Below, in pieces: positions 1-64,000 of a stretch of 64,000 bases of DNA. Under the pieces are notes generated by a model. That model made no database searches, was not told the DNA's origin, and saw only the letters and a list, made by a program, of their open reading frames with translations. The stretch's first letter is position 1, and the number at the start of each line of letters is the position of its first letter. The stretch is taken from assembly GCA_964291495.2 (NCBI GenBank), contig OZ219872.1, positions 448,001 to 512,000 of the forward strand. Direction: 5' to 3'. The translations under genes were made by a program, and so were the position numbers. Source of the stretch: Dehalococcoidia bacterium. GTDB lineage: Bacteria; Chloroflexota; Dehalococcoidia; UBA2979.

Positions 1-1236
1 CCGACCGCTCCCCCCGAGGGGGCAGCGATCCCCTGGCTTCGGCACCATGCTTGAGCCCCGTTACATTGTCGGCGCCCGATCACTCGACCAGTGAGCTGTT
101 ACGCACTCTTTCAATGATGGCTGCTTCTGGGCCAACATCCTGGCTGTCTTTGCGATCGGACATCCTTTCACACTAAGCATGGATTTAGGGGCCTTAGCCG
201 AGGGTCTGGGCTGTTTCCCTTTCGACAACGAAGCTTAGCCCCCGCTGTCTCACTCCCGTATTCTTATGCACTGGCATTCGCGGTTTGGATGGGTTTGGTA
301 AGCGGTAAGCCCCCTAGCCCAACCAGAGCCCTACCTCCAGTGCACATCACACGAGGCTGCGCCTAAACGCATTTCGGGGAGAACCAGCTATCTCCTGGTT
401 CGATTAGCATTTCACCCCTACCCACAGGTCATCCAACCACTTTGCAACGTAGGAAGGTTCGCGCCTCCACGAGGTCTTACCCTCGCTTCACGCTGCCCAT
501 GGGTAGCTCACCAGGTTTCGGGTCTGCATCCCGCGACTGTGGACGCCCTGTTCAGACTCGCTTTCGCTCCGGCTCCGCGACTCCCGTCGCTTAACCTTGC
601 CACGGAACGCAACTCGTCGGCTCATTCTTCAATAGGCACGCCGTCACCCGGCTTGCGCCAGGCTCCGACTGCTTGTAGGCACACGGTTTCAGGGACTGTT
701 TCACTCCCCTCCCGGGGTGCTTTTCACCTTTCCCTCACGGTACTGGTTCGCTATCGGTCGTCACGGGTATTTAGCCTTGGGAAGTGGTCTCCCCGGATTC
801 CCACGGGATTTCTCGTGTCCCGTGGTACTCAGGATCCCGGCGGGAGCCGCACGAATTTCGCCTACGGGGCTCTCACCCCCTCCGGCGGACCGTTCCAGGT
901 CCTTCGGCTATCCGTGCCGGCGCTCCCGTGTCGCCGGTCCTGCAACCCCGCCCCCACAAGTGGGAACGGTTTGGGCTGCTCCCCGTTCGCTCGCCGCTAC
1001 TAGGGGAATTGTTTCTTCTCCTCGAGGTACTGAGATGTTTCAGTTCCCCCGGTTCCCTCGATCCGGCCTATGTGTTCAGCCGGTCGTGACCCGCCATCAC
1101 GCGGGCCGGGTTGCCCCATTCGGAAATCCCCGGTTCAGCTTGCTAGACAGCTCGCCGAGGCTTTTCGCAGTCTTGCCACGTCCTTCATCGGCCCGTGACG
1201 CCAAGGCATCCACCGTGCGCCCTTTGTAGCTTGACC
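1..1236 (-). rRNA. rrl: 23S rRNA, 5' portion (continues beyond the left edge)
   Basis: Reverse complement begins GGTCAAGCTACAAAGGGCGCACGGTGGATGCCTTGGC, the canonical 23S 5' end. Conserved 23S motifs include CCGATAGCGAACCAGTACCGTGAGGGAAAGG. The 5' boundary is approximate. Confidence 0.97.
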
Positions 1237-1457
1237 CTTCATCAGGCACTCTCCGCGTTCCGCCCGCGCCGCCTCCCACGGCCCCGAGGGGCCATGACGG
1301 CAGCGCAGGCAAACGCCGTTCGTGTTGCCTTTGCTCTTGTCACGTTCATCTTCCGTTGGAAATGCGCCTGCAGGGCCAGAGCCCCGCGTCCAACGCCGCG
1401 AGCGCGGCGTGGTCGCCAATGTTCGGCAGTCCGGTCTGGCAATCCAGGGAGCGGGTT

Positions 1458-1533
1458 TGGTGGAGCCGGGGGGACTCGAACCCCCGACTTCCGCCTTGCA
1501 AAGGCGGCGCTCTCCCAGCTGAGCTACGGCCCC
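1458..1533 (-). tRNA. tRNA-Ala(TGC)
   Basis: GGGGCCGTAGCTCAGCTGGGAGAGCGCCGCCT-TTGCAA-GGCGGAAGTCGGGGGTTCGAGTCCCCCCGGCTCCACCA; G3:U70 pair, encoded CCA, typical ITS position. Confidence 0.97.
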
Positions 1534-1578
1534 CCTCGCACCGCTAACGGCGCGCCGGGCAGGCGCACCGGCGAGCGC

Positions 1579-1655
1579 TGGTGGGCCATCCTGGATTCGA
1601 ACCAGGGACCTCAGTCTTATCAGGACTGCGCTCTAACCAGCTGAGCTAATGGCCC
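1579..1655 (-). tRNA. tRNA-Ile(GAT)
   Basis: GGGCCATTAGCTCAGCTGGTTAGAGCGCAGTC-CTGATAA-GACTGAGGTCCCTGGTTCGAATCCAGGATGGCCCACCA; located in the 16S-23S spacer. Confidence 0.97.
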
Positions 1656-1715
1656 CCGAGTGCATCGCGGGGCGGCGCCCCATCCGCTCCGGGGCCGGCG
1701 CGCGGCCGGCCCCGC

Positions 1716-1748
1716 GGACATCTACCGCTGGATAGCAGCCGGAAGCAG
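1716..1748 (-). other. 3' arm of the 16S pre-rRNA processing stem
   Basis: In the transcript this segment (CUGCUUCCGGCUGCUAUCCAGCGGUAGAUGUCC) is complementary to the leader at 3561-3593 (GGACAUUUACAUCUGGAUAGCAGUCAGAAGCAG). Together they form the long duplex that brackets 16S. Confidence 0.75.
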
Positions 1749-1931
1749 CGCGCCGGATTCGTCCGCGCGGTGCGCGTACCCGGCTTGCCGCCGGCGAGGC
1801 GCGCACGCCTCGCGGCCGCCGCCGTGGGGCGAACCCCGAAGCGGCGTGCGACAACGCCGATCGACCCTGGAGCTCCTGACCGGGCCGGGCCGCACACCGT
1901 GCGACGCGGACTGATCCGGTTCGTGCTCCCT

Positions 1932-3418
<1,487 letters not shown>

Positions 3419-3560
3419 ATACCCGGCCGTCTCCAGAGCGGCGAACCGCGCCTTCGACAACCGTGAGTGCCGTACTTTTCCCTGCGCACCAGCAAGCGCC
3501 CGACGGCCACGAGGGCGCGCCGAAACCGGCCAGCGCACAGGATTGACGGGAATCCTGTTT

Positions 3561-3593
3561 CTGCTTCTGACTGCTATCCAGATGTAAATGTCC
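3561..3593 (-). other. 5' (leader) arm of the 16S pre-rRNA processing stem
   Basis: Complementary to the ITS segment 1716-1748. Confidence 0.75.
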
Positions 3594-3622
3594 GACGCGC
3601 TCCCCGCGGGAGGCGTCCGAAG

Positions 3623-3650
3623 AGGATAGCACGATCCGCCCGAGGGGCAA
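3623..3650 (-). promoter_or_regulatory. Putative sigma70-type rrn promoter
   Basis: TTGCCC-N16-TATCCT with an extended TGn element, just upstream of the rRNA leader. Confidence 0.55.
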
Positions 3651-3663
3651 CAGCGTTCGGCCC

Positions 3664-4746
3664 TCAGCCGGCGCCCGTCCCGCGCCGCCGGAGGCGCAGC
3701 TCCGCCTCCTCCGTCCACGCCTCGCCTCCCGCGAGGTCCAGCCGCGCTCCGCGCCGCCCGGCGATGCGCAGCAGCGCCTCCAGCTGTTCCGAGGTCAGCG
3801 CCAGACCCAGCTGCGCAGCCGCGCCGCGCAGCACCCGCGCCGCCACCGCCTCCGGCAGCCCGCACAGCTCCCCGCGCTCGATGCCCGCGCCTGCATCGTC
3901 GATCCGCACAAGCCGTGCACTCTCGGCGGCGGCCCAGACTTCGAGCGCGGCGTCGTCGCGGCGAGCGCGGCGGGCGAAGCCGGCCAGCGCCTCGGCGGCG
4001 CGCGGATTCAGCCGCCGCAGCTCCGGCAGCACGCGGCGCCGCACGCGGTTGCGGTCGAAGATCAGCGTCTCGTTGCCCGGATCGCTGCGCGGCGCGAGGC
4101 CCTGTTCCGCCAGCCCGAGCGCATCGAGGTAGCCGACCACCTCGGCGCGGCGCACGTCGATCAAGGGTCGCAGCAGCCGCGGCGCGTCCGCCTCGCCCTC
4201 GAGCGGCACGGGCCACGGCGCGTCGGGCGCCATGCCCGAGGCGCCGGCGAGGCCGGCGCCTCGCGTCAGCCGCAGCAGCACCGTCTCCGCCTGGTCGTCC
4301 AGCGTGTGGCCGGTCACGCAGGCCGCGGCGCCGATCTCCAGCGCGGCCGCGCCCAGCCAGCGGTAGCGCGCCCGCCGCGCCGCGTCCTCCGAGGCCTCTA
4401 TCGGCGCCTCCGGCGCGCCGGCCAGGCAGCGCACGCCGATCGCGGCGGCCAGCGCCTCGACGGCGGCGCGGTCCGCCCGTGTTTCCGGGGGAGGCCGCAG
4501 GCCGTGGTCGAACGTCGCGGCCAGCACCTCGCCGCCGGACGCCGCCTGCCTCGCGCGCGCGACGGCGACGAGCGCGGCGCTGGAGTCAGGCCCGCCCGAG
4601 CAGGCTACGAGCAAGGGCCGGGAGTCCCCGGCGACAGCGCCGAGGGCGCGCCCCGCGCGCCGCTCGAACGAGCCGGTCGCGCGATTGCGCGCGAGCGGCT
4701 CGGCGCGCGAGTCGGGGAGCGGCCGCAGCGGATCGAAGGCGGTCAT
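3664..4746 (-). CDS. tilS: tRNA(Ile)-lysidine synthetase
   Basis: PP-loop SGGPDS, DHGLR, ARRARY, GHTLDDQAETVLLRLTRG, RPL, DPGN..RNRVR motifs. Confidence 0.93.
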   Translation of the reverse strand: MTAFDPLRPLPDSRAEPLARNRATGSFERRAGRALGAVAGDSRPLLVACSGGPDSSAALVAVARARQAASGGEVLAATFDHGLRPPPETRADRAAVEALAAAIGVRCLAGAPEAPIEASEDAARRARYRWLGAAALEIGAAACVTGHTLDDQAETVLLRLTRGAGLAGASGMAPDAPWPVPLEGEADAPRLLRPLIDVRRAEVVGYLDALGLAEQGLAPRSDPGNETLIFDRNRVRRRVLPELRRLNPRAAEALAGFARRARRDDAALEVWAAAESARLVRIDDAGAGIERGELCGLPEAVAARVLRGAAAQLGLALTSEQLEALLRIAGRRGARLDLAGGEAWTEEAELRLRRRGTGAG

Positions 4747-4810
4747 GCGGTCAGAGTAGCGCCCTCGCGCGCGTTCGGGGCGCCCGGGCGGCGGCCCCGG
4801 TCACATCGCG

Positions 4811-5176
4811 CTAGCGATCGAACAGCACTTCCCACCAGCGCTCGCCCGGCTGGCGTCCCGATTCCTCCGGGGGCGGTGCGTCGACCACGACCTCCGTCTC
4901 GCCGGGGTAGACGAGGCCGAACTCGCTGCGCGCGACGGCCTCGACGTACTCGTCGGAGAGGAGGTACTCGCGCAGTCCTTCGAGCTCGGCCTGGCGCGTG
5001 CGCAGCTCGTGGATCTCGGCCTCGACGGCGCGGCGCTCGTCGGCCAGGCGGAAGTTCTGCGCGGCGGTCTGGAAGGCAGCGTAGCCGAACAGCGCGAGCA
5101 GCAGCGCCACCATGGGGAACACGACGTGTAACGGGCCGAAGGCGAGCAGCCGCGGCCTGGGGAGATGGAACCGCAT
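4811..5176 (-). CDS. ftsB: Septum formation initiator (FtsB/DivIC family)
   Basis: 121 aa: single TM helix, coiled coil, then the signature EYVEAVARSEFGLVYPGE. Confidence 0.8.
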   Translation of the reverse strand: MRFHLPRPRLLAFGPLHVVFPMVALLLALFGYAAFQTAAQNFRLADERRAVEAEIHELRTRQAELEGLREYLLSDEYVEAVARSEFGLVYPGETEVVVDAPPPEESGRQPGERWWEVLFDR

Positions 5177-5263
5177 TGCGCCCCTCGAGCGCCGGCCCCG
5201 CCGCTACTTACCGTAACAGCCGCTTCCCCGCCCGACAATCGCCAGCGAGGGCGCTCACCGCCG

Positions 5264-5914
5264 CTACTCAGTCCCGTCCAGGTGGCAGCGATCGTTGAGG
5301 GTGACCACGGACCAGCCCGCGGGCTCGCCGTCCTCGCCCGGCCGCCGCTCGGCCACGGTCAGCGAGGCGAGGCCCAGCTCGAAGCGCCGCGCCGCCGCCA
5401 GCGGCACGCCGATCACGCGCGCGAGCAGCGCCTTCAGCGCGAGGTTGTGCGAGACGACGACGACCTCCGTGAAGCCGTCGCCCTCGCCGTGGCGCGCGGC
5501 GATCTCGTCGAGGGCGGCGAGCATCCGCTCCTGCGCCTCGCGCATCGTCTCGCCGCCGGGGAAGCGCAGGTCGGCGATGTCCTCGTCGCGCCAGCGCTCG
5601 ATGAAGTCGGCGTGCTGCTCGCGGATCTGGTCGATCGTCTGGCCGTCGAGGTCGCCGTGGTCGAGCTCGTGGAGCCGCTCGTCCACGGCCGCCTCGAGGC
5701 CGAGCGCGCGGCCGGCGACAGCTGCGGTCTCTCTCGCGCGCAGCGCGGGGCTGCAATAGAGCGCGACGGGGCGGTAGGGAGCGAAGGCGTCAGCGGCGGC
5801 CTCCGCCTGACGGCGGCCGCGCTCCGTCAGCGGGTGGTCGATGCGGCCCTGCGTCTGGCCGGCGGCGTTGCCCTCTGCCTCGGCGTGGCGCAGCAGCAGG
5901 AAGCGGACGTTCAC
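5264..5914 (-). CDS. Histidine phosphatase family protein (CobC/phosphoglycerate mutase-like)
   Basis: LLRHAE..QG..D.PLT..G..QA, SPALRARETA, E.D.G, PGGET, VVSH, NDRCHL. Confidence 0.88.
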   Translation of the reverse strand: MNVRFLLLRHAEAEGNAAGQTQGRIDHPLTERGRRQAEAAADAFAPYRPVALYCSPALRARETAAVAGRALGLEAAVDERLHELDHGDLDGQTIDQIREQHADFIERWRDEDIADLRFPGGETMREAQERMLAALDEIAARHGEGDGFTEVVVVSHNLALKALLARVIGVPLAAARRFELGLASLTVAERRPGEDGEPAGWSVVTLNDRCHLDGTE

Positions 5915-6609
5915 GGCGTCAGCCCGAGGAACGCCCGGATCACGCGGTGCTCGCGCACCTCCTCACGGCTCAGGGGCGGCGATCCGGGCTCGACGTCGTC
6001 GCCGTAGAAGCCGATGAACCAGAGCAGGAGGTTCTCGTGCCAGTAGACGAAGCCGTTGGGCGGCTCGCAGCCTTCCACCAGCGGCTCGGCGCGCTGCCCC
6101 GTCCGCCATTCGGCCTGCCTCGACTCGGTGTCCGGGTAGACCCAGAGCACCCAGACGGCGAAGCGCCCCGCCGTCGCGTCGTCCGAGACGACGAACGGCA
6201 GCCCCTCGACCGCGGCGCCCGCGCAAGCGGACGCGGGGTCGTACAGGTCCGTCAGCACCACGCCCCCCGGCGCAAGCGCATCCACGAGGTCCGAGAGGGA
6301 GTACGGGACGCCCTCGGCCGCGACCGGCGCAGGCGTCGCCGCGGCCGGCGTTGCTGTCACGGTCGGAGTCTGCATGGCTGCCGGCGTTGGAGTCGGGGTC
6401 GGTGTTGCGGTTGGCGTCGTGGCGGGCGTGGGCGTTGCGGTTGCGGTCCGTGCTGGAGTCGTCGTGACCGTGCCCGTTGCCGCCGCCGTCGGCGTCGCCC
6501 CACCGTCCCCGCCGTCCTCGCCATCCCCGCCGCCGCAGCGGAGCGTGACCACAGCGGCCACCACGACGACGAGCAGCACGAGGAAGGCGACGCGAGATGC
6601 AGCGATCAC
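5911..6609 (-). CDS. Membrane-anchored or secreted hypothetical protein with Thr/Pro-rich linker
   Basis: Hydrophobic N-terminus followed by Cys-Gly4, a long (TP/TA)n stalk and a small globular domain with two Cys. Overlaps both neighbours by 4 nt. Confidence 0.7.
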   Translation of the reverse strand: MIAASRVAFLVLLVVVVAAVVTLRCGGGDGEDGGDGGATPTAAATGTVTTTPARTATATPTPATTPTATPTPTPTPAAMQTPTVTATPAAATPAPVAAEGVPYSLSDLVDALAPGGVVLTDLYDPASACAGAAVEGLPFVVSDDATAGRFAVWVLWVYPDTESRQAEWRTGQRAEPLVEGCEPPNGFVYWHENLLLWFIGFYGDDVEPGSPPLSREEVREHRVIRAFLGLTP

Positions 6610-7301
6610 GCCCGGCGCTCCCCTGTGCTGGCGAGCGCTGGCTCCCCCAGTCGCAGCGCGGTGCGCACGACGCTGGCCGGGCGCGCCTCGACCTCCAGCG
6701 CCGCGAGCACCGAGGCCGGGCGGCCGGTGCGCTGCTCGTTCAACTCCAGGTCCATTGCCAGCAGCAGCCTCTCCCCCTCATCGCGCAGCGCGAGGTCACG
6801 GATCGCCGCCCGCAGGTCGTAGCGCCGCGTCTTCGCGCCGCGCTGCTCCTCCCAGTCGAGCGTGTCGAGGGCGAGCAACGCATCGAGGCGTCTCCCGACC
6901 TCGCCGACATCGAGGACGCCAGCCTCGAAGGCGACCTCGTAGGTCGCGCTACGGATCTGCGACTGGAGCGAGGGCAGTTCGTGAGCCGCCTCCTCGGCGG
7001 CGAGCAGCGTCAGGCCGTCCGGCAACGCCGCCTGGAGGCGGCGCACGAACTCCTCGGGGGCGACGGGGGGCGACAGCCAGACGTCGAGCAACTCGCGCTC
7101 GCCGACGGTGCCGACGGGCAGTGGCGCGCCGAGGGCGATCCGCGCGTGGGGTGTGAAGCCCTGCGTGTAGGCGAGCGGCAGCCGCGCGCGGCGCAGGCTG
7201 CGCTCCCAGGTGCGCATCAGGTCCAGGTGCGCGATGTAGCGCAGCGTGTCCGCCTTGCGGTACGTCACGCGCAATCGCTGCGGTCGTTCGTCCTGGCTCA
7301 T
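6606..7301 (-). CDS. Radical SAM-linked protein (TIGR03936/DUF2344 family)
   Basis: LRYIAHLDLMRTWERSLRRARLPLAYTQGFTPH..I.LGAPLPVG..GERE family signature. Confidence 0.88.
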   Translation of the reverse strand: MSQDERPQRLRVTYRKADTLRYIAHLDLMRTWERSLRRARLPLAYTQGFTPHARIALGAPLPVGTVGERELLDVWLSPPVAPEEFVRRLQAALPDGLTLLAAEEAAHELPSLQSQIRSATYEVAFEAGVLDVGEVGRRLDALLALDTLDWEEQRGAKTRRYDLRAAIRDLALRDEGERLLLAMDLELNEQRTGRPASVLAALEVEARPASVVRTALRLGEPALASTGERRA

Positions 7302-7320
7302 CGCCCTTCGAGTGTAGCCG

Positions 7321-8286
7321 TCAGTCGCGCTCGCGCGCCCAGCCGGCCTTCACGGCCTGCAGCAGCGCGGCGGCTGCTGCGCGCGGGTCGCGGCGGCGCG
7401 CGGCCACCTCATCGACCAGCGCCTCGAGGACACCCGCGCGGCGCGCGGCCTCGAGGGCCTCGCGGTGCAGCGCGGCGCGGGCGAGAGAGATCACCTGAGC
7501 GCGCGCCAGGTCGCGGCGCGCCTCCTCGGCGTGCTCCGAACCACGCAGGTACTCCTGGTGGTCGTCGATCGCCTCGACCAGCTCCTCGACGCCCTCGCCG
7601 GACCGCGCCACTGCCTTGAGGATCGGCGGCTTCCAGGCCCGTTCGCCGGCGATGGCGAGCAGCGCCCGCAGCTGCGTCGCGGCGGTGTCGGCGCCGGCGA
7701 GGTCGGCCTTGTTGACGACCATCACCTGCGCGACCTCCATCAGCCCCGCCTTCAGCGACTGCACCTCGTCGCCGCCTGCCGGCATCGTGACCAGCACTGT
7801 CGTCTGCGTCGCCGTCGCGATCTCGACCTCGTCCTGCCCCGCGCCGACGGTTTCGACGATCACCACGTCGTAGCCGGCCGCGTCCATCACGTCGACGACG
7901 CCGGAGGCGGTCTCGGCGAGGCCGCCGAGGTTGCCGCGGGACGCCATCGATCGCATGAACACGCCAGGGTCCGAGGTCAGGTCCTGCATGCGAATGCGAT
8001 CGCCGAGGATCGCGCCGTGCGAGAACGGCGACGAGGGATCGACGGCGACGATGCCGACGCTGCGCCCGCGCTCGCGCTGCGCTCGCGCAAGCCGCCCGAC
8101 CAGCGTCGACTTGCCGACGCCGGCGGAGCCCGTGACGCCCACCGTGCGGGCGCTGCCGGTCCGTGGGTAGAGGCCCGCGAGGACGGCGCGGCCTGTCTCC
8201 GTATCGGCTTCGACGTGCGTGATGGCGCGGGCAAGCGCGCGCCGGTCACCGCTGCCGACGCCCGCGATCAGCTCGGCTGCGTCCAC
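7321..8286 (-). CDS. meaB: Methylmalonyl-CoA mutase-associated GTPase MeaB
   Basis: GDRRALARAIT, P-loop GSAGVGKST, AVDPSSPFSHGAILGDRIRM, ETVGAGQDE, NKAD. Confidence 0.95.
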   Translation of the reverse strand: MDAAELIAGVGSGDRRALARAITHVEADTETGRAVLAGLYPRTGSARTVGVTGSAGVGKSTLVGRLARAQRERGRSVGIVAVDPSSPFSHGAILGDRIRMQDLTSDPGVFMRSMASRGNLGGLAETASGVVDVMDAAGYDVVIVETVGAGQDEVEIATATQTTVLVTMPAGGDEVQSLKAGLMEVAQVMVVNKADLAGADTAATQLRALLAIAGERAWKPPILKAVARSGEGVEELVEAIDDHQEYLRGSEHAEEARRDLARAQVISLARAALHREALEAARRAGVLEALVDEVAARRRDPRAAAAALLQAVKAGWARERD

Positions 8287-8292
8287 CCGGGC

Positions 8293-8703
8293 TCAGGCGG
8301 TGGGGCTCGCCGCGTGATCGCGGACGAACTCGATGATCGCCTCGGTGTTGGTGCCGGGACCGAAGACACCCGTGAAGCCCATCTCCTGCACCGTGGCGAC
8401 GTCGGCCTCGGGGATGATCCCGCCGCAGAACAGCAGGACGTCGTCCACGCCGCGCTCGACGAGCGCGCTCACGACGCGGGGGAACAGCTCGAGGTGCGCG
8501 CCGGAGAGGATCGAGAGGCCGACGACCTGCACGTCCTCCTGCAGAGCGGCCTCGGCGATCATCTCGGGCGTCTGGCGGATGCCGGTGTAGATCACTTCCA
8601 TGCCGGCGTCGCGCAGGGCGCGCGCCACCACCTTGGCGCCGCGGTCGTGCCCGTCGAGGCCGGGCTTTGCGATCAGGACGCGGATCGCCTGCTCGTCAGT
8701 CAT
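8293..8703 (-). CDS. Methylmalonyl-CoA mutase, stand-alone B12-binding subunit
   Basis: [13 protein letters not shown] (DxHxxG), SILSGAH, GGIIP. Confidence 0.95.
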
Positions 8704-8787
8704 GGGGAGTCTCCTGGCCAGCCGTTGTTGCGTTCCTGCCTGCAGAGTGTACCAAGCGGGCCGGGCCGCGCTCAGCCCGTGGCCCGG

Positions 8788-9597
8788 TCAGCCAACGTAT
8801 TCGAGCAGCTGGATGCGGATGCCGAAGGCCTGATCGGCGCTGATCTCCGAGCGCCGGGTTCCCGGCAGCACGCCCACCACCGCGTCCGGCACGTTCAGCC
8901 CGGCCGCCCGGTAGCGGGCGATCTCCGCATCGAGATCGGGGACCTCGATCGCGGTCATCGGCGACGCGCCCTCGCGCAGATCGCCGCTCGCCAGCGGCGA
9001 GTCCGGCCCGTCCGGCGCGAGCAGCTCGATCATGCACTGCCCGATCGGGAACTGCCCGATCAGCATCCCCGACTCCTCGATGTGGAGTTGCGCGTGCTCC
9101 TCGAGGCCGGCGACCTCGCCCCAGCGCTGCTTCGCCGCCTCGTAGTCCGCGACGCGGCAGGCGAGGTGATCGAAGCCCTTCTCGGGCGAGGCGTGGCGGT
9201 CGGGGACCTCGGCGAACTCGAGCAGCACGCCGTGCATCGAGCGCGGGTGGATGAAGGCGATCTTGCCGGCAAGGCCGTAGCGCCACTCCTCGTCAATCAG
9301 CTCGACGCCGAGCGCCCGGACGCGGTCCAGTTCGGCGGCGATGTCGTCCGTGCGCAGGCAGATGTGGTGCAGGGTCGGGCCGCGGCTCTCGAGGAAGCGC
9401 GCGACGCCCGTGTCGTCGCGGACGGGCTCCAGCAGCTCGAACTCGTTCTCGCCGCAGGACAGCAGCACGCCGCGTACGCCCTGATCGTCGAGGATCTCGT
9501 CCGCCGCGACGGTCAGGCCCATGATGTCGCGGTAGAAACCGAGCGCCTCATCGGCGTCCGGCAGGACGATCCCGACGTGATGGAGCAGGTCGATCAA
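8788..9597 (-). CDS. mce: Methylmalonyl-CoA epimerase-like VOC protein, double length
   Basis: HHVGI..QGV..ELLEP..FLESRG..LHHIC..AFIHP.SMHGVLLE epimerase domain plus a second VOC module. Start placed at the TTG overlapping the upstream TGA. Confidence 0.8.
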   Translation of the reverse strand: MIDLLHHVGIVLPDADEALGFYRDIMGLTVAADEILDDQGVRGVLLSCGENEFELLEPVRDDTGVARFLESRGPTLHHICLRTDDIAAELDRVRALGVELIDEEWRYGLAGKIAFIHPRSMHGVLLEFAEVPDRHASPEKGFDHLACRVADYEAAKQRWGEVAGLEEHAQLHIEESGMLIGQFPIGQCMIELLAPDGPDSPLASGDLREGASPMTAIEVPDLDAEIARYRAAGLNVPDAVVGVLPGTRRSEISADQAFGIRIQLLEYVG

Positions 9598-10088
9598 ACG
9601 CCCTGCTCCCGCCGCCACGCGCGGATCGCCTCGATGTGCTCGTGGTCGTGTTCGGCGGAGTCCGCGAGGCGGTGCGGGGTGCGGCCCTCGGCGTAGCGCT
9701 CCGGCTCGAGCGCGCGCAGGCCGCGAATCGCCTCGTCGTGTTCCTCGCGGGCGGCGCGGAGCCGGGCCATCACGGCCTCCCAGGACTGGCCGCGCATCTC
9801 CGCGACCGACGCCGCGTTATAGGCGTCGTCGGCCGCGTCCGGGTCGTCGCGGTTCGGCTCGTAACCAGGCACCGCGGGCCGTTCGCCGGAGGTGACCGCC
9901 CGCAGTGCGTGGCTCCAGCCCTCCTGCCAGCGGGCGAGGTGCGCGAGCACGTCCTGCACGGACCACTGCTGCGGGCCGTACCAGCCCTCGGTCCGCCGCT
10001 CGGCGGGCAGCGCGTCGATCGCGTCCAGCAGATCGGCGCGCGCCTGCGCGTTGCCCTCGATGATCGCGTCGACGGCGTCAGCCATCAC
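9594..10088 (-). CDS. DinB-like four-helix-bundle protein
   Basis: WSVQDVLAHLARW ... HDHEHIEAI (His metal triad of the DinB superfamily). Confidence 0.8.
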   Translation of the reverse strand: MMADAVDAIIEGNAQARADLLDAIDALPAERRTEGWYGPQQWSVQDVLAHLARWQEGWSHALRAVTSGERPAVPGYEPNRDDPDAADDAYNAASVAEMRGQSWEAVMARLRAAREEHDEAIRGLRALEPERYAEGRTPHRLADSAEHDHEHIEAIRAWRREQGV

Positions 10089-10097
10089 GGGCCGTCC

Positions 10098-11756
<1,659 letters not shown>

Positions 11757-11842
11757 GCGCTCCTCCGCCGTTACGTCACCGCGCCGAGTGTAGCAGCCGC
11801 GCGAGTCAACGCTAGCGGCGAGGCTCGACGTGGCCGGCGGCT

Positions 11843-13402
11843 TCAGCCTGCGCGGACCCTGTCGCGCGCCTCGACGATCGCGCGGAGCTTCGCCTCGGCG
11901 ACCTCCGAGGAGGCAACGGGGTTGTCCGCGAAGGTTGCGAAGCCACAGTCCGGCGTGAGCAGGACCCGCTCCCTGCCGAACAGCTCGTTGGCGCGCGCGA
12001 TGCGCCTCCCGATCTCGCCGGGCGGCTCGACGGCGTCGACCTTCGGGTTCACCACCCCAACGGCGATGCGCTTGTCCTCGGGCAGATCGCGCAGCACGGC
12101 CAACTCGCCGGCGCGCGGCGTGGACAGCTCGAGGAACAGCGTGCCCACCGGCGCGCGCCCGAGGAAGCCGAGCAGCGGCCGGTAGTCGCCGGCTAGGGCC
12201 GCCGACTCGTCGGGCGTCCAGTTGCCGCGGCAGACGTGCAGCCCCAGCGACTCACGCGGGAGGCCGCGCACGACCTCCTCGAGCAGACCGGCAGCGAAGT
12301 CCAGCTCCGAGTCCTCATCGAGCCGCTCGCTCAGCGCCCCGCACATGAAGCTGCGCGTGGCGCCCGGACTGCCGTGGACCACCTCCATCAGGACGGGCTC
12401 GTCGAACTGCACCAGCGCGGCGCCCGAGGCAAGCAGGAAGTGCGCCTCCTCGCGCAGCACCCGCACCACGTCGCGCGCGAGGTCCTCGCGGCTCTCGTAA
12501 GGGCGCTCGGTCAGGCAGTCGAGCCACATCATGCGCGTCAGCAGATACGGGCCGGGCAGCGCGACTTTCACGGGGGGCCTCGCGAACGATGCGACGAACT
12601 CCAGCTCGTGCAGGGCCAGCGGGCGGCTGCGCCCGAGCGCGCCGTAGACCACCGGGTGCCTGACCTCGGAGGCCGGCACGTCGAGGACGCGCAGCTCCTC
12701 CTCGAACTCCGCCGGGTCGTCGACGATCGCCGTGAGGTCGCTCAGCGGGATCAGCTGGCAGTTGTCGAGGCGGCCGCCCACGAAGCTCGCGTAGTTGTCG
12801 CGCCGCTGCTCGCCGTCGGTCACGACGTCGGCCCCGGCCCGCAGCTGCGCGGCGAGGCTCAGCCGCACCGCGTCGTCCGCCGTCGCCTGGAACTCGGCCT
12901 CGCCGAGCCGGCCCTCGAGGCGGTCGTGCATGGCCCGCAGCATCCAGCGCGGCCGCGGCCAGCTGCCGACGCCCATCACCGAGAGCGGCGCGATCACCCT
13001 CGGTGCGGCCGGCTCGGGCAGCGACTCCGGGATCGTGACCGCGACGCGCAGTTGCTCGCCGATCGTGCCCACCGGGGCGTCCCGGCGCTCGGAGACCCCG
13101 GGGGCCGCGACGGCCGCCCGCGAGCGCTCGTCGAGCGGGCCCTTGGATACCAGGTAGCTGCGTCGCTCGCCGTGCTTCGTCCACGAAACGAGCTCGTTGC
13201 TCGTCAGGCGGCACCAGGCCGGAAGCTCGACCTCGACCGTCGAGTCGGTCGAGAGGATCTCCAGCAGGCCGCCGGGCTCGAGCGGGTCGATGTGGCGGCG
13301 GATCAGGAGCAGCAGGCCCCCGCCGCAGTCGAGGTCGCCGCCGTCGAAGCTGACGTCGGGGTCGTGATCGTGCCGCTCGATCGGGTCCATCGGCGGGTCC
13401 AT
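11843..13402 (-). CDS. Fusion: N-terminal TusA-like sulfur-carrier domain + cobalamin-independent methionine synthase catalytic (MetE core) domain
   Basis: N-terminus: [39 protein letters not shown] (TusA fold). C-terminus: [33 protein letters not shown], Zn ligands LHVCRGN / FLE / TPDCGF. Confidence 0.88.
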
Positions 13403-13426
13403 CGATCTGCCGGTCGGCGAGCCGTT

Positions 13427-13789
13427 CTAGTAGGAGATGGAGGGCGTACCGCCGGCGAGGAACTCGACCAGCTTTGCGCCGCCGACGATCACGGCGCCGT
13501 CGACCAGGTTGTCCGTTTCGAGGTCGCGCTTGTTGTAGCAGGGCGCGCAGACGTAGATCTCACCGCCGCCCTCGGCGAACAGGCCCATCAGCTCGGAGAG
13601 GGCCATGAAGCCGTCCTCGTGGATGTCGTCGGCGTAGCCCCGCTCGGCCAGACGCACGCCCTCGGTGCTGAGGAACACGACTGTCTCCTGCTCGGAGCCG
13701 AGGGCCGCGTTGGCCACGACGAAGGCGACCGTCGCCCGGTCGGGATCGTCCCCCGCGTGGGTGAGGCTGACGCAAAACTTCCCGGCCAA
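13427..13789 (-). CDS. DsrE/DsrF-like family protein
   Basis: DDPDRATVAFVVANAA..VVFLSTEGVRL..GGEIYVCAPC..RDL..GA.IVG; TTG start with a purine-rich SD. Confidence 0.88.
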   Translation of the reverse strand: MAGKFCVSLTHAGDDPDRATVAFVVANAALGSEQETVVFLSTEGVRLAERGYADDIHEDGFMALSELMGLFAEGGGEIYVCAPCYNKRDLETDNLVDGAVIVGGAKLVEFLAGGTPSISY

Positions 13790-13810
13790 GATCGTTCCCT
13801 TCCTCGCGAC

Positions 13811-14080
13811 CTACGCGCGCTGCGTCTGCTCGATCCAGTAGTGCGGGTGCTGCGCCTGAAGCAGGCGGCGGCCCGTGAGGCGGCACCAGGCCGGGATGTC
13901 CTCGGGTGCTCCGAGGTCGTACGCCGTCAGCTTGAAGACCTCGCCCGGGCCGAGTTTCCGCATCCGCGTCCTGAGCAGGATGATCACCTCGCCGCATCCC
14001 ATGTCGCCGGCGTCCCACTCGTCGGCGACGACCATGTCTTCGATCACAACGGGTGGCGCGGCCGGTTCGGGCTCAGCCAT
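13811..14080 (-). CDS. TusA (SirA)-like sulfurtransferase family protein
   Basis: WDAGDMGCGE..LGPGEVFKLTAYDLGAPEDIPAWCRLTGRRLL. Confidence 0.88.
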   Translation of the reverse strand: MAEPEPAAPPVVIEDMVVADEWDAGDMGCGEVIILLRTRMRKLGPGEVFKLTAYDLGAPEDIPAWCRLTGRRLLQAQHPHYWIEQTQRA

Positions 14081-14128
14081 CGTGCTCCGTCCGCGCCCCG
14101 TCTCGCCGCCGTGCGATCCGGTACCGCG

Positions 14129-14157
14129 ATCCTACGGGACGATGGCGCTCAGGGCAT
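14129..14157 (-). promoter_or_regulatory. Putative promoter of the tusA-dsrE-tusA::metE operon
   Basis: ATGCCC-N17-TAGGAT. An imperfect palindrome centred on CGGTACCG overlaps the predicted start site. Confidence 0.4.
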
Positions 14158-14187
14158 TTCCGGACGCGCGGGGCGTCCTCGGCTGCC

Positions 14188-15951
14188 TCAGCGCGCGGCG
14201 GGAGGCTCCACGCGGACGGTGATGATGTCGGTGTCGTGGAACTGCTGGTGACGCACGGAGGAGGCGTAGTTGCGCAGCAGCCGCAGCGAGACATCCTGCT
14301 CCACCATCGTCTCCGTATCGTGCTGCTGGAGCTGCCGTAGCCGGTCCTCCATGTTCTCGTCGTCGCCCCCGCCGATGAACTCAAGGTCGGCCGCGGGACC
14401 ATCGCTGGAGGCCAGCACGATCAGCTGGCGCTCCTCCTTGTCCTCCTCGTCGTCCTCGGTCTCGGCGAGCAGTCCCTCGAGGTCCAGCGGAGCCAGGGTC
14501 AGCAGCGTCTCCTCGGCGACGGCGCCGAGCCGGTCCTTCATCGCGGTGTCCCAGCCCCGGCTGTCCGCGAAGCGGGCGATGAACTCGTTGAGCTGCGGGA
14601 GGGAGTCGATGTGGAGCGGGGACTGGAAGCGCATGCGCCGCGGGTTGGTGAACTCCAGGTAGAGGATCATCACGACGGCGGCGAGTCCGCCGGTGGTGAT
14701 GCCGCTCGCGAGCATCGCGTTCAGCACCGGGCCGAGGTCGGGGAGGGCGAAGAGCTTGAACTGGAAGGCGGCGCCGATCCAGAAACAGACGCCGGCGACA
14801 GCGATCTTCTCGTTGTTCTGTTCGTTCTGGATCACGGTTCGCGCGCCGTCCACGAAGAGGCTGCCGGTGACCATGATCAGGTAGCCCGTCATCACCGGCC
14901 CCGGGATGCTGCTGAGCAGCCCCGAGACCTTCGGCAGGAACGCCAGCAGGATGAAGAAGCCGCCGATGCTGTAGCCGAGCGTGCGGGCCGCCACGCCGGT
15001 GATCTGCGTGAACGAGATGATGCCCGGGTTGATCGCGTTGGGCACCGTCCCCGCGAGGGCCGCCAGGAAGTTGCTCGCGGCCCCGCCGGCCACGGCGCCC
15101 TGCACCCCGCGGAAGTCCACCGCCCGGTCCTCGCGCCAGGCGACCCGCTGCATCGAGATCGCCGCGCCGTTCGCCTGGATCGAGATGATCACGCCGAGGA
15201 ACAGGAACGCCGGGACCAGGGTCCAGAACTCGAGCCCGAAGTCGAGCGCCAGCTCCGGCCGCTCGGCGGGCAGCCCGATCCAGGCGGCCTCGGTGATCCG
15301 CGACGTGTCGAAGATGCCGAGCGCCCCGGCGACCACGCAGCCGACGAGGATGCCGGCGATCGGGCCCCAGAAGCGCAGCAGCGGGGAGCGTCGCAGCGTG
15401 AGCGCCGCAGCGACGACCATCGTCACGAACGCTGTGAGCGATGCCTCCTCCGGCTCCACCTGCGTCGCGTCGTCCAGCAGGTCGAAGACCACCGAGGCGA
15501 GGGTGATCGAGAGGATCATCATCACGGTGCCGCCCACGGTCGGCGTGACGACGCGCCGCATGATGAACAGCCAGCGCGAGATCGCGAGCTGGGCGATCGC
15601 GGCGACGATCAGCAGCGTCGTCAGTGTCGCCGGGCCCCCGTCCTGCACGGCAGTGATGCAGAACGGGATCGCGAAGGCGGCCGTGAACATCGGCAGCACC
15701 GCACCGGCGCCGACGAAGCCGAGCCGCCGCACCTGGATCAGCGTGGAGACGCCGACGACGATCAGCGAGGCGAAGACCATCCAGACCACGTAGGGCTCGC
15801 CCCGCCCGGCCGCGTTGGCGACGATGACGGGCGTGACGAGCAGCGTGGCGGACGCGATCAGGCTGAACTGCGCGCCGAGACCCAGGGTTCTCACGAGTGG
15901 CGGACTCTCGTCTGCCTCGTACTGCGGGTTGCCGAGCGCTGGCGCCGTCAA
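14188..15951 (-). CDS. NCS2 (xanthine/uracil) family permease with C-terminal degenerate RsbW-like (HATPase-fold) domain
   Basis: Y.ADESPPL..LGAQ, STLIQ..GFVGAG, P.V.GTV, QITGVAAR, FLPK..SIPGPV match NCS2. The last ~145 aa are soluble and follow the anti-sigma-factor layout. Confidence 0.8.
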   Translation of the reverse strand: MTAPALGNPQYEADESPPLVRTLGLGAQFSLIASATLLVTPVIVANAAGRGEPYVVWMVFASLIVVGVSTLIQVRRLGFVGAGAVLPMFTAAFAIPFCITAVQDGGPATLTTLLIVAAIAQLAISRWLFIMRRVVTPTVGGTVMMILSITLASVVFDLLDDATQVEPEEASLTAFVTMVVAAALTLRRSPLLRFWGPIAGILVGCVVAGALGIFDTSRITEAAWIGLPAERPELALDFGLEFWTLVPAFLFLGVIISIQANGAAISMQRVAWREDRAVDFRGVQGAVAGGAASNFLAALAGTVPNAINPGIISFTQITGVAARTLGYSIGGFFILLAFLPKVSGLLSSIPGPVMTGYLIMVTGSLFVDGARTVIQNEQNNEKIAVAGVCFWIGAAFQFKLFALPDLGPVLNAMLASGITTGGLAAVVMILYLEFTNPRRMRFQSPLHIDSLPQLNEFIARFADSRGWDTAMKDRLGAVAEETLLTLAPLDLEGLLAETEDDEEDKEERQLIVLASSDGPAADLEFIGGGDDENMEDRLRQLQQHDTETMVEQDVSLRLLRNYASSVRHQQFHDTDIITVRVEPPAAR

Positions 15952-16151
15952 GGCTGCCTCCCGAAAGGAGATTGGGGAGTCACCCGGTGGCCCCGGTCCG
16001 CGGCGGACGGGGCCGCCCGCTCCTGGCGCTCACACTATAGGCTGCCCCGCCCCCGCGTGCGCGGCAGCCGCGATCTCGCTCGTGGTTGAAGCTGTCGGTG
16101 CTGAGGACCGGCTGCGTGCTGTGGTCCCCGCAGAGCACCAGCGCCTGGAGA

Positions 16152-16228
16152 TGGTGGGCGATGGAGGGCTCGAACCTCCGACCTCCCGGGTATAGACCGG
16201 ACGCTCTCGCCTGCTGAGCTCATCGCCC
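16152..16228 (-). tRNA. Degenerate duplicate of tRNA-Val with anticodon TAT (probable pseudo-tRNA)
   Basis: 73/77 identical to the tRNA at 16277-16353. Changes: U8>G, a D-loop A>G, U33>C, C36>U. Stems and CCA are intact. Confidence 0.8.
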
Positions 16229-16276
16229 CGGCGCACGGGCGCCTGCCTCGCGGATCGCGCCCTGCCCGCAGGGGCT

Positions 16277-16353
16277 TGGTGGGCGATGGAGGGCTCGAAC
16301 CTCCGACCTCCCGGGTGTAAACCGGACGCTCTTGCCTGCTGAGCTAATCGCCC
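16277..16353 (-). tRNA. tRNA-Val(TAC)
   Basis: GGGCGATTAGCTCAGCAGGCAAGAGCGTCCGG-TTTACAC-CCGGGAGGTCGGAGGTTCGAGCCCTCCATCGCCCACCA. Confidence 0.96.
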
Positions 16354-16404
16354 CGGCGCACGGGCGCCTGCCTCGAGGATCGCGCCCTGCCCGCACGGCC
16401 TTCG

Positions 16405-16434
16405 ATGCTAGGAGCGCGCGGATCGGCCGGTCAA
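16405..16434 (-). promoter_or_regulatory. Sigma70-type promoter for tRNA-Val
   Basis: TTGACC-N18-TAGCAT immediately upstream of the repeated leader. Confidence 0.65.
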
Positions 16435-16462
16435 CCGCGTGGCAGCGCAGCCCTCGCCGGCG

Positions 16463-16663
16463 CTACTGCCCCGGCGGCGGCTCGTCCGGCCGGCGCCGCA
16501 GCAGCGTCCCGATGCCGACGACGAACCACAGGTAGCCGAGGATCAGCAGCAGCTCGAACGCCCCGCGCGCGTAGCGGCCCGCCAGCGCCTCGACCAGGTC
16601 GCCGCCCAGCCAGAGGTTGACGAGCAGTGCGGCGAAGATCACAAGATGCCGCGGCCAACCCAT
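16463..16663 (-). CDS. Small two-helix membrane protein (66 aa)
   Basis: MGWPRHLVIFAALLVNLWL..ELLLILGYLWFVVGIGTLLRRR; GGAGG SD upstream of the ATG at 16663. Confidence 0.6.
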   Translation of the reverse strand: MGWPRHLVIFAALLVNLWLGGDLVEALAGRYARGAFELLLILGYLWFVVGIGTLLRRRPDEPPPGQ

Positions 16664-16708
16664 GGCGTGCCTCCGCACTCCACATACGAGAGCAGGGTAC
16701 CGCAGCCC

Positions 16709-17266
16709 ATGTCCGACTTCGACGCGAGCGCAGTTGAGCCCGCTCCGGACGCAACCGCGCCCGAAAGCGGGGAGCTCGAACGGCTCAGCCTCATCGAGAT
16801 CGAGGAGGCGATCGGCGAGATCCAGCGCCGCATCGCCGTCGCGCTGCGCGGTCTCGGCGAGCGTGCCGCCGACGAGCCCGGCCCCGCGGGCCGCTCCCCA
16901 CGCCTCGAGGTCGCCGAGCTGGCGGCGCGGCTCGAGTTGGCCGCGCTCGCCCTCGCGGCCGTCGCCGGCGGCGAGGAACCGATCGCCGAGGACGCCGAGC
17001 GCCTGGCGGCGCTGGCCGCCGCGCTGATGTACGCGGCCCCGACGGTCCCCGCGCTGCTGCAGCGGCTTGAGCAGGACCGCCGGCTGCTCGTCTCGCTCGC
17101 CCGAACCGCCGAGGAGCACGCGGCCCCGGACGACGGCAGACTGCGCCGCCTGCTCGTCGAGAGTGGGTTGGGCGCGGCCGCGCGCTGCGCGATGGCGATC
17201 GAGGCCGCCCTCGAACGACTCGCCGAGGCCGCCGAGGCGGGGTCGGAGGCGAGCGGCGGGCCGTAA
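16709..17266 (+). CDS. Hypothetical helical protein
   Basis: Ala/Leu/Glu-rich ORF with genome-typical codons starting MSDFDAS; no recognised motif. Confidence 0.6.
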   Translation: MSDFDASAVEPAPDATAPESGELERLSLIEIEEAIGEIQRRIAVALRGLGERAADEPGPAGRSPRLEVAELAARLELAALALAAVAGGEEPIAEDAERLAALAAALMYAAPTVPALLQRLEQDRRLLVSLARTAEEHAAPDDGRLRRLLVESGLGAAARCAMAIEAALERLAEAAEAGSEASGGP

Positions 17267-17329
17267 CGGTCGCGATCGCCTAGAATCGGGCGCGCTCAAC
17301 ACACACGGACGCCGGAGGGAGCCACCCGG

Positions 17330-18394
17330 ATGCAGTCACGTACGGTCATCTTTGCCGAAATGGGCAAGCCCCTGCTCGTCGAGCAGGTCGACTACGACGA
17401 CGAGGTCGCGCCCGGTCACGCCCTCGTGCGCAACTTCGCGAGCGGCGTCTGCCACTCGCAGCTGCACGCCCTGCACGGGCACACCAACCCCACCTTCCCC
17501 ACCGTGCTCGGCCACGAGTCCACGGGCGAGGTCGTCGCCGTCGGTGACGGCGTGGACCACGTCGCCCCCGGCGACAAGGTGCTGGTCGGCTGGCTGCCGA
17601 GGAACCCGCAGCCCGGCACGGGCCGCACCGTCTCGACAGCGCCGGTGCGCTGGAAGGGCGAAGACCTCAACGGCCACGCAGGCATCTACACCTGGTCCGA
17701 GCACACCCTCTGCAACGCCGAGTTCGTGCTCAAGGTGCCGGACTCGACCCCGAACGAGGTCACCTCGATCATCGGCTGCGCGGTGATGACCGGCTCCGGC
17801 GCGGTCACCAACTCGCTCGACGTGCAGAAGGGCGAGTCCTGCGCGGTCTACGGCGTCGGCGGCGTCGGCCTTTGCGCGATCGCCGCGGCCGCCGTGCGCG
17901 AGGCGGACCCGATCATCGCGGTTGACCTGTCCGACGAGAAGCTGGACTTCGCGAAGCAGTTCGGCGCGAACGTGCTGATCAACGCCCGCGAGGTCGACCC
18001 CGTCGAGGAGATCATCCGCGTCACCGACGGCGGCGCGGACTACGCCATCGACGCGATCGGCGCGCCGGAGACGACGGGCCAGATCATCGACTCGGTGCGG
18101 CCCTCGCAGTGGGACGGGCGGCGCGGCGGGGTCGCCGCGATCATCGGCTCAGGCATCGGCCGCCAGGAGATCCCGACACGCTCGATGCTGCAGGGCGAGC
18201 GGACGCTGATCGGCACGCTCGGCGGCTCCTGCGTCCCGGAGAAGGACTTCCCGGAGTTCCTGCGCTGGTACAACGAGGGCCAGCTGGACCTCGACGCGCT
18301 GGTCACGGAGCGCCACCCGATCGACGGCATCAACGACGCCGTCGGCCGCCTCGAGCGCGGCGAGGTCTTCGGCCGCAGCATCCTGACGTTCTAG
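17330..18394 (+). CDS. Zn-dependent alcohol dehydrogenase (class III-like MDR)
   Basis: GVCHSQLH, LGHESTG, IGCAVMTG, GVGGVG, LIGTLGG. Confidence 0.9.
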   Translation: MQSRTVIFAEMGKPLLVEQVDYDDEVAPGHALVRNFASGVCHSQLHALHGHTNPTFPTVLGHESTGEVVAVGDGVDHVAPGDKVLVGWLPRNPQPGTGRTVSTAPVRWKGEDLNGHAGIYTWSEHTLCNAEFVLKVPDSTPNEVTSIIGCAVMTGSGAVTNSLDVQKGESCAVYGVGGVGLCAIAAAAVREADPIIAVDLSDEKLDFAKQFGANVLINAREVDPVEEIIRVTDGGADYAIDAIGAPETTGQIIDSVRPSQWDGRRGGVAAIIGSGIGRQEIPTRSMLQGERTLIGTLGGSCVPEKDFPEFLRWYNEGQLDLDALVTERHPIDGINDAVGRLERGEVFGRSILTF

Positions 18395-18405
18395 GAAGGC
18401 CTCTG

Positions 18406-18546
18406 CTCCCCTCCGATCCCCTCTCCCCGAGGGAGAGGGTTAGGGTGAGGGCGAGTCCGGAGACCCGGAGCGCCAGCGGGGCGCTCGGGAGCGCACGGGA
18501 GTCCTCCCCCTCACCCCCGCCCTCTCCCCGAGGACAGGGGGCCGGA
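18406..18546. repeat. REP/REPIN-like palindromic element, copy A
   Basis: CCCTCTCCCCGAGGGAGAGGGTTAGGGTGAGGG - 56-nt core - CCCTCACCCCCGCCCTCTCCCCGAGG. Confidence 0.9.
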
Positions 18547-18640
18547 ATGCCCGCGGCGCGACCCTCGAGGGCGCACCCGAAGGCCCGATGACGGATCCCC
18601 CGGCGAGACCTTTCGGAACCGTCTGCGAGGGCGCCCGCGC

Positions 18641-18782
18641 CTCCCCTCCGATCCCCTCTCCCCGAGGGAGAGGGTTAGGGTGAGGGCGAATCCGGAGACC
18701 CGGAGCGCCAGCGGGGCGCTCGGGAGCGCACGGGAGTCCTCCCCCTCACCCCCGCCCTCTCCCCGAGGGAGAGGGTGCCGGA
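18641..18782. repeat. REP/REPIN-like palindromic element, copy B
   Basis: Near-identical direct repeat of copy A at a 235-bp offset. Confidence 0.9.
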
Positions 18783-18804
18783 CTGCCGCGGCAGGCTTGC
18801 GAGG

Positions 18805-19263
18805 CTAGCGCCGCTCCTCGATGAGCTGACGGGTCAGCTCGGCGTGGGCGGCGTGCTCGGCGGCGTGCTGCGCGGTGAAGATCAGCAGGTCGCGGCCGGT
18901 CGTCGCGCCGCGGCGCGGGTGCTGCCGCGCCTCGGCCAGCGACTCGTCGGGCAGCGCCGCGAGGCGCTCGCCGATCTCGGTGCGCAGGCTCGCCCAGCGC
19001 GCGACGGGCGCCTCGGCCGTCGCGTCCGAGGCGACGAACTCCGCGTCCCGGTCGCGTGAGCGAGGTTCGCCGCAGAGCACCCCGAGCAGCGTCTCGTCGA
19101 GCGCCCCGAGGATGTGCGTGGCGAGCACGAAGAGGCTGTTCGTGTCCGGCCCCGCCGGCCGCCGGTTCAGTTCGTCGGCCTGGAGGCCGTCGAGCGCGCC
19201 GACGATCCGGTCGGTCGCGCCCTCGATGTAGAACCAGAACCGCGCGGCCTCACCGTTGCTCAT
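18805..19263 (-). CDS. DinB-like protein (DUF664-like)
   Basis: LNRRP..TNSLFVLATHILG..RDRDAEF..HAAEHAAHAELTRQ. Confidence 0.8.
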   Translation of the reverse strand: MSNGEAARFWFYIEGATDRIVGALDGLQADELNRRPAGPDTNSLFVLATHILGALDETLLGVLCGEPRSRDRDAEFVASDATAEAPVARWASLRTEIGERLAALPDESLAEARQHPRRGATTGRDLLIFTAQHAAEHAAHAELTRQLIEERR

Positions 19264-19364
19264 CGCGCACCGCCTCTCCCGACGGATTGTAGCGGCGCGC
19301 CCGGCGCCTCGATGGGCCGCCCGCATCGACAGCGACGGGGTCGCGAGCCTAAGATCGCGGGCAC

Positions 19365-19439
19365 GGCAGGGTAGCTCAGTGGTAGAGCAGCGGACTCATA
19401 AGCCGTCGGTCGCCGGTTCAAATCCGGCCCCTGCTACCA
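19365..19439 (+). tRNA. tRNA with CAT anticodon, probably elongator Met
   Basis: GGCAGGGTAGCTCAGTGGTAGAGCAGCGGA-CTCATAA-GCCGTCGGTCGCCGGTTCAAATCCGGCCCCTGCTACCA. It lacks the initiator C1:A72 and three G-C anticodon-stem pairs. Met versus Ile2 was assigned by acceptor-stem resemblance only. Confidence 0.9.
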
Positions 19440-19515
19440 ACTCCCGCGCACGGCACGCCCGACGGCCGGGACGCCCTCGGCCGCCGGCCCACGCTTCGAG
19501 GCTGGAGCGCCGCCG

Positions 19516-20289
19516 CTAGCGGCCCTTCCAGACCGGCTGCCGCTTCTCCGCGAAGGCGCGCTTCGCCTCGGCGGAGTCCTCCGTCTTCGAGAGGATCGCG
19601 GTCTGCGTCTGCTCGTAGCGGTAGCCGTTCTTGATGTCGGTGTTCTCGATCACGTTCAGCGTGGACTTCACCATCTGGACGCCGAGCGGCATCTTCGAGG
19701 CGATCACCCGCGCCTCGGCCATCGCCTCGTCCATCAGTTGCTCCGGAGGCACCACGCGTATCACGGCGCCCGCCATCAGCGCCTGCTGGGCGTTGATGCG
19801 CTGGCCCGTCATGTTCGCCCAGCGCAGCCAGCCGGTCGGGAAAACGCGGCCCATTTGGCTCGCCCCGCCGAGCAGTCCGACGTTGACCTCCGGCAGCCCG
19901 AACGTCGCGTTCTCCGAGGCGATCAGGAAGTCGCAGCAGGCGGCCAGCGCCATCCCGGCGCCCAGCGCGTGCCCGTTGATCGCGCCGATCACCGGCACCG
20001 CGCACTCCACGAGCGCGTTGTAGCGCTCGCGGGCGGCGCGGCTCGTCGCCAGCCGCGTGCCCGGCGGAGGCGTCGTGCCCGCCTCGCGCGCCCCGCGCTT
20101 CACGTCGGCGCCCGCGCAGAAGGCGCGCGTCCCCGCGCCAGTGAGGATGCAGACGCGCACGTCGTCGCGGTCCGCGAACGAGTCGAGCAGCTCGATCATG
20201 TTCCAGTCGCGGTCCATCGCGTTGACCGGCGGGTTGTCCATCGTGATCACGGCGATGTAGTCCGCTACCTCGAGGTGCAGTTGCGACAT
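19516..20289 (-). CDS. Enoyl-CoA hydratase/isomerase family protein
   Basis: DNPPVNA, AFCAGAD, PVIGAING.ALG, FGLPEVNVG, AFAEKRQPVWKGR. Confidence 0.92.
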   Translation of the reverse strand: MSQLHLEVADYIAVITMDNPPVNAMDRDWNMIELLDSFADRDDVRVCILTGAGTRAFCAGADVKRGAREAGTTPPPGTRLATSRAARERYNALVECAVPVIGAINGHALGAGMALAACCDFLIASENATFGLPEVNVGLLGGASQMGRVFPTGWLRWANMTGQRINAQQALMAGAVIRVVPPEQLMDEAMAEARVIASKMPLGVQMVKSTLNVIENTDIKNGYRYEQTQTAILSKTEDSAEAKRAFAEKRQPVWKGR

Positions 20290-20428
20290 ATTGGTCCCCC
20301 TCTCGCGCCCGGGTTGACCGCGGGCCGCAGCCATCGAGGCGCCTCGGCAGCCACTATACTGATCGGGAGAGGCGGCATTCCCGCCCCGCCTGGCTGACGC
20401 TGGAGATCACGGGAAGCGGCGGCGACCC

Positions 20429-21439
20429 ATGACCCGCATCCATCAGCCGGAGAGCGGCCTTCGCGCCACCGACCTGCAGCGGCGCATGTACCGCGACATG
20501 CTGCTCACGCGCGAACTCAACGACCGCATGCTGATCCTCAACCGCCAGGGCCGGGCCGCGTTCGCCGTGCCCGGCACCGGACACGAGGCGGCCCAGGTCG
20601 GCTCCGCCCACGCCCTCAAGCAAGGCGTCGACTGGGTGCTGCCCTACTACCGCGACACCGGCGTGATGGTCGTGCTCGGGATGAGCGCGGAGCAGATCAT
20701 GCTCAACCTCCTCGCGAAGGCCGACGACCCGAACTCGGGCGGCCGCCAGATGCCCAATCACTGGTCCTTCCCCGAGCAGCGCGTCGTCACCCGCTCCAGT
20801 GTGATCGCCGCCAACCTCCCGCACGCCGCCGGCATCGCCTACGCCTCGAAACTGCGAGGGCTGGACGAGGTTTCGGTCGTCTACTTCGGCGAGGGCGCGA
20901 CCGCGCAGGGCGACTTCCACGAGGCCGTGAACTTCGCCGCCATCCACCAGCTGCCCGTGATCTTCTTCTGCGAGAACAACGGCTACGCCATCTCCGAGAC
21001 CAGCGAGAAGCAGATGTCCGTCCGCCACGTCGCCGAGCGCGCCCGCGGCTACGACATCCCCGCCTCGACCGTCGACGGCAACGACGTCCTCGCCGTCCAC
21101 CAGGAGATGCGCTGGAGCGTCGAGGAGGCGCGCCGCGGCCACGGCCCGAAGCTGGTCGAGGCGAAGACCTACCGCCTCGTCCCCCACACCTCGAGCGATG
21201 ACGACCGTCGCTACCGCCCTCGCTCCGAGGTCGAGGAGTGGGCGCGCAACGACCCGCTCGACCGCTTCCGCACGCGCCTCCTCGAGGCCGGCACGCTCGC
21301 CGAGGAGGAGGCCGAGCAGTGGACCGCCGGGGCGCGCGCCGAGGTCGACGAGGCCGTCGAGCGGGCGCTCGCCGCACCCGACCCCACGCCGGAGTCGGCG
21401 CTGCTGCACGTCTTCCAGGAAGCAGGCGGCGCGCCATGA
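20429..21439 (+). CDS. bkdAA: Branched-chain 2-oxoacid dehydrogenase E1 alpha
   Basis: GHEAAQVG, PYYRD, DPNSGGRQMPNH, TPP motif GEGAT..ENN, YRLVPHTSSDDD (Bacillus BCKDH-like). Confidence 0.85.
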   Translation: MTRIHQPESGLRATDLQRRMYRDMLLTRELNDRMLILNRQGRAAFAVPGTGHEAAQVGSAHALKQGVDWVLPYYRDTGVMVVLGMSAEQIMLNLLAKADDPNSGGRQMPNHWSFPEQRVVTRSSVIAANLPHAAGIAYASKLRGLDEVSVVYFGEGATAQGDFHEAVNFAAIHQLPVIFFCENNGYAISETSEKQMSVRHVAERARGYDIPASTVDGNDVLAVHQEMRWSVEEARRGHGPKLVEAKTYRLVPHTSSDDDRRYRPRSEVEEWARNDPLDRFRTRLLEAGTLAEEEAEQWTAGARAEVDEAVERALAAPDPTPESALLHVFQEAGGAP

Positions 21440-22416
21440 CGGAGGCGACCTACATCGAGGCGATCCACGCGGCGCTCGCCGAGGAGATGGAGCGGCTGCC
21501 GACGATGGTGATCCTCGGCGAGGACATCCAGGAGGGCGGCGTCTTCCGAGTCACGGACGGCTTCCTCGATCGCTTCGGGCCCGAGCGCGTGCTCGACACG
21601 CCGCTGGCGGAGTCGAGCATTGCCGGGGTGGCGATCGGGATGGCGCAGAACGGCGCCGTGCCGGTCGCCGAGATCCAGTTCGCCGACTTCTCGTTCCCGG
21701 CCTTCAACCAGCTCGTCAGCGAGGCCGCCCGCTGGCGCTACCGCTCGAACGGCGCGTCGGGCTGCCCGATCGTCGTGCGCATGCCCTACGGGGCGGGCAT
21801 CCAGGGCGCGCTCTACCACTCGCAGTCGCCCGAGGCGTTCTACGCGCACGTGCCCGGCCTGAAGGTCGTCGCGCCCTCGACGCCGCACGACGCCAAGGGG
21901 CTGCTCAAGGCGGCGATCCGCGACCCCGACCCGGTGATCTACTTCGAGCACAAGCGCGCCTACCGGCTGGTCCGCGGGGACGTGCCCGACGAGGACTACG
22001 TCGTCCCGATCGGCAAGGCCGCGCTGCGCCGCGAGGGCGGCGACCTGACCGTGATCGCGTGGAGCATGATGCTGCACGAGTCCCTCGAGGCGGCCGCCGA
22101 GCTCGCTGATGAGGGCATCGAGGCGACCGTGCTCGACCTGCGCACGCTCGCCCCGCTCGACCGCGACGCGATCCTCGAGGCGGCGCGCGCGACCGGGAAG
22201 GTGCTGATCGTCCACGAGGACAACATCAGCGGCGGCCTCGGCGGTGAGATCGCCGCGCTCATCGCGGAGCACGCCTTCGACTACCTCGACGCGCCGGTGC
22301 GCCGCCTCGCCACGCCGGACATTCCGGCGATGCCGTTCAGCAAGCCGCTCGAGGACTACTGGCTGCCCTCGAAGGAGCGCATCGCCGCCGCGATGCGCGA
22401 GCTGGCGGCCTACTGA
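21436..22416 (+). CDS. bkdAB: Branched-chain 2-oxoacid dehydrogenase E1 beta
   Basis: GEDI..GGVFRVT, DTPLAES, EIQFADF, RYRSN, GALYHSQS, FEHK. Confidence 0.87.
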   Translation: MTEATYIEAIHAALAEEMERLPTMVILGEDIQEGGVFRVTDGFLDRFGPERVLDTPLAESSIAGVAIGMAQNGAVPVAEIQFADFSFPAFNQLVSEAARWRYRSNGASGCPIVVRMPYGAGIQGALYHSQSPEAFYAHVPGLKVVAPSTPHDAKGLLKAAIRDPDPVIYFEHKRAYRLVRGDVPDEDYVVPIGKAALRREGGDLTVIAWSMMLHESLEAAAELADEGIEATVLDLRTLAPLDRDAILEAARATGKVLIVHEDNISGGLGGEIAALIAEHAFDYLDAPVRRLATPDIPAMPFSKPLEDYWLPSKERIAAAMRELAAY

Positions 22417-22429
22417 TGCGAGGCCGCTG

Positions 22430-23710
22430 ATGCCCAGCCTGACCATGCCGAACATCGGCGAGGGCGTCACCGAGGGCGAGATCGTCCGCTGGCTGAAGCA
22501 GCTCGGCGACCCCGTCGCACGCGACGAGCCCGTCGTCGAGATCGAGACGGACAAGGCGATCGTCGAGATCCCTTCGCCGTACGAGGGCACGCTGACGAGC
22601 ATCCTCGCCGCCGAGGGCGACACAGTCCCGATCGGCGCGGCCATCGCCGAGATCACGGCCGCCGAGGCGGGCGCACCCGAGCCGGCTCCGGCAGCCCCGC
22701 CGCCCGAGCCCGAGCCGGCACCCCTGTCACCCGAGCCCGTGCCGGCGGCAGCAGCTCCGACGGCGAGGCCGCAACCCGCCGCGCCGGGGCGCTACTCGCC
22801 CGCCGTGCGCAGGCTCGCCGCGGAGCACGGCATCGACCTCGCGCTGGTGCAGGGCAGCGGCGCGGGCGGGCGCGTCACGCGCCAGGACGTGCTCCGCTAC
22901 CTCGAGGGCGCGCCCCCGGGCGAGGCCGCCGCGACGCCCTCGCCGGCGCCCCCTGCCGCGCCTACGCCGACAGCGACCCCGCCGCCCGGCGAGGGCGAGC
23001 GCGTCCGGCTGAGCGCGACACGCCGCGCGATCGCGCGGCACATGAGCGAGGCGCACGCGACGATCCCCGTCGCCTGGATGGCCGTCGAGGCCGACGTGAG
23101 CGGCCTCGTCGAGCTGCGCCGCCGCGCCCGCGCCGCCTTCGAGGAGGCGCACGGGCTGCGGCTCACCTTCATGCCGTTCTTCGTGCGCGCCATCGCGGAG
23201 ACGTTGCGAGAGCACCCCGCGCTCAACGCCAGCTACTCCGAGGACGGCGTGCTGCGCCACGACCGCCTCGACATGGGCATCGCCGTCGCCACCGACTCAG
23301 GGCTGCTCGTGCCCGTGCTACGGGCGGCGGACACGAAGTCCCTCGCCGAGCTCGCCGGCGAGTTGCAGGACCTCGGCGAGCGCGCTCGCACCCGCACGCT
23401 CACCCGCGACGAGCTGATCGACGCGACCCTCACGATCGACAACACGGGCGCTTTCGGCTCGCTGATCTCGCAGCCGATCGTCCCCCTCGGCCAGGTCGCG
23501 ATCGTCACCACCGAGGCGATCCGCCGCGAGCTGCGCGTCATCCCCGGCGACGACGGCGGAGACGCCTTCGCGCCCCGCTCCGTCATGAACCTCGCGATCA
23601 GCTTCGACCACCGCGCCCTCGACGGCGCCGAGGCGGGCGCCTTCATGGCCGCTCTCAAGACCCGCCTCGAGGCGATCGGCCCCGACGACCCGCTGGATGC
23701 GGGCGCATGA
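22430..23710 (+). CDS. bkdB: Dihydrolipoamide acyltransferase E2
   Basis: Lipoyl domain IETDKA, subunit-binding domain YSPAVRRLA..GSGAGGRVT, catalytic SFDHRALDG. Confidence 0.88.
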   Translation: MPSLTMPNIGEGVTEGEIVRWLKQLGDPVARDEPVVEIETDKAIVEIPSPYEGTLTSILAAEGDTVPIGAAIAEITAAEAGAPEPAPAAPPPEPEPAPLSPEPVPAAAAPTARPQPAAPGRYSPAVRRLAAEHGIDLALVQGSGAGGRVTRQDVLRYLEGAPPGEAAATPSPAPPAAPTPTATPPPGEGERVRLSATRRAIARHMSEAHATIPVAWMAVEADVSGLVELRRRARAAFEEAHGLRLTFMPFFVRAIAETLREHPALNASYSEDGVLRHDRLDMGIAVATDSGLLVPVLRAADTKSLAELAGELQDLGERARTRTLTRDELIDATLTIDNTGAFGSLISQPIVPLGQVAIVTTEAIRRELRVIPGDDGGDAFAPRSVMNLAISFDHRALDGAEAGAFMAALKTRLEAIGPDDPLDAGA

Positions 23711-25092
23711 CCGACCCGATCGTCGAGCGCCTCGCGGCTTACGTGAGCAGCCTCGAATACGAGGACCTGCCGGGCGAGGTGGTGCACCAGGTCAAGCGGC
23801 TCGTGATCGATTCCGTGGGTTGCGGGCTGGGAGCGAGCGATGCCGCCCCGGTGCGCGCGGCCCGCGACGTGGCCCTCGAGGTGCGCGGCTCCTCACCGGC
23901 CACGCTGCTGGGGACGACCGACACGACCACGCCAGAGCTGGCCGCCTTCGTGAACGGCACGATGGTGCGCTACCTGGACTTCAACGACACCTACAACGGC
24001 AAGGACGCCGCCCACCCCTCCGACAACATCCCGGCGGTCCTCGCCGCCGCCGAGGCGCATCGAGCGTCCGGCCGTGAGCTGGTCGCGGCGGTCGCCCTCG
24101 CCTACGAGGTGCAGGCCGCCTGGGCGGACAGCTTCCAGCTCGCCTCCGGTGGCGTCTGGGACCAGGCCGCCTATGCCGCCGTGTCGGCGCCACTCGGGGC
24201 GGGCAAGGTGCTCGGCCTCACGGCGGCACAGCTCGCGGAAGCCCTCCGCATCTCCGTGGTCAGCAGCATGACGCTCGGCGAGGCCCGGCGCGGGACCATC
24301 TCCCACTGGAAGGCGGCGGCCGTCCCGAATGCGGGCCGCAACGGTGTCTTCGCCGCCCTGCTCGCCCGGCGCGGGATGACCGGCCCGCCGGAGGTGTTCT
24401 CCGGCACTCACGGGTTCTTCGAGGGCGTGACGGGGGCCCGAGTCGAGCTTGCCCCCCTCGCGCGCGAGGATGGCAACGACCGCGTGTTCCGCCTCATGGA
24501 GTCGCGCTTCAAGCGATTCCCTGCGGGGTTCTTCTCCCAGACGGCGATTGAGGCCGCGATCGAGGCCCGTGAGGTGCTCGGCATCGCCGACGCGGACGAG
24601 GTCGAACGCGTCCACCTCCGCACGTTCGAGAGCGGCAAGCGAGTCATGGCCGGCGACCCCACCCGCTGGCGCCCCGAGACGCGAGAGACCGCCGACCACA
24701 GCCTCCCGTACGTCGTTGCCTGCGCCCTCCGCTTCGGCACGCTCGAGCCCGCGCACTTCGAGGACGACGTGTTGCGCGACCCGGTGCTGCTGGACCTGAT
24801 GCAGCGCATCGAGGTCGTGCGGGACCCGGAATGCGACGCCGCCTGGCCGGAGGCGATCCTCAACATCCTGACGGTCCGGACCTCGGACGGCCGCGAGCAC
24901 ACGGCGGCCGTCCCCTACTACACCGGGCACTTCAAGCGACCGATGAGCGACACCGAGATCGAGGACAAGTTCCGCGGGCTCACCGCCGGCCTGCTCGACG
25001 AGCCCCGCCAGCAGGCGGCGCTGGACCGCCTGTGGCGCCTCGAGGAGGAGACCGACCTCGGCCGGGTCATGGCTGCGCTCGCGATCGCGTAG
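23707..25092 (+). CDS. MmgE/PrpD family protein (2-methylcitrate dehydratase-like)
   Basis: NGTMVRYLDFNDTY..HPSDNI, R.G.ISHWK, RETADHSLPY. Confidence 0.9.
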   Translation: MTDPIVERLAAYVSSLEYEDLPGEVVHQVKRLVIDSVGCGLGASDAAPVRAARDVALEVRGSSPATLLGTTDTTTPELAAFVNGTMVRYLDFNDTYNGKDAAHPSDNIPAVLAAAEAHRASGRELVAAVALAYEVQAAWADSFQLASGGVWDQAAYAAVSAPLGAGKVLGLTAAQLAEALRISVVSSMTLGEARRGTISHWKAAAVPNAGRNGVFAALLARRGMTGPPEVFSGTHGFFEGVTGARVELAPLAREDGNDRVFRLMESRFKRFPAGFFSQTAIEAAIEAREVLGIADADEVERVHLRTFESGKRVMAGDPTRWRPETRETADHSLPYVVACALRFGTLEPAHFEDDVLRDPVLLDLMQRIEVVRDPECDAAWPEAILNILTVRTSDGREHTAAVPYYTGHFKRPMSDTEIEDKFRGLTAGLLDEPRQQAALDRLWRLEEETDLGRVMAALAIA

Positions 25093-25159
25093 GGCAACAA
25101 TCGTAATCGCGAGGTGCTACCCTGCCGCCAACGAGCGGCGGAAGGCCTCGGAGGGCGTA

Positions 25160-26290
25160 ATGAGCGAGCAGGCAACGGCAGCACGGTACGGCGACCTCGG
25201 CCTGGCGGCCGGCACACCCGACATCAAGTCCGTGGGGCCGATCGCGTTCGGGCCGGACGGCATCCTCTTCGTCGCGGACAACGCAAGCGCGGCGATCTTC
25301 GCGCTCGGCCTCGGTCCCGCCGGCCCCGCGCCGGACTCCCTCGGGTACGCGATCGACGACCTCGACACGCGCCTCGCGTCACGCCTCGGCTGCTCGCGCG
25401 AGGACGTCTCGATCCGCGATATCGCCGTGTGTCCATTGACGAAAGAGGTGTACCTGTCCGTGATGCGCGGCGCAGGCTCCGACGCCATCCCGGTCATCGC
25501 CCGCGTCGAGGCCGACGGTCAGGTGATCGACGTGCCCCTCGATGGCGTCCCGTTCGCCAGCACGGCGATCGAGGACGCGCCGGACCCCGGCGACGAGCGG
25601 ATCGACACCCTGGTGCTGCCCGACGACAGCGCCGAGGGCGAGGAGTTCAAGACCGGCTCCGGGATTCGCCTTCGCCTCCTCCGCGATGGGCTGCGCACCG
25701 TGACCGTCACCGACCTCGATTACGTGGACGGCACGCTGCTCGTGGCGGGCGCCTCGAACGAGGAGTTCTCCTCGACGCTGCGCCGCATCCCCTTCCCGTT
25801 CAACGGGGCGGCGCAGTCCAACTCGCTCGAGATCTTCCACGTCTCCCACGGCCAGTACGAGACGGCGTCGCCGATCCGCACCTTCGTCCCCTACAACGGA
25901 GGCGGCAGCATCCTCGCGAGCTACACCTGCACCCCGATCGTGCAGTTCTCGCTGAGCGAGCTGGAGCCGGCGACGCACGTCATGGGCTCGACGGTGGCCG
26001 AGCTTGGTTCGATGAACAGCCCGACCGACATGGTCGCGTATCGGCGCGACGGCGAGGAGTACCTGCTCGTCTCGACCGCTCGCCTCCCGCTCGTGCGCAT
26101 CGCCTGCGCCGACATCGACGGCCAGGAGGCGCTGACCGAGCCGGAGGAGCCGGTCGGCGTGCCTCGCGAGGCGCTGAGTCACCCCGGCGTGCTGCGCATG
26201 GCGAACCTCGACGAGGGCAGCGTGGTGATGCTCCAGCAGGAGGGCGCTGACCCCGTCTCGCTTCGCTCCTACGAGTGCGCTTCGCTGTAG
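25160..26290 (+). CDS. Conserved hypothetical protein, probable beta-propeller
   Basis: IKSVGPIAFGPDGILFVAD, VAGASNEEFSSTLR.IPFPF, EIFHVSHGQYETASPIRTF, ASYTCTPIV, AELG..NSP.DM; GGAGG SD. Confidence 0.8.
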   Translation: MSEQATAARYGDLGLAAGTPDIKSVGPIAFGPDGILFVADNASAAIFALGLGPAGPAPDSLGYAIDDLDTRLASRLGCSREDVSIRDIAVCPLTKEVYLSVMRGAGSDAIPVIARVEADGQVIDVPLDGVPFASTAIEDAPDPGDERIDTLVLPDDSAEGEEFKTGSGIRLRLLRDGLRTVTVTDLDYVDGTLLVAGASNEEFSSTLRRIPFPFNGAAQSNSLEIFHVSHGQYETASPIRTFVPYNGGGSILASYTCTPIVQFSLSELEPATHVMGSTVAELGSMNSPTDMVAYRRDGEEYLLVSTARLPLVRIACADIDGQEALTEPEEPVGVPREALSHPGVLRMANLDEGSVVMLQQEGADPVSLRSYECASL

Positions 26291-26321
26291 CCGGCGCGCC
26301 CGACGGCAGAGCACAACGGCG

Positions 26322-27413
26322 ATGACCGCTCGGCGACGGCTCGATATCGAGCTGTGGTCCGCCGAGGGGTCGCACCGTGTGCGGCTGCTCGGACTCCCTC
26401 CGGAGACGCTGCGACACCTCGAATCTCTGGGCGAGCGTGAGCTGGCGCGCGTGCTTCCGGTCTACCCGCGCGAGCGCCTCGACGGCGCGGCGCCGGACTT
26501 CGCGCCGATGGCCGGCCGCTACGAGGTCGGCCCGGATGCGGTGACGTTCGTTCCGCGCTACCCGCTGGTGCCGGGCCTCTGCTACGCGATGGTCGTGCAC
26601 GCGGCCGAGGGCGAGCCGGAGCGCCTGCCGTTCTGTCTGCCCGCTGCCCCCTCCAAGCCGACCACGCGCGTGCTCGCGACGTACCCCAGCGGCGACCGGC
26701 TCGTGCGCAACCAGCTCAAGCTCTACGTCGAGTTCTCGGCGAGCATGAGCGAGGGGCAGGTTGCTCGACACGTGCGCCTCGAGCGCGCCGACAGCGGCGA
26801 ACCGATCGAGGACCCCTTCGTGCCGGAGCCGGAGCTGTGGGACCGCGACCGCCGCCGCCTCACGCTGCTGTTCGACCCCGGCCGGCTCAAGCGCGGCCTG
26901 CGCCCGCAGCTCGAGGCGGGCTACCCGCTGCGGGAGGGCGTCGCCGTCCGGCTGGTTGTCGACGAGGGCTTCGGGGACGCCGAGGGCAACCCGCTGCGGG
27001 AGCCGTTCGAGCGACGCTACGAGGTCGGTGGCGACCTGCGCACGCGCGTCGACCCCCGCGAGTGGGAGTGCCGCCTGCCCGACGCCGGGACAGCCGAGCC
27101 GCTGCGCGTGCGCTTCGACCGGCCGCTCGACCACGCGCTGCTGCAGCGCGCCCTCGAGGTCATCGACAACGCCAGTCGCCCCGTGCGCGGGCGTCCCGAG
27201 GTCGGGCCCGCCGAGCGCTCGTGGACCTTCACACCGGCCGCGCCGTGGCTCGAGGGCGACTACCGGCTCGCCGTCGATCCGCGCCTCGAGGATCTCGCCG
27301 GCAACTCCGTCGCCCGCGTCTTCGATCGCGACCTGGAGCGTGACGAGGCGCCCTCATCTGCCGCGCGCGGGGTCATCTCGTTCACGCTCCACGCTCGGCC
27401 CGGCCGCGACTGA
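26322..27413 (+). CDS. Conserved hypothetical protein with tandem Ig-like (Big_5-like) modules
   Basis: Three repeats of a strand pattern (F.PRYPL..G..Y; FS.SM..LT..G..L; FDRPLD..FTP..PW..GDYRL.V...LEDLAGN), plus NQLKLYVEFS and ELWD..LLFDPGRLKRGL. Confidence 0.8.
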   Translation: MTARRRLDIELWSAEGSHRVRLLGLPPETLRHLESLGERELARVLPVYPRERLDGAAPDFAPMAGRYEVGPDAVTFVPRYPLVPGLCYAMVVHAAEGEPERLPFCLPAAPSKPTTRVLATYPSGDRLVRNQLKLYVEFSASMSEGQVARHVRLERADSGEPIEDPFVPEPELWDRDRRRLTLLFDPGRLKRGLRPQLEAGYPLREGVAVRLVVDEGFGDAEGNPLREPFERRYEVGGDLRTRVDPREWECRLPDAGTAEPLRVRFDRPLDHALLQRALEVIDNASRPVRGRPEVGPAERSWTFTPAAPWLEGDYRLAVDPRLEDLAGNSVARVFDRDLERDEAPSSAARGVISFTLHARPGRD

Positions 27414-27485
27414 ACGCCGGCGCTTGCCCCTCGCCGTTCGCGGTCCCACACTCCGCCGCTCACCCTCGGACGTGATCGCGGGGCG

Positions 27486-28304
27486 TTGAGCCCGGGGCGG
27501 CCGGGACCGCTGGAGACGAACGTGCGCTACGCGTGGGCGATGGCAGGAGCCTGGTCGCAGCAGTGGTCCGAGATGGCCACCACGTTCAAGGATCCGCTCT
27601 TCTACATCCGGGACATCCCGCAGATCGCCGTCCTCGCCTGGATCGTCACGCAAAGCGACGACCCGGTCGTCGCGACCTACGTGGTGGTCGGGGTGGTGCT
27701 GCTGACGACCTCCAACCGCTCGCTCTTCCAGATGGGCTGGTCGCTCTCACACGAGCTGTTCGGGGGCACGCTCCAGCACGTCGTGCTGTCGCGCACGCCG
27801 ATGGCGCTCGTGCTCTTCGGGAAGGCTGCGGCGGCAGCCAGCTCCGCCTTCTTCTCGGGGCTGATCGCGCTGCTGGTCGCCTGGTGGATGGCCCGCGACC
27901 TGATTGAGGTCGCCGACCCCGCCCTGCTCATCCTCTCGGTCTGCGTCGCGATCGTCGCGATCATCGCGACGGGGTTCGTCTGGGCGCCGCTCTTCGTGCT
28001 CGTCGGCACCCGGCCCGGCTTCTTCAACGCGATCATCCCCTTCGCCGTGGTCTTCGGCGGCTTCATCGTCCCGATCGACTTCCTCTCGCCCACCGGCGAG
28101 GCCGTCGCGCGCGTCCTGCCGACCGCCTGGACGTCCGAGGCCGTCTACTCCTCCATCCGCGACGGATCGCCCGAGGCGGGGCGTATCCTCGCCAACCTCG
28201 GCGTGGGCCTGGCGATCGCGTCGCTGTACCTCGCCGCCACCTGGACGCTGTTCCGCATCGTCGAGCGCCGGATTCGCATCTCGGCCACCCTGGATCTCGG
28301 CTAG
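27486..28304 (+). CDS. ABC-2 type exporter permease (start uncertain)
   Basis: Six hydrophobic segments, E...GTL..VVLS.TP, GFIVPI..L, LPTAW. Confidence 0.85.
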   Translation: MSPGRPGPLETNVRYAWAMAGAWSQQWSEMATTFKDPLFYIRDIPQIAVLAWIVTQSDDPVVATYVVVGVVLLTTSNRSLFQMGWSLSHELFGGTLQHVVLSRTPMALVLFGKAAAAASSAFFSGLIALLVAWWMARDLIEVADPALLILSVCVAIVAIIATGFVWAPLFVLVGTRPGFFNAIIPFAVVFGGFIVPIDFLSPTGEAVARVLPTAWTSEAVYSSIRDGSPEAGRILANLGVGLAIASLYLAATWTLFRIVERRIRISATLDLG

Positions 28305-29090
28305 ATGAGCGCCATCAACAACTTCGTCACCCAGTCGTATCTCTCCTACAAGGCCCTGTTCTTCTGGCTGAACTGGCCCGCGTACACCTCGAACGTCTTC
28401 ATCCGGCCGGTGCTGCTGATGGCGATGTTCTCGCTGGCGGGACGCTTCGCCGGAGACGAGGGGGCCGCGCAGCGCTACGCGGTCGGGATGATCGCGCTCT
28501 CCGAGATGCAGATCGCGCAGGGTGGCATCACGCAGAGCTTCCACCGCGAGCGCACGTCGGGGACACTCTGGGTGCTGTTCAGCTCCGCCGGCAGCCGCAT
28601 CGTCGCCTACCTCAGTCGCGGCGTGCTGCACTACGGCAACGCGCTGCTCAGCGCCGTGACGACCCTGGTCTTCGCCTGGCTGCTGTTCGGCGTCACGCTC
28701 CCCGAGGCGGACTGGGCGGTCGCGACCGCGGCGATCCTCCTGATCGCGCTCTCGAGCGTCGCCTTCTCCCTGATGCTCGGGAGCTTCGTGATCGTGCTGC
28801 GCGACTGGTTCAGCGCGCCCGCGCTCTCGCAGGGGCTGATCATCGCGCTGACCGGCGCCTTTATCCCCAGGGACGCGCTGCCCGCGCCGCTCGGAGACCT
28901 CGGCCTCCTCCTGCCTCTGACCTGGGCGCTGCCCGCGCTGCGCGATGCGCTCGGCCAGACCGAGGCAGATGTCGCGACCGCGCTGCTCGGTGAACTCGTG
29001 GTCGGGATCGCCTACCTGGTCCTGGCCCTGGCGTTGCTTCGCCTCGTCGAGTGGCGCGCGCGGACCACCGGTACGTACGACGAGGTGTGA
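28305..29090 (+). CDS. ABC-2 type exporter permease
   Basis: ERTSGTL, TGAFIP..LP..LPLTW; paralogous to the preceding gene. Confidence 0.87.
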   Translation: MSAINNFVTQSYLSYKALFFWLNWPAYTSNVFIRPVLLMAMFSLAGRFAGDEGAAQRYAVGMIALSEMQIAQGGITQSFHRERTSGTLWVLFSSAGSRIVAYLSRGVLHYGNALLSAVTTLVFAWLLFGVTLPEADWAVATAAILLIALSSVAFSLMLGSFVIVLRDWFSAPALSQGLIIALTGAFIPRDALPAPLGDLGLLLPLTWALPALRDALGQTEADVATALLGELVVGIAYLVLALALLRLVEWRARTTGTYDEV

Positions 29091-29100
29091 GGAGGGGCGG

Positions 29101-30078
29101 ATGAACCACCAACCGCAGTACGCCGTCGAGTGCGAGGCGCTCGGCCGCATCTACCGCTTCTCGAGGGGCATCGGGCGGGGCAGCACGCAGGAGACTGTCG
29201 CACTCGACGACCTGAACCTCACCATCACGCCCGGCTCCGTCTTCGGGCTGCTCGGCCCGAACGGCGCGGGCAAGACGACGACCGTGCGCATCCTCGCGAC
29301 GCTGCTCACGCCCACGAGCGGGACCGCGCGCGTGCTCGGCTACGACGTCGTCGAGGAGCCGAAGCGCGTGCGCGAGCGTATCGGCCTGATCCTCGGCGGC
29401 GACCGGGGGCTCTACACGCGCCTCAACGGGCGTCAGAACCTCAGCTACCACGCGGCGCTCAACCACATGGACCGCAGGCGTGCCCGCGAGCGCCGCGAGG
29501 AACTGCTCGCCCTCGTCGGCCTCAGCAACGCCGCCGACACCGCCGTCGAGCGCTACTCGCGAGGCATGAAGCAGCGCCTGCACATCGCGCGCGGCCTGCT
29601 GACCGAGCCCGAGGTCGTCTTCATGGACGAGCCGACGATCGGCCTCGATCCGATCGGGGCGCAGGAGGTACGGGCAATGATCCCGGAGCTCGCCGCCGCC
29701 GGGCACACGATCCTGCTGACGACGCACTACATGTTCGAGGCCGACCAGCTCTGCGACGAGGTGGCGATCATCAACGAGGGCAAGCTCGTCGCGCGCGACA
29801 CCCCTGCCGCCATCCGCCGTCGCTTCGCCACCTTCCGCGTCGTCGAGCTCGCAGTCCGCGAGCCGGACCTCGGCCTCGCCGAACGCCTGCAGGCGCTCGC
29901 GGGCGTTGAGCACGTCGCGACCGGCTCCGACGGCGCGCTCCAGACCTTCTCAATCCGCGTCCCACCCGACGCCGACCTGCGCAGCGCCGTCGAGGAGACC
30001 GCGGGCCCGGGCAACGTAGAGAGCCTGTTCCAGCGCGACCCCACTCTCGAGGAGGCCTACCTCGCGCTGCTGAGCTAG
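29101..30078 (+). CDS. ABC exporter ATP-binding protein (DrrA-like)
   Basis: GPNGAGKTT, YSRGMKQR, MDEPTIGLDP, LTTHYM, C-terminal PTLEEAYL. Confidence 0.93.
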   Translation: MNHQPQYAVECEALGRIYRFSRGIGRGSTQETVALDDLNLTITPGSVFGLLGPNGAGKTTTVRILATLLTPTSGTARVLGYDVVEEPKRVRERIGLILGGDRGLYTRLNGRQNLSYHAALNHMDRRRARERREELLALVGLSNAADTAVERYSRGMKQRLHIARGLLTEPEVVFMDEPTIGLDPIGAQEVRAMIPELAAAGHTILLTTHYMFEADQLCDEVAIINEGKLVARDTPAAIRRRFATFRVVELAVREPDLGLAERLQALAGVEHVATGSDGALQTFSIRVPPDADLRSAVEETAGPGNVESLFQRDPTLEEAYLALLS

Positions 30079-30159
30079 CCGCGCCGGCGCTGACGTCCCC
30101 AGACGCTCCCACTATCCTTGGCGCGCGACGCGTCAGACACGCTGAGAGCTCGGACCGCG

Positions 30160-33006
30160 ATGGCCCCAGACGCCGGCCCGATCACCGCGACCAGCAACAT
30201 GCTCGTCCGCCTGCTCGGCGGCGGCCCTGCCTACGCCTCCCTCGACGGCGGGGTGGTGCGCTTCGGTGACGCCGCCAGCACGGCAGTCGGAGCGATCGAC
30301 CGGATCGAGACGCGCCGCTCGTGGTTCTGGACGCGGCTCGCGATCCGCGAAGCCGCAGGCGCCGAGCGCTCCATCGGCGGCCTCGATCGGGAGGAAGCCG
30401 ATCGGCTCGCCGAGGCGGTGCGCGAGGATGTCGCCCGTGCTGCCGGGGAGATCGCGCCCCAACTCACGCAACTCGACGACCGCCTCAAGCGCTTCCAGGC
30501 GACCAACCGTTACAGGCGCAACTCGCTGAGCAACGGCCTCCACGCGGACATTGCCGCTGCCGCACGGCTCAGTGGCGGAGCCCTCATCCGGATCCACCTG
30601 CCCGCCAGCGCTCGCGAGGCGCTCGCGCGCCTCGCGCCAGTCGCCGGCCTCGATGCATTCGAGGCGGCGCGGGAGGAGGCCAACGCCCGGCTCGTTGCCG
30701 GCTCCGTCGCAGCAGTGACGCAGGCCGCATCCGGCGTGCTGTCCTCGCCGCCGACCGAGGAGCAGGCACAGGCGATCGCCACGGACGAGGACACGACGCT
30801 GGTGCTCGCGGGGGCGGGCACGGGCAAGACCGCCGTGATCACCGGCAAGGTCACCCACCTGGTGCGCAACCTTGGTGTGTCACCGCGCGAGATCCTCGTG
30901 CTCGCCTTCAATCGCAAGGCTGCCGAGGAGATCCGCGAGCGCCTGCCGGAGGATCTCGCCGGCGCCCACGTCGCCACGTTCCACGCCTTCGGACGGCGTG
31001 TGATCGCCGATGTCGAGGTCGCCCCGACGATGTCGAAGCTGGCGGAGGACGAGGCGCGGTTGATCGCCGTCATCGACCGCATCCTCGTCGAGTTGCTCAG
31101 CGATCCTCGGCAGAGCCGGGCGGTCACCGACTTCATCGACCGGCACCGGACGGACTACCGCTCGCAGTTCGACTTCGAGACGCCGGGCGAGTACTTCGAC
31201 CACGTCCGCCGCTCCGAGTTACGGGCGCTCAGCGGCGATCTCGTCAAGAGCTTCGAGGAGCTGGAGATCGCGAACTTTCTGACGCTGAATGGTGTCGCGT
31301 TCAGGTACGAGGGAGCCTACGAGGTCGAGACCGCAAGCACCTGGCATCGCCAGTACCGGCCCGACTTCTACCTTCCGGACCACGACATCTACATCGAGCA
31401 CTTCGCGCTGGACCGGGAGGGCCGTCCGCCGAAGGCGTGGACGGGCTACGCCGACGGAGTCGCGTGGAAGCGGGGCATCCACGAGGAGAACGGGACCACT
31501 CTGATCGAGACCTACAGCTGGCAGCAGCGAGAGGGCGTGTTGCGCCGCAGGCTGCGCGAGCAGCTTGAGGAGGCGGGCGTCACGTTCGAGCGGGTCTCGC
31601 TACGCGCGCTGCTCGAAGAGTTGGGACGCTGGTTGATCTCCTGGCTGGCGCAACTGGTGGCGACATTCCTCAACCACGTCAAGACCAGCGGCGTCTCCGC
31701 CGAGGCGCTGCGCGTGCGAGCGCGCGACTCGGGCGATCGCACGCGCAACGAGGCCTTCCTCGATGTCTTCGAGCAGGTGAGGACACGCTACGAGGAGCTG
31801 CTGGGCGAGGACAAGGACTTCCAGGATCTGATCAACCACGCTGCGGCGCACATCCGGGCGGGGCGCTGGGAATCGCAGTACCGCTACGTGCTGGTGGACG
31901 AGTTCCAGGACATCTCGGCGGGCCGGATGGCGCTGCTCCAGGCGCTGAAGCGCCCGGGCCTCGCCTACTTCCTCGTCGGCGACGACTGGCAGTCGATCTA
32001 CCGCTTCGCCGGTAGCGATGTGGGCCTCGTGCGCGACTGCGGGCGCTACCTCGGTCACGTCCGGGAGCGGGCGCTTGGCCGCACCTTTCGGTTCGGTCGA
32101 GGCATCCTGGAGCCCTCGACCGCATTCGTGGTGCGCAACCCCGAGCAGACTCAACGCACCTTGCGCCCGGCGGAAGGCGTGCCCAACGCTGGAGTCACCG
32201 TCATCGCCAGCGACGACTCGGCCCGCGGCCTCCAGGACGCCCTGCGCGACATCGAGGCTCGCGAGGGCGAAAGCGGCGCGCCAACTTCAGTGCTCGTGCT
32301 CGGGCGCTACCGGGGCAGTGCAGGCGCGCTCCCGCCCCGCCGCGGGAGGCTGCGTCTCGAGTTCAGCACGGTGCACGCCGCGAAGGGCCGCGAGGCCGAC
32401 TACGTGGTCGTGCTTGATCTCAGGGACGCGCGGCGCGGCTTCCCCGCCCAGTTCGAGGACGACCCGCTACTTGGGCTGGTGCTGCCGCCTCCGCACCGAG
32501 GCGCGTTCGCGCACGCGGAGGAGCGGCGCCTCTTCTACGTGGCGCTCACGCGGGCGCGCCGCGGGACGTACCTCGTCGCCGACTCGCTGCGTCCCTCGGT
32601 CTTCGTGGGCGAGCTGCTCCGCGAGTCGCCCGGCGTGCGCCGCCTCGGCGAGTTCAGGCGGGACCGCACGCCCGCCTGCCCGCGCTGCCGCACCGGCCGC
32701 CTCGATGTCTCCCAAAGCGGCCGCAGCCTGAGCTGCCTGAACTTTCCCCTCTGCCGCTACCGCGCACCTCGCTGCCAGAGCTGCCGGAGAGGCTTCGCGG
32801 TGATCTCCGGCGCCTCGTCCCGCTGCACGAACGCATCGTGCGGCGCCAGCCCGCCGGCCTGCGATTCGTGCCGCGCGGGGGTCATGGTCAACCGCAAGGG
32901 GCGGACGGGCTGGTTCCTCGGATGCACGGAGTTCGCCTCGGACCAGCCCTGCACGAACACCCGCAGCCTCGACAATGCTCGAGGAAGGCGAGGCCGCCGC
33001 GGCTAA
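30160..33006 (+). CDS. helD: DNA helicase IV (UvrD family) with inserted nuclease-like segment and C-terminal Zn ribbons
   Basis: AGAGTGKT, VDEFQD, VGDDWQSIYRFAGS, TVHAAKGREAD, EERRLFYVALTRAR; C-terminal Cys clusters resemble topoisomerase I Zn ribbons. Start is uncertain (30160 or 30199). Confidence 0.85.
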   Translation: MAPDAGPITATSNMLVRLLGGGPAYASLDGGVVRFGDAASTAVGAIDRIETRRSWFWTRLAIREAAGAERSIGGLDREEADRLAEAVREDVARAAGEIAPQLTQLDDRLKRFQATNRYRRNSLSNGLHADIAAAARLSGGALIRIHLPASAREALARLAPVAGLDAFEAAREEANARLVAGSVAAVTQAASGVLSSPPTEEQAQAIATDEDTTLVLAGAGTGKTAVITGKVTHLVRNLGVSPREILVLAFNRKAAEEIRERLPEDLAGAHVATFHAFGRRVIADVEVAPTMSKLAEDEARLIAVIDRILVELLSDPRQSRAVTDFIDRHRTDYRSQFDFETPGEYFDHVRRSELRALSGDLVKSFEELEIANFLTLNGVAFRYEGAYEVETASTWHRQYRPDFYLPDHDIYIEHFALDREGRPPKAWTGYADGVAWKRGIHEENGTTLIETYSWQQREGVLRRRLREQLEEAGVTFERVSLRALLEELGRWLISWLAQLVATFLNHVKTSGVSAEALRVRARDSGDRTRNEAFLDVFEQVRTRYEELLGEDKDFQDLINHAAAHIRAGRWESQYRYVLVDEFQDISAGRMALLQALKRPGLAYFLVGDDWQSIYRFAGSDVGLVRDCGRYLGHVRERALGRTFRFGRGILEPSTAFVVRNPEQTQRTLRPAEGVPNAGVTVIASDDSARGLQDALRDIEAREGESGAPTSVLVLGRYRGSAGALPPRRGRLRLEFSTVHAAKGREADYVVVLDLRDARRGFPAQFEDDPLLGLVLPPPHRGAFAHAEERRLFYVALTRARRGTYLVADSLRPSVFVGELLRESPGVRRLGEFRRDRTPACPRCRTGRLDVSQSGRSLSCLNFPLCRYRAPRCQSCRRGFAVISGASSRCTNASCGASPPACDSCRAGVMVNRKGRTGWFLGCTEFASDQPCTNTRSLDNARGRRGRRG

Positions 33007-34157
33007 CCGCGCTGGCGGCGCATGACGCGGTAGATGTTGTTGCGCTGCACCTCGCTGGCGCCCTCGTAGATGCGGGCGACGCGGATGTCGCGGTAGAGAC
33101 GCTCGATCGGCGATTCGCGGAGGTAGCCGACGCCGCCGTGCATTTGCAGCGAGCGGTCGACCACGCGCTGCGCCGCCTCGCTGGCGTAGACCTTGCAGAT
33201 CGAGGCCTCCGCCGCCACGTCCTCGCCCGCGTCGAGTTGCAGCGCCGTGCGGTAGATCAGCGACTCCGCCGCCATCACCTCGATCGCCATGTCGGCGAAG
33301 GCGTGCTGCGTCACCTGGAAGTCGCCGATCGTCTGGCCGAACAGCTCGCGCTCGTGCGCGTAGCGCCAGCCCAGCTCCAGCGCCTCCTTCGCCACGCCGA
33401 GGCACATCGCCCCGATGCCGACGCGCGAGCCGTTGAGCACCGAGAGCGCGAGCCGGAAGCCACCGTCCGCCTCGCCGACAAGGCCCGCGCGCGGGGTGCG
33501 CACGCCGTCGAGGATCACGTGCGCCGTCGAAGAGGCGCGCAGCCCCATCTTGTCCTCGAGCCGCGCGACCTCGAGGCCGGGCGAACCGCCCTCGACGGCG
33601 AAGAGCGAGATGCCCTCGCGGCCGCGCTCCGGCGCGGTCTTCGCGAAGACGAGGTAGACGCCGGCGCGGTCGCCGTTGGTGACGTAGGCCTTCTCGCCGT
33701 CGAGGACGTAGTCGTCGCCGTCGGCGCGCGCGGTCGTGCGCAGCGCGGGCACGTCGCTGCCGCCTCCCGGCTCGGTGAGGCAGAATGCGCCGACGACCTC
33801 GCCGCTGACGAGCCCGCGCAGCCAGCGCTCGCGCTGCTCGTCGCTGCCGAATCGCTCGATCAGCGGCGCCGCGAGGCCGGTCGAGGCGGCGAGCACGAGC
33901 GCAGTTGAGACGTGCGCGCGCGACAATTCCTCGAGGGCGATCGCGAAGCCGATCTGGCCCAGCTCCGCGCCGCCCCACCCGGCGGGGAACGGTGTGCCGA
34001 AGAAGCCGACCTCGCCCAGCAGCGCGATCACCTCGTCGGCGATGCGCTCCTTCGCCTCCATCTCGTCGACGCGCGGGCGCAGCTCACGGTCGGCGAAGTC
34101 GCGCGCGGTGCGGCGCAGCGCGGCGATCTCGGGCGGCAGTCCGGCGTCGGCGTCCAT
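33003..34157 (-). CDS. Acyl-CoA dehydrogenase
   Basis: FCLTEPGGGSD, GEKAYVTNG, KMGLRASST, RELFGQTI.DFQ, HGGVGY, RIYEGASEVQR. Confidence 0.95.
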   Translation of the reverse strand: MDADAGLPPEIAALRRTARDFADRELRPRVDEMEAKERIADEVIALLGEVGFFGTPFPAGWGGAELGQIGFAIALEELSRAHVSTALVLAASTGLAAPLIERFGSDEQRERWLRGLVSGEVVGAFCLTEPGGGSDVPALRTTARADGDDYVLDGEKAYVTNGDRAGVYLVFAKTAPERGREGISLFAVEGGSPGLEVARLEDKMGLRASSTAHVILDGVRTPRAGLVGEADGGFRLALSVLNGSRVGIGAMCLGVAKEALELGWRYAHERELFGQTIGDFQVTQHAFADMAIEVMAAESLIYRTALQLDAGEDVAAEASICKVYASEAAQRVVDRSLQMHGGVGYLRESPIERLYRDIRVARIYEGASEVQRNNIYRVMRRQRG

Positions 34158-34184
34158 CGAGGGCCCTCGCTACGTCCAGGCGGC

Positions 34185-34961
34185 TCAGCGCGCGCGGCCG
34201 CCGCCGTCGATGTTGTAGATCGCGCCGTTGATGTAGGAGGCGTCTTCGCTCAGCAGGAAGGTGACGAGCGCGGCGACCTCCTCCGCCTCGCCGTAGCGGG
34301 CCATCGGGTTGCGCTGCTCGTACTGGCGGCGGGTGGTCTCCGGGCTGTCCGGTGTGCGGCTCGACTCGAGGCGGCGCATCATCTGCGTATTGATCGGCGA
34401 GGGGCAGACGGCGTTGACGCGCACGCCCGCGTCGCCGAACTCGATGGCCGCGGTCTTCGTCATCCCGACGACGGCGTGCTTGCTCGCCCCGTAGGCGACG
34501 ATGCCCGGGGTGGCGCCCAGCCCGGCCACCGAGGAGGTGTTGACGATCGAGCCGCCGCCGCGGTCGATCATCCCCGGCGCCACGTACTTCATGCCCAGCC
34601 ACACGCCCTTGAGGTTGATCGCGATCACACGGTCGAACAGCTCCTCCGGGTACTCCGTGAGCGGGTGCACGGTGCCCTCGATGCCCGCGTTGTTGAAGAA
34701 GACATCGATGCCGCCGAAGTGCTCCGTCGCGCGCTCGACGTAGCGCTCGACCTGCTCGGCGTCCCGCACGTCGGCCTCGAGGGTCAGCACCTCGGCGCCG
34801 GCCTCGCGCACCGGCGTCGCCGCGGCGACGAGGTCCAACGCGTCGAGGTCGACGAGCACGATGCGCGCGCCCTCGCTGGCGAGTCGCAGCGCCGTCGCTC
34901 GTCCGATCCCGCCCGCGCCGCCGGTGATCAGCGCCGTCTTGCCCTCGAATCGCCCGTCCAT
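34185..34961 (-). CDS. SDR oxidoreductase
   Basis: TGGAGGIG, NNAGIEG, YGASK, VCPSPINT. Confidence 0.93.
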   Translation of the reverse strand: MDGRFEGKTALITGGAGGIGRATALRLASEGARIVLVDLDALDLVAAATPVREAGAEVLTLEADVRDAEQVERYVERATEHFGGIDVFFNNAGIEGTVHPLTEYPEELFDRVIAINLKGVWLGMKYVAPGMIDRGGGSIVNTSSVAGLGATPGIVAYGASKHAVVGMTKTAAIEFGDAGVRVNAVCPSPINTQMMRRLESSRTPDSPETTRRQYEQRNPMARYGEAEEVAALVTFLLSEDASYINGAIYNIDGGGRAR

Positions 34962-35060
34962 CTTGTCCTCCGCTCCCCGATGCTCGCGCGTCTCTGTAGT
35001 CGCCCGGCGCAGCGTAGCGAATGTCGGCGGTTCGTACCTGCCGGGGGCGCGCGCCTCGCC

Positions 35061-36245
35061 TCAGGCCGCCGGCACGGACGCGAGCCGCGCGTCGACGCTG
35101 CGCAGCGCCGCCTCGGCCGTCGTGATCCCCTCGCGCTCCGCGAGGTGCAGCAGCCTCAGCGTCGTCGGCCCGACGCGCTTGACCAGCTCCTCGATGCGAT
35201 CGGCGCCGCCGCCGGCGTGGTCGACGCCGGCGGCAATCACGCCGCCGGCGCTCACGATGTAGTCCGGCGCGTAGAGGATGCCGCGCGCGGCCAGCAGCTC
35301 GGCATCGGCGGGGTCGTGCAGCAGCTGGTTGTTCGCCGCACCGCAGACCACGCGGCAGCGCAGCTGGGTGATCGACTGCGGGTTGAGCACCCCGCCGAGC
35401 GCGTTCGGCGAGAGCACGTCGCAGGGCTGCAGGTAGGCGCCCTCGAGGGCGACGTGCTCGCCGCCGATCTCACGTGCGAGGTCCGCGGCGACATCCTCGT
35501 AGAGGTCCGTGACGGCGACGTTGGCGCCCGCGGCAGCCGCCCGGCGCGCCACCTTGGCGCCCACCTTGCCCGTGCCGACGACGACGACGCGGCGGCCCAC
35601 TAGCAAGCTGTTGCCGAAGGCGAACTCGCAGGCCGCGTGCATCCCGTTGATGACACTACGCGCCGTCGGCTCCGAGGTGTCCACGTCGTGCCGGCCGCCC
35701 CGCGCGACGCCGGCGAGGTGGTCGGTCTCCCGCGCGATCGCCCGCAGGTCGTCGAGCGTCGTGCCGACGTCGGTGGTGGTGACGTAGCGTCCCCCGAGGC
35801 GTTCGACGAAGCGGCCGTAGGCGGCGAGCTGCTCCGGTGGTTTGGCTGCGGCATCGCCGACGATCGCCGCCTTGCCGCCGCCGTAGTCGAGGCCCGCGAC
35901 GGCCGATTTCGCGGTCATCGCCGCAGACAGCCGCAGCACGTCGACCAGCGCCTCGCCGATGTCCTCGTAGGGCCGCCATCGCGCGCCGCCAAAGCCAGGA
36001 CCGAGCACGGTCGAGTGCAGCGCGACCAGCGCGCGCAGCCCGGAGGCGGCGTCGTGGTGGTAGTAGACCGCCTCGTGGCCGTCGGGGTCGTAGGGGAGGC
36101 CCGTGCGGGCGCCATCGCCGTCCGGCGCGCGCGTCGAGGTCCAGCGCAGCAGGTCCGCGTCAAGCTCCTCAGCCGGGCCGAGCAGCCCTTCGAGGGCGGC
36201 CCGATCTTGCTCGAATCCGCGACCCGATCCGGATGCGTTCTTCAT
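35061..36245 (-). CDS. Glu/Leu/Phe/Val dehydrogenase (leucine dehydrogenase-like)
   Basis: HSTVLGPGFGGAR, MTAKSA..GGGKA, DVGT, GTGKVG, GAANNQL, YAPDYIVSAGG. Start supported by TATTCT 6 nt upstream. Confidence 0.9.
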   Translation of the reverse strand: MKNASGSGRGFEQDRAALEGLLGPAEELDADLLRWTSTRAPDGDGARTGLPYDPDGHEAVYYHHDAASGLRALVALHSTVLGPGFGGARWRPYEDIGEALVDVLRLSAAMTAKSAVAGLDYGGGKAAIVGDAAAKPPEQLAAYGRFVERLGGRYVTTTDVGTTLDDLRAIARETDHLAGVARGGRHDVDTSEPTARSVINGMHAACEFAFGNSLLVGRRVVVVGTGKVGAKVARRAAAAGANVAVTDLYEDVAADLAREIGGEHVALEGAYLQPCDVLSPNALGGVLNPQSITQLRCRVVCGAANNQLLHDPADAELLAARGILYAPDYIVSAGGVIAAGVDHAGGGADRIEELVKRVGPTTLRLLHLAEREGITTAEAALRSVDARLASVPAA

Positions 36246-36343
36246 GCATTCAGAATAGCGCCGCACGGCGTTTGCGGCTTCCGCGATGCGAAGCGACGCG
36301 GTCCCGGCTGATCCGGTATTCGACAGCGATCCGGAGGGGATCG

Positions 36344-37009
36344 CTACGCGTCCCCGAGGGCTTCGTGGAGCAGCGAGGCGTGCCCCGCGACGAACGCGGC
36401 GGTTGCCTCGCCGAGCGGCGTCGCGCCGCGCCGCAGGTCGCCCGCCTCGTCGATATCGTCGCGCAGCGAGGGCAGCTCGAGCCAGGCGACGGCCAGCCCG
36501 GCCGTCTCGCCCAGCGCGCGGTGGCGCGCAGCCGATCCGATGCCAAACGCGGGCGCGATCGCATCCGGCGGGCGCAGCCCGAGCAGCCCCGTCCCGCCGT
36601 CGCGCGAGGGCGCAACGACGACCGAGGCCGCCTCGAGCGCCTCGAGGGCTCGGCGCAGTTCGGAGGGCTGTGCGCGCGGCTGATCGGCGGGCAGCACCAG
36701 CGCCGCGCACGCCTCCCGAGCGGCGGCTGCGGCGAGGGCCTGCGTGACGGCGGCGTTGTAGCCGCCGCCCGCGTCCGCGATCAGCTCCGCGCCCGCTCGC
36801 TCGGCGGCGGGCGCGTACTCCTCGTCCGGCGTCACCAGCAGCAGCAGCCCATCGTGCGCGGCGCGCACGGCGATCAGCACGTCCTCCAGCATCGCCAGCA
36901 CCAGCGAGGCGCGCTGCGGGGGCGTGAGCACCGCCGCCAGCCGCGACTTCGCCTCGCCGAGGCCCTTGACCGGCACGATCACGCACAGCCCGCCCGTCCC
37001 GGCGGTCAT
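36344..37009 (-). CDS. cofC: 2-phospho-L-lactate/PEP guanylyltransferase (F420 biosynthesis)
   Basis: VPVKGLGEAKSRL, AMLEDV, PADQP, DGGT, FG.GSA.RH, DIDE..DL; directly downstream of cofD. Confidence 0.92.
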   Translation of the reverse strand: MTAGTGGLCVIVPVKGLGEAKSRLAAVLTPPQRASLVLAMLEDVLIAVRAAHDGLLLLVTPDEEYAPAAERAGAELIADAGGGYNAAVTQALAAAAAREACAALVLPADQPRAQPSELRRALEALEAASVVVAPSRDGGTGLLGLRPPDAIAPAFGIGSAARHRALGETAGLAVAWLELPSLRDDIDEAGDLRRGATPLGEATAAFVAGHASLLHEALGDA

Positions 37010-37929
37010 TCGGTCGCCTCGAGGACGCGCCGCGCCAGCGCCTCGCGGCGCTCCGCGCTCGTCATCATCGTGTCGCAGACCACGGCGCGCAGGCCCAGCG
37101 CCTCGACGGCGCCGGCAAGCGCGCCGTCGACCGCATCGAGGACGAAGCCGTCGACCAGCCCGGCGTAGAGCCGCGCCACGCCGAGCGCGGACACCTCGTG
37201 GCCGAGGCTCCGCATGATCGCGGCGGCGGGGCCTTTCACCGCCTCGCCGCCGACGATCGGGCTGACCGCGACCCGCACCGCCCGCGAGCCCTCGAGGGCA
37301 TCGCGCACGCCGGGCACGGCAAGCAGCGGGTCGATCGAGACGAAGGGGTTGCTGGGCGCGATGATCACGGCGTCCGCCTCGGCGATCGCCTCGATCACGC
37401 CGGGGGCGGGCCGCGCCTCCGCCGCGCCGGGGAAGCGCAGCCCGGTGACGGTCGCCTCGGCACGGCCGCGCACGAAGTAGTCCTGGAAGCTCAGCTCGCC
37501 CTCGGGCGTCACCACGACGGTCGGGTGCGGGTCGTCGGTCACGGGCAGCAGCCGGAAGCGCAGGCCGCGCCGCCGCGCCAGCTCGGCCGTGACCGCGCTC
37601 AGCGGCTCGCCGGCCCGCAGCCGCTCGCTGCGCCAGAGGTGCGTGGCCACATCGCGATCGCCGATCCGGAACCACGGCTCCTCGCCCAGCGCGTCCAGCT
37701 CGTCGAGCATCGAGAAGCTGTCGCCGCTGCGGCCCCAGCCCTGCTCGCCCTCGAGGCCGGCGAGCGTGTAGACGACCGTGTCGATGTCGGGCGAGACGCG
37801 CAGCCCGCGCCATTCGAAGTCGTCGCCGACGTTGCAGACGACGCTGACGTCGGCCGGGTCCACGACCCGGCAGAGGCCGTCGAGGAAGCGCGCCGCGCCC
37901 ACGCCGCCGGCCAGCACGGTGATCCGCAT
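37006..37929 (-). CDS. cofD: 2-phospho-L-lactate transferase (F420 biosynthesis)
   Basis: LAGGVGAARF, NVGDD..GL.VSPDIDTV.YTL, WFRIGDRD.ATH, FQDYFV, PSNPFVSI, VKGPA. Confidence 0.95.
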   Translation of the reverse strand: MRITVLAGGVGAARFLDGLCRVVDPADVSVVCNVGDDFEWRGLRVSPDIDTVVYTLAGLEGEQGWGRSGDSFSMLDELDALGEEPWFRIGDRDVATHLWRSERLRAGEPLSAVTAELARRRGLRFRLLPVTDDPHPTVVVTPEGELSFQDYFVRGRAEATVTGLRFPGAAEARPAPGVIEAIAEADAVIIAPSNPFVSIDPLLAVPGVRDALEGSRAVRVAVSPIVGGEAVKGPAAAIMRSLGHEVSALGVARLYAGLVDGFVLDAVDGALAGAVEALGLRAVVCDTMMTSAERREALARRVLEATE

Positions 37930-37965
37930 GTCGCCGCCTCGCCGAGCCCCGCGCCCGCCTCGCTG

Positions 37966-38943
37966 CTAGATGCCGGACTGGTAGCCGGCGTTCTCCTCGA
38001 TCACCCGGACCGGCGATCCGGCGAGGAAGGCGGCGATGTCCTCGACGGCGTGCTCGTAGTAGACGCGATAGCCGTCCTCGATCACGTACCCGACGTGCGG
38101 CGTGAGCACCGTGTTCGGCAGGCTGCGCAGCGGGTGGTCGAGCGGCAGCGGCTCGCGGTCGAAGGTATCGAGGCCGGCGCCGGCGATCGTGCCCGCCTCG
38201 AGCGCGTCCACGAGCGCGTCCTCGTCGATGATCGGGCCGCGCGAGGTGTTGACGATGTAGGCGCTGTCCTTCATCGCGGCCAGCTCGTCCGCGCCGATCA
38301 GCCCTCGTGTGCGTTCGCTGAGCTTGAGGTGGATCGTGACCACGTCCGAGCGCTCCAGCAGCTCCTCGAACTCCACGAGTTGCGCCCCCGCCTCCTCCGC
38401 GCGCTCCGCCGTCAGGTTCTGGCTCCAGGCGATCAGCTCCATCCGGAAAGCCGCGCCAATCCTCGCGACCTGCGTGCCGAGGTTCCCGAGGCCGAGGATG
38501 CCGAGCGTGGCGCCGCGCAACCCCTGCCCGAGCGCGACCTGCCAGCCCCCCTCGCGAATCGCGCGGTCCTCGTGCGTGATCTGGCGCGCGAGCGCCAGGA
38601 TCAGCGCCCACGTCAGCTCCGAGGTTCCGAAGCCGAGCGAGCCGGTCCCGGAGACGATCGCACCCAGCTCGCGCGCCGCCTCGACGTCGATCGCCGCGTT
38701 CTGGTTGCCCGTCGTGATCAGCAACTCCAGCCGCGGCAGCTTCTCCAGCAGGTCGCGCTGGAACGGGGTGCGCTCGCGCATCGCGACCACGACCTCGAAC
38801 TCGCGCAGTCGCTCCGCGACCGCCTCGATGTCGTGGAGGTGGTCGGAGAACACCTCCACCCGGGTTCCCGCCGGGAGGCTGGACCAGTCCGCCATCTTCA
38901 GCGCGACGTTCTGGTAGTCGTCCAGGACCGCTACGCGAACCAT
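37966..38943 (-). CDS. D-2-hydroxyacid dehydrogenase family protein
   Basis: LDDYQ, MRERT, GLGNLG, NTSRG, EPL, TPHVGY. Confidence 0.92.
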   Translation of the reverse strand: MVRVAVLDDYQNVALKMADWSSLPAGTRVEVFSDHLHDIEAVAERLREFEVVVAMRERTPFQRDLLEKLPRLELLITTGNQNAAIDVEAARELGAIVSGTGSLGFGTSELTWALILALARQITHEDRAIREGGWQVALGQGLRGATLGILGLGNLGTQVARIGAAFRMELIAWSQNLTAERAEEAGAQLVEFEELLERSDVVTIHLKLSERTRGLIGADELAAMKDSAYIVNTSRGPIIDEDALVDALEAGTIAGAGLDTFDREPLPLDHPLRSLPNTVLTPHVGYVIEDGYRVYYEHAVEDIAAFLAGSPVRVIEENAGYQSGI

Positions 38944-38994
38944 CGGGAACCTCCTCGCGACCTGCGCCCTCCGGCGCGCTGCTGGCTCTGACTG

Positions 38995-39888
38995 TTAGCC
39001 GTGACTGGGCGCGTCCGTCTCGTGACGCTGGTGATACTCCATGCCGGCCGTCGCCGGCGCCTTGCCGTCCACGATCGCCTCGGCGCGGGCTTTGGCGATC
39101 GCGTGGCCGATGTCGGGCCGGCTGATGATGTAGAAGCGGTCCTCGCGGATCGCATCGACGACGTGCCCGGCGATCTCGTCCGCCGTCGGATAGTCCGTGC
39201 GGCTCTGCGAGACGGCGAGACGGGTGTGGTAGCGCTCGAGGTCGAGCTCCGCCTGATCCTCCTGGCCGGGGTTCGCGAACTCCTCGGGGCGTCGCGTGCG
39301 GGTCACCGCGCCGCGGATGTGCGGGATCAGCACGGAGACGCTGACCGCGGCCTCTTCCTGCTTCAGCTCGTGCCAGAGCACCTCGCTGAGCGCCAGCACG
39401 GCGCTCTTCGTGACCACGTAGCTGCCGGTGCCCGGCCGCCCCGCGAGGCCGGCGGTCGAGGCGGTGTTGACGATGTGCCCCTCCTCGCCGCCCTCGAGCA
39501 TGATCGGGACGAAGACGCGCAGCGCGTGGATCATGCCCCAGAGGTTCGCGCCGATCGCCCACTGCCAGTCGCGTTCGGTGGTCGTCCAGATCGAGATGTC
39601 GCGGGTGTTGATGCCGACGTTGTTACAGAGCACGTGGACGCCGCCGAGTTCCTCGCTGACGCGCGCGGCCAGCGCCTCCACGCTCTCGCCGCTGGAGATG
39701 TCCGTCTCGACGGCGAGCACGCGCGCGCCGCGCTCCAGCAGCTCTTCCTGCGTCGCAGCGAGGGCGTCGACGTCCGCGTCGGCGAGGGCGACCGCCATGC
39801 CCTCGCGGGCGAAGCGGCGCGCCATGGCGGCGCCGAGCACGCCGCCGCCGCCCATCACCACCGCGACCTTGCCGGTGAACTCCTGCAT
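38995..39888 (-). CDS. SDR oxidoreductase
   Basis: GKVAVVMGGGGVLG, NNVG, NTAS, YVVTK. Confidence 0.9.
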   Translation of the reverse strand: MQEFTGKVAVVMGGGGVLGAAMARRFAREGMAVALADADVDALAATQEELLERGARVLAVETDISSGESVEALAARVSEELGGVHVLCNNVGINTRDISIWTTTERDWQWAIGANLWGMIHALRVFVPIMLEGGEEGHIVNTASTAGLAGRPGTGSYVVTKSAVLALSEVLWHELKQEEAAVSVSVLIPHIRGAVTRTRRPEEFANPGQEDQAELDLERYHTRLAVSQSRTDYPTADEIAGHVVDAIREDRFYIISRPDIGHAIAKARAEAIVDGKAPATAGMEYHQRHETDAPSHG

Positions 39889-40034
39889 CGCGCACCCCCT
39901 CGGCCGCCTCGCCCCACGCGGGGCCATCCGTACCACGCGCCGCCCGCGCGCGTCACGCCGCGGCTCGTCGCAGGATAGAATCCCCGAGGCCGTCGCGGCG
40001 CGCGCCGCGCACGATCTGTACGGAGGGAGCCCCC

Positions 40035-41117
40035 ATGCGCGCAGTGATCTTCCATGACGTCGGCAAGCCAATCACCATCGAGGAGATCGAGATCGACGAA
40101 CCACTCGCCGACGAGGTACTGGTCAAGACGGCCGCCAGCGGCATCTGCGGCAGCGACCTCCACTACTTCGACGGCACCTCGGCGATGCCCTACCCGGCCG
40201 TCTTCGGCCACGAGGGCGCGGGCGTGGTCGAGGCCGTTGGTTCCGGGGTCTCCGAGTTCAGCCCCGGCGACCACGTCATCGCCTGCCTCTCCGTCTACTG
40301 CGGGGAGTGCGTCGACTGCCTGACCGGACGCTCGAACCTCTGCGAGCTGAAGCCCGAGCGCGGCCCCGCTGACCCGCCACGGGTGTCACGCGACGGCGTG
40401 GGCCTGCACCAGCACGCCCGCGTGGGCAGCCACGCCGAGTACATGCTGCTGCACAAGAATGGGCTGGTGAAGATCCGCGACGACATGCCGCTCGACCGCG
40501 CCTCGCTGATCGGCTGCGGCGTCACCACGGGCTTTGGCGCCGCGCTGCGCACCGCGAAGGTCGAGCCCGGCAGCACCGTCGCCGTCTTCGGCACCGGCGG
40601 CGTGGGCCTCAGCGCGCTCAACGGCTCCGTCGTCGCCGGGGCGCGCATCGTGATCGCCGTCGACGTTCGCGACGACAAGCTCGTCAACGCCACTAACATC
40701 GGCGCCACGCACGTCGTCAACGGCGCCGAGACCGACCCCGTCGAGGCGATCCGCGAGATCACCGGCGGCGGCGCGGACTACACCTTCGAGGCGATCGGCA
40801 AGCCGCCGGTGGCTCGGCAGGCGTTCGACGCGCTGCGCGCCGGCGGCACCTGCACCGTCATCGGCGTGATGCCGATCGGCTCCGAGATCAGCATCACCGG
40901 ACGCGACCTGCTGCGCGAGAAGAAGCTGCAGGGTTCCTCGATGGGATCGAACCGGCTCAAGGTGGACATCCCGCGTTATGTCGATATGTACCTCGGCGGC
41001 AAGCTCAGGCTCGACGACATGATCACCAACCGTGGCACGATCGACGACGCCCCGGCCATGTTCGACGCCGCCATCGCCGCCGACGAGGCCCGCCAGATCT
41101 TCCTCTTCGACAGCTAG
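40035..41117 (+). CDS. Zn-dependent alcohol dehydrogenase (class III-like)
   Basis: GICGSDLH, GHEGAG, structural Zn CGECVDC..C, IGCGVTTG, GTGGVG. Confidence 0.93.
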   Translation: MRAVIFHDVGKPITIEEIEIDEPLADEVLVKTAASGICGSDLHYFDGTSAMPYPAVFGHEGAGVVEAVGSGVSEFSPGDHVIACLSVYCGECVDCLTGRSNLCELKPERGPADPPRVSRDGVGLHQHARVGSHAEYMLLHKNGLVKIRDDMPLDRASLIGCGVTTGFGAALRTAKVEPGSTVAVFGTGGVGLSALNGSVVAGARIVIAVDVRDDKLVNATNIGATHVVNGAETDPVEAIREITGGGADYTFEAIGKPPVARQAFDALRAGGTCTVIGVMPIGSEISITGRDLLREKKLQGSSMGSNRLKVDIPRYVDMYLGGKLRLDDMITNRGTIDDAPAMFDAAIAADEARQIFLFDS

Positions 41118-41127
41118 CGAGGGTGTG

Positions 41128-41511
41128 ATGAACGATCCGGCCGCGTTCGCCGGCCTCGAGGACGAGGACCACGTCAGCCTCGCGACGTTCAGGCGCAGCG
41201 GCGAGGCCGTGCCGACTGCGGTCTGGTTCGCCCTCCACGAGGGCGCGCTCTACGCGCGCTCTCAGGCCGCCGCCGGCAAGATGAAGCGGATCCGCAACCG
41301 CGGCGACGTGCAAATCGCGATCTGCGACGCGGCCGGCGTCGTGAGCGGCCCGTGGCTCGCCGGGACGGCGCGCATCCTCGAGGACTCGGACCCGCTCGTC
41401 GCCACCGCCGACGCGCTGCTCGACGAGAAGTACGGCGAGCGCAGGCGCGCGCTCGCGCGCTCCCGCGCCCCGGACGTGCGCCTCGCCTGGATCGAAGTAC
41501 GGCCGGCGTAG
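41128..41511 (+). CDS. PPOX-class putative F420-dependent oxidoreductase (Rv2061-like)
   Basis: SLATFRRSGEAVPTAVW..GKMKRIRN..V.IA.CD..G..KYG. Confidence 0.87.
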   Translation: MNDPAAFAGLEDEDHVSLATFRRSGEAVPTAVWFALHEGALYARSQAAAGKMKRIRNRGDVQIAICDAAGVVSGPWLAGTARILEDSDPLVATADALLDEKYGERRRALARSRAPDVRLAWIEVRPA

Positions 41512-41536
41512 CCGGCCGGGGACGGAGAAGGACGCC

Positions 41537-42481
41537 ATGCCCACCGTCGAGACCGCGCTCGGCCCGCTCGACACGGCGAAGCTCGGCTTCACGCTCTCGC
41601 ACGAGCACATCATCAGCGGCGACCTCGCCGTGCGGCACAACTGGCCGCACGTGATCGACGTCGAGAAGGAGATCGTGGACGCCCGGGCCCGCCTCGACGA
41701 GGTCTGGGATCTCGGCGTGCGCACGATGGTCGACCTTACGACCGTGGACCTCGGGCGGGACGCCTCGATCATCCGCCGTGTCGCCGAGGGCACGAAGATG
41801 CAGATCATCGTCGCCACCGGCGTGCACCGGCGCCCCCCGCGCTACTTCGAGCGGCGCGTGCCCGAGCCGGTCGTCGAGCTGTTCGTGATGGACATCGAGC
41901 AGGGCATCGCCGACAGCGGCGTCAAGGCCGGCTGCATCAAGCTCGCGACCGAGGAGGAAGTGGACCCGCTCAACGAGCTGATGCTGCGCGCGGGCGCGCT
42001 CACCCATCGCGCAACCGGCGTGCCGATCATGACGCACTCCAACCCGTTCCACGGCACCGGGAGAGACCAGCAGGACGTGTTCGAGGCCGAGGGCGTGGAC
42101 CTCACACGCGTGGTGATCGGCCACTCCGGCGACACGGACGACCTCGATTACCTGATGAGCGTGATGGACCGAGGCAGCACGATCGGGATGGACCGCTACG
42201 GCACGAAGATCGGCGCCGACACGGAGAAGCGCACCGACGTGATAGCGGAGCTGTGCCGCCGCGGCTACGCGGACCGCATGGTGGTCTCTCACGATGCCGG
42301 GTCGTTCTCGCTCAACGTCCCGCGCCACATCCGCGACACGCGCTTCCCGGAGTGGAACTACCTCACGATCCCCACGAAGGTGATCCCCGGCCTGCGCGAG
42401 CGCGGCGTGCCCGACGAGCAGATCGAGGAGATCACGACCCACAACCTGCGCCGCCTCTTCGAGCAGCAAGGAGCCTACTGA
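41537..42481 (+). CDS. Phosphotriesterase-like lactonase/amidohydrolase
   Basis: LGFTLSHEH, VATG, IKLA (carboxylated Lys), TGVPIMTHS, IGHSGDT, MDRYG, SHD. Confidence 0.9.
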   Translation: MPTVETALGPLDTAKLGFTLSHEHIISGDLAVRHNWPHVIDVEKEIVDARARLDEVWDLGVRTMVDLTTVDLGRDASIIRRVAEGTKMQIIVATGVHRRPPRYFERRVPEPVVELFVMDIEQGIADSGVKAGCIKLATEEEVDPLNELMLRAGALTHRATGVPIMTHSNPFHGTGRDQQDVFEAEGVDLTRVVIGHSGDTDDLDYLMSVMDRGSTIGMDRYGTKIGADTEKRTDVIAELCRRGYADRMVVSHDAGSFSLNVPRHIRDTRFPEWNYLTIPTKVIPGLRERGVPDEQIEEITTHNLRRLFEQQGAY

Positions 42482-42891
42482 TGATGTCGCACGACGAGGC
42501 GGACGCCTTCCTGCGCGAAGGGCGCATCGCCGACCTCGCCACGGTGCGGCCGAACGGCTCGCCGCACGTCGCGCCGGTCTGGTTCCACTGGGACGGCGAG
42601 GTCGTGAAGGTCTTCGCGCGGCCGACGGCGGTGAAGCTGCGCAACATCGCGAACGACCCGCGCGTCTCCGTCTCGGTCGCCACGCCCGACCGGCCCTACC
42701 GCTACGTCATCGTCAGCGGCACGGCCGAGGTTGCCGAGGGCGTGGACGTCAGCGAGCTGGTGCACACCATGGCGCGGAACTACATGGGAGACGTCGAGGG
42801 GCCGCCGTACGCCGAGGAGATCCTCTCGCGGATGACCCCGTTCAGCCTGATCACCGTGACGCCCTCGAAGATCAGCGGCTGGTCCGAGTAG
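42481..42891 (+). CDS. PPOX-class putative F420-dependent oxidoreductase
   Basis: LATVRPNGSPHVAPVWF..KLRNIANDPRVS..G.A. Confidence 0.87.
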   Translation: MMSHDEADAFLREGRIADLATVRPNGSPHVAPVWFHWDGEVVKVFARPTAVKLRNIANDPRVSVSVATPDRPYRYVIVSGTAEVAEGVDVSELVHTMARNYMGDVEGPPYAEEILSRMTPFSLITVTPSKISGWSE

Positions 42892-42912
42892 CAGCGCAGC
42901 CCTCGGCGTCGA

Positions 42913-44622
42913 TCAGCGGCGCCACTCCGCGATGTTCCACAGCTCGCTGTCCCAGGCGTTCATGCGCACGCCCTGCAGGGTGCTGGCGTGCGCGGACAGG
43001 GAGGCCCGGTTCACGAGCGGGATCTGGTAGTAGTGCTGCACGACGATGTCGTTGAGCCGCTTGACCAGCTCCGCGCGCTCCGGACCGAGCGTGGTCGCCG
43101 CCAGCTGCTCGTACAGCGCGTCGTAGTCCGCATTGCAGGCGCGTGCGACGTTGCTGTCGCCCCAGTTGTTATCTCGCCTCTGGATGTGCTCGCAGCGCAG
43201 GCCGGAGAGGTAGTCCTGAGGATCGATGCCTGTCCCGGTCGTGTACATCTGCACGTCCGCGAAGAACCTGCGATACGACTCGCCCGGGCTCGCCACCGGG
43301 TCGCCGCCGAAGAACAGGCTCGCGTCGTGGTCCACCAGCTCGGTCTCGATGCCGATCTGACGCCACCAGTCACGGATGAGGGCCTGCGTCTCCTGGCGCA
43401 CCGCGTTCGTCGAGGTCTGGTAGACGATGCGCAGCGGCACACCCTCGTGCTCGCGGATGCCGTCGCCGTCGCTGTCGACGACGCCGCTCTCGTCCAGCAG
43501 CCGCTTCGCGCCCTCGATGTCCTGGGCGAGGCACCCGTCGTTCGCCGATGAGACGTAGCGCGGCGGCCCGGTGACCAGGTTGCAGGTGGGCCCGCCCGCG
43601 AAGCCGTACAGCCGGTCGGCCAGCAGCGTACGGTCGATCGCCATCGACATCGCCCGCGCGATCGGCGTGAAGGTCAGGAAGGGGTGCGGGTTGCGCCCAT
43701 CGAGGTACTCGGAGCGTTCGTCCCCCAGCGCGGGGTCGGGGTTCGTCTGGTTGACGACGATTCGCTCCACGTCGCTGGCGAAGGCGATGACCACCATGCC
43801 CTGGCCGGCGCCCTCGAACTCCGAGAACTCATCCGGCCGCAGCTGCAGGTTCCAGGCGTAGTCGGCCTCGCCCGTCCCCAGCACCGCCCGCGCCGCCGTG
43901 ATGGCGTCGCCGCCGCCCTTGAGGACCACGCGATCGAAGTACGGATCCTCGCCGCGGTAGTGCGGGTTGCGCTCGTAGACGGCCTGCTCGTTCGGCGTGA
44001 ACTCGACGATGCGGTACGGGCCGGTGCCCAGCGGCGCCTGGTTCTGCTCGTCACAGGATGTGGCCGCCGCGCCTACGCAGCCGGCGAACTGCGCGCTGCT
44101 CATGATCGGCGAGCCGGCGCCGACGAAGACGGTGTAGGGGTACTGGCTGGGCGCACTGAAGGTCATGCGGACGGTCAGCGCATCGACGGCCTCGACGGAG
44201 GCGATGTCGGCGAAGGCGCTATGCGGGATGCAGCCCGTCGCCTCATCGGTGCAGTAGCGCCAGGTGAAGACGACGTCCTCGGCGGTCACGTCGCTGCCGT
44301 CGGACCACTTGAGGTCCTCGCGCAGCGTCCAGGTGATGGACATCAGGTCGGCGGCCAGCCCGCCGTTCGCGAGTGTCGGGATCTCGGCGGCCAGCCGCGG
44401 CACGAGGTTGCCGTCCGGATCGTAGCTGGCCAGCGGCTCGAGGGTGATCGCGCCCGCGTCGCGATCCTTGTAGCCCGCCGCCAGGTACGGCCCGGGCAAC
44501 GTCGGCGCCTGCCAGTAGAGGATGGTCAGCACCCGCTCCGCCGAGGACTGGAACGGGTTGCAGGCCGCGAGCAGCAGCAGGAGGGCGGTCAGGCCGAGGA
44601 CGAGCGTCTGGCGCGTGCGCAT
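42913..44622 (-). CDS. Peptide/nickel ABC transporter substrate-binding lipoprotein (family 5)
   Basis: Lipobox LAAC, LKWSDG..VTAEDVVFTW, GTGPY, DSDGDGIRE, C-terminal WNIAEW. Confidence 0.92.
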   Translation of the reverse strand: MRTRQTLVLGLTALLLLLAACNPFQSSAERVLTILYWQAPTLPGPYLAAGYKDRDAGAITLEPLASYDPDGNLVPRLAAEIPTLANGGLAADLMSITWTLREDLKWSDGSDVTAEDVVFTWRYCTDEATGCIPHSAFADIASVEAVDALTVRMTFSAPSQYPYTVFVGAGSPIMSSAQFAGCVGAAATSCDEQNQAPLGTGPYRIVEFTPNEQAVYERNPHYRGEDPYFDRVVLKGGGDAITAARAVLGTGEADYAWNLQLRPDEFSEFEGAGQGMVVIAFASDVERIVVNQTNPDPALGDERSEYLDGRNPHPFLTFTPIARAMSMAIDRTLLADRLYGFAGGPTCNLVTGPPRYVSSANDGCLAQDIEGAKRLLDESGVVDSDGDGIREHEGVPLRIVYQTSTNAVRQETQALIRDWWRQIGIETELVDHDASLFFGGDPVASPGESYRRFFADVQMYTTGTGIDPQDYLSGLRCEHIQRRDNNWGDSNVARACNADYDALYEQLAATTLGPERAELVKRLNDIVVQHYYQIPLVNRASLSAHASTLQGVRMNAWDSELWNIAEWRR

Positions 44623-44722
44623 GGGCCGACTCCTGAGACTCGGTACACGTTCGGGCGCTGCGATCGTGGCCGAGCGCGCCCCGCACCGCAAGACCCAAAC
44701 GAGCGGGCTGCCCGGGGCGCCG

Positions 44723-45889
44723 CTACGCCGCCCGCCAGGCCACCTCGCCGCCGAGCACCGTGAGCGCGGGCTCGAGGCTCAACTCGCCCTCGACGCTGTG
44801 GCCGGACATGTCGACCCAGCTCACCGCGCCCTCGACGAGATCGAAGACCGCGGCGTCGCCGGCCATGCCGGGCGCGAGCGAGCCGATCTCGTCGCCCAGG
44901 CCGAGGACGGCGGCGGGAGCAGCCGTGCTCGCCTCGACGGCGTCCTCGAACGGCATGCCGAGCGCGTGCAGCTGCGGGATCAGCTCGTGCATGCCGTAGG
45001 TGACGCGGCCCGGCGGCGGGAGGTGGATATCCGTGCTGATCGTCGAGGGCGCGAAGCCCTGCGCGATCGCCTGCCTCGTGACCTCGATACCGAAGTGTAC
45101 GCCGGCGTGCCCGACGTCCATCACGACGCCGCGCTCGCGTGCCGCCAACACCTCGGGGCGCACCGCGCCGCGCCCGTCCAGGATGCCCTCGAGGTGGGGA
45201 TTGAAGGCGTGCGTCACCACGTCGCCCTCGCCGAGCACCTCGAGGATCTCGGGCAGCGGGATCGGCGTGCCGCTGACGTGCACCATCAGCAGCGAGCCGG
45301 AGTCGTCGGCCGCCTTGCGCGCCAGCGCGAGCGCCTCGCGCGCGTCCCAGTGCGCGACGGCGTCGCGCTGCATCCTCACCTTCACCCCGAACAGGAAGCC
45401 GGGGTTGGCGCGGATCTGGGCGGCCGTCGCCTCGGCGTCGATCAGTCGCAGGTCGCGCAGCTCGCCGCCGACGGTGCGCCCGTGCGCCAGCCCGACCGCG
45501 CCGATGTGCAGCAGCGCGAGCAGCCGCACGCGGTGCGCGGGGAAGACATAGTCGCGCATCGCCCCGTAGTTGGCGATCCCCGCGCTCCCCGCGTCGAGGC
45601 CCGTCGTCACGCCCGAGGGCAGGCACGCTTCGTCGGCGTGGACGGCGCTGGTGGTGCCGCCGTGATAGAAGTGCCCGTGCAGGTCGATCAGCCCCGGCGT
45701 CACCAGCCGCCCGCTCAGCTCGACGACCTCGCCCGCCGTCTCCGCCTCGATCCGCTCGGCGACGGCGCTGACCCGCCCGTCGCGGAACGCCACGTCGCGA
45801 GGGCCGTCGATGCCCTGCGCGGGATCGAGCAGAGTCCCGCCGCGCAGCAGCAGGTCGTGTTGTGGCGTCGCTTCGGGCATCGCCGTCAA
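44723..45889 (-). CDS. Amidohydrolase/deacetylase family metallohydrolase (dihydroorotase-like)
   Basis: PGLIDLHGH, GVTT.LDAGS, GVKVR, MVH, TH.F, DVGH, STDIH. Confidence 0.88.
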   Translation of the reverse strand: MTAMPEATPQHDLLLRGGTLLDPAQGIDGPRDVAFRDGRVSAVAERIEAETAGEVVELSGRLVTPGLIDLHGHFYHGGTTSAVHADEACLPSGVTTGLDAGSAGIANYGAMRDYVFPAHRVRLLALLHIGAVGLAHGRTVGGELRDLRLIDAEATAAQIRANPGFLFGVKVRMQRDAVAHWDAREALALARKAADDSGSLLMVHVSGTPIPLPEILEVLGEGDVVTHAFNPHLEGILDGRGAVRPEVLAARERGVVMDVGHAGVHFGIEVTRQAIAQGFAPSTISTDIHLPPPGRVTYGMHELIPQLHALGMPFEDAVEASTAAPAAVLGLGDEIGSLAPGMAGDAAVFDLVEGAVSWVDMSGHSVEGELSLEPALTVLGGEVAWRAA

Positions 45890-45928
45890 TCCCTTCCGCT
45901 CATCGAGCGCGGCGCACCGCCGCGCGCC

Positions 45929-46024
45929 CCCTCACCCCAACCCTCTCCCGCCAGGGGAGAGGGGGCCGGAGGGTCGTCCGCCCCTCACCCTCGCCCTCGC
46001 CCGCCAGGGGAGAGGGGGCCGGAC
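45929..46024. repeat. REP-like element, two direct half-units (copy C)
   Basis: CCCTCACCCCAACCCTCTCCCGCCAGGGGAGAGGGGGCCGGA followed by a slightly degenerate second copy. Confidence 0.85.
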
Positions 46025-46064
46025 GGTCGCCACGCGCTCTGGCCCGCACGCGGCCGCGAGGGCG

Positions 46065-46832
46065 TTAGCGGCCCTTCCAGACCGGGGCGCGCTTCTCGGC
46101 GAAGGCGCGCGGGCCCTCCTTGATGTCCTCGCTGTACTTGATCGGGGCGAGGATGTGGCCCGCGATCTGCATGCCCTCCTGGCGGGTCAGCGTGACGCCG
46201 CGGTAGAGCACCTCCTTGAGGCCGCGCACGGAGAGCGGCGCGTTCTCCTCGAGGATGGCTGCGAATGCCTCCACCTCCTCGTAGAGCTTGTCGTCCGGCA
46301 CCACGCGCGTCGCGAAGCCCATCTCCAGCGCGCGCTGCGGCGTGATGTACTCGCCGGTCAGCACCACCTCGAGGGCGTTCCCGAGGCCGATGATGCGCGG
46401 CAGGTCCACCGTCCAGGCCGGCATCAGGCCGCGCTTCACCTCGCGGATGCCGAGCGTCGCCTGGTCGGAGACGAAACGGAAGTCGGAGAGCTGCGCGAGC
46501 TGCCAGCCGCCCGCGAGACAGTAGCCGCGGATGGCGGCGATCACGGGCTTCCAGACGCCGTCCGGCATCGCGTTGCCGATCGTGTGCTTCTTGCTCCAAT
46601 CCTCGCCGGCCGCGTCCACCTGGGCGCGCTCCTTGAGGTCCATGCCGGAGCAGAACGAGCGCCCGGCGCCGGTGAGGACGGCGATCCAGATGTCGTCGTT
46701 GTTCTTGACCTCCTCCCAGGCGTCGGCCAGCGCCTGGTTGAGCGCGTAGCTGAGCGCGTTGTGCACCTCGGGCCGGTTCATCGTCAGCCAGGCGACGTGC
46801 CCCCTGACCTCGAACTTCAGCTCGTCCGCCAT
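46065..46832 (-). CDS. Enoyl-CoA hydratase/isomerase family protein
   Basis: MNRPEVHNAL, SFCSGMDLK, KPVIAAIRG, AFAEKRAPVWKGR. Confidence 0.92.
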   Translation of the reverse strand: MADELKFEVRGHVAWLTMNRPEVHNALSYALNQALADAWEEVKNNDDIWIAVLTGAGRSFCSGMDLKERAQVDAAGEDWSKKHTIGNAMPDGVWKPVIAAIRGYCLAGGWQLAQLSDFRFVSDQATLGIREVKRGLMPAWTVDLPRIIGLGNALEVVLTGEYITPQRALEMGFATRVVPDDKLYEEVEAFAAILEENAPLSVRGLKEVLYRGVTLTRQEGMQIAGHILAPIKYSEDIKEGPRAFAEKRAPVWKGR

Positions 46833-46869
46833 CTGTCCGGTCCTTTCCTTCGGTTCGCTTGCCTCGCCG

Positions 46870-47982
46870 CTACGCTCCGGCGGCGGCGTGTCCCATCCGC
46901 TCGAGGGTGTCGTAGGCCTCCTCCATGAGGTCGAACACCACCTGCCGGGCGGGCTTGATCTCCTGCACGAAGCCGACGCCCTGCCCGGCCGCGACGGGGC
47001 CCGCCCAGTCCTCGAGGTCCCAGTCCTCCGCCGCCTGCAGCAGCTTGCCGCCGACGATGTCCTGCAGCGGCATCGGCAGCGGCTCGGGCGAGCCCTCGGC
47101 CTCCCACGCCTCGTAGTACTTGTTGCGGATGCCGCGGTTGCGCTTGCCATCCATCGCGGTCGAGACCCAGGCGTCCTGGTTCTGCGCCCGCAGCAGCCGC
47201 TGCTTCGCCCACTGCTTCGTCTCCGACTCGTGCGTCGCCTGCCAGATCGTGCCCGTCCAGACGCCGACCGCCCCGAGGGCGAGCGCGGCCACGATGTGCG
47301 CGCCGGTCGTGATCCCGCCCGCCGCGACGATCGGCGTGTCGTGCGCCGCCGCCAGTGCGGTCACCTCGCGCACGAGCGAGAAGGTGCCCATCCGCCCGGT
47401 GTGGCCGGCCGAGTCCTGACCCTGCGCGATGATCAGGTCGAGCCCCGCCTCGAGCTCGCGCGCGGCCTGCCTCGCGAGGCCGATCAGGCCCCAGACCTTC
47501 ACCCCTGCGTCGTGCATCTCGTTCAGCACGAAGGCGGGGCTGCCGAGGCCGGAGGCGAAGATCGGGATCCGTTCCTCCATCATGATCTCGAGCTTGGCGC
47601 GCGTCTCCGCGAGGCCGCGCAGCCGCGTGTTGCCCCACGGCGGGGGCGTCTTCGGCTCCGGGATCTCGTTCTCCTCGATCAGTCGATCGATGAAGTCCCA
47701 GTGGCTCTGCGGGATCTGCTCCTCGAGCTCCTCGCGCGTGCCCTCGACGTAGGAGGAGGGGATGGTGATGTCGACGCCGAAGGGGCGGTCGCCGACGCGC
47801 TCCTTGACCCAGCGGATGTTGGTGCGCATCTCCTCGGCGGAGACCGTGCTCTGGCCGAGCATGCCGATGCCGCCCGCGTTGGAGACGGCGACCGTCACAT
47901 CGCGCGTGTGCGCGAAGGCGATGATCGGGTACTCGCAGCCGTACTCCTCGCAGAGCCGCGTCTGCAGCGGGTCTTGCGCCAT
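46870..47982 (-). CDS. Nitronate monooxygenase / FabK-like FMN enzyme
   Basis: AVSNAGGIG, PFGVD, AQG.DSAGHTG, VAAGGI, LGA.GVWTGT, AGQGVG. Confidence 0.9.
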   Translation of the reverse strand: MAQDPLQTRLCEEYGCEYPIIAFAHTRDVTVAVSNAGGIGMLGQSTVSAEEMRTNIRWVKERVGDRPFGVDITIPSSYVEGTREELEEQIPQSHWDFIDRLIEENEIPEPKTPPPWGNTRLRGLAETRAKLEIMMEERIPIFASGLGSPAFVLNEMHDAGVKVWGLIGLARQAARELEAGLDLIIAQGQDSAGHTGRMGTFSLVREVTALAAAHDTPIVAAGGITTGAHIVAALALGAVGVWTGTIWQATHESETKQWAKQRLLRAQNQDAWVSTAMDGKRNRGIRNKYYEAWEAEGSPEPLPMPLQDIVGGKLLQAAEDWDLEDWAGPVAAGQGVGFVQEIKPARQVVFDLMEEAYDTLERMGHAAAGA

Positions 47983-48100
47983 CCGTCCCCACCTCCGCGC
48001 GCCGGCGCTCCCGAGGCCGGCGCCGCCGATGATAGCGCCCCGCCCGATGCCCGCGACCGCTATCACCCTCCTCAGGGCAGCGAGCACATCCCTTCCGGTT

Positions 48101-48255
48101 CCCTCTCCCCGAGGGAGAGGGTTAGGGTGAGGGAGGATCCACCCTCCAGGATTGCGTTGCGCCATCGGGGCGTTCGGAGGCGCGCGGGAGTCTTCCCCCT
48201 CACCCCCGCCCTCTCCCCTGGGAGCGGGAGCCGGATCGGCTTGTGGGAGTTCACA
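48101..48255. repeat. REP/REPIN-like palindromic element, copy D
   Basis: Same inverted arms as copies A/B around a ~63-nt core; lies between divergent genes. Confidence 0.88.
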
Positions 48256-48305
48256 AGGGTCTCCTCGGGGAGAGGGCGCGGAGGGACAGCGGCAGGGAGG
48301 CGCAG

Positions 48306-49244
48306 ATGACCGAGCAGCAGGCCGAGCGCGGGGTGGCGCTGGTGACGGGCGCCAGCCGCGGCATCGGCAAAGCGACCGCGGTCGCCCTCGCTGAGGCCGG
48401 CTACGACGTGATCGCCGCCGCCCGCACCCTCGAGGAGGGCGAGCCGCAGGAGATGACGGAGACCGTCCACGAGACGAACGTGCAGCCCGTCCCCGGCGGC
48501 AGCCTGCGCGACACCGTCGCGCAGATCGAGCAGGCGGGACGGCGCGGGCTCCCCGTCCGCTGCGACCTGATGAGCCGCGCCGACATGGACGCGCTGATCG
48601 AGACGGCGATCAGCGAGTTCGGCGGCATCGACGTCTTCGTCAACAACGCGCGCTACGTGGGGCCGGGCTTCAAGGACCGCTTCCTCGACACGCCCTACGA
48701 GGTCCTCGAGGACTCGATGCGCGTCAACGCGCTCGCGCCGCTCTACCTGCTCACGAAGATCGCGCCGCTAATGGCGGAGCAGGGCAGCGGGCTGATCCTG
48801 CACATCAGCTCGCTCGAGGGCGTCATGGAGTCGGCGAAGCTGCCGACGGGGCACTGGACCGGGCGCGGCGGGCTCTCCTACGGGGTCAGCAAGGCGGCCT
48901 TCAACCGTATCGGGCCGGCGCTCGCCAAGGAGTTGCGCGAGGACGGCATCGCAGTCGTCAACGTCGAGCCGGGCGATGTGGCGGTGGAGCGCAAGGCCGT
49001 GCAACGCGGCGACGCCTACGACCCGCGCAACCACGACTCGCCGCTGGCGGCGGCGCGCACCTGCGCGCACATCGCCGCCTCGAAGCATCCGATGTTCTAC
49101 TCGGGGCTCACGGTCTACGCGCCGGAGTTCGCGGTCGAGCGCGGCTTGATCGAGCCGGAGCAGGCCGCGCCCGGGCGCCGCGAGGAGTGGGGCCAGCCCG
49201 GCCGCCTGTTGCCCTTCTACAGCAACATGGCCCACGAGCGCTGA
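48306..49244 (+). CDS. SDR oxidoreductase
   Basis: TGASRGIG, NNA, YGVSK, VEPG. Confidence 0.9.
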   Translation: MTEQQAERGVALVTGASRGIGKATAVALAEAGYDVIAAARTLEEGEPQEMTETVHETNVQPVPGGSLRDTVAQIEQAGRRGLPVRCDLMSRADMDALIETAISEFGGIDVFVNNARYVGPGFKDRFLDTPYEVLEDSMRVNALAPLYLLTKIAPLMAEQGSGLILHISSLEGVMESAKLPTGHWTGRGGLSYGVSKAAFNRIGPALAKELREDGIAVVNVEPGDVAVERKAVQRGDAYDPRNHDSPLAAARTCAHIAASKHPMFYSGLTVYAPEFAVERGLIEPEQAAPGRREEWGQPGRLLPFYSNMAHER

Positions 49245-49278
49245 GGCCGGGCGTACCCGTCGCCTGTATCCTCTGCCC

Positions 49279-49788
49279 ATGACCGCTGCGCCGACCGACG
49301 CCGCATCCGCAGCCGCGCTGGACGAGCGCCTGGCCCGCCTCGCCGAGGCGCGCGCGGCGCTGCTCGACACGCTCGCGGGGCTGGACCAGGCGCGCTTCGT
49401 GCGCCGGCCGCCGGACCCGGCTGCCGAGGGCGACCGGCGCTGGTCGATACGCGAGGTGCTATGGCACGTCGCCGACTCCGATCGCTGCTGGCGCGGGTGG
49501 ATCGAGGGGGCGCTGCGCGGTGAGGCCGTGACGCGCTTCCGCGGCGTCCGCCGCCCCGCCCACCTCAACACCCTCCCGCAGCTGATCGAAAGTCTCGAGG
49601 AGCAACGAGCAGCCACGCTCGCGTTGCTCGGCGGACTCGACGGCGACGCCGACCTCACGACGCAGCGTCCGACGCCGTCGCACGAGCGCTCGATCCTCGA
49701 GGCGCTGGACCACCTCAGCAACCACGACCGCGAGCACGCCGAGCAGATCGCGGCGCTGGCCGCGCTGCCGCCCGGGGAGGAACGCTGA
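49279..49788 (+). CDS. DinB family protein
   Basis: RWSIREVLWHVA ... HDREHAEQI. Confidence 0.85.
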   Translation: MTAAPTDAASAAALDERLARLAEARAALLDTLAGLDQARFVRRPPDPAAEGDRRWSIREVLWHVADSDRCWRGWIEGALRGEAVTRFRGVRRPAHLNTLPQLIESLEEQRAATLALLGGLDGDADLTTQRPTPSHERSILEALDHLSNHDREHAEQIAALAALPPGEER

Positions 49789-50276
49789 TGGGAACGCGAC
49801 TGCGCCCCGAGGGCACGATGCCGTGGATGCCCGGCTTCCGCTACGGCGCGCTGCTGCCGCCGCTCGCCCTCAACCTGCTGGTCAGCGACACCGAGCGCGC
49901 CGCCGCCTTCTACCGCGACGTCCTCGAGGCCGAGGTGCACTACCGCGACATCGACTTCGCCGCCGTGCGCGTCGGCCCCGCCGAGGTGATGCTGCACGCC
50001 GACCACACCCACGACGACCACCCCTGGAGCGCGGACCTCGCCGGCGGCGCGGCGCGCGGCGTCGGCGCGCAACTGCGACTGCTCGGCATCGACCCCGACG
50101 CCGTCGAGGCGCGCGCCCGCCAGCACGGCGCGCAACTCGTCGCCGCGGCCACCGACAAGGGCCACAGCTGGCGCGAGACGCTGGTGCGTGACCCGGACGG
50201 CTACGAGTGGGCCGTCGGCGTGCTGATCGAGCCCGCCAAGGGTCCCTTCGGCCCCCACGAGGTCGGCGCTCCATGA
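49788..50276 (+). CDS. VOC/glyoxalase family protein
   Basis: NLLVSD..RAAAFYRDVL..LHADH..RDPDGYEW. Confidence 0.85.
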   Translation: MGTRLRPEGTMPWMPGFRYGALLPPLALNLLVSDTERAAAFYRDVLEAEVHYRDIDFAAVRVGPAEVMLHADHTHDDHPWSADLAGGAARGVGAQLRLLGIDPDAVEARARQHGAQLVAAATDKGHSWRETLVRDPDGYEWAVGVLIEPAKGPFGPHEVGAP

Positions 50277-51082
50277 CGGCCGAACCCGGAGCGACCTACC
50301 CCTCGCTGGCCGGGAAGCGCGCCGTCGTCATCGGCGGCTCGCGGGGCATCGGGCGTGCGATCTCGCTGCGCCTCGCCGCCGAGGGCTGCCACGTGCTCGT
50401 CAACTACGCCCGCAGCGCCGAGGCTGCCGAGCAGACCGCCGCCGAGTGCCGCGCCCGCGGCGTCGAGGCCGAGGCGGTGCGCGCCGATGCCGGCGACCGC
50501 GCCGACCTCACGGCGCTCTTCGCGCGTGTCGTGGAGTGGGGCGGCGTCGACCTGCTGGTCAACAACGCCGCGCGCGGCCTCGAGCGTCCGAGGCCGGCGA
50601 TCGCCCAGCGCCCCGGCCACCTCCACTCGACGATGGACGTGAACCTGTTCGGCCCGTGGCAGGCCGCGCAGGCGGCCGTGCCGCTGATGGAGGAGCGAGG
50701 CGGCGGGAGCATCGTCAACCTGCTCTCGCCCGGGGCCTGGCAGTACATGCCGGACTACTCGGCGGTGGCGGTGAGCAAGGCGGCGCTCGCCTCGCTGACC
50801 GGCTACCTCGCCGTCGAGCTCGCGCCGCGCGGGATTCGCGTGAACGCCGTCTCCGCGGGCTGGGTCGAGGCCTCCGAGGGCGAGCACTCCTACCGCAGCG
50901 GCGTCTCCGAGGCCGTCCGCCCGCACGTCCCGGCCGGCCGCAACGTCGCCCCCGAGGACATCGCCGCCGCCGTCGCCTGGGTCTGCTCCAACGAGGCTCC
51001 GATGCTCGTCGGCCAGACGATCCACCTCGACGGCGGCTTCGGCCTCGCCGCCTGGAACGCCATCCTCGATCCGGACGGGTAG
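50273..51082 (+). CDS. SDR oxidoreductase, FabL/enoyl-reductase-like
   Basis: GGSRGIG, VNNAA.G..RP, divergent catalytic YSAVAVSK (YxxxxxxK), YLAVELAP.GIRVN. Confidence 0.85.
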   Translation: MTAEPGATYPSLAGKRAVVIGGSRGIGRAISLRLAAEGCHVLVNYARSAEAAEQTAAECRARGVEAEAVRADAGDRADLTALFARVVEWGGVDLLVNNAARGLERPRPAIAQRPGHLHSTMDVNLFGPWQAAQAAVPLMEERGGGSIVNLLSPGAWQYMPDYSAVAVSKAALASLTGYLAVELAPRGIRVNAVSAGWVEASEGEHSYRSGVSEAVRPHVPAGRNVAPEDIAAAVAWVCSNEAPMLVGQTIHLDGGFGLAAWNAILDPDG

Positions 51083-51111
51083 CGCAGGCGAGGCGACCTC
51101 CAAGACTCCCC

Positions 51112-51165
51112 CGTCATCCCGGCGAATTCAGATCCGTCATTCCGGCGAAAGCCGGAATCCAGGGA
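51112..51165. repeat. GTCATTCCGGCGAAAGCCGGAATCC-type palindromic REP-like element
   Basis: ATTCCGGC-GAAA-GCCGGAAT hairpin preceded by a truncated copy (CGTCATCCCGGCGAA). Confidence 0.7.
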
Positions 51166-51378
51166 TCGGCAGGGTGGCTCGGATTGCACCCCCACCCCCT
51201 CCCGGAGAGCGGGCGCTGCGCGCCGCTCGGCCCACCCACCCACCCCGGATTGGTTCTCTGTGGGGGGCTGCGCCCCCCACGCCCCCGCTCGGGATGGGTC
51301 AGCCGCGGAGACGCCGCGCGGAGTCGTAGGCGTGATGCACCGAGCCGTATGCTGGACGCATCGCGGGGGGCGCCGACC

Positions 51379-52248
51379 ATGGACCGGGAAGAGATGACCA
51401 CCGCCGACAACGAACTCGACGGACGCGTCGCCCTCGTGACCGGGGCGAGCCGCGGGATCGGCCTGGCGATTGCGCGGCGGTTTGCCGCGGCGGGGGCGCA
51501 CGTTGCCGTCTCCGCGAGGAGCCTCGACACGTCAGCGACGTTCCCGGGGACGCTCGCCGAGACGGTGCGGCTGATCGAGGACACCGGTGGCAAGGCGTTC
51601 CCGGTCCGCGCGGACGTCACGCGGGCGGTCGACCGGGCGCGCCTGATCGAGGAGGTGCAGGCCGAGCTGGGGCCGATCGACGTGCTCGTCAACAACGCGG
51701 GGACGGCCTCGTACTCTCCGGCCGCCGACGTCTCCCCCGATGACTACGACTACACGGTCGCCCAGTACTTCCGGGCGCCGTTCGAGCTCTCGCAGCGCGT
51801 GATCCCGGGCATGCGGGAGCTTGGGGGCGGCTGGATCCTCAACATCGGCTCCTCCACCGCGCGACACCCCGATGGGCCGCCCTACAACGAGTCGGCCCGC
51901 ACGCTCGGCCTCGTCCTCTACGCGTCGCTGAAGGCGGCGCTGCATCGCTTCACCGCGGGGCTCGCGGCCGAGCTGCACGAGGACGGCATCGCCGTCAACT
52001 CCGTCGCGCCCGTCGCCGCCGTGCGCACGCCGAGCGTCGAGGCGGCCGGGGTGCTCTCCCCGGACCGGCCGGAGATCATCGAGCCCGCCGAGTTCATGGC
52101 CGAGGCGGCCCTGGCCCTCTGCGCCGGCGATCCGCGCACGCTGACGGGCCGCGTCGTCTACAGCAGCCCGATCCTGACCGAGCTGGGGCGCACCGTCCGC
52201 ACCCTCGATGGTCGCGAGGTCTACCCGGTCCAGCCCGTAGCGCGGTAG
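51379..52248 (+). CDS. SDR oxidoreductase
   Basis: TGASRGIG, NNAG, YASLK; start is 51379 or 51394. Confidence 0.9.
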   Translation: MDREEMTTADNELDGRVALVTGASRGIGLAIARRFAAAGAHVAVSARSLDTSATFPGTLAETVRLIEDTGGKAFPVRADVTRAVDRARLIEEVQAELGPIDVLVNNAGTASYSPAADVSPDDYDYTVAQYFRAPFELSQRVIPGMRELGGGWILNIGSSTARHPDGPPYNESARTLGLVLYASLKAALHRFTAGLAAELHEDGIAVNSVAPVAAVRTPSVEAAGVLSPDRPEIIEPAEFMAEAALALCAGDPRTLTGRVVYSSPILTELGRTVRTLDGREVYPVQPVAR

Positions 52249-52275
52249 GAGTGGCGCCGCCGACGAGACGGCGGG

Positions 52276-52734
52276 TCAGGCTTCGTGCGTTCCGGCGGCG
52301 TCGGCGAGCGCGCGCTCGAGCGCGGCCTCCTGCCGCGATCCGAGCAGCCGGGTGCCCTCGCCATCGACGAGCACGATCGTCCCGCGACCGATCGCCTGGT
52401 GCTCCTCGATCTGCACCGAGTCGAAGCGCGTGTCGACGATGAAGCCGGTCGGCGCGGTGTGCATCAGATCCTCGAGCGACTCGGTCAGCACGGAGACCGT
52501 CGCGATGCCGTCGAGGCGCCTCAGCGTCCCGATCAGCTCCGCCGGTTCCTGGTCGAGGTGCAGGCCGACGGAGAGCAGCAGATCCTCGACGTCGGGGTCG
52601 CCGCCGGGCATCGAGGGCGCGTCGCCGACCCTGAGCTCCTGCGGGTGCGAGGCGTTGAGTGTCGCGCCGATCCGCACGGCGTCGTCGGGCCGCAGAGTCC
52701 AGCAGAAGCGGATGTTGGTCTCTTCCCCCGCCAT
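52276..52734 (-). CDS. Hypothetical protein
   Basis: 152-aa ORF with genome-typical codons; TAGGCT lies 6 nt before the ATG. Confidence 0.65.
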   Translation of the reverse strand: MAGEETNIRFCWTLRPDDAVRIGATLNASHPQELRVGDAPSMPGGDPDVEDLLLSVGLHLDQEPAELIGTLRRLDGIATVSVLTESLEDLMHTAPTGFIVDTRFDSVQIEEHQAIGRGTIVLVDGEGTRLLGSRQEAALERALADAAGTHEA

Positions 52735-52786
52735 GCGAGGAGCCTAGCACGTCCGGCGATGGCCCCGCCGATACCGCGCCGTCGCG

Positions 52787-54460
52787 CTACCCCGTGATCG
52801 CGCCCTCGGCGGCGCTCGAGACCGAGCGCGCGTACTTGGCGAACACGCCGCGCTGCCAGCGCGGCGGCGGGGGCGTCCAGTCGCCCAGGCGGCGCGCCAC
52901 CTCCGCCGCGTCCACCTCGAGATCAAGCGTGCGGCCGTCGATGTCGAAAGCGATGATGTCGCCCTCGCGGACGGCGGCGATCGGCCCGCCCGCGGCGGCC
53001 TCGGGCGCGACGTGGCCGGCCATCAGCCCGCGCGTCGCGCCGCTGAAGCGCCCGTCCGTGAGCAGCGCGACCGTCTCGCCGAGGCCGGCGCCGACCAGCG
53101 CCGCGGTCACGCCCAGCATCTCGCGCATGCCGGGCCCACCGACCGGGCCCTCGTTGCGGATCACCAGCACGTCGCCCTCGTTGATCGCGCCCTCCAGCAC
53201 GGCCTCGAGGGCGTACTCCTCCTGCTCGAAGACGCGCGCCGGGCCGCGGTGCTGCGTGCGCTCGTAGCCGGCGACCTTCACCACGCAGCCGTCGGGCGCG
53301 AGGCTGCCGTGCAGGATCACGAGGCCGCCCGTTTCCTTCAGCGGGTCGTCGAGCTCGCGCACCACGTCCTGGCCGGGCGTCTCGACGGCGTCCGCGGCCT
53401 CTTCGGCCAACGTCCGGCCCGTCACCGTCATCACGTCGCCGTGGACCTTGCCGCCCTCGACCAGCCGCTGCGCGACGAGCTGGATGCCGCCCGCGCGGTC
53501 GAGGTCGAGCGCGACGTAGCGACCCCCCGGCCGCAGGTCGCCGATCAGTGGGGTCCGCTCGCTGATCTCGTCGAAGTCGTCGATCTCCAGCGGGATGCCG
53601 GCCTCGCGCGCGAGCGCGAGCAGGTGCAGCACGACGTTGGTCGAGCCGCCCGTGGCGGCGGCGCACGCGATGCCGTTCTCGATTGCCTCGCGCGTCAGGA
53701 TGTCACTCGGCTTCAGCCCGCGCTGCAGCACGTCCATGACGAGCTGCCCCGCCTCGAAGCCGACGCGGTCCTTCCGAGGATCGGTCGCGCCGACCGACCC
53801 GCTGCCCATCGGCGCGATGCCGAGGAACTCGAGCACCATCGCCATGGTGTTGGCGGTGTACTGCGCGCCGCAGGCGCCCGCGCCGGGGCAGGCGGCGTCC
53901 TCGATCGCGGTCAGTTGCTCTTCGGTGATCGTGCCGGCGGCGTGCTGGCCGACTCCCTCGAAGACGTCCTGGATCGTGAGGTCTCGCCCGTCGAGGCGTC
54001 CGGGGTCGATCGAGCCGCTGTAGAGCACGAGGCTGGGGATGTCGAGGCGCGCGAGGGCGAGCGTGGCCGCGGGAATCGTCTTGTCGCAGCCGACGAGTAC
54101 GATCGCCGCGTCGAACCCGTAGCCGATGCCGCAGAGCTCGATCGAGTCGGCGATCAGCTCGCGGCTGATCAGCGAGGCCTTCATGCCCTGCGTGCCCATC
54201 GAGATGCCGTCGCTGATCGAGACGGTGTTGATCTCCATGGGCGTGCCGCCGGCGGCGCGCACGCCGACCATGACATGCTGCGCCAGCTCGCGCTGGCTGA
54301 AGTTGCAGGGCATGGTGCCGATCCAGCTGTGCGCGACCATCACCAGCGGGCGCTGCAGGTCCTCGCTGGTGAGCCCGACCGACTTGAGGTACGAGCGCGC
54401 GGGCGCGCGGTCCGGCCCGTCGACGAACGTGCGGCTGCGGTGCCGGGGGTCAAGCGTCAT
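52787..54460 (-). CDS. ilvD: Dihydroxy-acid dehydratase
   Basis: [68 protein letters not shown]. Confidence 0.96.
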
Positions 54461-54526
54461 CTCACACCTCCGTGGTTGAGGCCCTCGGGATCGCGCGCCA
54501 AGCATCGCGCGGAGGAGCCGCGACTG

Positions 54527-55072
54527 CTAGGGGAAGTCCTCGTCCTCGCCCTCGACCGGTATCTCCGCCTCGTCCGAGTGGCCGTTGGCGCCGGGGCAGA
54601 AGTGCGCCCCGTCGCCCTCGAGCGGCTGGCCGCAGAGCGGGCAGCGAGGGCGCCCCGCGGCGACGACCGAGCCGATGGTGGCGACCAGCGAGCGCGCGGC
54701 GTCGCGGCCGATCTCCATGCGGAAGGCGGGGGTCGCCCCCTGCGTGAGCGCCTCCTGGTCGTCGGCGAGCAGGCGCACCCGCCCGCCGCCGTCCTCGCTG
54801 TAGTCGAGCCCGAGCCGCGCCACCTGGAACTCGACGTCGGGGTCGGGGCCGAACTCGCCCATCTCGGGCGGAGCGGGGAGCGGATCGTCGCGCCTCGGGG
54901 CGCGGTCGGCGAGCAGGCGCGAGATCGCGCGGCCGAGGACGGTGAGCTGCTCCTTCTCCATCCAGAGCGCGGCGCGCATCGCGCCGGAGCGGGCGCGCAG
55001 GCGGAAGGTGCGCTGGCCGGGCTCGCCGATCGCCTCGGCGTCCACCACGTCCACGAGGCCGAAGTCGATCAT
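54527..55072 (-). CDS. DUF3090 family protein
   Basis: AIGEPGQRTF..EKEQL..F.V..LGL..AGRPRCPLCG.P...HFCP..NGH. Confidence 0.85.
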   Translation of the reverse strand: MIDFGLVDVVDAEAIGEPGQRTFRLRARSGAMRAALWMEKEQLTVLGRAISRLLADRAPRRDDPLPAPPEMGEFGPDPDVEFQVARLGLDYSEDGGGRVRLLADDQEALTQGATPAFRMEIGRDAARSLVATIGSVVAAGRPRCPLCGQPLEGDGAHFCPGANGHSDEAEIPVEGEDEDFP

Positions 55073-55123
55073 CGCGCGCGCGGCCCCGCCGGTTCGTCAG
55101 GTCTCGAGGGTGTCGGTCGGCTG

Positions 55124-55152
55124 AGCGTAGGCAGCGCGCGATCGGCGGTCAA
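55124..55152 (-). promoter_or_regulatory. Sigma70-type promoter upstream of the DUF3090 gene
   Basis: TTGACC-N17-TACGCT. Confidence 0.6.
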
Positions 55153-55191
55153 CCGCCCCCGCGCTCGCCGCCCACCGCGGGGCCGCCGGGC

Positions 55192-56517
55192 TCAGTCCAC
55201 TTTCCGGATCGACGCCATGATCTGGTCGAACAGGGCATCGGCGGCGGGCGAAGCGGTGACGCGCTCGAACTCCGTGCCGGTCGTCGGGTCGATCGAGAGC
55301 ACGGAGCCCGTTCCCGCGTCGATCAGCGTGACCAGCGCCCACTGCGGGCCGGGAGGATAGCGCGGGGAGTAGTCGACGTTGGCGTACCCGCCCGGGGTCA
55401 GCTCGGCGCCCGCGGGCACGTCCACGACGAACGGCGACCCCGCGTAGATCCGGTAGGTTCCCTCACGCGCGGGCTCGCCTCGCAGCAGCACCGGCAGCGC
55501 GCCGGGAGCCGGGATGCCGGGGCGGACACGCCACACGAACTCGACGTCCCTCGCGGCGCGCGGATCGTCGACGAAGCCACCGCACCCGCCGCCGTCACGT
55601 TGTACGTACTCGATGCCGAACACCCGCGGAGTCGCCGCCGAAGCAACGCTCGTCACCCTGAAGCGGAAGCTGCAGTCGAGGCCGTTCGTTCTGTAGTCGA
55701 AGCTGTCGCCGACCTCGACGATGTCGTAGAAGGCGCCGCGCGATGTCCCACTCGCGTCCGCCGGGTGGATCCGCAACTCGACGCCGGCGGCGGGGAGGGC
55801 GTCGAAGTTCCCGATCGCGCTCGTAGCATCCCCGGCCGTCGTGAGGAGGGCGTAGCTCCCCGCCGCGGCCGCCGCGCCGGTCGTGTCGAGCTGGCTGTAG
55901 CGCAGGCTTGGGACCAGGAACCTCGTCGTCACCACGACGCCGAGCTCGTGGTCGAGACCGGGCTGCAGTGGCGGCCCCGCCGCCGTCAGGTCGAAGGTGA
56001 TGAGCGTGGAACCGGCCTCGTCGGTCGTGACGATGAAGGTGTAGGTCGTTCCTCCCGGCTGAACGAGGTGCGACGCGGAGACCGGCGGCGGACTCCCCTC
56101 CGGCGTGCGCCGCAGCCGGAAGCCGGCGTACCGCGCGGGCAGCGATGCCGCCGTGACGACCGTGACCTGCTGCCCGCGCTCCACGTGGTAGCGGCCGTTC
56201 CCATCCGGATCGAGCAGGGCGCCGTCGGGGATGTCCGCGACGCGGGCGTAGTCGTCGGGTGCTCCGAGGTAGACCGCGAGGATGCAGTCGGCGTCGGCCG
56301 GCGTCGCGCAGGCGCCGGGCGCTGGAGTCGGTGCGGGCGTGGCCGTCGGCGACGGCGTGGCCGTGGGGGTCGGGGTGGCCGCAGCCGTCGGCGTCACAAG
56401 CGCCGTCGGGACGGGCGTCGGCTCATCGCTCCACGCGTTGCCGCAGCCCGCAAGCCCACCGGCCGCGGCCAGCGCGACGGCAATCGAGAGCAGCACCAAT
56501 GACAGTCGGGTACGCAC
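55192..56517 (-). CDS. Hypothetical lipoprotein with Thr/Pro linker
   Basis: Signal peptide with lipobox LAGC, a (TP)n stalk, two Cys pairs and beta-rich domains. Confidence 0.75.
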   Translation of the reverse strand: MRTRLSLVLLSIAVALAAAGGLAGCGNAWSDEPTPVPTALVTPTAAATPTPTATPSPTATPAPTPAPGACATPADADCILAVYLGAPDDYARVADIPDGALLDPDGNGRYHVERGQQVTVVTAASLPARYAGFRLRRTPEGSPPPVSASHLVQPGGTTYTFIVTTDEAGSTLITFDLTAAGPPLQPGLDHELGVVVTTRFLVPSLRYSQLDTTGAAAAAGSYALLTTAGDATSAIGNFDALPAAGVELRIHPADASGTSRGAFYDIVEVGDSFDYRTNGLDCSFRFRVTSVASAATPRVFGIEYVQRDGGGCGGFVDDPRAARDVEFVWRVRPGIPAPGALPVLLRGEPAREGTYRIYAGSPFVVDVPAGAELTPGGYANVDYSPRYPPGPQWALVTLIDAGTGSVLSIDPTTGTEFERVTASPAADALFDQIMASIRKVD

Positions 56518-56616
56518 GGCATCTCGTCCGAGCGAATACTACGCCGCCTCCTCGCGACCGGTTCCCGCGCCCCCTTCGCGCAGCCCGCAGCGCGCGCCTC
56601 GCCTACCATGGAGACC

Positions 56617-57588
56617 ATGACCGCGCCCCCGCCCGACGGCATCGAGGTGCACGAGGACGTGCCGCTCGCGCGGCATACCTACCTGCGCCTCGGCGGGCCG
56701 GCGCGCTACTTCGCGATTCCCGAGGACGCCGCGCAGCTCGAGCGGCTGCTCGCCTGGGCGCGCGGCGAGGCGCTCTCCGTGCGCGTGCTCGGCGGCGGCT
56801 CCAACCTGCTCGTCGCCGACGAGGGCGTCGACGCCCTCGTCGTCTCGCTGCGCCGCGCGGCGGGCTCGTACCGCTTCGAGGGCGAGCGCGTGAGCGCCGG
56901 GTCCGCGGTGATGCTGCCCGCGCTGAGCCGCGCCGCCGCCGACCGCGGCCTCGGCGGCCTCGAGTTCGCGATCGGCATCCCCGGCGCCCTCGGTGGCGCG
57001 CTCAACAGCAACGCCGGCATCGGCGACGGCCGCGCGATCGGCGACCTCGTCGAGTCCGTCGACGTGCTCGGCGGGCGCGGTCGCATGACGATCCCGCGCG
57101 ACCAGCTCTACTTCGGCTACCGCCGCTCCTCGCTGCGCGGGGCGGGCGTCATGGTCCTCGGCGCGACGCTGCGGCTGCGCCCGCGCCCGAGCGAGGAGAT
57201 CGAGGCGGAGCTGCGCGAGCTGCTCTCGCACCGCCAGGCCACGCAGCCGACCGCCGGCCCGAACGCCGGCTCCGTCTTCACCAACCCCGAGGGCGACTAC
57301 GCCGGGCGGCTGATCGAGGCGGCGGGCTGCAAGGGCCTCGCCGTCGGCGAGGCGCGGGTGAGCGAGCTGCACGCCAACTTCTTCGTGCACGACGGCGGCG
57401 CCAGCGTCGCCGAGATGGTCGAGCTGATGGCGGAGGTGCAGCGCCGCGTCATCGAGCACTCGGGCGTGCGCCTCCAGCCGGAAATCGAGTGGTGGGGCGA
57501 CGGCCCCCTGCCCGAGGTGTTCGCCGAGCCGGAGCCGGACCTGCCGGACGAGTCGGAGGCCGCGAACGGCGAGCGCGCGGTCTTCTGA
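56617..57588 (+). CDS. murB: UDP-N-acetylenolpyruvoylglucosamine reductase
   Basis: T..RLGGPA, LGGGSNLL, GLEF..GIPG..GGA...NAG, FGYRRS, QP...NAGSVF.NP, S.LHANF, L.PEI. Alternative start at 56608. Confidence 0.95.
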   Translation: MTAPPPDGIEVHEDVPLARHTYLRLGGPARYFAIPEDAAQLERLLAWARGEALSVRVLGGGSNLLVADEGVDALVVSLRRAAGSYRFEGERVSAGSAVMLPALSRAAADRGLGGLEFAIGIPGALGGALNSNAGIGDGRAIGDLVESVDVLGGRGRMTIPRDQLYFGYRRSSLRGAGVMVLGATLRLRPRPSEEIEAELRELLSHRQATQPTAGPNAGSVFTNPEGDYAGRLIEAAGCKGLAVGEARVSELHANFFVHDGGASVAEMVELMAEVQRRVIEHSGVRLQPEIEWWGDGPLPEVFAEPEPDLPDESEAANGERAVF

Positions 57589-57658
57589 GCCCGCCCGCGC
57601 CCTCGCCGCACACATCGGGCCGCCCAAGGCGCTAGGCTGCGCGCAAAGGAGCAAGGCG

Positions 57659-58459
57659 ATGAGCGAACGACACGTACTCGACGAGCAGAACGGCGCGGTG
57701 CTGACGCTGACGCTGAACCGCGCGGAGAAGCGCAACGCCCTCGGCAACCAGCTGCGCGGCGAGCTGGACGAGTGCCTCGCGCGCGCCGGCGAGGACGATT
57801 CGATCTCCGTGATCGTGATCAAGGCCAACGGGCCGGACTTCTCCGCCGGCATGGACGTGCGGGCGAACATCGGCATCAACGCCGAGCTGGCGGCGGCGCA
57901 GCGCGGCGTAACTGGACTGCAGGACTTCATGCTGCGCGTGCGCGACGTACCGAAGGCAACGATCGCGCAGGTGCACGGGCACTGCGTCGGCCTCGCAACG
58001 CAGCTCGCGATCTGCTGCGACATCGTCGTCGCCGCCGAGGACGCGCGGATCGGCGTGCCCGGCTGGCCGAACGACTGGATCGCGGACTGGTGGGTCTTCC
58101 GCGTCGGGGCGCAGCGCGCGAAGCTGATGAACTTCACCAGCGGCAGCCTGCTCAGCGGCCTCGAGGCGGTCGAGTGGGGCTTCGCCGCGAAGGCCTTCCC
58201 GGCGGAGCGCCTCGACGCGGAGACGCAGCGGCTGGCCACCTGGATCGCGAAGACGCCGGCGGAGATGCTGCGGCTCAAGAAGCACGCCATCAACCAGGCG
58301 GAGGACCAGATGGGCTTCCGCACGGTCGCGCGCTACACGGCCACCCAGAACACGCTGATCTCACGCTCGGAGAGCGGGCACACCGGCGGCGACTACGCAC
58401 GCGAGCACGGCTTCGCCGCCGCACGCGAGCGCTACGGCCCGCCGCCGCCCGTCGAGTAG
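57659..58459 (+). CDS. Enoyl-CoA hydratase/isomerase family protein
   Basis: LNRAEKRNAL, FSAGMD, K.TIAQVHG.C. Confidence 0.88.
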   Translation: MSERHVLDEQNGAVLTLTLNRAEKRNALGNQLRGELDECLARAGEDDSISVIVIKANGPDFSAGMDVRANIGINAELAAAQRGVTGLQDFMLRVRDVPKATIAQVHGHCVGLATQLAICCDIVVAAEDARIGVPGWPNDWIADWWVFRVGAQRAKLMNFTSGSLLSGLEAVEWGFAAKAFPAERLDAETQRLATWIAKTPAEMLRLKKHAINQAEDQMGFRTVARYTATQNTLISRSESGHTGGDYAREHGFAAARERYGPPPPVE

Positions 58460-58553
58460 CCCTCGAGGGCTGCTACCAGGCCCAGGCGTCGTTGTCCTGC
58501 GCGAGGGCGCGCAGGTGGTTGATCTCGCCCGCGCGGAGCGCATCCCCTCTGGT

Positions 58554-58712
58554 CCCCTCTCCCCGAGGGAGAGGGTCAGGGTGAGGGAGGATCCCCCCTC
58601 TGAGTTTCGCTGCGCCGTCGGGGCTTGGGGAGGGGCGCGGGAGTTCTCCCCCTCACCCCTGCCCTCTCCCCAGGGAGAGGGGGCCGGATCGGGCTTATGG
58701 GAGGTTCGCACA
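58554..58712. repeat. REP/REPIN-like palindromic element, copy E
   Basis: Same arms; core and flanks closely resemble copy D; lies between convergent genes. Confidence 0.88.
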
Positions 58713-58742
58713 CGTCTCCCCAGGGCGAGGGGAGCGGAGGGG

Positions 58743-59555
58743 CTAGCGGCCCTTGAAGACGGGCTTGCGCTTCTCGGAGAAGGCCTTCGGGCCCTCGGCG
58801 GCGTCGTCCGAGGTCTGAACGATGGTCATCGCCGCCTGCGCGGCCTCGAGCGCCTCGGTGAAGGAGGTGCTCTGGCCGCGGTAGACCAGCCGCTTCGCCA
58901 TCTGCATCGTGATCGGCGGGCCGGAGGCGAGCTTCGCGGCGTACGCGTAGACCTCGTCCATCAGCGAGTCGTGCGGGACGACGCGCGAGACGTAGCCGAT
59001 GTCGAGCGCCTCCTGGGCGCTGAACAGGTCGCCGCTCCAGATCAGCTCGAGCGCCTTCTGCAGGCCGACCAGCCGCGGCAGCAGCCAGGCCCCACCGTCG
59101 CCGGGGATCAGCCCGACGTTGACGTAGGCCATCCCGAAGCGCGCCTGATCCGAGGCAATGCGGATGTCCGCCATCGAGCACATGTCCATGCCGGCGCCGA
59201 CCGCCGCGCCGTTGATCGCGACGAGGTAGGGCTTGTCCAGGTACTGGAGCGCCTGCGGCACTCGCTGCACGCTGTAGCGAAGCGAGTTGCGGCGCATCGC
59301 CGGCGTCCAGCTCTCGTCCGAGGCGAGGATCGCGTTCTCCTCGGCGCGCGCCTTCACGTCGGCGCCCGCGCAGAAGGCGCGACCCGCGCCGGTCACGACG
59401 ACGACGCGCACGCTCTCGTCCTCGGCGGCTTCCGTGACGGCCTCGGCCCAGCTCGCCAGCAGTTGCTCGCTGAACGAGTTCATCCGCTCGGGCCGGTTGA
59501 GTGTGATCGTCGCGATGCCGTCCTGCACCTCGTAGATAATGTCCTGGTACTCCAC
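58743..59555 (-). CDS. Enoyl-CoA hydratase/isomerase family protein (PaaG-like)
   Basis: LNRPERMN, AFCAGAD, INGAAVGAG, GLIPGDGG; GTG start. Confidence 0.9.
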   Translation of the reverse strand: MEYQDIIYEVQDGIATITLNRPERMNSFSEQLLASWAEAVTEAAEDESVRVVVVTGAGRAFCAGADVKARAEENAILASDESWTPAMRRNSLRYSVQRVPQALQYLDKPYLVAINGAAVGAGMDMCSMADIRIASDQARFGMAYVNVGLIPGDGGAWLLPRLVGLQKALELIWSGDLFSAQEALDIGYVSRVVPHDSLMDEVYAYAAKLASGPPITMQMAKRLVYRGQSTSFTEALEAAQAAMTIVQTSDDAAEGPKAFSEKRKPVFKGR

Positions 59556-59617
59556 GCCAACCGCCTTTCCGCTGGTCGCGCCTGCTTGCTCGTCTGCTCC
59601 CGTGCCGCCTCGCCCGG

Positions 59618-60382
59618 CTAGCGTCCCGTGAACCGCGGCGTGCGCTTCTCCGCGAAGGCGACGGCCGCCTCCATCGTGTCGTCGAGGTCGTTGAGGTAGG
59701 TGCGCGCCTCGACCTCGCGGTCGAGCATCGGCGCGTCCGGCATGTTGCGCATCGAGCGCATCAGCGCCTTCGTGCGGTAGACGTGCTGGGGCGGCAGCGC
59801 GAGCACGCGATCGGCCCAGTGCTGCGCCGTCTCCAGTAGCTGGTCGTCGGCGACAACCTCGTTGACGAGGCCGTGCTGGTAGGCGCGCCGCGCGTCGATG
59901 CGATCGCCGATCAGCGTCAGCTCCGCGCCGATGCACCACGGCAGCGACTCGACGGCCGAGAACCAGTACGGGCCCATCAGCCCCGTCGGGATTTCCGCCA
60001 TCCCGAACTGCGCCGACTCCGCGGCGATGCGGAAGTCGCAGCCGACGGTGATGTACCAGCCGAGACCGATCGCGAAGCCGTTGACGGCGGCGATCAGCGG
60101 CTTATCCGTGTCGACGATGCCGAAGATGTTGTACTCGTAGGAGTAGCGCGGCAGGGTCGCCTCGCCGGCCTCGACCTGCGCCTTGATGTCTCGCCCGGCG
60201 CAGAACGAGCGCCCCGTGCCGGTGATGATCCCCACCCAGGCGTCATCGTCGTTGTCGAAGTCGAGCAGCGCCTCGCGGAACGCGAGGCCCATCTCGTGGG
60301 TGAAGGCGTTCAGCCGCTCGGGCCGGTTGAACGTGATCCTCGCGACGTGGTTGTCGACCTCGTACTGGACGAACTCGGACAT
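59618..60382 (-). CDS. Enoyl-CoA hydratase/isomerase family protein
   Basis: FNRPERLNA, SFCAGRD, KPLIAAVNG, AFAEKRTPRFTGR. Confidence 0.9.
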   Translation of the reverse strand: MSEFVQYEVDNHVARITFNRPERLNAFTHEMGLAFREALLDFDNDDDAWVGIITGTGRSFCAGRDIKAQVEAGEATLPRYSYEYNIFGIVDTDKPLIAAVNGFAIGLGWYITVGCDFRIAAESAQFGMAEIPTGLMGPYWFSAVESLPWCIGAELTLIGDRIDARRAYQHGLVNEVVADDQLLETAQHWADRVLALPPQHVYRTKALMRSMRNMPDAPMLDREVEARTYLNDLDDTMEAAVAFAEKRTPRFTGR

Positions 60383-60411
60383 GGGTACCCCCTCCTCAGC
60401 GCCTCGCGGCG

Positions 60412-61326
60412 CTACAGCTGCGCCTGCTCCGCGACGCTCGCGAGCACGCGCATCGTCTCTTCGGCCGGCGGCCGTTCGCCCGCGAGGGCGGCCGCACGAA
60501 CCTCTCCCCAGCGCTCGAACGGCAGCGGCGTGCCGGGGTGGTTGTACACCCCGACGACCAGCCGGTCCGCACCCGCCGACTCGTAGGCGCGCTGCGTCTC
60601 GGGCGTGGCGTCCATCGCGAAGACGGTGATCTCCATCCTCGAGGCGTCGCGCCCCAGTTCGGCGCACCAGCGCTCGATCTCGCGCCGCCCCTGCTCGCAC
60701 TCCTCGGGTGAGGCCATGACCGGCAGCCAGCCATCGCCGACACGCGCGATGCGGCGGAACGTGCGATCCGAGGCGGGCGCGCCGATCAGCACCGGCGGGT
60801 GCGGCCGCTGCTTCGGGATCGGGTCGCAGCGCACCTCGCCGAAGCGGATGCGCTTGCCCTCGAAGCTGGCGCTGCCGTGCTCCCAGAGCTTCTTCATCGC
60901 GAGGACGGACTCGTTGGCGTAGCCCCAGCGGTCGGCGAAGTCCGTGCCGTAGAGCTCGATCTCCTCACGCAGCCAGCCCGCCCCGACGCCGAGCGTGACG
61001 CGCCCGCCCGAGAAGTTGTCGAGCGTGCCGACGGTGTTCGCCAGCGTCAGCGGGTGGCGCTCCGGCAGCAGCGTCACGCCCGTCCCGAGCCGCACCTTCG
61101 AGGTGACTGCCGCGATGAACGAGAGCAGCACGAAGGGGTCCGCCATCTCCCCGTAGAGCAGCGGGATGGCCTGGCCGGGGCGGCGGTACGGCGTCTCCGG
61201 GTTCACGGGTAGCACCGGGTGGTCCGGCACCCAGATCGACTCGAAACCGTGGCCCTCGGCGGCGCGCGCGAAGGTCACGGCGTCGACCGTGTAGCCGGTC
61301 ACGAACATCCCGACGCCGACCTTCAT
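60412..61326 (-). CDS. LLM-class putative F420-dependent oxidoreductase (Rv2161c-like)
   Basis: GFESIWVPDH, DPFV.LS..AAVT..VRLGTGV, TLD..SGGR..LGVG.GW..EE, P.PKQRPHPP, GDGW. Confidence 0.9.
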   Translation of the reverse strand: MKVGVGMFVTGYTVDAVTFARAAEGHGFESIWVPDHPVLPVNPETPYRRPGQAIPLLYGEMADPFVLLSFIAAVTSKVRLGTGVTLLPERHPLTLANTVGTLDNFSGGRVTLGVGAGWLREEIELYGTDFADRWGYANESVLAMKKLWEHGSASFEGKRIRFGEVRCDPIPKQRPHPPVLIGAPASDRTFRRIARVGDGWLPVMASPEECEQGRREIERWCAELGRDASRMEITVFAMDATPETQRAYESAGADRLVVGVYNHPGTPLPFERWGEVRAAALAGERPPAEETMRVLASVAEQAQL

Positions 61327-61387
61327 CGCAGACCTCCAAGCCCGCGCGGGCGGCGCTGAGTATACGGGAGTGCGCGAGGGCGACCGG

Positions 61388-62353
61388 TCAGGCCTGCTGG
61401 AACGCCCTCGTCATCTCGCGGGCGGCCTCGGCGACGCCGCGCTCGGCGGCGTCGATCATGCCGAGGGCCATCCAGAAGTCGTGCGGCTGGTCGTCCTCGC
61501 GGGCCACGCTGACGTCGACGCCCGACTCGGCGAGCCGCTCGGCGTAGGCGAGACCCTCGTCTCGGAGCACGTCGTAGCCGGAGATCACCATGTGCGCGGC
61601 GGGCAGCCCCTCGAGGCTTTCCGCGCGCAGCGGCGCGACGCGCGGATCGGTCATGTCGCCGTCGCCGACGTACTGACGCCAGAACCACTGCATCATCGCG
61701 CTGGAGAGCAGGTACTTGGGATCTCCGAACTCGTGGAAGGAAGGGCGATCGAAGTCGCTGTCGGTGACGGGGCAGACCAGCAACTGGAAGGCGATCGCCG
61801 GACCGCCCTCGTCGCGCGCCTTCTGGCTGACGACCGCCGCGAGGTTCCCGCCCGCGCTGTCGCCGCCCACGGCCACGCGGCTCGCATCGACACCCAGCTC
61901 CCCGGCGTTGGCGACCGCCCACTCCAGCGCCGCGTAGCAGTCGTCGAGCGACGCGGGGTAGGGGTGCTCCGGCGCCAGCCGGTAGTCGACCGAGATGACC
62001 GCGCAGTTGGCGACGTTGGCAAGCAGCCGCACCGCGTCGACGCCGCTGTTGAGGTCGCCGATCACCCAGCCGCCGCCGTGGTACCAGACAAGCAGCGGGT
62101 GGGAGTCGCCCGGTCCCGGCTTCATGATGCGTACCGGGATATCCCCCGCCGGGCCGGGGATCGTGCGGTCCTGCTCGGCGTGCACGGGCGGGCCCATGCC
62201 CGCCGCGGCCGCCTCCGCCTGCAACGCCGCGAGGGCGTCGCGCCACGCCGCGGGATCGCGCTCCTCGATCGGCGGGAAGGCTGCTTCGAACTCGAGGAAT
62301 CCGTCGAGAAAGACCTGGGCCTGGGGATCCAGCGGGATAAGGCGCCTCCTCAA
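61388..62353 (-). CDS. Alpha/beta hydrolase, hormone-sensitive-lipase family esterase (true start may be ATC at 62338)
   Basis: HGGGW, DYRLAPE, GDSAGG, D.LRDEG, H. Confidence 0.92.
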   Translation of the reverse strand: MRRRLIPLDPQAQVFLDGFLEFEAAFPPIEERDPAAWRDALAALQAEAAAAGMGPPVHAEQDRTIPGPAGDIPVRIMKPGPGDSHPLLVWYHGGGWVIGDLNSGVDAVRLLANVANCAVISVDYRLAPEHPYPASLDDCYAALEWAVANAGELGVDASRVAVGGDSAGGNLAAVVSQKARDEGGPAIAFQLLVCPVTDSDFDRPSFHEFGDPKYLLSSAMMQWFWRQYVGDGDMTDPRVAPLRAESLEGLPAAHMVISGYDVLRDEGLAYAERLAESGVDVSVAREDDQPHDFWMALGMIDAAERGVAEAAREMTRAFQQA

Positions 62354-62401
62354 TCCTGCAATCGCTACGGCCCGGCGGCCGAGGGCCGCGTGCCGCGGCT
62401 C

Positions 62402-62430
62402 AACCTACGGAGGGCGCCTCGGGGCGTCAA
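62402..62430 (-). promoter_or_regulatory. Sigma70-type promoter for the esterase gene
   Basis: TTGACG-N17-TAGGTT. Confidence 0.6.
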
Positions 62431-62449
62431 CGCACGCCGGAGCGAGGCA

Positions 62450-63193
62450 CTACGGGCGCTGGCCGCCGACGGAGATCACCTCGCCGGTGATGTACTCGGA
62501 CTCCTTGCTGCAGAGGAAGCGCACCACGCTCGCCAGCTCGTCCGGCATCGCCGAGCGGTCGAGCGGATGCTCGTCGCTGCCCTCCGGCACGGTGCCCATC
62601 GTGCGGCCCATCCACTCGTTCCAGACGGAGCTTGGAGCGACGGTGTTCGCGCGGATGTTGTGCTCGCCAAGCTCGAGGGCGATCACGCGCGTGAAGGCGA
62701 TGATCCCCGCCTTCGCCGCCGCGTACTGCGCGCGGCCCTGCCCGCCTCGCCACGTCACCACGGAGGCGAAGTTGACAATGTTGCCGCCGCCCTGCTCGAT
62801 CATGTGCGGCACGGCCGCCTTCGTGCAGTAGTAGGTGCCGTGCAGGCAGACGTTGATCGGCGTGTGCCAGGTCACGTCGTCCATCTCGAGGAACGGCGTC
62901 TCCATGTCGCGGTAGGCGTTGTTGATCAGGTGGTCGATCCGCCCGTAGCGCTCGATCGTCTTGCCGATCAGCTCGGCGACCGACCCCTGGCTGGAGACAT
63001 CGCAGGGGACCGCGAGGAACTCGCGGCCATGCTCCTCGGCGAGCGACTCGCCGACGGCAAGCGTCCGCTTCTCGTTCAGGTCGCTGACCACGACCTCGGC
63101 GCCCTCGGCTGCGAAGCGGCGCGCCGTCGCCTGTCCCACACCGGCTCCGGCCGAGCCCGTGACGATCACCACCTGGCCCTCGAACTCGCTCAT
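62450..63193 (-). CDS. SDR oxidoreductase
   Basis: VTGSAGAGVG, NNA, YAAAK, YITGEVISV. Confidence 0.9.
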   Translation of the reverse strand: MSEFEGQVVIVTGSAGAGVGQATARRFAAEGAEVVVSDLNEKRTLAVGESLAEEHGREFLAVPCDVSSQGSVAELIGKTIERYGRIDHLINNAYRDMETPFLEMDDVTWHTPINVCLHGTYYCTKAAVPHMIEQGGGNIVNFASVVTWRGGQGRAQYAAAKAGIIAFTRVIALELGEHNIRANTVAPSSVWNEWMGRTMGTVPEGSDEHPLDRSAMPDELASVVRFLCSKESEYITGEVISVGGQRP

Positions 63194-63321
63194 CGCCTCC
63201 CCCTCGTCGCTCGCGCGCCAACGCCGGGCGCGCCCGCGTCGAGGAGCATAGCGGGCGCGCCGCCGCCCCGCCGCAGCTAGGCGCCGGGGGAAGGCGCTAG
63301 ACTGGCCGCGGAGGGCACACC

Positions 63322-63774
63322 ATGAGCGCCGACGATCGGCTCGCAATCCTCGATCAGATCGGGCGCTACTCCTACGCCTGGGACGGGAAGGACTCGGATG
63401 CCTACGCCGCGCTCTTCACCGAGGACGCGGTGTTCGAGGTCTTCACCCGCGGCGACGAGCCCGTGATCCACAACGAGGGCCGCGAGGCGATCCGCCGCTG
63501 GGCGCGCGCCACCCACAGCGGCGAGGAGCCCGGCCTGCGCCACCACCCGCCGGACGAGCAGACCCGCCACAACCAGAGCGGGACCGTCTTCGACGAGCTC
63601 GGCGAGGACACCGCGCGCACCCGCACCATGCTGCTCTCCGCCAGGCAGGCCCCCGGCGACGTGATCCCGATCCCCTCGACCACCGGCGTCTACCGCGACG
63701 AGTGGCGCCGCACGCCCGAGGGCTGGCGCATCGCCCACCGCAGCCTGCGGATCGACACCCCTCGCGGCCGGTAG
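63322..63774 (+). CDS. SnoaL-like / NTF2 family protein
   Basis: DRLAI..RY..AWD..D...LFTEDA..GREAI..RH..G.YRDE..RTPEGWRI..R. Confidence 0.87.
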   Translation: MSADDRLAILDQIGRYSYAWDGKDSDAYAALFTEDAVFEVFTRGDEPVIHNEGREAIRRWARATHSGEEPGLRHHPPDEQTRHNQSGTVFDELGEDTARTRTMLLSARQAPGDVIPIPSTTGVYRDEWRRTPEGWRIAHRSLRIDTPRGR

Positions 63775-63783
63775 TCGACGCGC

Positions 63784-63999
63784 TCACCGCACGACCACGG
63801 CGAACTCCTGCCGGGCGCTTCCGCCATCGTTCGAGGCCGTCACGACGACCGTCGCGCTGCCCGCCGCCAGCGGCGTGAGCCGCAGCCGTCCCGCTGACAG
63901 CCACGCGTGCACGATTCCGACCGGGTCCACGGAGACCTGATAGCGCTCGACCGGGCCGCTGAAGACATCCGCGAGATCGAACTCCCGCGCCTCCCCGCC
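63784..63999 (-). CDS. 3' end of a gene entering from the right edge; cadherin/Ig-like beta-sandwich domain
   Basis: Not in the ORF track. My translation: GGEAREFDLADVFSGPVERYQVSVDPVGIVHAWLSAGRLRLTPLAAGSATVVVTASNDGGSARQEFAVVVR-stop. Confidence 0.75.
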   Translation of the reverse strand, partial: GGEAREFDLADVFSGPVERYQVSVDPVGIVHAWLSAGRLRLTPLAAGSATVVVTASNDGGSARQEFAVVVR

Positions 64000-64000
64000 T

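Follow-up and report, generated by a model that had tools for sequence, protein, structure and literature searches.

Zinc-activated thiol alkylation is the established chemistry of MetE-family barrels, and the established role of TusA, DsrE and rhodanese proteins is to hand sulfane sulfur from one cysteine to another. TusA acts together with DsrE-family proteins in the TusA-TusBCD-TusE, DsrEFH and archaeal DsrE3A/TusA relays. The closest described relatives of the enzyme examined here are methionine synthases with a minimal MetE architecture. MesD, a core methionine synthase of aerobic bacteria according to the consulted part of PMC7857596, has MesX as its partner. Core-MetE/MesB of Dehalococcoides, which belongs to the same bacterial class as the organism studied here, and of other Wood-Ljungdahl organisms is also a minimal MetE lacking the folate domain, and it obtains its methyl group from methylcobalamin or corrinoid proteins (consulted parts of PMC7005905 and PMC7857596). 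The terms 'TusA' and 'DsrE' do not occur in that part of PMC7857596, where no carrier fusion is described for core-MetE/MesB. A protein-bound sulfur donor does feed the methionine pathway in the MetO/MetM system, which converts O-phosphohomoserine to homocysteine by a thiocarboxylate route (Hasebe et al., 2024, as cited in the consulted part of the GapMind 2026 preprint). The literature searched yielded no description of a MetE equipped with a sulfur carrier, or of the module described below, in line with the earlier sequence-only reading, which knew of no characterised MetE fused to such a carrier.

The module lies in a 64,000-nucleotide stretch of Dehalococcoidia DNA, referred to as the window. 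Three co-oriented genes on its minus strand, separated by spacers of 21 and 24 nt, encode a TusA-like carrier of 89 aa (13811..14080; Pfam TusA 30.9 bits, cut-off 28.6), a DsrE-like protein of 120 aa (13427..13789; Pfam DsrE, PF02635, 49.3 bits, cut-off 22.7) and a fusion protein of 519 aa plus stop (11843..13402). The fusion consists of a TusA domain (residues ~14-88; 13139..13363), a Pro/Ala-rich linker (residues 89-137; 12992..13138) that in the alignment of homologues varies in length and sequence, and a single-barrel MetE-like domain (residues 138-519; 11846..12991), all on the minus strand. Its start codon is ambiguous between M1 and M5, and the identical database protein P0001 has 515 aa. 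The tight spacing and common orientation of the genes, the identity of the two small carriers and the anatomy of the fusion were thus found as the sequence-only reading had described them.

We lean, with slightly better than even confidence, toward a dedicated cysteine relay that serves S-S chemistry on a homocysteine-type amino acid at a Zn/Cys354 site, and not plain methyl transfer. The module would be a self-contained, horizontally spread three-gene unit in which the TusA-like and DsrE-like (CxxC) carriers work with a third carrier domain, i.e., the TusA tethered to the barrel by a flexible linker. The barrel enzyme, of the subfamily named FMC in this analysis, has gained a loop cysteine (C354) at its catalytic face. 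Sulfane sulfur, or possibly a dithiol/disulfide equivalent, may be handed from carrier to carrier, to Cys26 of the tethered TusA and on to Cys354. Cys354 would then react with a homocysteine-type amino acid at the sulfur that Zn binds. Such persulfide or disulfide chemistry would differ from the methyl transfer of ordinary methionine synthases. What the data show is the anatomy of the module, its conservation, the co-occurrence of its parts and, in two relatives, a TGA codon at position 354. By contrast, we infer which way sulfur travels (including its path from TusA through DsrE to the fused TusA), what is consumed and formed, and whether a C-S bond is made or broken.

The cysteines that such a relay would use are strictly conserved. 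A codon-by-codon check confirmed C29 of the small TusA-like protein (13994-13996), which lies within DAGDMGCGE. A second cysteine, C66, lies within IPAWC, and both are invariant in 16/16 homologues. C29 aligns with the cysteine of GLRCPEP in E. coli TusA/YhhP (1dcj, 3lvj), i.e., the carrier cysteine is at the canonical position of a protein that scores above the PF01206 cut-off. In the fused TusA domain the candidate carrier cysteine is C26 (13325-13327), which is invariant in 34/34 fused proteins, with C64 retained in at least 90%. Although the Pfam TusA score of the fused domain (24.8 bits, residues 31-86) is below the cut-off of 28.6, its assignment is backed by PDB matches to the E. coli TusA/YhhP entries 1dcj and 3lvj (E ~7e-4). 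The CPxP motif is absent from both TusA units, which have CGEV (small protein) and CGGG (fused domain) instead, and neither reaches the NCBIfam TusA equivalog (32.7 and 24 bits, respectively; cut-off 78). The replacement of CPxP by DxGDxxCG noted earlier was verified by codon for both (DAGDMGCG and DGGDLDCG).

The DsrE-like protein carries a VC81-A-P-C84 motif, also checked codon by codon, in which both cysteines are invariant in 20/20 homologues. Its nearest solved structure is the DsrE/DsrF-like protein 3mc3 (E 5.3e-9), a cysteine of which aligns with C81. A search of the genome with the DsrE-like query gave no second gene of this type, and hence no three-subunit set as in DsrEFH or TusBCD. 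The locus resembles the known relays in having a TusA-fold protein with a canonical carrier cysteine next to a DsrE-fold protein with a conserved cysteine, but it differs in having CG(E/G) instead of CPxP and a single 120-aa CxxC DsrE-like gene. The proposed end acceptor would also be different, a MetE-family enzyme and not a tRNA-thiolation or Dsr protein.

The three genes also travel together. The 23 genome loci surveyed come from Chloroflexota, Acidobacteriota, Planctomycetota and Betaproteobacteria. TusA, DsrE and the fusion co-occur in 22 of them, the sole exception being L031, where a contig end cuts the locus, and in 7/7 metagenome loci of the fused type with at least ~800 nt upstream. 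They are the only neighbours common across phyla. Within the window's own genus the module is absent from 8/18 genomes, which makes it accessory. An origin of the fusion in faulty assembly or annotation, either as an isolated case or through wrong joining of two genes, can be dismissed for practical purposes: the best 120 database homologues, of 73-100% identity over 97-100% of the length, are all full-length fused proteins (498-702 aa) from many contigs, the fusion recurs in the 23 genome loci, and the tree groups the fused proteins in a single clade (16 rows, support 100). Copies split by a frameshift occur in G002, L029 and L033. The sequence-only reading had named loss of co-conservation with TusA/DsrE, and a one-off or artefactual fusion, as outcomes that would count against it, and the survey gave the opposite in both cases.

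The barrel falls within the MetE catalytic-domain superfamily (PF01717, Meth_synt_2, 74.5 bits, cut-off 21), and Pfam gave no match to the folate barrel Meth_synt_1 in the fusion, as expected from the earlier statement that the folate-binding N-terminal barrel is absent. The fusion does not reach the model for full-length MetE (TIGR01371, 49.5 bits vs 929.95), nor the cut-offs of the core models PRK04326, PRK09121, PRK00957, PRK06233, PRK01207, PRK06520 and PRK06052. The best NCBIfam core score was with PRK04326 (146.6 bits vs 406), and all 10 listed families stayed below cut-off, as they did for 10 relatives. By sequence, the MetE domain belongs to a distinct subfamily, for which we use the name FMC. 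A 60-row tree, with 45 subfamily and 15 outgroup rows, recovers it as one clade (support 98).

Residues H389-x-C391, E425 and C486, all confirmed at the codon level and taken to be the Zn ligands from homology with MetE and MesD (alignment with 3rpd), are invariant in 45/45 subfamily rows, so the Zn site is indeed intact as first proposed. Also conserved in 45/45 rows are the homocysteine-pocket residues S147, E198 and D334, whose counterparts in the 3rpd alignment are in the motifs GS-PKP, DGEQ and FDEP. In the MesD structure 3RPD, Ser22, Glu73 and Asp188 are the amino-acid-binding residues (consulted part of PMC7857596). With this triad intact, a free homocysteine-type amino acid is probably still bound and the reacting thiol would not be purely protein-bound. 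This refines the earlier proposal of chemistry on a protein-bound thiol or persulfide. The retained amino-acid-binding residues further argue against a CoM-type thiol as in epoxyalkane:coenzyme M transferase, and the suggested role in epoxide detoxification found no support.

What sets the subfamily apart is the loop motif F352-M353-C354 (12341..12349, minus strand), invariant in 45/45 subfamily rows and a gap in 14/15 outgroup rows. It is located directly after the D334-bearing strand in a stretch of 28 residues, compared with 7 in MesD (3rpd). C354 is the candidate catalytic cysteine. The three extra cysteines listed in the sequence-only reading, C215 (DNCQL), C296 (WLDCL) and C354 (SFMCG), are all present on a codon-by-codon check, but C215 and C296 occur in the fused clade only, and C354 alone marks the whole subfamily. 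Other subfamily-specific residues are acidic or aromatic (D202, D229, D241, E335, E366, E399, F207, Y286 and W395), and none is newly basic.

These features can also be read as those of an ordinary folate-independent ('core') methionine synthase, with TusA, DsrE and OsmC proteins merely protecting, repairing or regulating a thiol-rich site, an explanation we consider unlikely. MesD (3rpd) is the best PDB match of the fusion (E 5.7e-21), and it is likewise a single MetE barrel without a folate barrel, with the same Zn ligands and the same Ser/Glu/Asp contacts, and its catalytic face too bears an extra insertion. The subfamily retains every homocysteine- and Zn-binding residue, its acidic and aromatic signature positions might box an onium-type methyl donor, and automatic database names read 'methionine synthase'. 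The MesD match is nevertheless only 78 bits, measured against the structure sequence 3rpd in place of ACIAD3523, to which MesD members score at least 390 bits (Price et al., 2021; consulted part of PMC7857596). MesD moreover lacks the FMC loop with Cys354, and its partner is MesX, whereas the FMC enzymes are accompanied by TusA and DsrE-like proteins or, in sister clades, by OsmC-like or rhodanese proteins. MesX (DUF1852, PF08908) was found in 0/5 module-bearing genomes, with a model that was also silent in 14/14 control genomes. The corrinoid protein CoFeSP (CdhD/AcsD), the MesB partner, was above cut-off in 0/5 module-bearing genomes and in 4/14 controls.

The five genomes checked are also already supplied with another methionine synthase. 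Full-length MetE is present in 4/5 genomes checked, including that of the window (a separate gene, 486 bits), and an S-methyl_trans protein in 5/5; G029, the one genome lacking MetE, has it as an ORF of MetH size. The FMC enzyme is therefore not needed as a methionine synthase. The fusion to a carrier, the strict co-conservation of two more carriers and, in some relatives, a possible selenocysteine codon in place of that of the loop cysteine further argue for a catalytic rather than a protective role.

This codon was found in two distant relatives, L059 and L081 (36% identity to each other), which have an in-frame TGA exactly at the position of C354. Their reading frames run on past it through HxCRGNW and NPDCGF, and neighbouring ORFs are intact under table 11. 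The TGA may therefore be decoded as selenocysteine. A GC-rich hairpin follows the UGA by 9-14 nt in L059, where the SECIS-like fold was not significant relative to shuffles (z -1.13), and L081 showed no good hairpin. Known selenoprotein forms include DsrE-like (UxxC), OsmC-like (UxxT) and rhodanese families (consulted part of the review PMC13188914), and the partners seen here hold the cysteine versions of the first two motifs (CAPC and CxxT). The terms 'MetE', 'homocysteine' and 'cobalamin-independent' do not occur in the consulted part of the review's main text. Relative to the families reviewed, the FMC enzymes with TGA in L059 and L081 would add a new selenoprotein family.

The genomic context raises the question whether selenium or surplus sulfane sulfur is what the relay carries, with the enzyme coupling it to a homocysteine-type acceptor or methylating it, i.e., a system for selenium handling or reactive-sulfur detoxification. 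We regard this as very unlikely. Selenium genes do adjoin subfamily genes in L088 (selD-yedF-selB) and L057 (selD-selA-selB), selB is found downstream of the fused gene of G029 (L035) at a distance of 3.6 kb, and a YedF-like DsrE gene is directly upstream of the TGA form in L081. The window's genus uses selenium, as indicated by a selD with in-frame TGA in 18/18 genomes. In G025 (L036), TusA and DsrE occur without MetE next to an ArsR-rhodanese regulator and an MFS pump, a layout reminiscent of sulfide-stress operons. However, sel genes commonly adjoin selenoprotein genes, and their position here could reflect TGA forms of the enzyme or of its partners, with no part in selenium transport. Moreover, selD is present in genomes of the genus with and without the module, and selB also flanks an outgroup core-MetE gene (L096). 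Neither small carrier matched the model TIGR03527 for YedF, a single protein that combines a TusA-like and a DsrE-like domain, at E up to 0.01, whereas the true YedF in L088 scored 212.7 bits.

The branches of the FMC clade differ in their partners. The branch with fused TusA (16 rows, support 100) includes the window's enzyme. A second branch, with a TusA-OsmC fusion gene, has TusA and DsrE upstream in L046, L048, L052, L055 and L080; upstream sequence is missing for its member L054. A third (10 rows) is accompanied by an OsmC-like protein with or without a two-domain rhodanese, and a fourth (15 rows) by SBP-like and acyl-CoA-dehydrogenase-like (ACAD-like) proteins with or without OsmC. None of these partner genes occurs within 3 kb of the 15 outgroup genes. 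The SBP/ACAD branch keeps C354, yet no TusA, DsrE or rhodanese gene is nearby, and a carrier relay is thus not universal to the subfamily. OsmC partners carry CxxT, except those of the SBP/ACAD branch, which have no cysteine at all. The second cysteine of classical OsmC proteins is absent from the OsmC partners here, and proteins of the TusA or OsmC fold can have non-sulfur roles.

In the persulfide/disulfide mechanism of ThiI and MnmA there is a model for a more specific form of our preferred S-S reading, a persulfide-dependent homocysteine synthase. Here the relay would load Cys354 with a Zn-held persulfide that attacks C-gamma of an activated homoserine, e.g., O-phosphohomoserine, after which a second cysteine resolves the mixed disulfide and frees homocysteine. 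We consider this form improbable. The conserved amino-acid pocket, Zn site and extra cysteine are compatible with it, and so is the inventory of the window's genus, in which only partial ~30-bit matches to the Cys/Met PLP enzyme (PF01053) were found in 18/18 genomes and in G000. MetX was found in 0/18 of these genomes and MetA and HcyBio in 0/5. The genus does have MetE, SAH hydrolase, CysK and sulfite reductase. MetO/MetM provides a precedent for a carrier-protein route (consulted part of the GapMind 2026 preprint), although it relies on a ubiquitin-like thiocarboxylate carrier and a threonine-synthase-type PLP enzyme instead of cysteine carriers and a Zn barrel, and for the module a homocysteine role is hypothetical. 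On the other hand, the same enzyme gap exists in the 8/18 genomes of the genus that lack the module, all five module-bearing genomes of other lineages have PF01053 enzymes, and the subfamily gained no basic residue able to hold a phosphate or succinate leaving group. The broader proposal of a PLP-independent sulfur entry into the methionine pathway, with a persulfide relay that runs from TusA via DsrE to the second TusA and loads Cys354 (possibly selenocysteine in some lineages) beside Zn to form the homocysteine-type C-S bond on an activated four-carbon amino acid, is similarly doubtful.

Coupling of a MetE barrel to sulfur carriers is conserved in several phyla and extends to covalent fusion, without a description in the literature searched. 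If S-S or C-S chemistry on homocysteine-type substrates is correct, it would be a new reaction type for a well-studied superfamily, and the name 'methionine synthase II family', given to many proteins from soil, sponge and marine metagenomes (thousands of database entries), would take on another meaning. It might also close gaps in the sulfur amino-acid metabolism of lineages without cultured members, among them the sponge-associated Dehalococcoidia of the window, for whose genus no known homocysteine-forming enzyme was found (PF01053 and MetX in 18 genomes, MetA and HcyBio in five). Should the PLP-independent proposal hold, FMC would represent an enzyme class not recognised before, and would supply what would be the first selenoproteins in the MetE superfamily. 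Of the sequence-only reading, the conserved unit, the real fusion, the lack of a fitting named methionine-synthase model and the invariant carrier cysteines stand, whereas the protein-bound thiol needs refinement and the epoxide role and a promoter of its own found no support.

The last point follows from a sigma-70 scan of positions 11500-16500, which gave a single site at 16434-16405 and none ahead of the TusA gene. The 107 nt that separate the TusA gene from the permease gene upstream of it (14081..14187, minus strand) contain a block conserved in the genus, including CGGTACCG and TAGGAT/TACCAT, as seen from an alignment of 13 upstream regions. A riboswitch search around the module gave no match, and hence no regulatory element linking it to methionine or sulfur. 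Contigs from a sponge metatranscriptome run cover the junction of DsrE and fusion gene as well as portions of the latter, which is weak evidence of expression given that the library may contain DNA. The upstream gene encodes an NCS2-family permease of 587 aa (14188..15951, minus strand; Xan_ur_permease 101.7 bits), one of 5-8 paralogues per genome. A link between this permease and the module is doubtful; it adjoins the module in own-genus loci only, and it is broken in G011 and G012, both of which retain the module.

The module lies on the minus strand of the window and comprises genes for a TusA-like protein (89 aa, positions 13811-14080; Pfam TusA, 30.9 bits), a DsrE-like protein (120 aa, 13427-13789; Pfam DsrE, 49.3 bits) and a fusion protein of 519 aa (11843-13402), with intergenic gaps of 21 and 24 nt. 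The MetE-type part of the fusion was recognized by the Pfam model Meth_synt_2 (74.5 bits, residues 145-341 and onward). Its N-terminal domain gave a sub-threshold Pfam match to TusA (24.8 bits, residues 31-86), and this assignment is backed by PDB matches to E. coli TusA/YhhP. No folate-barrel domain was found by Pfam in the 519-aa protein. The Pfam and PDB matches thus confirm the trio of TusA, DsrE and MetE-type genes without a folate barrel proposed in the sequence-only reading, and every motif quoted there is present in the sequences.

The enzyme lies outside every named NCBIfam methionine-synthase family: all models scored far under their cut-offs, the best being PRK04326 with 146.6 bits against a cut-off of 406. 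The closest solved structure is MesD of Shewanella (3rpd; E 5.7e-21, 78 bits), one of the folate-independent core methionine synthases. In this structure, Ser22, Glu73 and Asp188 hold the amino acid ligand by its carboxyl and amino groups (Price et al. 2021, PMC7857596); these residues align with S147, E198 and D334 of the window's enzyme. These three contacts, as well as the presumed Zn ligands H389, C391, E425 and C486, are invariant in all 45 aligned members of the enzyme's subfamily, and from this conservation a Zn site and a homocysteine-type pocket can be predicted with confidence. The MesD partner MesX was matched in none of five module-bearing genomes, where the control was silent too, and the corrinoid Fe-S protein expected for a MesB-type enzyme was not found in these five genomes.

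The subfamily is distinguished by the residues F352-M353-C354 (FMC), present in 45/45 members and replaced by a gap in 14 of the 15 outgroup sequences. The motif sits in a stretch of 28 residues, whereas MesD has 7 at this position. Because the stretch directly follows the D334 strand, barrel topology would place it on the catalytic face, making C354 a predicted active-site loop cysteine specific to the subfamily. Acidic and aromatic residues predominate among the other signature positions (D202, D229, D241, E335, E366, E399, F207, Y286 and W395). Two additional cysteines, C215 and C296, were found in the fused clade only.

To assess how widespread the fusion is, a word-indexed protein search was carried out; 4972 of the 8000 candidates scored were matched at E up to 0.001. 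The 120 top-ranking matches were all fused proteins of 498-702 aa, with 73-100% identity over 97-100% of the query. An assembly artefact is excluded as the origin of the fusion. Within the window's genus, the fusion is present in 10 of 18 other genomes, and the remaining eight have ordinary full-length MetE only. A scan of one genome per species gave 23 loci, with titles referring to Dehalococcoidia/Chloroflexi/Chloroflexota (17), Acidobacteria/Terriglobia (3), Planctomycetota (1) and Betaproteobacteria/Burkholderiales (2). The neighbourhood survey suggested by the sequence-only reading bore out a conserved unit, as the TusA-like, DsrE-like and fusion genes occur in the same order at 22/23 loci in four phyla; at the exception, L031, a contig end cuts the locus 200 nt upstream. 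Clustering of all ORFs at 12 diverse loci indicated that only the trio is common to different phyla. In the tree, the window's enzyme is closest to one encoded by an Acidobacteria genome (78% identity), so the module appears to have moved between phyla. The subfamily occurs in only 9 of 401 sampled Chloroflexota genomes.

The trio was also detected in environmental data. In a 4.6-kb sponge-metagenome contig, the genes are arranged as in the window (about 93% identity). Contigs of one sponge metatranscriptome extend over parts of the fusion gene, of the permease gene and of the DsrE/fusion junction, giving neither transcript ends nor levels. Most sequencing runs contain small shares of the stretch only. 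In three genomes the fusion gene is in two frames (G002:C204:2941-4495, L029:3722-5279 and L033:4187-5687), which are frameshifts or sequencing errors. The fused homologue P0128 (503 aa), inspected by eye, has kept the TusA cysteine and lost the H-x-C motif, the last Zn cysteine and the FMC cysteine; it may be an inactive paralogue.

To place the fused enzymes among their relatives, we scanned metagenome contigs with a profile, which gave 564 relatives, and used the best 80 of these. A maximum-likelihood tree of 60 core domains (quick IQ-TREE) placed 45 sequences in one starred clade (SH-aLRT 98) with four groups, A to D. Neighbouring genes were annotated by phmmer with queries from the window and two related genomes, and representatives were confirmed with Pfam and NCBIfam. 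Group A (16 sequences, support 100, one of them cut at a contig start) holds the fused TusA proteins. In group B the enzyme gene is preceded by genes for TusA, DsrE and a TusA-OsmC fusion (L046, L048, L052, L055, L080 and, partially, L054), and both domains were seen in all four TusA-OsmC proteins tested. An OsmC-like gene adjoins the enzyme gene in group C (10 sequences), often together with a two-domain rhodanese gene and, in genome G025, with a CMD/AhpD-like gene as well. Group D (15 sequences) has SBP-like and acyl-CoA-dehydrogenase-like neighbours, with or without OsmC. These are relatives of the Rv1680 family (200.6 bits against a cut-off of 400) and the Rv1679 family (383.5 against 600), respectively. 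The possibility that the M. tuberculosis gene beside Rv1679/Rv1680 is a relative was dropped, as nothing from a paper or protein search bore on it.

None of the neighbour types of groups A to D occurs within 3 kb of the 15 outgroup genes. The gene contexts indicate an obligate genomic coupling, up to fusion, of the enzyme to cysteine-based carriers with invariant carrier cysteines. The TusA domain of the group-B TusA-OsmC proteins (with the segment LPAWCRL) is closely similar to the N-terminal domain of the window's fusion, which suggests that the fused architecture derives from a B-type arrangement by loss of OsmC. By eye, P0166 appears to be a TusA-OsmC-MetE triple fusion, of which Pfam detected the C-terminal part only. 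The carrier pair is found in another setting too: at L036:5432-8148 (G025:C9), genes for TusA (53.7 bits) and a DsrE-like protein of 120 aa lie with an MFS transporter gene and a divergent ArsR-HTH/rhodanese fusion gene, and no MetE gene. A regulator of the same type is encoded at L059:9205-9912.

In two metagenome loci of the subfamily, the codon for residue 354 is a single in-frame TGA. In L059 (5685-5687) and L081 (5679-5681), earlier taken for split genes, the TGA aligns exactly with the C354 codon, in the contexts RTFM-TGA-GSL and NSFY-TGA-GAL. The frame continues past it through HxCRGNW, the Glu ligand and NPDCGF, and the standard code gives unbroken reading frames for the neighbouring genes. 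The two proteins share only 36% identity. Residue 354 is thus possibly selenocysteine (Sec) in these proteins. A database protein with 69% identity to the L081 protein has Trp at this position, for which translation of a TGA as Trp by a gene caller would be the simplest explanation. The L059 transcript can form a GC-rich hairpin that begins 9-14 nt past the UGA and has 7 bp plus an extension of 4 pairs; hairpins after the UGA in L059 and L081 were no better than shuffled controls. No in-frame stop was found in the 10 subfamily matches among the 401 Chloroflexota genomes, and split genes in L048 and L053 were rejected as candidates because they have TAA and TAG at other positions.

Selenocysteine in known selenoproteins is almost always at a catalytic, redox-active position, so a Cys/Sec pair at position 354 would indicate a catalytic role of this residue. 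It would also fit the partner proteins, since their families include selenoproteins with matching motifs: DsrE-like (UxxC), OsmC-like (UxxT), AhpD/CMD-like and rhodanese-like selenoproteins are described in a 2026 review, the main text of which has no MetE-family selenoprotein (PMC13188914). The corresponding motifs are CAPC in the window's DsrE-like protein and CxxT in the OsmC-like proteins that accompany groups B and C. The TusA and DsrE genes of G029 have Cys codons and no Sec codon. Four unrelated loci have Sec-machinery genes near a core-MetE gene: L088:7150-11090 (selD-yedF-selB), L057:6657-10851 (selD-selA-selB), L035:13583-15676 of G029 (selB, 3.6 kb downstream of the fused gene) and the outgroup locus L096:2218-4107 (within a few kb). 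A possible Sec at position 354 may explain such genes beside several subfamily loci. The selD gene of the host genome G000 (C5:1608812-1609747, outside the window) has one in-frame TGA, as in 18/18 genus relatives, indicating that the lineage decodes selenocysteine.

The carriers suggest a route to the active site. A relay would run to the tethered TusA Cys26 and then to Cys354, which would react with the sulfur atom of the amino-acid substrate held on Zn. Sulfane sulfur is favored as the transferred species by the TusA/DsrE pair of groups A and B and by the two-domain rhodanese of group C, with a dithiol/disulfide relay as the alternative. G000 encodes a single DsrE-like protein, and of its three TusA-type sequences two belong to the module and the third is a canonical TusA encoded elsewhere, so the relay looks dedicated to the module. 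The main competing reading is a true core methionine synthase assisted by thiol proteins, and a minor one is selenium or reactive-sulfur handling by the module. A plain methionine-synthase role would be redundant, since another methionine synthase was found in all five genomes checked (full-length MetE in G000, G009, G013 and G015; a MetH-size ORF in G029).

The data also allow persulfide-dependent homocysteine formation, in which Cys354 or Cys26 would resolve a mixed disulfide. Homocysteine-forming enzymes were not found in the genus in a search that covered PF01053, MetX, MetA and HcyBio, which is suggestive. No full-length PF01053 Cys/Met-metabolism PLP enzyme was found in the 18 genus genomes and G000, all of which gave matches of about 30 bits at profile positions of about 52-220. 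MetX was found in 0/18 genus genomes, and MetA and HcyBio each in none of five genomes checked, including the genus members G000, G009, G013 and G015. MetE, SAH hydrolase and CysK/CysM are present in these four, and a sulfite-reductase-type protein was found too. However, this gap does not track the module: relatives that lack the module show it too, whereas PF01053 enzymes are present in five module-bearing genomes from other lineages. The genome profile is thus not discriminating. Homocysteine formation is weakened by this profile and by the subfamily signature, in which no newly gained basic residue could accommodate an anionic leaving group.

Literature searches for a TusA/DsrE and MetE-type architecture found no paper. 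Its terms are absent from the main texts of PMC7857596, a GapMind 2026 preprint and PMC13188914, the supplements of which may list further Mes-like or selenoprotein families. Every component is from a known family; a new reaction and new selenoprotein members are possible.

The promoter attributed to the trio in the sequence-only reading was not recovered, as a promoter scan gave no site before the TusA gene. The sole sigma-70-like site of the scanned stretch precedes the tRNA pair at 16155-16353. The 107-nt spacer upstream of the TusA gene holds a block conserved within the genus; Rfam at E up to 1 gave no match in 14050-14300, so no SAM or other riboswitch was found there. Beyond rRNA and tRNA, no Rfam families were found in the window. 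The end of an rRNA operon occupies 1-3418 (16S, 1934-3418; start of 23S, 1-1236; two tRNA genes between), and besides the tRNA pair there is one more tRNA gene at 19365-19436. The host genome (contig C6) is of Dehalococcoidia type, with a high GC content of about 72%.

Within the genus only, the module is flanked by genes for an NCS2-family permease (ORF, 14188-15951, minus strand) and a methylmalonyl-CoA mutase (ORF, 10098-11756, minus strand). The permease was rejected as a functional partner because several paralogues exist and because two genomes that keep the module have a broken copy of it. NCS2-type paralogues number 5-8 in the genus; they are about 590 aa long, and each ends in an acidic C-terminal extension (about 150 aa) that is covered by no Pfam model. 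In G029, and in this lineage only, there is a 4-nt overlap between the stop of the fused gene and a HemN-like radical SAM gene (L035:9954-11369).
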